Origin: Hormoscilla sp.
Lineage (GTDB): Bacteria; Cyanobacteriota; Cyanobacteriia; Cyanobacteriales; Desertifilaceae
DNA: 21,380 nucleotides
Assembly (NCBI GenBank): GCA_051439505.1
Contig: JBFRWI010000035.1
Coordinates: 1-21,380, forward strand
Reading direction: 5' to 3'
Part shown: positions 1-21,380 of the stretch, in pieces
How the letters are laid out: every line of letters starts with the position of its first letter
Numbering within the stretch: position 1 is the first letter of the stretch
The notes under the pieces: model-generated
What the model saw: the letters and a program-made list of their open reading frames with translations, nothing else
Databases searched by the model: none
Told to the model about the DNA's origin: nothing
Position numbers and translations under genes: made by a program

Positions 1-207
1 TGGCATTGATGCCCTGTGGAATTTGGTTGCCGATGCCCAGTAGCATTGCCCGGGAGGCCGCCCGATCGCCCTCACAGGGACAAGGTCGGGCCCATGCCCT
101 CCCAGAGAGAACCGAGGGGCGATGGGGCGATCGGGGTGTCGGGTCGTGCATAAAATCAGGCAATAGACAAAAAGGAAGTATAGACCAAGATGGAATAGGA
201 GGCAGAC

Positions 208-1353
208 ATGTCCCAGACTAAAACATTAGTGACAGATAACAACAGCTTTGCCCTGGATCTCTATCAGCAACTGCGTAACGAGGAAGGAAACCTGTTTTTC
301 TCTCCCTTCAGCATATCGACAGCCTTAGGGATGACTTACGCGGGAGCGAGGAACGAGACCGCAGCGGCAATGGCCCAGGTGTTGCACTTTTCCCAGGAAG
401 GAGAACATCTGCATAAAAACTTTGCCACGATCCTGCGGGACGTGCAAACAGGATGTGGCCAGCAGGTGAGCATTGCCAACGGACTGTGGGCGCAAAAAGG
501 AATTAATTTCCAGAAAGAATTCGTCAACATCATCGAGAAGCAGTACCAAGCGCCAATAGCAGAAGTAGACTTCATTTGCGAGAGTGAGTCAGCGGGGCAA
601 AAGATTAACAACTGGGTAGCTGCGCAAACTCAAGAAAAGATTCAAGAATTGATCCCTGAGGGAATGCTGAACGTCGATACGCGGTTGGTGCTGGCGAATG
701 CCATCTATTTCAAAGGAGACTGGGCATTGCCGTTCCGTGAGGATAATACCAGGGAAACGGCCTTCGCTATCTCGCCCGATCGGGAGGTAGAAGTGCCAAT
801 GATGTATCATTTCAAAATAGGTTTGCCCTATGCACGACTGCCGGAACTGCAAGTGCTAGAATTGCCCTATGAGCAAGAGAAACTATCGATGGTGGTGCTG
901 TTGCCAAAAGCAGTAGATGGGTTAGCCTCCTTAGAAAAGCAGCTAACCCCGGAAAAATTAGACAAGTGGCTGTCATCTTTAGACTTCGTTCCAGGTGGGG
1001 TGCAAGTGTGGTTGCCGAAGTTCCAGATGACTTCCCAATTTCAGATGAAAGAAACACTCTCCCAGATGGGGATGGGGTTGGCATTTAGCCAGCAAGCAGA
1101 TTTTTCGGGCATCAATGGCAAGTCCGATGATTTATTGATATCCGAAGTAGTTCACAAAGCCTTTGTAGATGTAAATGAACAGGGTACGGAGGCAGCAGCG
1201 GTGACAGGTGTTATGATGGCAACGAGGAGCATCCCTGTACCACCTCAAGAGATCTTTCGTGCCGATCGCCCATTTCTGTTCCTGATTCGGGAGAATGAAA
1301 CTGGCAGTATACTATTCTTGGGTCGGGTAGTGAATCCTTTAACCACGCCTTAA
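208..1353 (+). CDS. Serpin (serine protease inhibitor) family protein
   Basis: 381 aa; NLFFSPFSI, LVLANAIYFKGDW, hinge EQGTEAAA, C-terminal FRADRPFLFLIRE...ILFLGRVVNP; SD-like AGGAGG upstream. Confidence 0.96.
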   Translation: MSQTKTLVTDNNSFALDLYQQLRNEEGNLFFSPFSISTALGMTYAGARNETAAAMAQVLHFSQEGEHLHKNFATILRDVQTGCGQQVSIANGLWAQKGINFQKEFVNIIEKQYQAPIAEVDFICESESAGQKINNWVAAQTQEKIQELIPEGMLNVDTRLVLANAIYFKGDWALPFREDNTRETAFAISPDREVEVPMMYHFKIGLPYARLPELQVLELPYEQEKLSMVVLLPKAVDGLASLEKQLTPEKLDKWLSSLDFVPGGVQVWLPKFQMTSQFQMKETLSQMGMGLAFSQQADFSGINGKSDDLLISEVVHKAFVDVNEQGTEAAAVTGVMMATRSIPVPPQEIFRADRPFLFLIRENETGSILFLGRVVNPLTTP

Positions 1354-1425
1354 CCACGCCCCAACCCAACCACGCCACCCCGCCCCAACCCTAAAGGGTC
1401 GGGCTACAGGAACAAAGCAATTGTC

Positions 1426-1463
1426 TAAGCGAGCGCAGCGCGGCAACCGCCTGCGCTCGCTTA
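1426..1463. terminator. GC-rich hairpin downstream of serpin (terminator or REP-like)
   Basis: TAAGCGAGCGCAG / CTGCGCTCGCTTA 13-bp stem plus inner GCGG-CAA-CCGC; no strong U tract. Confidence 0.5.
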
Positions 1464-1550
1464 ATTGGTTGCATGGGAGATTTTATGTTATGATAGGTGA
1501 GACAGCTCATGTTGTCCGTAGTACAGAGTTGACGATCGCATATAAAGAAA

Positions 1551-1811
1551 ATGGCACGTTTTAGTCCCTATACCCTGCAAATGCAAATCACCCGGATGTT
1601 CGCAGAAGGGCAATCCTTTTTTGCCACAACGAAGGTACAAGATTGGTTGCGAGAACGGAATCAAGATCCGGCAGATTACGAGATTATCTTTCACCAGCAA
1701 CCAGCGCCCCCAGGCTCCCAAGAAGTGATGCAGATCACAATTGAACTGCGGCGTCGAGATGGAGAACCTGTAGATGAATGGCTGCAACAAGAGGTCGATC
1801 GGCAAATCTGA
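1551..1811 (+). CDS. Small hypothetical protein resembling conserved cyanobacterial proteins
   Basis: 86-aa ORF with globular composition, same strand as neighbours. Confidence 0.75.
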   Translation: MARFSPYTLQMQITRMFAEGQSFFATTKVQDWLRERNQDPADYEIIFHQQPAPPGSQEVMQITIELRRRDGEPVDEWLQQEVDRQI

Positions 1812-2003
1812 TTCTGTGAGAAGCCGTTCGCCGTTCGTAGTAAGACACACTTTACGGCTTCCCAGGGGCGAAGCGCAGAGTGAGGTTCAGTGATTTATAA
1901 GTGCGGTTGGGTGATTGATAATTGCTGCCAATAGATAAATTAACAGATGGCAAATAGCTCCTGGCGATCGACAATAAAAAAAGAAGAATAACTTGTAGAT
2001 CGC

Positions 2004-2393
2004 ATGAAATCTCAACACAAATCTGGAAATAAAGGCTGGATTATCGCGTTTTGGTTGTACTTCCTGCTGCTAGTAGGAATTTCGGTCTCTGCTTACCTGA
2101 GAATCCTGCCCCCTCAACTAACTGCCCATGACAAGCTGGGACATTTTATCTTGCTAGGAACTGCTAGTTTCCTCAGCCATCAAGCCTTGGGAAGAAAGAT
2201 GATCGCCACTCCAGTAGTTAAAATGCCCCTAGGTCCCGTTCTGATTACCATTCTAGCTTTTATTGACGAAAATACTCAGGTGTTATCAGCAGCGAGAAGT
2301 TATAGCATGACTGACTTAGCTGCAAATTGGATTGGCATCTGGGTGTTTTATTGGATAGGAGAACAAGTAAGGAAATTAAATTCTGATAGCTGA
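2004..2393 (+). CDS. VanZ-like membrane protein
   Basis: 129 aa, hydrophobic; DKLGHF motif, DE-x-x-Q and R-x-x-S-x-x-DLAAN motifs typical of VanZ. Confidence 0.82.
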   Translation: MKSQHKSGNKGWIIAFWLYFLLLVGISVSAYLRILPPQLTAHDKLGHFILLGTASFLSHQALGRKMIATPVVKMPLGPVLITILAFIDENTQVLSAARSYSMTDLAANWIGIWVFYWIGEQVRKLNSDS

Positions 2394-2537
2394 TGGTAAA
2401 GGGGAAATGGCGATGAGAAACCCAAGGTTGGCGCGGCGCGGTTGGGTTTCCTGCGGAGATCCAACATACAGGAGCTTTCCAATGCAATAATTGTGATAAA
2501 TTGCTAAGATATGTAGAAGTAGTTTTGGTGAAGGGCG

Positions 2538-3049
2538 ATGGCAGAAGGAGACAACGGACATAAAAGTGACGAACTCTCCGATTATAGATCGGCACGGAAT
2601 CTGCTGAAGATAGTAACGGCGGAACTGGAAAGTTGGCGCGCGCAGCCGGATCTCAACTCAAAAGCAGCCCCAGGGACAGGGAAACCCGATCGGGCCAAGC
2701 CCAAAGCAGCCTCGAAGATCGGCACGGGTTTATTTCTGGCTTTAATGTCAGCAGTAGTGCTGTCGATATTTAACGTTTACCTGAAGATTATTTTCCAGAC
2801 TCCCGGGCAGTCGAGTAAGATATTAGGTATATTAGAACAGCCAGGACTGCTGGCACCGGGATTCGGAAATGCCCTGTTAATTTTGTTTCTGCGGATGATA
2901 GTGGTGATGGCAGTGATGCCAATCTTAGCCACAGTCCTCTATCCGCCAGTTTGGCAAGATATTAAAGGGTTTCTCCAGTCAAAAGACCGGGCCCAGATGC
3001 TGAAAGTAGTGGGAAGTGGCTTCTTTCTGCTGCTGTCTCAAGTATGCAT
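2538..3049 (+). pseudogene. 5' part of an EamA/DMT-family permease (SepJ-like permease domain), truncated by IS982
   Basis: GLFLALMSAVVLSIFNV...GNALLILFLRMIVV...LYPPVWQDIK...GSGFFLLLSQVCI, then the frame runs into the IS inverted repeat at 3050; no 3' half seen beyond the IS. Confidence 0.8.
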
Positions 3050-4256
3050 ACGCGATGTGCAACTTATTGACTGAGAAGTCTCTCGAACTGCAAAGGATCA
3101 TGACTATGACGATTTAACCATATACAAACGGTGTGGGCTAAAATTTTGCCGTTAAAACGATTGGTTAAATGCCAGGTATCCCTGGCCCAAACTTTTTCAA
3201 TATTAAACCGTTCTTGAAGCTGTCCAATTACCGTTTCAATTAAGCGTCTAATTTTCATAAAAAAATTCACCAAATCTCTGGGAAGTTTGTCCTTCATGTT
3301 TTTACGTAATGCTGTTTGTAAATTAATACCTACATCAGCTAATTGCTGTTTTAATTCTTCGCTAATATAACCTTTATCTCCAATTAAAAGACATTTAATT
3401 CCTGATACAGTTTCCCATAAAGCTTCTCGCTCCGAGCCATTACCACTTGTCACGGTCAAACCTGTAATTACTCCGAAACTCTTAATTCCTAAATGACCTC
3501 TAAATCCATAATAAAAACTATCTTTAGCCGCACAATAACCGTAATCTGATTCGGCAGAAAAATTAGCACAACGAGGGGCACGGGTAATACCACATAATGG
3601 TATAGGAATGCCGTCTATTAAATGAATTGAATCAGAGAAACCTCCTAATCTCCACGCTAAGCATTTTTGTAATTCTTGTTTATACATCCAGAAATTTGCC
3701 ACCTGTCTCGTAAATGTGGTACGAGTTTTTAATTTAGGAAATAAAGGTAACCAATGGTGTCTAAAGTATTTCCAAATTGCTCGATCAGTATCTATTCGGA
3801 TAAATTCTCCTACAATTTCCATTGTAATCACTTCAGCATCAGTTAATGAGGGTGCAAACCCTCTTCGCCTTGGGGGGTATTTTGTTTGAATATTTCTCAA
3901 AAAGTAATCTACACAACAATAAACAGCTATGATAAACTCTTCCATAGAAAACATTTGTTTCACCTCAATGCAAGGGAAATTTGTGTATTTTCAAATTTTA
4001 GTGGTGGAACTTTTTTTTGTCAAGGGGTTAGTCCAAAATGAGATAAAAAAGTATTTTACAATACAGTAAATTTCAGAGTTTCCCTCATTAAAGTGCCTTC
4101 GGAAAATCAGGCTACCAACGCCTTCGCGGCGATAAGCCTCGGCCAACCACGAGCGGCCTTTATGCTCTGTGGCCTGGAACCCTAGCCATCTAGGGCTGTT
4201 TGAGCTTCAAGTTGGTAGCCTACATTCAGATTTGGCAAAAAAGTTGCACATCGCGT
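3050..4256 (-). mobile_element. IS982-family insertion sequence (1207 bp)
   Basis: Perfect 16-bp terminal IRs ACGCGATGTGCAACTT (3050-3065) / AAGTTGCACATCGCGT (4241-4256); AT-rich; single transposase; no matching TSD. Confidence 0.92.
3064..3963 (-). CDS. IS982-family DDE transposase
   Basis: 299 aa (possible ATG start at 3954); LTDAEVIT, IDGIPIPLC, FYYGFRGH, IGDKGY, RRLIETVIGQL; stop overlaps the IR. Confidence 0.93.
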   Translation of the reverse strand: MKQMFSMEEFIIAVYCCVDYFLRNIQTKYPPRRRGFAPSLTDAEVITMEIVGEFIRIDTDRAIWKYFRHHWLPLFPKLKTRTTFTRQVANFWMYKQELQKCLAWRLGGFSDSIHLIDGIPIPLCGITRAPRCANFSAESDYGYCAAKDSFYYGFRGHLGIKSFGVITGLTVTSGNGSEREALWETVSGIKCLLIGDKGYISEELKQQLADVGINLQTALRKNMKDKLPRDLVNFFMKIRRLIETVIGQLQERFNIEKVWARDTWHLTNRFNGKILAHTVCIWLNRHSHDPLQFERLLSQ

Positions 4257-4327
4257 AAGCTTACATTGACGCAGAGTAAGCTTACATCAATGCAGAGTAA
4301 GCTTACATTAATGCAGAGTAAGCTTAC
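4255..4327. repeat. 21-bp tandem repeat, about 3.5 units
   Basis: GTAAGCTTACATYRAYGCAGA units starting at 4255, 4276, 4297, 4318 (last partial); each contains the palindrome GTAAGCTTAC. Confidence 0.93.
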
Positions 4328-4670
4328 CCTGGCCGATCGCTGACTCTATCTGAATTATAGTCCATCGGGGTTATGGCCGCATCGGAGTTGCAACTAGCTC
4401 TGTTTGCGGTAAAGGGCGCGGTGGTGAGTGGTACACCGGTGATGGCGGTACCCCTTCATTACGTAGATTGTACCCGAACTACGAACCGCGCAGGACACGC
4501 AGCCCTGTTGCGAGGTACGAAGCAATCTTGATGCCGTACACCTACAGGATCTGCATAGATGCCGAAAGATTGACAATTGGCGATTTTTAACCATTGGCGA
4601 TATCATAGCCCCTGGCACGCTAGCTTGAGATTGTGTCAATATTAAACAGGATACGAGAACTCAAAGAAAG

Positions 4671-5585
4671 ATGTTGCCTCAGCCATTGGAAACTCGACCC
4701 TGGTACTCGCAAATTGGCGCTCAACGCGATTGGATCTGGCGCGGTTGGCAAATTCGCTATACTTATATTCGTTCCGATCTCCGTGAGGCCGATCGCGCGC
4801 CCTTGGTTTTCCTCCACGGTTTTGGGTCCGCGATCGGTCAATGGCGCTACAACTTACAGCCCCTCAGTGAAGATCGTACAGTCTATGGGCTGGATTTGCT
4901 GGGGTTTGGCGCTTCCCAAAAAGCACCTGCCGAGTACGGTGCCGAACTGTGGATGGCGCAAGTACGGGACTTCTGGCGCAGCTTTATTCAAACCCCCATC
5001 GTCCTGGTCGGCCACTCCCTGGGCGGTGCGGTGGCCCTGGCAGTTGCGGCCAGTTACCCGGAAATGGTTCGCGGTTTGGTCTTGCTGACGGTGCCGCCTT
5101 CGGTACAAGAACGATCCTCTTCTAAATTACAAGCCATAGGCGCATCTATGGAAACAGCTTTTGCTTCTCCCTTGCTGCTGCGATCGCTATTTCCCCTTTT
5201 CCGGCGTCCGCAGGTAATTCGCAAGGGTCTCCAGCTTGCCTATGTTAACCAAGAGATGGTAACTCCAGAATTAGTCGCCTTATTTGCCGATCCACCCCTA
5301 GACAGAGGGGCCCCAGGAGTATTGTGCCGACTGTTTCGATCGAAAAACCGACGAGATTATACCCCTAACGTGAAGGTAACGCTGCCGCAACTGGAAATGC
5401 CGATTCTGATGTTGTGGGGCAAGCAAGACCGAGTGATTCCCCTAGACTGGGGACGGCAGTTAGCAACGCTCAATCCACAGTTACAATTTGTAGAGATCGA
5501 AAATGTAGGTCATTGTGCTTACGATGAATGTCCCGATCGAGTCAATCAGGAAATCATCACTTGGCTCAAATCTCATTATTTGTAA
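4671..5585 (+). CDS. Alpha/beta fold hydrolase
   Basis: 304 aa; HGFG oxyanion motif, DLLGFGAS, GHSLGG nucleophile elbow, WGKQD, GHC. Confidence 0.95.
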   Translation: MLPQPLETRPWYSQIGAQRDWIWRGWQIRYTYIRSDLREADRAPLVFLHGFGSAIGQWRYNLQPLSEDRTVYGLDLLGFGASQKAPAEYGAELWMAQVRDFWRSFIQTPIVLVGHSLGGAVALAVAASYPEMVRGLVLLTVPPSVQERSSSKLQAIGASMETAFASPLLLRSLFPLFRRPQVIRKGLQLAYVNQEMVTPELVALFADPPLDRGAPGVLCRLFRSKNRRDYTPNVKVTLPQLEMPILMLWGKQDRVIPLDWGRQLATLNPQLQFVEIENVGHCAYDECPDRVNQEIITWLKSHYL

Positions 5586-5720
5586 AGCAGAAAAATTGGC
5601 GGCACAACGATGAGCATTGACTGGCGATCGGCGATCGGTCCCTAGTTCAACCCGTGAACCTGCTGCACTGCCGGTAGTCGCGATCGCCTAGCGCCGGTGG
5701 CAAACAGGGGGCCCCTGGCC

Positions 5721-5795
5721 CTTGTTCGGTGGGAAAATGTAAAGAATTATTAACAGGGGTTGCCATTTGCCCGAGGAGGTTGCTAAGTTAGATGT
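5721..5795 (+). promoter_or_regulatory. Promoter of repeated ncRNA unit 1 with upstream HLR1-like direct repeat
   Basis: -35 TTGCCA 5760-5765, 18-bp spacer, TGn + TAAGTT 5784-5789; AATGTAAA-GA-ATTATTAA at 5736-5753; spacing identical in all three units. Confidence 0.75.
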
Positions 5796-6086
5796 ACGAA
5801 CACCGAAAAGGATAAATACAGGCGATCTAGACGCGGTGTGTTTTCTGTCTAGAGTCACCGAATGCAGCCGAGACATGGTCAATAGTGGCAAGACACTCAT
5901 TACCCGAGTAAAGCCAACGGTCTGGAAAGACGCGATTATGTAGAAGCCAAAAGGGCTTTGCTGCGTACAGTTGTCAACCATAGTTTTGCAGACAGATTCG
6001 ATTTTCCCATTTCACCAAATCAGCTTGAAAGATACTTTTGCTTCCATGAGGGGTCTAGCCGCCGTCGGTTAGACCCCTGAAGCTTT
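5796..6086 (+). ncRNA. Putative structured ncRNA, copy 1 (about 290 nt; ends inferred)
   Basis: Between conserved promoter and 3' hairpin; ACACCG 5800-5805 pairs with loop CGGTGT 5834-5839 of TCTAGAC/GTCTAGA stem; ATGCAGC 5862-5868 / GCTGCGT 5960-5966; no conserved ORF. Confidence 0.78.
6049..6086 (+). terminator. 3' hairpin of ncRNA copy 1
   Basis: AGGGGTCTAGCCG-CCGT-CGGTTAGACCCCT then GAAGCTTT. Confidence 0.7.
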
Positions 6087-6093
6087 GAGGGGT

Positions 6094-6168
6094 CTTGTTC
6101 GGTGTGAGAATGTAAAGAAATATTAACAGGGGTTGACAGTGAGGTTGGGTAGTTGCTAGCTTATACAT
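6094..6168 (+). promoter_or_regulatory. Promoter of repeated ncRNA unit 2
   Basis: -35 TTGACA 6133-6138, TGn + TAGCTT 6157-6162; AATGTAAA-GA-AATATTAA 6109-6126; offset 373 bp from unit 1. Confidence 0.8.
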
Positions 6169-6455
6169 ATAGACGCCAAAAGGATAACCAAAGGGATTCA
6201 TGCTCAGGTGTCGTTTCCAGCAGAGAATCCAGTCGCAGCAACTTCACTCGTAGCATCCAGTGGCAAAACCCCCCAAGATGGGATAAGGCCAAACCTAAGT
6301 CCGGAAAGACAAAGCTATAATTAGATCGCCGAAAGGCAAGCTGCGATCGAGTAGTAAACCTTATCTGTCCTATCTAGTTCTCGCGAGTTACACTTGAAAA
6401 ACTCTTTTGCTTCCAGAATAGGTCTAGCCGCCGCCGGTTAGACCTATTAAGCTTT
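6169..6455 (+). ncRNA. Putative structured ncRNA, copy 2 (about 287 nt; ends inferred)
   Basis: GACGCC 6172-6177 pairs with loop GGTGTC 6207-6212 of GGATTC/GAATCC stem; TCGCAGC 6233-6239 / GCTGCGA 6340-6346; GCC-GAAA-GGC hairpin. Confidence 0.78.
6417..6455 (+). terminator. 3' hairpin of ncRNA copy 2
   Basis: AATAGGTCTAGCCG-CCGC-CGGTTAGACCTATT then AAGCTTT; base of stem covaries with copy 1. Confidence 0.72.
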
Positions 6456-6486
6456 AAGGATCGACGGATGATAGATTCCAAAGAAT

Positions 6487-6530
6487 ATGCTTAGAGAACA
6501 AATAAAGAAGGAAATAGAGTTGCTACTAAG
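6487..6530 (+). pseudogene. 5' fragment of a small antitoxin-like gene interrupted by the TnpB element
   Basis: MLREQIKKEIELL(L); joins in frame with the fragment at 8456-8663 when the element is removed. Confidence 0.75.
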
Positions 6531-8455
6531 TGCGCAAAAACCTACACATCTCTCATATTTAGGCAAATATTCAGTATCGCCCTTGGTTATTCTCTGTAGC
6601 AAAAAACATATTTATTTCCGTATTATTGCTACGCCCAACAGAGCAGGCTTGTGTCTATAATTGTAAGTATAAGTCTAAAAAGAAACGAGCAGCTCGTAAA
6701 GAAAAAAAGAACTCATGAGTATTATAGCAAAAATCAAGCAAAAAGGAAATGAAAAAGCCGGGGTCGAGTCATCAACTAGAACTATTTGCGATACATGGAA
6801 CTGAGATAATTCCAAATGTGACGCTGTTAGGCAATAACTTGAATCTTTGCGCAAACAGTATTCAGAATCGAAAAACATTCCAGAAACTATCGGAGGGTTT
6901 AATTTTAGACAACGGAAATCTGACTCCATTCTGGAACGAATTATCAAGCCGGATATCTAATGGTTTATCACTGCCAACCGAGACAGACTCTGTAAGATAT
7001 GAAAACTGGTTAAACGTCTATGCAAGAGCAATAGAGTCTAACTCTTGGTTCTCCGCGACCGGTAGCTCGGTGCATGGCAAAAGTTTATTTAAAATAAAAT
7101 GCCCGGCATCAACGGATTCAATTCTCGGGACTACTGTTTGTGAAGAGAAGAAAAAATCGAGAAAGTACGGAAATAACCCATTCAAGAAAAGCCAGAATAT
7201 CCAACCGAATAGCATTAAGAAAATTCCGGTGTTTCCCGAACCGGAACTGCATGTTATTTGGAAACAATGGCTAGCTGCTTACCGTTGGGTGTACAACCAG
7301 TGTATCGAGTTCTATAACAACAATCGGGCACTGCCAGAAGGCCGTTCTTTAGACCAATATATTCAGCAGTTACAAAGTGAAGCAAAAAATGAATGGACAA
7401 AATGCTTGGGCAAAACTAGACAAGAGGCAGTTTGTGAGGCTCAAAGTGCTAGTAGGCAATCCCGCAAAGCCAATGGTGGTAAGGGTTGGCTGCGATTCAG
7501 ATCCTGTAGAAGTAAGTCCCAGGTCATTCAGTTTAAGAATGATGCTTATAGAAACGGCACGTGGTTTCCCTCAAAGATTGGCAATCTAAAATTTGTTGTG
7601 GCTAAAGGCTATGAATTGCCAATCAATTGCGTTTACGGTACGGAATTACTGTACCAACGCGGGCAATGGTTTGCAAGATTTCCCTCATATGTACCGATAG
7701 TATGTACGGGTTCTGATAAAGTAATTGCACTCGATCCTGGAAACCGCACCTTCTTGACCGGTTATGACGGCGAGAACATTTTAGAGATTGGCAAGGGAGA
7801 CATCGGGCGACTGACGAGGTTATGCCTGCACCTTGACAATTTGATTGGAAGAAAGATGAAAGCCACTGGCAAAGTCAACAAGCGTTTACGGTACAAGCTG
7901 AACAAGGCAATTGATCGACTTCGGTTCAAGATTCGCTCGCTAGTAGATGACCTACATCGTCAAGCTGCTAGTCTACTTGTCAATAGTTACAAGCTGATAT
8001 TTCTTCCTACTTACCAGACTTCGCAAATGGTGGTAAAAGCCAATCGTAAGATTAATCGTAAGTCGGTCAGAAATATGCTGACTTGGGCTATAGGTAGATT
8101 TGCTTCTCACTTGGAACAGGCAGCTAAGCGTCAAGGAGTACTGGTGGTTCGTTGCAATGAGGCTTACACGAGTAAAACCTGTCCCAAGTGCGGTCACGTC
8201 CACAAAAAACTTGGTGGTTCCAAAGTTCACTTTTGCCCGGCTTGCGGTCATAAAGCACCGCGAGATTGGGTCGGCGCCTTCAACATTTTATTGAGGGCTT
8301 TGCAGGCTGTCGCCTTCGATGTTAGAGATGGCGTTATCACCATTTCTGATGCCGATGTTATACTTGCCCAGAGCCAATATGAGCTTTGTGAGGGTTAAAG
8401 ACAGCACCAACTCAGCACCTACACCGTTCGGATGATTTGGGCTGAACATCGACAG
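6531..8455 (+). mobile_element. Non-autonomous IS607-type element carrying tnpB only (ends uncertain by about 5 bp)
   Basis: Splits a host ORF; AG dinucleotide at both junctions (6529-6530, 8454-8455); ACCTACAC near both ends (6540-6547, 8417-8424); no tnpA seen; no HIP1 sites seen inside. Confidence 0.75.
6749..8398 (+). CDS. tnpB: TnpB-family RNA-guided endonuclease with Fanzor-like rearranged RuvC
   Basis: 549 aa; RWVYN helix, ALDPGNRTF (D329), LIFLP (P420), NEAYTSKTCPKC (E471), CPAC zinc finger, RDWVGAFNI (D506); N-terminal extension with PFWN...LPT...SNSWFS. Confidence 0.93.
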   Translation: MKKPGSSHQLELFAIHGTEIIPNVTLLGNNLNLCANSIQNRKTFQKLSEGLILDNGNLTPFWNELSSRISNGLSLPTETDSVRYENWLNVYARAIESNSWFSATGSSVHGKSLFKIKCPASTDSILGTTVCEEKKKSRKYGNNPFKKSQNIQPNSIKKIPVFPEPELHVIWKQWLAAYRWVYNQCIEFYNNNRALPEGRSLDQYIQQLQSEAKNEWTKCLGKTRQEAVCEAQSASRQSRKANGGKGWLRFRSCRSKSQVIQFKNDAYRNGTWFPSKIGNLKFVVAKGYELPINCVYGTELLYQRGQWFARFPSYVPIVCTGSDKVIALDPGNRTFLTGYDGENILEIGKGDIGRLTRLCLHLDNLIGRKMKATGKVNKRLRYKLNKAIDRLRFKIRSLVDDLHRQAASLLVNSYKLIFLPTYQTSQMVVKANRKINRKSVRNMLTWAIGRFASHLEQAAKRQGVLVVRCNEAYTSKTCPKCGHVHKKLGGSKVHFCPACGHKAPRDWVGAFNILLRALQAVAFDVRDGVITISDADVILAQSQYELCEG

Positions 8456-8475
8456 CAACGGCGACCAGCAACTGC
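8300..8475 (+). ncRNA. Putative omegaRNA/reRNA (scaffold at element right end, guide from flank); 5' limit unknown
   Basis: Expected position for TnpB elements; hairpin GTTCGG 8426-8431 / CTGAAC 8442-8447 just before the right end. Confidence 0.45.
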
Positions 8476-8663
8476 AAAAGATTGCTGATTTTATCGTGGC
8501 GACGAAGTTAACGACAGCTGTATCCCAGAGAGTGACTCCACTTTGGCAAAAGATGACACCGGAAGAAAGGGCTAGGGATTTCCGAGAATGGGTATCGCAA
8601 CTGACCGTAAATAGTCCGAGCTTATCAGATATAGATATTAGCAGAGACAGCATTTATGAATGA
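8456..8663 (+). pseudogene. 3' fragment of the interrupted antitoxin-like gene
   Basis: GDQQLQKIADFI...WQKMTPEERARDFREWVSQL...PSLSDIDISRDSIYE*; no start codon of its own; the C-terminus resembles small proteins that precede PIN toxins. Confidence 0.75.
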
Positions 8664-8686
8664 TGACAAGATACCTACTGGTACTT
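8663..8686 (+). pseudogene. Stub of a PIN/VapC-like toxin gene
   Basis: TGATG overlap with the preceding stop; ATG ACA AGA TAC CTA CTG G-T ACT reads MTRYLL(D)T if one base is restored; abuts the promoter of ncRNA unit 3. Confidence 0.5.
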
Positions 8687-8693
8687 TCAAGGT

Positions 8694-8768
8694 ATTCTTC
8701 GGTGTGAGAATGTAAAGAAATATAAAGAGGGGTTGACAGTTGGCTTGGCGAATTGCTAGATTAGATAT
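8694..8768 (+). promoter_or_regulatory. Promoter of repeated ncRNA unit 3
   Basis: -35 TTGACA 8733-8738, TGn + TAGATT 8757-8762; AATGTAAA-GA-AATATAAA 8709-8726. Confidence 0.8.
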
Positions 8769-8971
8769 ATGGACGCCAAAGAGATAAGCAGAGCGATCTA
8801 GACCAGGCGTCTCCAGTCTAGAACGCAGAGCGCAGCCAACAGAACAGCTGCTGATTAGCAAACCCTTAGTTGTTGAAAACCACTCGTACTTTCTCATCAT
8901 TTCACACTGGAAAACAAACACGATCTTCAAGAAATGGGTCTAGCCGCCGCCGGTTAGGCCCTTCGAGTTTT
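8769..8971 (+). ncRNA. Putative structured ncRNA, copy 3 (about 200 nt, internal domain missing)
   Basis: GACGCC 8772-8777 pairs with loop GGCGTC 8806-8811 of TCTAGAC/GTCTAGA stem; GCAGC 8832-8836 / GCTGC 8847-8851 closes only 10 nt; 3' hairpin GGGTCTAGCCG-CCGC-CGGTTAGGCCC 8936-8961. Confidence 0.72.
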
Positions 8972-8996
8972 AAAAGACAGATGATAAAAAAACTGT

Positions 8997-9572
8997 ATGT
9001 ATGATTTGAGGCTGTTGCTGTGGTGGGCCTTGGCCAATGGTCTCGGTGGGGCGATCGTCGGTTTTATGGAAGCCTGGCGTTTTCAGTTTCTCGCTACCTT
9101 GGTACTGATGGGACCGATCGTGGGAATTTGTCAATGGTTGGTTCTGCGTCGTTACCTGGGAAAAGTCCGCTGGTGGCCGATCGCCACGACCTTCGGCTGG
9201 CTATTGGCAATGCAAATAACTATCAGGGCAAGAGATATTCTCGATCCCATAATAAATTATCTTTACACAGTCGGTGGCCTATGGGAAGTATTTTGGCTGA
9301 ATGCAGTTCAGACTCCCGTGACCCTAGCAGTCCTGGCCGTTGTGCAATGGTTGGTTCTGCGTCCGAGAGGTCCGAATGCTGGTTTGTGGGTTTTGGCCAG
9401 CGCGGTGGGTGGTGTGTTTAATGGTGCGATCGGGGCGACAATGTGTGCTAAAGTATGTAGTCTGCTGGCAGTTGGTGTAGGGTTAGGAATATCTCAAGGA
9501 CTGGGTTGGTTAGCCTATGGAGTTGTCACGGGTGTAGTTTTAATCCGGTTTTTGGCAAAGAAAAACAAGTAA
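8997..9572 (+). CDS. Hypothetical membrane protein
   Basis: 191 aa, several hydrophobic Gly/Trp-rich segments, internal repeat QWLVLR. Confidence 0.8.
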   Translation: MYDLRLLLWWALANGLGGAIVGFMEAWRFQFLATLVLMGPIVGICQWLVLRRYLGKVRWWPIATTFGWLLAMQITIRARDILDPIINYLYTVGGLWEVFWLNAVQTPVTLAVLAVVQWLVLRPRGPNAGLWVLASAVGGVFNGAIGATMCAKVCSLLAVGVGLGISQGLGWLAYGVVTGVVLIRFLAKKNK

Positions 9573-9591
9573 TATTTCGCGGTCATCCCTC

Positions 9592-9774
9592 ATGAAAAAG
9601 CAGAAAAAGTTTGATTGCGTGCAAATGAAATGGGACATCCAGAAGAAACTTGCTGAAGAGTTCGCTGGAGTACCGGAGTGGGAAGCACGGAAAATTCAAA
9701 TGGAAAGAGTGCTTGCTAATCCAATTATAGGACGTATATTCAGAGAAGCAAAGGTGATTGAACTCAGAATTTAG
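9592..9774 (+). CDS. Small hypothetical protein, possibly antitoxin-like
   Basis: 60 aa with KKFDCVQMKWDIQ N-terminal motif; no partner ORF seen. Confidence 0.6.
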   Translation: MKKQKKFDCVQMKWDIQKKLAEEFAGVPEWEARKIQMERVLANPIIGRIFREAKVIELRI

Positions 9775-9908
9775 TTCCGAAATCATATAACATCATTGGC
9801 GATCGCGCAGGGACTTAACTGTGGGCAACCTTACGCGATCGTGCATTCATACAAGGGCGATCGCCCGCTAGAAATTGGTAACATTTATGTGACATTTGGG
9901 CAGGGACC

Positions 9909-9969
9909 GGGGCACGGCGCTAGTAACATTTTCATCTTTACCGATAATCTGCGGATGCCGTGCCCCTAC
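9909..9969. repeat. REP-like element family A, copy 1
   Basis: GGGGCACGGC 9909-9918 / GCCGTGCCCC 9957-9966; ACCGATAATCTG-N3-ATGCCGTGCCCCTAC shared with 20793-20855. Confidence 0.8.
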
Positions 9970-10234
9970 ATTATCTTGATGAGCGATCGCTGGGAATTGG
10001 TAACATTTTCATCTGGCTGTGGGATAAAAATTGTAACATTTTGAATTGCGCCTTTAAGCAGGGGAGTCTCCTTTGTCTCCTTTTGTTGCCATACTGCGAT
10101 CGCAAGAACTATTGAAATGACTGTAGCATTATATAGCAATTACCAATTATTTGTGAAAGTTTAGAAACATGTTTTCGCCGAATTTACCCTGGTTTTGGGA
10201 ATATTTGAGATCAGCAATTATGAGCAGAATATGT

Positions 10235-10292
10235 TATTAGTCGGTTTCAACCGACTTTAGCTATTAGCAGGGGGTGGGATACCCCCTGCGGG
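10235..10292 (-). repeat. Double-hairpin repeat family B, inverted copy
   Basis: Diverged reverse complement of 12564-12622; contains AGTCGGTT-TC-AACCGACT. Confidence 0.85.
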
Positions 10293-10429
10293 ATAAGGCG
10301 ATCGACGACAGACTCTGTATGGGACAAAAATTACGGATATTGCCAGGGTTGAACCAAACTTGATATAATCATCCAGTCGGTGTCCATCGGACAGTAAACT
10401 ATGGAAACTAGCCCATTAACTCCAATCTC

Positions 10430-12550
10430 ATGCCAACATTCCTATTAGAAGTCGGTACAGAAGAATTACCCGCAGATTTTCTGGATAATGCTTTACAACA
10501 ATGGCGGGACCGCCTCCCCCAGTCCCTGGCGGACCAACTCCTCACCCCAGAAACCCTGGAACTGTACGCCACGCCCCGCCGCCTGGCCTTACTCCTGAAG
10601 GGTTTGCCCGCCCGGCAACCGGACCGGGAAGAGGAGGTGAAAGGCCCCCCTGCGAAAGCGGCCTTCAAGGATGGCAAACCCACTAAAGCCGCAGAAGGGT
10701 TTGCCCGCAAGCAGGGAGTGGCAGTTGAGGCCCTGGAAGTGCGACCTACCGAGAAAGGCGATTTTGTCTTCCTGCGCAAGCAAATTACCGGACGCCCTGC
10801 TGCGGAAATTCTCACGGAACTGGTCCCCCAATGGATTTTTGCCCTGGAGGGGAGGCGGTTCATGCGCTGGGCCGATGGAGATTTGCGCTTTCCTCGCCCC
10901 ATCCGCTGGTTGGTGACTTTGTTGGACGACCAAGTGCTGCCCATCATGTGGGAAAATGGTGGCGAAACCGTGAAGAGCGATCGCATCTCAGTGGGTCATC
11001 GGGTATTGCATCCCGAACCCGTAACCGTTCCCCAGGCAAGTGATTATGTGGAATGCCTGGGTTCTGCCTATATAGAAGTTGACCCCACTCAGCGTCAGAC
11101 TAAGATCGAACGGGATGTAGAAGCTGCTGCCCAAAAGCTGAATGGTTACGCGGAAATATCCCCCGAATTATTGCAGGAAGTGACTAACTTGGTCGAATAC
11201 CCCACCGCAGTAGTAGGGAAATTTGACCCGGAATTTTTGCAGTTGCCTGCCGAAGTCAGCACCACGGTGATGGTGAAGCACCAACGGTATTTTCCGGTGT
11301 TGAAAAACCAGGAAACTCGGGAACTACTCCCCTATTTTATCACCGTTAGTAATGGGAACCCAGCTGCATCAGATGTAATAGCCGCTGGGAACGAACGAGT
11401 CATCCGCGCCAGATTAGCAGATGCCCAGTTCTTTTATAAAGCAGATCTGGCCCAACCCCTGGAAAACTATTTGCCCCAGCTGGAAAAAGTTACCTTTCAG
11501 GAAGATTTGGGGTCGGTACGGTTAAAGGTCGATCGCCTGAGTGAGAACGCCCGGAAAATTGCCCGACAGTTGCAACTCTCGGCAGCCGAAACCGGTATAA
11601 TAGAAAGGGCAGCATTACTCTGCAAAGCAGACTTGGTAACCCAGATGGTGTACGAGTTTCCCGAATTGCAAGGTGTAATGGGAGAAAAATACGCTCGCGC
11701 TTGCCAAGAACCCGAAGCAGTCGCCAAGGCAATTTACGAACATTATTTACCCCGAGGCGCGGGAGATAAATTGCCCCAGACGATCGCGGGTCAAGTGGTG
11801 GGGTTAGCAGATAGACTGGATACCTTGGTAAGTATCTTCAGTTTGGGCATGATGCCCACGGGTTCCGGAGATCCCTTCGCCCTGCGGCGGGCCGCTAATG
11901 CGATCGTCAACATTACTTGGGCAGGAAATTTAGCCATTAACCTCAAGGAACTGCTGACAGAAATAGCCCAAAAACCGGAATTAATTGCCTTATTGGCAGA
12001 ATTTTTCCTGCAACGCCTTCGTACCCAGTTGCAAGAGGAACGGGCCATAGATTACGATCTCGTTAATGCTGTCCTGGGGGAAAATGACCCAGAATACGCC
12101 GATCGGGCCTTGCAGGATTTGCTCGACCTGCGCGATCGGGCCTTATTCCTGCAAGAAATACGCAATAACGGCCAATTAGATGCCATTTACGAAACGGTGA
12201 ACCGTTCCACCCGTTTAGGGGCCCAAGGAGATTTAGATACAGTCAAGTTGGAACCGCAAGGGTTGGTAAACCCCGAACTGTTTGAGAAATCTTCAGAACA
12301 AGCATTCCTGGATGCGATAGTCGAGTTAGTACCCAAAACCAAGGCATCCCAAGCAACGCGAAATTATCAGCAATTAGTGGATGCTTTGAGCGAAATTGCA
12401 CCAAAAGTAAGTCGTTTTTTCGACGGCGAAGACAGCGTGTTAGTGATGGATAAGAACCCGGAAATTCGGCGCAACCGCCTGAATTTGCTGGGGTTACTGC
12501 GGAATCACGCTCGCGTGTTAGCAGATTTTGGTGCTATAGTTAAGGGGTGA
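10430..12550 (+). CDS. glyS: Glycine--tRNA ligase beta subunit
   Basis: 706 aa; [70 protein letters not shown]. Confidence 0.98.
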
Positions 12551-12563
12551 AGATTAGTCTCAT

Positions 12564-12622
12564 AGCCCGCCGGGGGTTCAAACCCCCGGCTAATAGCTAA
12601 AGTCGGTTAAAACCGACTAATA
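12564..12622 (+). repeat. Double-hairpin repeat family B
   Basis: AGCCCGCCGGGGGTTCAAACCCCCGGCTAATAGCTAAAGTCGGTTAAAACCGACTAATA; near-identical to 17827-17891. Confidence 0.9.
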
Positions 12623-12727
12623 CCATAAAAAAGGTAGCGCAACGTAGGTTGGGTTGAGGTACGAAACCCAACTGGGAAGGCATGTTTTGTTTCGTACCGT
12701 TAAATTAAACCTGGAGATTTATATAAT

Positions 12728-12934
12728 ATGAAATTTGCCGATCTTGTCGAGGCAATTAAAAGTATTTCAATTGAGTAAAAAGAAGAGATTAAAGTCGTAC
12801 TAAATCAGGATATTCGGGAGGAACGTCGTGAGAGGATCTATGAAAAATTCAAACTTGCTAAGATTGAAGAACAGCAAGGGTAACTCAAATTTACCTCTAA
12901 TATGCGAGAATTGCGTGCAATGTTGGAGGAGTAA
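12728..12934 (+). pseudogene. Antitoxin-like gene with two premature stops
   Basis: MKFADLVEAIKSISIE*KEEIKVVLNQDIREERRERIYEKFKLAKIEEQQG*LKFTSNMRELRAMLEE; in-frame TAA at 12776 and 12881. Confidence 0.75.
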
Positions 12935-12936
12935 AA

Positions 12937-12990
12937 TTGGAAGTGAGTTTTAGCTCATGGTTCAAACGCGCAAAAGTTCGTAATGGGTAA
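12937..12990 (+). pseudogene. Stub of a YafQ/RelE-like toxin
   Basis: (M)EVSFSSWFKRA directly after the antitoxin-like gene, matching the S-x-FKR N-terminus of YafQ-type toxins; stops after 17 codons. Confidence 0.6.
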
Positions 12991-13087
12991 TATCAATTGC
13001 CTGTTGGGTTTCGCTGAGGCTCAACCAAACCTACGGCATTAAGGTTAATTATCCGAATGTGATAGAATATTGTCAATCAGTTTTAGC

Positions 13088-13246
13088 TCATCGTTTGCCC
13101 GCAATGTTGAGGCGGATCCGGTAGATGCTATTTCTGGCAGTAATGTAAAGGGTTTTGTAGTCCAGATCGCCCCAAGTTAGGTTAACGGTAATCTCTGGTA
13201 CATTAATCTTGCCCAGCAGTTGTCCAGAGGGCGAGAAAACCCACAC
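13088..13246 (-). pseudogene. C-terminal remnant of an SMP-30/gluconolactonase family gene
   Basis: VWVFSPSGQLLGKINVPEITVNLTW, 1-bp frameshift, then DLDYKTLYITARNSIYRIRLNIAGKR*. Confidence 0.8.
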
Positions 13247-13379
13247 GAATCTTTATCATGCTTTATCATGTTAACTAGCTTCTGGCTTGATTCGATCGGC
13301 CCGATCGCAAAAACCGGGTGGTTGAATATTTAGGCAATTTGGGCTACAATGTGAGAACAGCATAGCTTCCAGCACAACC

Positions 13380-14345
13380 ATGACGAAAAAAACAACTAGG
13401 CGCAATTTCATCATCGCCGGGGCCGCAACGGCAGGTAGCATCGCCATGGGCGCTGCCAACAAACATCAAATAGCTGCCTCGCAAAGATCCACCATGCCAG
13501 AACGTATCTTAGGAAAAACGGGTGTTAGGGTACCGGTATTCGGTCTCGGAGGCGCGGGGAAAACCCCCCTCTCAAAACCCGGACAGGAACGAGAGGCCCG
13601 AGAGATTATCGAAAAGGCGATCGCCCTGGGGATTCGTTACTTCGACACCGCCGCAGATTCACCCTACGGCCCCAGTGAGGATAATTTGGGCAAGGTATTG
13701 CCCGCCTATAGAAAGAATGTATTTTTAGCAAGCAAGACCGATGGGCGCGATCGGGATGGTGCTTGGCGAGACTTAGAGCGATCGCTCCGACGTTTAAACA
13801 CAGATTACCTCGACCTCTGGCAGATGCACCACGTTTCCTTTATGGAGACCTTAGACGAGATGTTCGGCAAGAACGGGGCGATCGAGGCCCTCGAAGAAGC
13901 CAAAGAACAAGGCATAGTCCGCTATTCGGGCATCACCGGCCACCACGAACCGGATGTCATTGCCGAAGGTTTGCGGCGCTATCCCTTCGATACGACTTTG
14001 GTCTCCCTAAATGCTGCGGACGTACACCATCCCCGTCCCTTCGCGCCAGTAGTATTGCCAGTGGCGAAGCAGAACAATGTGGGAGTTATTGCCATGAAAG
14101 TACCCGCTTACGGTCGCATTTTCAAGCCCGGAGTCTTGGATAACATGTCCCAAGCCATGGGATACGTACTATCCCTCGATGGAGTGCATTGTTGTATTAT
14201 CGCAGCAGAGTCGGTAGCGCAGTTAGAGTCGAACTTCCGGGTCGCGCAACAGTTTAAGCCCTTGAGTCGCCCAGAGATGGTCGCGATCGAGGGGCGGACA
14301 GCTAATGCCTGGCAGGATAATAGCTTTTTCCGGGCTTGGACATAA
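13380..14345 (+). CDS. Aldo/keto reductase with twin-arginine signal
   Basis: 321 aa; TRRNF plus hydrophobic stretch; GLGG, YFDTA...YG.SE, ASK, SLRRLNTDYLDLWQMH. Confidence 0.93.
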   Translation: MTKKTTRRNFIIAGAATAGSIAMGAANKHQIAASQRSTMPERILGKTGVRVPVFGLGGAGKTPLSKPGQEREAREIIEKAIALGIRYFDTAADSPYGPSEDNLGKVLPAYRKNVFLASKTDGRDRDGAWRDLERSLRRLNTDYLDLWQMHHVSFMETLDEMFGKNGAIEALEEAKEQGIVRYSGITGHHEPDVIAEGLRRYPFDTTLVSLNAADVHHPRPFAPVVLPVAKQNNVGVIAMKVPAYGRIFKPGVLDNMSQAMGYVLSLDGVHCCIIAAESVAQLESNFRVAQQFKPLSRPEMVAIEGRTANAWQDNSFFRAWT

Positions 14346-14453
14346 GGATTATTGCAGGATTAAATTATTAACAAATCCTAGCCAAAGAGTTCCCAGATTC
14401 AGACTGGGAAAGAGGATATATCTAGAGACGCGAGTGGAGAAAATCATCAATAT

Positions 14454-15809
14454 ATGGCTAATGCTCACGTTATCGGACTGGGAAAATCGGGAATAGCAGC
14501 AGCAAGACTGCTAAAACGGGAAGGATGGCAGGTGACTGCGAGCGATCGCTCATCGTCAGACAACCTGCGCCAACAGCAGCAGCAACTCCAGGGTGAAGGC
14601 ATAGCAGTACAGCTGAATTATGCCTTCGATCTGGCAGAAAAACCCCAGCTAATTGTTGTCAGTCCCGGGGTGCCTTGGGATGCACCTGTATTGGTCTCCG
14701 CGAGGGAGCAGAAAATTGAGACCATAGGAGAAATGGAACTGGCCTGGCGACATCTGAAATCTCGCCCCTGGGTTGCCATCACGGGCACGAACGGCAAAAC
14801 TACTACGACATCTTTAATTGCTGCTATCTTTCAAGCAGCAGGTCTTCAGGCCCCCGCCTGTGGTAATATCGGTTATGCTGCCTGTGAGTTGGCCTACCGA
14901 CCGGGTAAATCTCCAGATTGGATAATTGCCGAACTCAGCAGCTATCAAATCGAATCATCCCCGGGAGTTGCACCCCGAATTGGCGTCTGGACGACCTTTA
15001 CTCCCGACCATCTCAGTCGCCATCAAACCCTGGAAAATTATTACGATATTAAGGCAAGTCTGCTACAGCGATCGCAGCAGCAAGTCTTGAATGGGGACGA
15101 TGGCTATTTGCACCAGATGGGTTTAACTGCATGGGGTTCTGCTTGCTGGACTTCGCTGAAAGGTAAAGGAAATTTGTTGGGCGATCGGGCCCTGGGGGTA
15201 TACATTCAGGATCGATGGGTAATGGCCCAGGGGGAACCCATTGTCCCCGCCGGGGCCTTAAAGATGCCCGGGGAACACAATCAGCAAAATATGTTAATGG
15301 CGATCGGGGCGGCCAGATTGGCGGGGATAGAGAAAGAGGCGATCGCCCGGGCGATCGAAGAATTTCCCGGAGTACCCCATCGGTTAGAACTAATTAGAAC
15401 CTACCAGAACATTGACTTAATTAACGATAGCAAAGCGACTAACTACGACGCCGCCCAGGTAGGATTATCATCTGTAAATAGTCCGGCAATTTTGATTGCT
15501 GGGGGCCAAGCAAAGGAGGGAGACGATCTGCTATGGATGCAAACCATTAAAGGGAAGGCCGCAGCAGTATTACTCATTGGCGATGCTGCCGAACAGTTTG
15601 CCAAACGCTTGCAACAGGTCGGTTACGAGTCCTATGAAATTGTCGAAACTCTGGAGAAAGCGGTACCCAAAGCAGTAGAATTAGCAAAACAATGTCGGGC
15701 AAAAGTGGTCCTGCTTTCTCCCGCCTGCGCTAGTTTTGACCAGTATCGCAACTTTGAAGAACGGGGGGAACATTTCCGTCAACTTTGTCAGCAACTAGAG
15801 AGTATATAG
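14454..15809 (+). CDS. murD: UDP-N-acetylmuramoyl-L-alanine--D-glutamate ligase
   Basis: 451 aa; [56 protein letters not shown]. Confidence 0.98.
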
Positions 15810-15843
15810 CAGTTTTATTGCTTAGTGTGATATGCTATTGGGG

Positions 15844-15919
15844 AGATTGCTTCGGGGGGGGGGTAACTCATAAAACATTAGGCGATCGCGGTTGTCCCCC
15901 CCCCCCTCGCAATGACAAT
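15844..15919. repeat. REP-like element family C (AGATTGCTTCG...CTCGCAATGACAA)
   Basis: G-run/C-run stem; diverged inverted match to 19909-19984 and direct match to 20000-20071. Confidence 0.85.
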
Positions 15920-15960
15920 AGGCGATGAAAACTAGACCACATCAATTTTAGAAACGCTAT

Positions 15961-17763
15961 ATGCATTTAATTGATTACACTATTGTCGGAGTTTACTTGT
16001 TGGCGATCGTCCTGTTTGGCATATATCTCCAGCGGAAAGCCTCCGCAGGGATAGACTCTTACTTTCTGGGCGATCGGAATATGCCTTGGTGGGTATTGGG
16101 GGCCTCCGGGATGGTATCCAATACAGATATTGCGGGGACAATGTTGATCACGGCCTTAGTCTACGCCTTGGGAACGAAGGGATTTTTTCTGGAACTCCGG
16201 GGTAGCATTGCCTTAATTCTAGCAATGTTCATGATTTTTATGGGCAAGTGGAACCGCCGGGCCCAAGTCATGACCTTAGCGGAATGGATGCATTTGCGTT
16301 TTGGGGTGGGACGGGAAGGAAATCTCGCCCGGATAGTGAGTGCCGTTGCTGCTATTATCTTGACCATTGGCAGGATCGGTTACTTTGCCATCGGTGGAGG
16401 CAAATTCTTAGGAGAATTTATTACTGTCGATGCCCGCCTGGCCTCGATTTTAATTATCTTCCTGGCCTCGATATACACGGTCCTTAGCGGTTTCTATGGG
16501 GTGGTATTAACCGACCTGTTTCAGGGAGTATTGATTTTTGTGGCCATTATCTATATCTGCGCGATCGCCCTACAACTCCCCCCTCTCCCGGAGACCTTTG
16601 CCATCTCCATTCCGGGAACCGATCGCTTGTACGAGTGGAATTTTAGCGAGTGGAGTAGTATATTTCCCTCCATGGAAGTAGACTTGCCGGGAGACTATGG
16701 CCGTTTCAACTTGTTCGGGGCGATCCTTTGCTTCTATCTGCTGAAAGTATTGATGGAAGGGTTTGGGGGTATCGGTGGCTATATGATGCAGCGCTATTTT
16801 GCCGCCAAAAGCGATCGGGAAGTGGGGTTGATGTCCCTGTGGTGGATATTCTTGCTTTCCTTTCGCTGGCCCTTGGTAACCGCCTTTGCGATCCTGGGCA
16901 TCAATTACGGCATTACGAACCAAATTACGAACCAAGCAATTCCCGACCCGGAACTGGTCTTGCCCACAGTTATCGCTACCTACCTACCGGTGGGAATCAA
17001 AGGATTGGTATTAGCTTGTTTTATCGCCGCCGGGATGTCTACTTTTGACTCCTTAATTAATGGCGGCGCTGCTTACTGGGTGAAGGATATTTATCAAGCT
17101 TATCTCCATCCGCAAGCTGACAACCGCAAACTGCTGGCTCAAAGTCGCTGGGCATCGGTTATCATCGTACTGGTGGGATTGCTATTTAGCTTCAGTATCT
17201 CCAATATCAATGAAATTTGGGGATGGTTGACCCTGGGACTTGGCGCTGGTATGGCGGTTCCTCTCCTGTTAAGATGGTATTGGTGGCGGTTTAATGGCTA
17301 TGGATTTGCCACGGGCATCGCCGCTGGCATGGTGGCCGCAATTATTACTAAGGCGATCGTCTTACCTTCCTTCCCGAATCTGCAATTTATCGAATTTATC
17401 CAATTTCTAATTCCTAGCAGTTTTTCCTTGGCCGGATGCATCGCTGGCACCCTGTTAACCCCAGCAACGGAACGGTCAGTCCTGGAGAACTTCTATCAAG
17501 TTACCCGCCCCTTCGGTTTCTGGAAGCCGATCGCCCGAAATCTGCCCAGCAATCTCAGGGTCGAAATCACAAAAGAGAACCGGCGGGACTTGCTGGCCAC
17601 CGCGATCGCGATTCCCTGGCAAATAGTTTTGTGTCTCACGGGAATCATGTTGATGATGAAACGTTGGGACAATTTTCAAATACTCTCCCTGCTGCTGCTT
17701 GTACTCTCTATCTGTTTGTACTTCGCCTGGTACAGACATCTCAAAAAGTTGAGCAATTGTTAA
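15961..17763 (+). CDS. Sodium:solute symporter (SSS) family protein, paralog 1
   Basis: 600 aa polytopic; YFLGDR..PWW, SGFYGVVLTD.FQ, QRYFAAK, AAGMSTFDS, WWRFN. Confidence 0.95.
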   Translation: MHLIDYTIVGVYLLAIVLFGIYLQRKASAGIDSYFLGDRNMPWWVLGASGMVSNTDIAGTMLITALVYALGTKGFFLELRGSIALILAMFMIFMGKWNRRAQVMTLAEWMHLRFGVGREGNLARIVSAVAAIILTIGRIGYFAIGGGKFLGEFITVDARLASILIIFLASIYTVLSGFYGVVLTDLFQGVLIFVAIIYICAIALQLPPLPETFAISIPGTDRLYEWNFSEWSSIFPSMEVDLPGDYGRFNLFGAILCFYLLKVLMEGFGGIGGYMMQRYFAAKSDREVGLMSLWWIFLLSFRWPLVTAFAILGINYGITNQITNQAIPDPELVLPTVIATYLPVGIKGLVLACFIAAGMSTFDSLINGGAAYWVKDIYQAYLHPQADNRKLLAQSRWASVIIVLVGLLFSFSISNINEIWGWLTLGLGAGMAVPLLLRWYWWRFNGYGFATGIAAGMVAAIITKAIVLPSFPNLQFIEFIQFLIPSSFSLAGCIAGTLLTPATERSVLENFYQVTRPFGFWKPIARNLPSNLRVEITKENRRDLLATAIAIPWQIVLCLTGIMLMMKRWDNFQILSLLLLVLSICLYFAWYRHLKKLSNC

Positions 17764-17826
17764 TTGATACCATTTATTAAAAAGATTGCTACACTTATGC
17801 GGATGTAATTCTCTCACTTCGCTGTC

Positions 17827-17891
17827 AGCCCGCCGGGGGTTCAAACCCCCGGCTAATAGCTAAAGTCGGTTTTAATTTTAACCGACTAATA
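17827..17891 (+). repeat. Double-hairpin repeat family B
   Basis: Matches 12564-12622 apart from a longer loop in the second hairpin. Confidence 0.9.
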
Positions 17892-17974
17892 GGATAATCG
17901 GACGAATAATTGTAGCAGGTTTTTGACAAAATGGGATTATAATTGAGAAGAATTTGTCAGAAAATAGAGAGTTT

Positions 17975-19783
17975 ATGGATTTAATTGATTACATTATTGT
18001 CGGCGTATACCTGTTGGCGATCGTCCTGTTGGGCATATTTCTCCAGCGGAAAGCATCATCAGGGATAGACTCTTACTTTTTGGGCGATCGCAAAATCCCT
18101 TGGTGGGTATTGGGGGCATCGGGGATGGCGTCCAATACGGACATTGCTGGGACAATGGTATTAACAGCATTAATCTACGCCTTGGGAACGAAGGGATTTT
18201 TTATCGAGATCCGGGGTGGCATTGTCTTAATAATGGCAATGTTCATGATTTTTATGGGCAAGTGGAACCGCCGGGCCCAAGTCATGACCTTAGCGGAATG
18301 GATGCAGTTACGTTTTGGTGGCGGACGGGAAGGAAAGATCGCCCGGATAGTGAGTGCCGTTTCTACTATTATATTTACCATTGGTGCGATCAGTTACTTT
18401 GCCGTCGGCGGGGGCAAATTCTTGGGACCATTGATCGGCTTCGATGACCGCTTGGCCTCGACTTTACTCATTATCCTCGCATTGATATACACCGCCCTTA
18501 GCGGTTTCTATGGGGTGGTAATCACAGATGTTTTTCAGGGCGTATTGATTTTTGTCGCCGTTATTTATGTATGCGCGATCGCCCTACAAACACCACCTCT
18601 GCCGGAGACATTTGCCATCTCCATTCCGGGAACCGATCGCTTGCAAGAGTGGAATTTTAGCGACTGGAGTAGTATCTTGCCCCCCATGCAGGTAGACTTG
18701 CCAGGAGACTATGCCAGTTTCAACTTGTTCGGGGGTATCCTTTGCTTCTATCTCTTGAAAGTCTTGATGGAAGGGTTTGGTGGTGTCGGCGGCTATATGA
18801 TGCAGCGCTATTTTGCCGCCAAAAGCGATCGGGAAGCGGGGTTGCTGTCCCTGTGGTGGATATTCTTACTTTCCTTTCGCTGGCCCTTGGTAACGGCCTT
18901 TGCGATCCTGGGCATCAATTACGGCCTTACCAACCAAGTAATTTCCGACCCGGAACTGGTCTTGCCAACAGTTATCGCTACCTACGTACCGGTGGGAATC
19001 AAAGGATTGCTAGTAGCTTGTTTTCTCGCCGCCGCCATGTCTACTTTTGACTCGATCATTAACTCTGCTGCTGCTTACTGGGTGAAGGATATTTATCAAG
19101 CTTATCTCAATCCGCAAGCTAATAACCGACAACTGATAAATCAAAGTCGCTGGGCATCTGTTATTATAGTAGTGGTGGGCTTGCTGTTTAGTTTCAATAT
19201 CTCCAATATCAATGAAATTTGGGGATGGTTGACCCTGGGGCTGGGCACGGGTCTGGCGGTTCCCCTGGTGTTAAGATGGTATTGGTGGCGGTTTAATGGC
19301 TATGGATTTGCCACAGGCATCGCCGCTGGCATGGTGGCCGCTATTCTCGCTAAGGCGATCGTCCTACCTTTTTTGCCGGATCCGCAACTTCAGGAATATC
19401 TCCTATTTCTAATTCCTAGCAGTTGTTCCTTGGCCGGATGCATCGCTGGCACCCTGTTAACCCCAGCAACGGAACGGTCAGTCCTGGAAAATTTCTTTTC
19501 TGTTACCCGCCCCTTCGGTTTCTGGAGGCCGATCGCCGGTAATTTGCCCCGCAATCTCAGGGCCAAAATTACATTAGAGAACCGGCGGGACTTACTGGCC
19601 ACCGCGATCGCCATTCCTTGGCAACTGGTTTTGTTTCTCACCGGAATCATGTTGATGATGAAACGTTGGGATAATTTCCAAATACTGTTGCTGCTGCTGA
19701 TTTTACTTTCTATCGGTTTGTACTTCACCTGGTACAGACATCTAGAAAAAAAAGTTACTCCCGGCAACCCGCGTCATAGCTAA
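17975..19783 (+). CDS. Sodium:solute symporter (SSS) family protein, paralog 2
   Basis: Colinear and highly similar to paralog 1; ATG 17975 (MDLIDY) preferred over TTG 17954 by alignment with MHLIDY. Confidence 0.95.
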   Translation: MDLIDYIIVGVYLLAIVLLGIFLQRKASSGIDSYFLGDRKIPWWVLGASGMASNTDIAGTMVLTALIYALGTKGFFIEIRGGIVLIMAMFMIFMGKWNRRAQVMTLAEWMQLRFGGGREGKIARIVSAVSTIIFTIGAISYFAVGGGKFLGPLIGFDDRLASTLLIILALIYTALSGFYGVVITDVFQGVLIFVAVIYVCAIALQTPPLPETFAISIPGTDRLQEWNFSDWSSILPPMQVDLPGDYASFNLFGGILCFYLLKVLMEGFGGVGGYMMQRYFAAKSDREAGLLSLWWIFLLSFRWPLVTAFAILGINYGLTNQVISDPELVLPTVIATYVPVGIKGLLVACFLAAAMSTFDSIINSAAAYWVKDIYQAYLNPQANNRQLINQSRWASVIIVVVGLLFSFNISNINEIWGWLTLGLGTGLAVPLVLRWYWWRFNGYGFATGIAAGMVAAILAKAIVLPFLPDPQLQEYLLFLIPSSCSLAGCIAGTLLTPATERSVLENFFSVTRPFGFWRPIAGNLPRNLRAKITLENRRDLLATAIAIPWQLVLFLTGIMLMMKRWDNFQILLLLLILLSIGLYFTWYRHLEKKVTPGNPRHS

Positions 19784-19790
19784 GCCCCTG

Positions 19791-19855
19791 AGAAACCGGG
19801 TTTCTGCGACAATGTTAGCATCCCAACCGATATCTTGCAAAGAAACCCGGTTTCT
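19791..19855. repeat. Palindromic repeat pair AGAAACCGGGTTTCT ... AGAAACCCGGTTTCT
   Basis: 15-bp arms at 19791-19805 and 19841-19855 are reverse complements. Confidence 0.8.
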
Positions 19856-19883
19856 GGCCCCAACGACAAGCCCCCCCGATCGC

Positions 19884-20096
19884 CAATACTTCTCGGTTAA
19901 GAATATAGATTGTCATTGCGAGGGGGGGGGGAACAACCGCGATCAACAAGCGCCGAAATTGAGTTAACCCCCCCGAAGCAATCTGCAGCGTCGTCGGGGA
20001 GATTGCTTCGGGGGGGGATCTTGCGCGGGTATCGGAACAATGTCGGATGGTGCGCCCCCTCGCAATGACAAATAAGACGTTAACCGAGAAGTATTG
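19884..20096. mobile_element. MITE, 213 bp
   Basis: 17-bp perfect TIR CAATACTTCTCGGTTAA (19884-19900) / TTAACCGAGAAGTATTG (20080-20096); 10-bp TSD CCCCGATCGC at 19874-19883 and 20097-20106. Confidence 0.9.
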
Positions 20097-20208
20097 CCCC
20101 GATCGCGGGTGCGATCGGGCTTAAGGATAAAGATTATGGTCGGGGTCTAACCAGACGATGTAAAAAACATTTTATTTTTAAAATCCATGCACCCTACCAA
20201 CGGTTTTT

Positions 20209-20706
20209 TTACTTTTCTTCGACGGCACAGCTTTTGTAAAACTCTTTCATTGATGATTGAGAAATGATAGCATGAGATGGTTCATCTTTAGGCAAGCCTT
20301 CCCTGGCTTTCATCCAAGGATCTTCCCGACAAACCATCAGTTCTAGTTCTAAACCCGTGCAAAGAAAATATTCTACCGTTATATCCTTCAAAAACTCCTC
20401 TAATTCTGGCGAAAACTGTGGTTGTTTCACCTCCTTGATAATGGGTTTCCATTGAAATTTTTTGTACTCCTCAAATAAGGTCGGGATAACAGGACCATGT
20501 ACCCAAGCTTCAAAATCATCTTCAAACAGGAGACTGTCCTCGATCGCCAGATGCCAAGCTTGGGCATAATAGACTAGCTTCTGTAGCTTCAGGTTACTGA
20601 TAAATGAGCCAGAGTCGTTTGCCACCCAGATGAAGTAGTCGGCTATTTCATCAAGAGTTGTTATTGTTTTCCTGTCCTTTCTGGACAATGTTGCTCGATC
20701 GCTCAT
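20209..20706 (-). CDS. Panacea-domain (SocA/DUF4065) antitoxin-like protein
   Basis: IADYFI, ISNLKLQKLVYYAQ, FEAWVHGPV, PW; ATG at 20706 preferred over the longer ORF call at 20757. Confidence 0.88.
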   Translation of the reverse strand: MSDRATLSRKDRKTITTLDEIADYFIWVANDSGSFISNLKLQKLVYYAQAWHLAIEDSLLFEDDFEAWVHGPVIPTLFEEYKKFQWKPIIKEVKQPQFSPELEEFLKDITVEYFLCTGLELELMVCREDPWMKAREGLPKDEPSHAIISQSSMKEFYKSCAVEEK

Positions 20707-20792
20707 AGATGTAGACCATCCTAGTTGGGCATTTTTATTATAGCACGGGAGCGCCAAAACAAAACATCAACATCTGACATCTTCGAGTTGCG

Positions 20793-20855
20793 CCGGGGCA
20801 CAAAGCAGTTAGATCTTACATCTGAACCGATAATCTGTTGATGCCGTGCCCCTAC
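20793..20855. repeat. REP-like element family A, copy 2
   Basis: CCGGGGCAC...ACCGATAATCTG-N3-ATGCCGTGCCCCTAC. Confidence 0.75.
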
Positions 20856-21005
20856 CATTGTGATGGCGATCGCGCCCCGGAACGTAAATCGCGCCGACTG
20901 TCAAGTAAGATGCGTCTGCTATAAACTGGTAGAAATTCCAATGAAAAAGTTGCCAGATGAGATAATTATATGTTAAAATAAAAGAGTTGTAATTGCAGTC
21001 AGTAT

Positions 21006-21380
21006 ATGAAGACGGATAAACTATTTTATGAAGTTTTTCAGGAGTTTCCGGACATCTTTTTTAGACTGATCGGAAAAAGCCAGGTAAATGCTCGGGCCTA
21101 TGAATTTAAGGCGATCGAGCTAAAGGAGACGGCTTTAAGGTTGGATGGAGTCATGCTGCGGGTAGCGAAAGATCTCAAAGAACCGATTTATTTCATTGAA
21201 GTGCAAAGCTACAAAAATGACGACATCTACCTGAATCTTTTGATGAAGGTAGCCATATACCTAAAACAAAATGATTCGGCACAGAATTGGTTTGGGGTAG
21301 TGATATATGAACGGCGCAGTTTAGAACCAGAGGACTCCGAATCATATGAATGGTTGTTAAATACCGGTAAAATCCTGCGG
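21006..21380 (+). CDS. DUF2887 / Rpn-like PD-(D/E)xK nuclease-family protein, runs off the window end
   Basis: MKTDKLFYEVFQEFPDIFF...YEFKAIELKETALRLDGV...IYFIEVQ; open to the last base; absent from the ORF track. Confidence 0.88.
   Translation, partial: MKTDKLFYEVFQEFPDIFFRLIGKSQVNARAYEFKAIELKETALRLDGVMLRVAKDLKEPIYFIEVQSYKNDDIYLNLLMKVAIYLKQNDSAQNWFGVVIYERRSLEPEDSESYEWLLNTGKILR

Follow-up and report, generated by a model that had tools for sequence, protein, structure and literature searches.

The three paralogous units found in the window (the 21,380-nt stretch of Hormoscilla sp. DNA analysed here) are probably stand-alone genes of a previously uncatalogued structured non-coding RNA family, with predicted PmgR1 co-regulation and action in trans. 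The units span 5721-6093, 6094-6470 and 8694-8975, the first two lying head to tail 373 bp apart, and a whole-genome search confined all three to one locus of their own genome. In each, a conserved promoter is followed by a 5' strand complementary to the loop of the hairpin behind it, then by a long-range helix and, at the 3' side, a hairpin that is also conserved (Table 1), and a search for an open reading frame conserved across the units found none. An original prediction from this DNA had described the same arrangement of promoter, non-coding body and 3' hairpin, including the tandem spacing and the absence of a conserved reading frame, and all of these features were found. The promoter module common with PmgR1-like genes, the link to alaS and the unrelatedness of the neighbouring TnpB gene are new here.

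The pairings named in that prediction were also located. All three hexamer-to-loop strand pairs are present. Units 1 and 3 build the P2 stem from TCTAGAC/GTCTAGA, and unit 2 builds it from GGGATTCATGCT/AGCAGAGAATCC. The GCAGC/GCTGC pairing forms the long-range helix P3 in units 1 and 2, where it encloses a multi-helix core, and a short hairpin in unit 3, where a short loop takes the place of the core. The base of the 3' hairpin reads AGGGG/CCCCT or ATAGG/CCTAT, as foreseen, or ATGGG/CCCTT, a third variant. The predicted RNAs are ~290-320 nt long, unit 3 being a mini form of 205 nt, and the start of unit 1 was placed from the -10 element and family alignment A8. No covariance-model core match was obtained for unit 3, which is matched by the family nhmmer profile.

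Table 1 Predicted elements of the three units, in window coordinates
Feature	Position	Strand	Details
Unit 1 promoter region	5721..5789	+	Upstream box TGTAAAGAA 5738-5746; -35 TTGCCA 5760-5765; extended -10 TGCTAAGTT 5781-5789
Unit 1 predicted RNA body	5797..6087	+	~290 nt; ends inferred
Unit 1 R2 match	5817-5969		84.8 bits
Unit 1 pseudoknot 5' strand	5800-5805	+	ACACCG; pairs with CGGTGT 5834-5839
Unit 1 hairpin P2	5822..5858	+	Arms 5822-5832 and 5847-5858; loop holds CGGTGT
Unit 1 long-range helix P3	5862..5966	+	5862-5868 with 5960-5966
Unit 1 P4	5873-5880 with 5934-5941	+	Inside P3
Unit 1 P5	~5886-5889 with 5913-5916	+	UGGC/GCCA; inside P3
Unit 1 P6	5920-5931	+	Hairpin, GGAA loop; inside P3
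Unit 1 P7		+	Inside P3
Unit 1 motif J	5973..5984	+	GTCAACCATAGT; conserved, single-stranded; family consensus GUAAACCCUAGU or GUCCACCCUAGU
Unit 1 conserved 3' hairpin	6048-6078	+	Then short T tract 6082-6087
Unit 2 promoter region	6094..6162	+	Box TGTAAAGAA 6111-6119; -35 TTGACA 6133-6138; extended -10 TGCTAGCTT 6154-6162
Unit 2 predicted RNA body	6169..6457	+	~290 nt; ends inferred
Unit 2 R2 match	6190-6349		88.2 bits
Unit 2 pseudoknot 5' strand	6172-6177	+	GACGCC; pairs with GGTGTC 6207-6212, one G-U
Unit 2 hairpin P2	6193..6230	+	Arms 6193-6204 and 6219-6230; loop holds GGTGTC
Unit 2 long-range helix P3	6233..6346	+	6233-6239 with 6340-6346
Unit 2 P4	6250-6254 with 6314-6318	+	Inside P3
Unit 2 P5	6261-6264 with 6288-6291	+	UGGC with GCCA; inner CCC/GGG within 6271-6282; inside P3
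Unit 2 P6	6299-6310	+	Inside P3
Unit 2 P7	6328-6337	+	Hairpin, GAAA loop; inside P3
Unit 2 motif J	6354..6364	+	GTAAACCTTAT; conserved
Unit 2 conserved 3' hairpin	6418-6447	+	Then short T tract 6451-6456
Unit 3 promoter region	8694..8762	+	Box 8711-8719; -35 TTGACA 8733-8738; extended -10 TGCTAGATT 8754-8762
Unit 3 predicted RNA body	8769..8975	+	~205 nt; natural mini form
Unit 3 family nhmmer match	8769-8840		E 0.0014
Unit 3 pseudoknot strands	8772-8777 with 8806-8811	+	GACGCC with GGCGTC
Unit 3 P2	8793-8826	+	
Unit 3 P3	8830-8851	+	Shrunk to a hairpin, without the P4-P7 core
Unit 3 motif J	8858-8870	+	
Unit 3 3' hairpin	8934-8963	+	
Unit 3 T tract	8967-8975	+	

Covariation supports both the core and the pseudoknot. 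Across 35 sequences, in an alignment that had itself been fitted to the covariance model, 81.6% of core cells are paired as compared to 68.2% after shuffling, with none of 500 shuffles as high; sliding the partners leaves 29-37% paired, and 37 of the 44 core pairs vary on both sides. For the pseudoknot, 30 sequences were aligned with MAFFT blind to structure, and 90.3% of cells are paired against 81.5% in shuffles (0/500 reach this value) and 37-61% with partners slid, and six of seven pairs vary on both sides. The P2 loop thus pairs with a strand outside its hairpin, as in an H-type pseudoknot, through strand pairs as different as GACACC/GGUGUC, GAUACC/GGUAUC, GUCAUC/GAUGAU and GAACACUG/CAGUGUUC. 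A per-sequence search for the pseudoknot gave a weak result, placing just 6 of 35 rows above 198 of 200 shuffles, and a different duplex scored highest in five rows. The folding energy of unit 2 on its own is only modestly below that of its shuffles (z = -2.38; 3/200 fold equally well). Numerous G-U pairs fix the coding strand of the RNA, and compensatory evolution across many helices indicates that selection acts on the RNA fold. Since the units are confined to one locus and homologues elsewhere keep the pairings through compensatory changes, the observed features go beyond chance.

The family extends well past the window. The R2 covariance model, built from R1 matches so that its hit counts lean on the model, recovered full-length members from 57 of the 151 genomes sampled within the order, representing 33 of 80 genera. 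Sampling of other orders covered 142 genomes and gave no R2 match, nor did R2 match any of 13 non-cyanobacterial sequences that fit a motif pattern by chance. This spread, together with the covariation, bears out the original reading, in which a structured RNA present in several copies is under selection for its fold. That reading had also failed to recognise a known family, and Rfam 15 agrees: the window has no match at the gathering threshold, the interval 5650-6500 yields two chance-level matches at E ≤ 10 (the better one, Clostridiales-2, scoring 18.8 bits where the threshold is 58.6), and seven representative loci of the family and PmgR1 give none at E ≤ 0.1. Orthologues of units 1 and 2 occur in two genomes of the same genus, and the duplication therefore predates those species. 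A search for RNA runs of this organism found none, and the material covered comprised metagenome contigs and one metatranscriptome from relatives. Two short metatranscriptome contigs (219 and 216 nt) fall inside unit bodies, the 216-nt contig beginning at 6178, and offer a weak hint of expression.

The upstream box and the extended -10 (TGnTAnnnT) hold their positions across the family. When promoters are anchored on TGnTAnnnT, GTAAA recurs at -51, -41 and -31, and such spaced repeats are present in 19 of 33 family promoters as compared to 0.37 expected. The TGTAAA repeats are spaced by 10 bp and lie about 40-68 nt 5' of the predicted start; their reverse complement, TTTACA, is HLR1-like. The HLR1 consensus consists of two octamer direct repeats, (G/T)TTACA(T/A)(T/A), with 2 nt between (PMC6525291). 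On the reverse strand the family carries two or three TTTAC-core repeats, one every 10 nt, positions six to eight are often off consensus, and the match to HLR1 is in the TTTAC core only. The window's units retain one good repeat (TGTAAAGA), a weaker one and the -35 hexamer. Should transcription start 6-8 nt after the -10, the repeat centre would lie near -54, within the -66 to -45 zone in which HLR1 sites activate (PMC6525291). In a simple sigma-70 scan, the unit 3 promoter was the sole one found (TTGACA-18-TAGATT with TG; 10/12 matches); units 1 and 2 fail it, their -35 being TTGCCA or TTGACA, their extended -10 TGCTAAGTT or TGCTAGCTT and their spacer 18 nt long. A similarly simple scan returned no canonical terminator, a GC-rich hairpin with a T run immediately behind it, at any unit, and the T tract of the conserved 3' hairpin is 3-4 bases long, beginning 4-8 nt past the stem.

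The module TGTAAAGAA...GGGGTTGnCA occurs eight times in the genome, in the three units and in five PmgR1-like units, so that within its own genome it is common only to the units and to PmgR1-like sRNA genes arranged in tandem. This raises the possibility that the units belong to the PmgR1/Ncr0700 family, as far-diverged members or as a sister branch, which we consider unlikely. The promoter architectures are equal, with a module that is almost the same in both within this genome, both families form tandem arrays, and by eye the 5' part of Synechocystis-type PmgR1 has short motifs (AUGGAGCCGAAGG, UGGC...GCCA, GUCCGAAAAC, AAACCCUAGU) that follow one another as in the units. However, when the PmgR1 locus was located with published primers (primer H08 matching G329 exactly), R2 with filters off scored at most 6 bits on three PmgR1 loci, and the family nhmmer profile matched neither these loci nor the PmgR1-like contigs C130 and C61 at E ≤ 10. 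Conversely, a PmgR1 profile matches C130 and C61 of the window's own genome and skips the window, and G000, G001, G008 and G031 each have both kinds of gene, located apart from one another. In the genus carrying the PmgR1 primer match, none of four sampled genomes has an R2 match, and the PmgR1 5' strand, judged by eye, pairs locally rather than with a distant hairpin loop. PmgR1/Ncr0700, which the original prediction had singled out as a known RNA to be excluded before calling the family new, is hit by neither search and can accordingly be excluded as the identity of this family, and the shared module points to common control rather than RNA homology.

Less probable still is that the units act in cis, as riboswitch-like leaders of the gene that follows or as control elements of the divergent alaS, rather than in trans. 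The compact fold and its GNRA loops resemble those of riboswitches. In 13 of 17 distant loci alaS is the divergent gene on the upstream side, so that the two share the intergenic control region. Against this, the downstream genes vary among loci, tandem units each have their own promoter and 3' hairpin, the G-U pairs place the RNA on the strand opposite to that of alaS, and the taxonomic family to which the window belongs has lost the link to alaS.

We regard it as very improbable that the units are mobile or selfish repeats (MITE-like, or intron homing-site cassettes) without cellular function. Copies are tandem, an insertion sequence adjoins the units, and in relatives group II introns split both G004 copies and the sole G002 copy at the same site in all three. 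Yet in most genomes the RNA gene is single-copy and keeps its conserved place beside alaS, the units have no terminal repeats, a search of phage and plasmid collections gave no match, and the compensatory changes in many helices point to selection on the fold. The introns would leave a 5' exon too short for splicing if the start lies where predicted. As one G001 copy has a core deletion and the RNA gene was not found in G003 (97% complete), set beside the split copies, the gene looks dispensable or under attack in the window's genus.

The TnpB gene that separates units 2 and 3 (ORF 6749-8398, with a Cas12f1-like TNB domain) is an unrelated multicopy insertion sequence, its element spanning ~6506-8407 and ending 286 bp before unit 3. 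That the units are omega-RNA-like guide or scaffold RNAs of this protein, as the position of the gene might suggest, is the most improbable reading, since the copies of the element on C174, C125 and further contigs lack an adjoining unit, most RNA-bearing genomes have the RNA beside alaS and not a TnpB gene, and the tandem units of G001 have no such gene between them.

Returning to stand-alone RNA genes, we propose that each unit is driven by its own promoter. The 5' end of the RNA pairs with the P2 loop to form the H-type pseudoknot. P3 closes a multi-branched core, P4 to P7, with GNRA-type loops, followed on the 3' side by an invariant single-stranded GUAAACCCUAGU-like motif and the conserved terminal hairpin. 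The sequence comparisons establish the family, its fold, its non-coding character, the conservation of its promoter and its independence of the TnpB element; the transcript ends, the regulator, the action in trans and the binding partner belong to the predicted part of the model. An OmpR-type activator, most likely RpaB, may co-regulate the RNA with PmgR1. In Synechocystis, PmgR1 has a reverse-strand HLR1 at -59 to -42, predicted to be activating, and its level relative to the median is 0.15 in high light and 13.4 in darkness (PMC6525291); a log2 fold change of -4.1 in high light is given in PMC12850537. The present RNA would similarly be produced in the dark or under low light and silenced under high light, and the family, which is found in many filamentous cyanobacteria, is probably light-switched jointly with PmgR1. 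The compactly folded RNA is predicted to act in trans, where binding of a protein or other macromolecule appears more likely than a simple linear seed.

PsrR1 is a short base-pairing sRNA with its HLR1 close to the start, where it represses in low light and so renders PsrR1 high-light induced. The present family differs in having its repeats in the activating zone, and PsrR1 is set apart from it by description. Both are cyanobacterial sRNAs, the RpaB-controlled PsrR1 (SyR1) with an HLR1 in its promoter (PMC6525291) and the present RNA with HLR1-like repeats. PmgR1 is closer in outline, sharing stand-alone sRNA genes of ~300 nt, a reverse-strand HLR1-like element ~50 nt 5' of the start and tandem arrays. 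It differs in having neither a pseudoknot to a distant hairpin loop nor a P3-P7 core, and no profile or covariance-model similarity connects the two; its own mechanism is described as not known (PMC8682795). The omega-RNA (reRNA) of IS200/IS605- and IS607-type elements is likewise a structured RNA adjoining a TnpB gene. Omega-RNA overlaps the tnpB 3' end and moves with every element copy, whereas each unit has a promoter to itself, no unit accompanies the other copies of the element, and the RNA is conserved at loci with no TnpB gene nearby. Y RNA-like YrlA is a structured non-coding RNA linked to rtcB and rsr. The present family resembles it in being a structured non-coding RNA with rtcB sometimes adjacent, in three loci (L082, L116 and L113), a minority linkage beside alaS as the main neighbour. 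Unlike YrlA, it has no Rfam Y RNA match and no 5'/3' terminal stem, its 5' end lying instead in the pseudoknot with the P2 loop.

Three paralogous non-coding units had been claimed for this stretch, and all three were borne out on the plus strand (see table), with each of the pairings originally listed found where it had been placed. Each unit runs from a 45-nt upstream segment (CTTGTTCGGTGTGAGAATGTAAAGAAATATTAACAGGGGTTGACA-like), nearly the same in all three, through a variable 18-nt spacer and the element TGCTA(A/G)nTT into a diverged body, and closes with a 3' hairpin, GGTCTAGCCGCCGYCGGTTAGRCC, that is almost invariant among the three. The contig, which the window covers whole, belongs to a 6.47-Mb cyanobacterial assembly of 232 contigs (93% complete). 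A BLAST search of this genome with unit 2 returned five matches, all on the same contig and confined to the three units. That no ORF is conserved also held up: among 39 homologous RNAs examined, the frames and places of ORFs of at least 20 codons differ, their starts are mostly GTG or TTG, and three of the RNAs contain none. An alpha/beta hydrolase gene lies upstream of the units in the window and glyS downstream.

Coordinates of the RNA units and of features in and beyond the window
Sequence	Positions	Strand	Feature
Window (C35)	208-1353		Serpin gene
Window (C35)	3064-3963	minus	DDE transposase gene (DDE_Tnp_1_3)
Window (C35)	5721-6093	plus	RNA unit 1
Window (C35)	6094-6470	plus	RNA unit 2
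Window (C35)	~6506-6515 to 8407		DNA similarity to the C174 and C125 copies of the TnpB-type element
Window (C35)	6749-8398		TnpB-type ORF, 549 aa, with a Cas12f1-like TNB domain
Window (C35)	8461-8663		73% DNA identity to a stretch of contig C165
Window (C35)	8496-8663		ORF fragment, 55 aa, no Pfam match
Window (C35)	8694-8975	plus	RNA unit 3
Window (C35)	10430-12550		glyS
Window (C35)	20209-20757	minus	SocA/Panacea-domain antitoxin-like gene
L062 (G004:C22)	3627-5443		Group II intron in a unit
L062 (G004:C22)	5820-7799		Group II intron in a unit
L063 (G002:C1)	~5270-4360	minus	Group II intron in a unit
C130, own genome	36-1250	minus	Four tandem PmgR1-like units; profile positions 13/14 up to 195-289 of 297; E 1e-6 to 0.013
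C61, own genome	1-330		One PmgR1-like unit at the contig start; E 2e-5
L227 (G329:C1)	~1590-1710	reverse	Short ATG-start frame antisense to the central part of the Synechocystis-type PmgR1 locus (by eye)

Units were found by BLAST in three of four further genomes of the genus, in all seven belonging to a second genus within the family and in 14 of 61 relatives overall. MAFFT alignments of all three units with relatives (A2) and of 12 longer sequences (A3) misaligned two helices, P2 and P4, between genera, and the first covariance model (R1) was therefore restricted to one genus. It was built from seven single-copy sequences of the second genus with a hand-drawn structure of 161 positions and 44 pairs. 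With R1, units 1 and 2 and the copies in the same genus were hit over their full length (E 1e-8 to 1e-12), and weak full-length matches appeared in other families (17 of the 151 genomes sampled in the order). A model rebuilt from 22 sequences (R2) matched 57 of the 151 sampled genomes of the order, representing 33 of 80 genera, and nearly all of these matches span model positions 1-161. Under the stricter filters of a large set, R2 matched 5 of 151 genomes in a class-wide sample, all from the same order, and none of 142 genomes of other orders. A motif-pattern scan over all species genomes was diluted by chance matches in non-cyanobacteria and was used only to name carriers; among the 35 loci listed from it, R2 matches 20 of 22 cyanobacterial and 0 of 13 non-cyanobacterial ones. 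Carriers among the matches listed include Microcoleus species, Oscillatoria princeps, Moorena, Symploca, Aerosakkonema, Chroococcus, a Xenococcaceae genome, Nostoc paludosum and Anabaena subtropica. The family is single-copy in most genomes, with tandem pairs recurring in two sampled genomes (G032 and G037) and two Moorena genomes, and phage and plasmid collections gave no match to the family. The proposed check against Rfam 15 gave no match, and no description of the family was found in open-access papers and preprints. An RNA family spread over at least a third of the sampled genera in the main order of filamentous and colonial cyanobacteria is yet not in Rfam, and the covariance model and alignment now make it annotatable.

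Single-sequence folds of 14 members have one architecture in common. It comprises the hairpin P2 and a long-range helix, P3, that closes a junction; inside P3, P4 carries P5 (UGGC/GCCA plus inner helices) and P6 (GUCYGGAAAGAC, with a GGAA loop), and P7, frequently with a GAAA loop, comes after P4-P6. In an alignment of 35 sequences that was fitted to the structure, and is hence biased in its favour, 81.6% of core cells hold standard pairs compared with 68.2% in shuffles (0/500 reaching) and 29-37% with partners slid by 1-3 columns, and both sides have changed in 37 of 44 pairs. These counts uphold the core helices of the predicted fold. For the pseudoknot proposed between the 5' strand and the P2 loop, a per-sequence duplex search, which is weak for a helix so short, had two or fewer of 200 shuffles reaching the observed score in 6 of 35 rows and chose another duplex in five of the 35. 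Column-wise counting was used instead, with 30 sequences aligned by plain MAFFT from promoter to P2. Here 90.3% of cells are paired as compared with 81.5% in shuffles (0/500) and 37-61% when slid, and six of seven pairs show double changes; the covariation supports the pseudoknot as claimed. Strand pairs read by eye include GACACC/GGUGUC, GAUACC/GGUAUC, GGCACC/GGUGUC, GACGCC/GGCGUC, GAACACUG/CAGUGUUC and, in Moorena and Symploca, GUCAUC/GAUGAU. Numerous G-U pairs fix the RNA strand. Beyond P3, an invariant motif, (U)GUAAACCCUAGU or GUCCACCCUAGU, is followed by a variable stretch and then by a terminal hairpin whose base (GGGYCUAG/CUAGRCCC) is conserved and whose upper stem covaries. Unit 2 alone folds at -78.1 kcal/mol with a modest z of -2.38. 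Together, these data support the original prediction that the units belong to a structured RNA family, which is real, structured and non-coding.

Parts of this architecture are lost or exchanged in natural variants. In unit 3, the pseudoknot, P2, the P3 stem, the conserved single-stranded motif J and the 3' hairpin are all in place, with a 10-nt loop replacing the P4-P7 core, and two genomes of another family (G017 and G053) have a different insert at the site of the core. Nostocaceae copies retain the core and the 3' part without the pseudoknot and P2, and their promoter stands directly before P3. The coreless unit 3 and the pseudoknot-less Nostocaceae forms are handles for dissecting function. 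Few bacterial non-coding RNAs are large and tightly folded with pseudoknots and GNRA loops, and those that are understood tend to be ribozymes, riboswitches or protein-controlling RNAs.

The TnpB gene between units 2 and 3 is unrelated to them. The element is multicopy (12 matches in the own genome, with the copies on contigs C174 and C125 at 74-80% identity), no RNA unit lies beside its other copies in that genome, and in a same-genus genome, G001, two units stand in direct tandem with no TnpB-type gene between; the element is therefore an insertion. The window protein and its closest relatives read LPTYQTSQM where distant homologues, holding the RuvC-II glutamate, read LPTYETSQM, and given this E to Q change the window copy may be nuclease-dead or decaying. 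From the right end of the element to unit 3 there are 286 bp, and the ORF fragment in this gap is probably the remnant of a gene carried or disrupted during rearrangement of the region.

Several copies within the genus bear signs of decay. ORF-less group II introns interrupt both units of G004, sitting immediately behind the promoter and at the opening bases of the pseudoknot strand. These introns give three matches to Rfam RF00029; one is in tandem duplicate and one is broken by an IS630-type transposase gene. A related ORF-less intron in G002 lies 2 nt deeper in the pseudoknot strand by our own reading of its ends, and the unit there is truncated. Part of the core is missing from one G001 unit, and G003 gave no BLAST or model match to the family. 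With the start as placed, the 5' exon of the intron-split copies would be only a few bases long; either transcription begins further upstream than placed or these copies are dead.

Neighbouring genes vary within the window's own family of cyanobacteria. Units of the second genus adjoin a phosphonate-binding protein gene (Pfam-confirmed in the three loci tested, with an ORF of similar size in three more) or, in one of seven loci, fumarase, and the neighbour in G001 and G004 is murD. Of 17 loci in other families (L078-L103, L224), 13 have alaS as the divergent upstream neighbour of the RNA gene and one has rtcB in that place; in two of three Nostocaceae loci, rtcB is convergent, with its 3' end downstream of the RNA gene (loci with adjacent rtcB: L082, L116, L113). 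At L078, glyS follows the RNA gene as it does in the window. A Pfam alaS family search of the own 93%-complete assembly did not find alaS, an essential gene that is probably unassembled there. General synteny in the order would predict a far weaker linkage to alaS than is seen; a shared control region and a functional tie are both possible, and the linkage is a further handle on function.

Upstream regions were anchored on the extended -10 (TGnTAnnnT), which stands 6-9 nt before the pseudoknot strand. Relative to it, GTAAA recurs at -51 (15 promoters), -41 (9) and -31 (15), and at least two [GT]TAAA elements, spaced 10 or 20 nt apart, are present in 19 of the 33 distinct promoters, compared with 0.37 expected from shuffles. 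On the complementary strand, these elements read as TTTAC(A) direct repeats, one every 10 nt. For RpaB, the published HLR1 site is (G/T)TTACA(T/A)(T/A)-N2-repeat on either strand; it activates in low light when centred at -66 to -45 and represses near the start (PMC6525291). Given a putative start 6-8 nt past the -10, the family's repeats span ~-68 to -40, and we call the site HLR1-like rather than a proven HLR1. In the window units, TGTAAAGA is accompanied by a weaker second repeat and by a real -35 hexamer, TTGACA or TTGCCA. Among them, the promoter of unit 3 alone passes a simple sigma-70 scan, and a simple scan found no canonical terminator at the units.

A search for RNA runs of this organism returned none. 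In one biofilm metatranscriptome, two contigs from relatives, of 219 and 216 nt, fall within the unit 1/2 bodies, although such contigs give no ends or levels and DNA contamination is possible. One contig begins at 6178, 6 nt past the start of the pseudoknot strand, and a loose end on one of them bears a covarying form of the P5 hairpin. We propose that the RNA would act in trans as a compact fold and that an RpaB-type activator would switch on its synthesis in low light or darkness. A bolder reading, which we consider improbable, is that of a new large structured RNA class with its own job, such as ligand or protein sensing or a ribozyme, instead of an ordinary base-pairing sRNA; on that reading, the divergent alaS and the neighbouring glyS and rtcB genes would point to involvement in tRNA charging or RNA repair under light or redox control through RpaB.

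PmgR1 (Ncr0700), an sRNA needed for photomixotrophic growth, had been named as an example of the known RNAs from which the family must be told apart. Its locus was sought with probe primers from Table S1 of PMC8682795, and primer H08 matches G329, one genome of the order, exactly and two congeners almost exactly. Run with filters off on three PmgR1 loci, R2 scored at most 6 bits, and an nhmmer profile of the family, searched against the own genome and these loci, matched only the three window units, Nostocaceae forms and mini forms. Identity with PmgR1 is rejected on these results, and the family is distinct. A profile of the three PmgR1 sequences matches the own genome at contigs C130 and C61, so a separate PmgR1-like family is present there; it also occurs in G001, G008 and G031, at loci apart from those of the present family. 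The C130 array holds at least four PmgR1-like sRNA genes, each with the promoter module of the window units, and a fifth is on C61. The string TGTAAAGAA-N-GGGGTTGnCA occurs exactly eight times in the own genome, at the three window units and the five PmgR1-like units.

Published data on Synechocystis PmgR1 place an HLR1, predicted to be activating, on the reverse strand between -59 and -42 and report expression relative to the median of 0.15 in high light and 13.4 in darkness (PMC6525291), a log2 fold change of -4.1 after a high-light shift (PMC12850537), and targets and mechanism that are unknown (PMC8682795). From the shared promoter module and these light and dark data, we infer that the present family and the PmgR1-like family are co-regulated, which yields the testable hypothesis of a co-regulated pair of low-light or dark RNAs. 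The family appears to be wired to the promoter logic of PmgR1: this logic is common to both RNA families, whereas the RNAs themselves are different.

Follow-up and report, generated by a model that had tools for sequence, protein, structure and literature searches.

Introduction

In the text of Yoon et al. 2023 (PMC10711439), pro-Fanzors are defined by a DPG motif, an alternative glutamate (Ealt) and linkage to IS607. The mimivirus Fanzor2 ApmFz2 has D324 and E467 as named catalytic residues, of which E467 was tested by mutation (PMC10530073). It also carries a domain at its N terminus (the NTD, spanning residues 53-130) described as unlike other TnpB structures, in which RuvC-R completes the RuvC fold and Asn82 and Ser83 touch the omegaRNA pseudoknot (PMC11832414). 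The main text of the latter paper calls this domain unique and makes no reference to TnpA, overlap or IS607.

Overlap of the tnpA and tnpB ORFs in IS607 elements is already in print (PMC6188088, PMC3673617); specifically, the text of PMC3673617 describes overlapping IS607 ORFs and an Acanthamoeba ORFB bearing an N-terminal insertion of 100 aa, with the two left unlinked. The supplementary text of PMC10711439 mentions neither overlap, reading frame nor extension. None of the literature texts searched states that the NTD of Fanzor2 or of pro-Fanzors lies within tnpA, although figures, further supplements or ISfinder could show such an overlap.

Here, we analyzed a window of 21,380 nt from a Hormoscilla sp. 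genome (the whole stretch of DNA under study; all features given below are on its + strand). We consider it highly likely that the window holds an element with a pro-Fanzor TnpB whose NTD is the overprinted second-frame product of tnpA. The pro-Fanzor type is already known, and what is added here is an overprinted NTD that survived the death of tnpA.

A nuclease with pro-Fanzor features

The nuclease ORF (6749..8398; 549 aa), identified from the ORF call, profile matches and phmmer, matched the TnpB profile NF040570 at 136.9 bits (cut-off 100) and also PF07282, and scored 44.9 bits against the IS200_TnpB model, for which the cut-off is 425. The motifs that the original prediction had read from this ORF were all present, and we counted their conservation after aligning 85 homologues out of the 120 listed. 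RuvC-I DPG (D329-P330-G331; 7733..7741), the proline of LIFLP at the canonical RuvC-II glutamate position (P420; 8006..8008) and the alternative glutamate of NEAYTSKTC (E471; 8159..8161), with six residues intervening before C478, were invariant in 85/85 homologues. The RuvC-III aspartate D506 (8264..8266) was kept in 83/85, and the two CxxC pairs, CPKC at 478 and CPAC at 496, lie in a C4 zinc finger that was also recovered as a domain match (8180..8245; C478, C481 and C496 in 85/85, C499 in 84/85). RuvC-III reads RDWV, not the usual RDxN, with V in 19/85 and N in 59/85 homologues; this departure was absent from the earlier list. The proposed N-terminal extension of about 150 aa likewise stood: in an AlphaFold model of the ORF (mean pLDDT 78.1) the WED domain starts at about residue 155, and TnpB structures align only from about residue 150.

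The best solved relative by sequence was the mimivirus Fanzor2 9B0L (phmmer, E 1.4e-22), and in this alignment, counted by hand, D329, E471 and D506 lie opposite D324, E467 and D501. The proline at the canonical glutamate position and RDWV in place of RDxN could point to a TnpB that is catalytically dead or limited to repressor-like, RNA-guided binding. We hold this to be very improbable, because the invariant E471 aligns with the mutation-tested E467 of ApmFz2 (PMC10530073) and a TAM-like flank bias is still seen at the element. That the protein is able to cut DNA, originally worded as "probably active", is plausible.

Two trees were built by quick methods (quick/FastTree) from the nuclease part minus the NTD, with 9 and 6 rows as outgroup and neither ApmFz2 nor any Fanzor1 or published Fanzor reference. 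In both, the nuclease fell among pro-Fanzors of cyanobacteria and Fanzor2-like proteins of viruses, and canonical TnpBs lay apart (70/79 rows, SH-aLRT 97; second tree, 69/75 rows, support 97). The neighboring genes are bacterial housekeeping genes, and the closest named relatives among the homologues listed came from Hormoscilla, Okeania and Stigonema. Two relatives, from Okeania KiyG1 (62% identity) and a Nostoc plasmid (34%), are labelled pro-Fanzor in Table S5 of Yoon et al. (PMC10711439). Moreover, the serine-recombinase tnpA of IS607 is present as a remnant here and intact in relatives, and P420 together with this remnant separates the ORF from canonical IS200/IS605 TnpB. The DPG motif, alternative glutamate, tnpA remnant and tree placement thus all agree with the assignment to the IS607-associated cyanobacterial pro-Fanzors made by the original prediction, and the ORF is almost certainly a member. 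The same prediction had been silent on the dead tnpA under the extension, the missing transposase, the element ends, the omegaRNA and the target site.

Element ends, target site and predicted omegaRNA

The element that carries the ORF (6520-8407) is of the IS607 type and non-autonomous. Copies related to it exist elsewhere in the genome, where related nuclease genes occur on several contigs alongside many element ends. Flanks diverge at 6520 in 15 BLAST-anchored left-end copies and after 8407 in 13 right ends. The left end (6520..6580) is an imperfect inverse of the right end, and the last bases of 12/13 right ends are CAGCAC. The insertion divides a small host ORF into a 5' piece (6487..6519) and a 3' piece (8408..8663; 60% identity over 67 aa to a paralogue on contig C165) that carries an extra 46-nt piece at 8417-8462; since the paralogue is intact, the junction is placed independently of the element copies.

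Immediately outside the left end is the target-side motif AGAG (6516..6519), seen in the left-end flanks and the interrupted host gene. Of 15 left ends in the genome, 14 followed directly on GAG (12) or GAC (2), in most cases with a purine ahead of the triplet; GA[GC] is presupposed by the pattern that placed these junctions, and the BLAST-anchored view gave the same flank bias. Junction dinucleotides, as approximate cut points, were AG (12/14) or AC (2/14) on the left and AC (12/13) on the right. According to the supplement of PMC10711439, the TAM of a TnpB mirrors its insertion site; from this rule and the GAG flank bias we predict a GAG-like TAM, (R)GAG, for the 549-aa nuclease. A search of the assembly for an empty target site matching 12 or 16 bases of the guide was negative, its one 12-mer match being at chance level. 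Nor was an orthologous empty site found in three same-genus genomes, two of which had repeat cassettes beside other genes.

The predicted omegaRNA scaffold and right end span 8290..8407, where the 5' limit is approximate and 8407 is the end of the element, and are marked by covariation in a 6-bp long-range helix in which 8306-8311 pairs with 8400-8405. This helix was chosen by eye, and its counts come from the very alignment of 13 right-end regions from which it was chosen (pairing in 97.4% of 78 cells; 5/6 pairs changing on both sides); RNAalifold recovered it. None of 500 shuffles reached its covariation score, and slid controls were 15-54% paired. A perfect helix partner lay 70-94 nt upstream of 12/13 right ends in the genome, and 7/7 short derivatives kept the helix with compensatory changes; three derivatives of 240-350 nt were complete, with both ends and no gene. 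In position, the helix corresponds to the closing pseudoknot of the published ApmFz2 and ISXfa1 scaffolds, and a pseudoknot topology here is putative.

By the TnpB/Fanzor2 omegaRNA layout in the texts of PMC10711439 and PMC11832414, the right flank (8408..8425) would be the guide; the interrupted host gene resumes in its first 9 nt, and the 46-nt piece is inserted directly after them. An Rfam search of 5000-10500 was negative at E up to 1, which leaves the omegaRNA and the flanking repeats outside any curated family. The latter, of ~370 bp, were considered as trans guide cassettes and rejected, as they lie outside the element and had no BLAST similarity to the right end (5500-9200); we treat them as host features.

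A dead transposase gene beneath the extension

No separate transposase ORF was found upstream of the nuclease ORF. Instead, a decayed IS607 tnpA, covering the serine recombinase catalytic domain, lies at 6757..7170 in the frame one base behind that of TnpB (NF033518, E 2.3e-5), so that residues ~3-140 of the nuclease are the +1 frame of this remnant. It matched an intact tnpA on contig C170 of the same genome at 58/141 identical positions (41%; E 1e-30). With 8 stops in its 138 codons and the YARVS catalytic motif gone, it falls short of the intact tnpA of an autonomous IS607. In less decayed copies, the TnpB frame opens a few bases past the tnpA start, and nearly the whole of tnpA is therefore dual-coded. 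A solo tnpA on contig C194 is the mirror case, with TnpA intact and 5 stops in the NTD frame.

In this copy, the ancestral NTD has lost its first ~50 codons to erosion. Translation would have to begin at the ATG at 6749, which has AGGA just 2 nt upstream, and two intact relatives have an in-frame TTG at the same position. An alternative ATG at 6715 was rejected as the ancestral TnpB start, as DNA alignment placed it within the eroded HTH region.

We then compared selection in the two frames. Between this copy and the C170 copy, over ~104 NTD codons, the TnpB frame had pS 0.63 and pN 0.23 (pN/pS 0.37), and the tnpA frame had pS 0.32 and pN 0.31 (pN/pS 0.97). Differences were distributed 24/28/49 over TnpB codon positions (chi-square p 0.005), and the TnpB frame stayed stop-free in 0.7% of neutral simulation runs (P 0.007). 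Pairs were also drawn from 22 distinct copies, two more being omitted for a stop in the TnpB frame. The 78 live-live pairs (open tnpA) had median pN/pS of 0.79 for TnpB and 0.39 for TnpA, with the live set taking in C170, in which TnpB is broken, and C125+, in which tnpA is open and YARVS changed; the 28 dead-dead pairs had medians of 0.41 and 0.77, respectively. Selection in this copy shifted to the nuclease frame after tnpA died. Taken together, the stop-free second frame and this shift argue strongly, if indirectly, for an extension that is translated and needed, and the overprinted NTD is very probably functional.

The overprinted domain could be real in the family while this particular copy is a silent relic, a possibility that we take seriously but rate as the less probable one. 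It would fit the weak new start, the eroded 5' region, the dead tnpA and the 46-nt piece in the predicted guide, as well as the state of other copies in the genome, of which one on C125 holds a group II intron and that on C170 is truncated. However, the copy retains 549 stop-free codons, its catalytic and zinc residues and the omegaRNA helix, its ATG occupies the position of the relatives' TTG, and its protein is constrained despite a pS of 0.63. We lean towards this copy still cutting DNA today; a silent relic would in any case be compatible with overprinting at the level of the family.

The second frame across tnpA loci

All retrieved loci were scanned with a TnpA profile, and stops were counted in the +1 frame over the TnpA catalytic domain for matches of at least 95 codons. 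Of the loci with a pro-Fanzor-type nuclease downstream and in the same orientation, 67/71 had no stop in the +1 frame and 4/71 had one stop; these linked loci span cyanobacteria, phage-like contigs and giant-virus bins and are kin, so that neither the stop counts nor the pair statistics above are independent trials. The remaining 49 matches comprised canonical IS607 tnpAs, convergent viral tnpAs and some unrelated recombinases, and 46 of them had 3-35 stops; the 3/49 with none were truncated family members with NTD matches. Eight shorter TnpA matches were excluded, including one linked locus with 3 stops (L039). The viral loci had been picked by C-terminal patterns only, and linked loci found through the TnpA model alone had 0 stops in 7/7 cases; the open frame is thus no artefact of an NTD-based search. 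A scan of the viral contigs with a single protein query gave no match, and the alignment-based scan did find loci. TnpA is widespread, and outside these loci its +1 frame is closed; of the two proteins' sequences, the NTD is therefore the younger.

The NCBI annotation of relatives would instead suggest an ordinary short pro-Fanzor of ~400 aa that starts past tnpA, with the open upstream frame an untranslated by-product of TnpA sequence or codon use. Specifically, the copy on plasmid alpha of Nostoc PCC 7120 is annotated at 391 aa, starting at codon 188 of a 578-codon open frame, and that of Okeania KiyG1 at 403 aa, starting at about codon 185 of a 587-codon open frame; both Table S5 pro-Fanzors that we checked therefore begin past the tnpA overlap and are annotated without the NTD. 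Additionally, the NTD profile weakly matched the +1 frame of unrelated tnpAs (E 1e-4 to 7e-6), and some of the NTD likeness is accordingly forced by TnpA. Those unrelated tnpAs, however, carry 8-10 stops in the +1 frame, and random synonymous recoding of 50 intact linked tnpAs led us to expect 6.5-13.3 stops (P(0) <=0.0005). Moreover, the frame here remained open and under purifying selection past the death of tnpA, and the segment of ApmFz2 equivalent to it is ordered and contacts RNA in the published structure (PMC11832414). A short, ordinary protein is for these reasons a highly improbable account, and we favor a translated, overprinted NTD.

Likeness to the mimivirus Fanzor2 domain

The top structure match of the AlphaFold model was again 9B0L (Foldseek, E 9.1e-21), and VIA superposed model residues 58-523 on chain residues 53-518 (Z 21.8, rmsd 4.3, 426 aligned). 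Among the top structure rows, 9B0L alone aligned from residue 58, and TnpB and Cas12f rows began at ~150. The NTD (residues 1-150; 6749..7198), overprinted on tnpA to residue ~140, is a probable homologue of the Fanzor2 NTD (RuvC-R and thumb) from sequence, stop scan, selection and structure alignment. Equivalents of RuvC-R and the thumb were found at moderate model confidence, the NTD being predicted less well than the rest of the protein (pLDDT <50 for residues 5-21, 43-58 and 122-142). In the phmmer alignment, an NSWF motif (N98-F101; 7040..7051) aligned with N82/S83 of ApmFz2; S99-W100-F101 were invariant in 85/85 aligned homologues, and the DNA encoding NSWF is the same DNA that encodes the LVVL strand of TnpA.

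Next, we considered the 19 viral ORFs without an overlapping tnpA. Ten of these matched the overlapped-NTD profile above all 1000 shuffled decoys, two were borderline and seven had no match; five showed a tnpA ghost in the expected frame. Such released forms keep FWN..LWLP..NSWF. In the trees, overlapped forms appeared at every depth with released forms nested among them, and overlapped and non-overlapped forms were sisters with support of 99-100 (L123/L125 and L139/L154). The +1 overlap also occurs in giant-virus contigs (e.g., L125, L128, L134, L140, L153, L174 and L175).

The cyanobacterial and mimivirus domains might nonetheless be look-alike extensions that arose independently. The NTD segment alone matched 9B0L only weakly (14 bits, independent E 0.1), the comparison was made without ApmFz2's own locus, and 7/19 of the non-overlapped viral ORFs lacked an NTD match. 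Against these stand the overlap in giant-virus contigs, the supported overlapped and released sisters, the shared motif in released forms and a structural alignment that reaches chain residue 53, all of which make independent origins very improbable. A common origin of the ApmFz2 NTD and the overprinted NTD is, in our assessment, very likely.

Proposed history and meaning

If the protein is made from ATG 6749, it would bind an omegaRNA transcribed from its own 3' end; as in ApmFz2, the NTD would pack its NSWF strand against both RuvC and the pseudoknot and grip target DNA with its basic thumb. DNA with a GAG-like TAM adjoining a guide match would be cut via D329/E471/D506, and chromosome copies that had lost the element would then be repaired from copies retaining it. 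Movement would require TnpA in trans, for which the intact gene on C170 is a candidate, and the short derivatives that keep the helix could provide guides in trans.

We infer that the overlap is ancestral to the DPG/alternative-glutamate clade. The NTD may have been born when the TnpB start moved upstream into the +1 frame of tnpA, in an ancestor of the sampled clade, and would have been released from the overlap several times. On the whole, it is likely that the NTD that distinguishes Fanzor2, including the residues that touch the pseudoknot, is a de novo overprint of the IS607 transposase gene in the pro-Fanzor/Fanzor2 ancestor. On this account, most of the bacterial, phage and giant-virus members examined still have it in dual-coded form, the death or relocation of tnpA freed it repeatedly, and the annotated pro-Fanzors, whose true proteins would be ~550-600 aa, omit it.

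These results suggest an origin within another gene for the additional domain of Fanzor2 nucleases, and if the overprinting reading is true, this copy is a natural experiment in which a domain outlives its parent gene. The structured RNA- and DNA-contacting domain would have a traceable origin, with parent gene, dual-coding state and released state all extant, and Nostoc PCC 7120, a model cyanobacterium, holds a dual-coding copy on its plasmid alpha. The data also suggest that annotation artefacts account for at least part of the N-terminal difference reported between pro-Fanzors and Fanzor2, a point with consequences for how Fanzor evolution is modelled. Pro-Fanzors cloned from annotated starts as compact editors may be truncated.

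Comparison with known systems

Like the pro-Fanzors described by Yoon et al., the element combines DPG, an alternative glutamate six residues before the zinc finger, an IS607 tnpA, a cyanobacterial host and a putative pseudoknot-type RNA end; it differs from their published description in its dead tnpA and in a flank of GAG, not GG(G). With canonical IS607 elements (IS607, IS1535 and ISXfa1, as described in PMC6188088 and PMC3673617) it shares a serine-recombinase tnpA upstream of tnpB, the absence of target duplication and ORF overlap. However, among the canonical cyanobacterial IS607 elements examined, tnpA is close to its end before the TnpB frame opens and the +1 frame is full of stops, whereas the overlap here extends over the catalytic domain and, where relatives are intact, over almost all of tnpA. 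The core dinucleotide of IS607 is reported as GG, matching at both ends and in the target, and the left and right junctions of this element differ (AG versus AC).

IS200/IS605 TnpB (ISDra2, 8H1J) shares the WED-REC-RuvC-ZnF core (Z 20.4) and the logic of a guide RNA at the right end, but has the canonical glutamate, no NTD and an HUH transposase. Finally, ApmFz2/L79 (9B0L), in its published form, shares the rearranged triad, the equivalents of RuvC-R and thumb, the N-S pair that in ApmFz2 lies at the pseudoknot and the overall fold. Unlike ApmFz2, to which it is ~20% identical, the 549-aa ORF is bacterial, has its NTD on a tnpA remnant and is associated with a shorter predicted omegaRNA inside the ORF and a predicted GAG TAM, compared with GGG for ApmFz2. 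Fanzor2 belongs to eukaryotes and eukaryotic viruses; the genome context here is cyanobacterial, and for that reason the protein would not be classed as a Fanzor2, despite workings that appear Fanzor2-like.

Probable structured RNA cassettes flanking the element

Three mutually related promoter-RNA-hairpin cassettes were located outside the IS607-type element, at positions 5718-6090, 6091-6459 and 8691-8973. No conserved ORF was detected in these three cassettes, and they returned zero matches in Rfam. Cassette matches were present in all four same-genus genomes and in six of the seven sister-genus genomes, the latter mostly to the 3′ hairpin. An alignment of 11 copies contained 34 predicted pairs, seven of which exhibited compensatory changes. 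The cassettes likely represent an undescribed structured ncRNA of approximately 290 nt.

Loci from two relatives, L106 (1568-5800) and L107 (near 5332), carried inserts that begin with GTGCG, placed at or adjoining the predicted transcription start of such cassettes; L106 also had three Rfam matches to group II intron domain V/VI. Additionally, a second tandem array, with units of ~310 bp, was present in the source assembly (G000; contigs C130, 1-1250, and C61) and in loci L109 and L110. Its units had a promoter motif similar to that of the promoter-RNA-hairpin cassettes, but their body was unrelated.

Other copies of the element family

Short derivatives of the element that lack its gene were found on G000 contigs C169 (13337-13686), C100 and C116. 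These had both ends present and retained the omegaRNA helix, a 6-bp pairing between 8306-8311 and 8400-8405 in the window's element, with compensatory changes, and possibly act as stand-alone guide cassettes. In a further family copy, on contig C125 (25976-28376), an ORF for a reverse transcriptase/HNH protein of the group II intron type interrupted the sequence. In some copies (proteins P0007 and P0082, and contig C1:1952-2475), frameshifts create an in-frame fusion between the nuclease and the MerR-type HTH of TnpA.

Neighboring genes and element junctions

Elsewhere in the window, the stretch at 3042-4327 held an IS982-family transposase (3064-3963, minus strand), accompanied by inverted repeats (3042-3068 and 4238-4264) and, at its end, by three tandem copies at 21-bp spacing. 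Two tandem paralogous membrane transporter genes (15961-19783), presumably solute-symporter-like, were 88% identical across 300-nt stretches, and a Panacea/SocA-like antitoxin domain protein was encoded at 20209-20757 (minus strand).

Within the host gene that the IS607-type element interrupts, a 46-nt piece (8417-8462) occurred only once in the assembly. As placed here, the left junctions of the element mostly ended in the dinucleotide AG (6517-6519) and the right junctions mostly in AC (8405-8407); the putative core dinucleotides would then not match. In this the element would differ from IS607, for which the core dinucleotide follows a GG rule.
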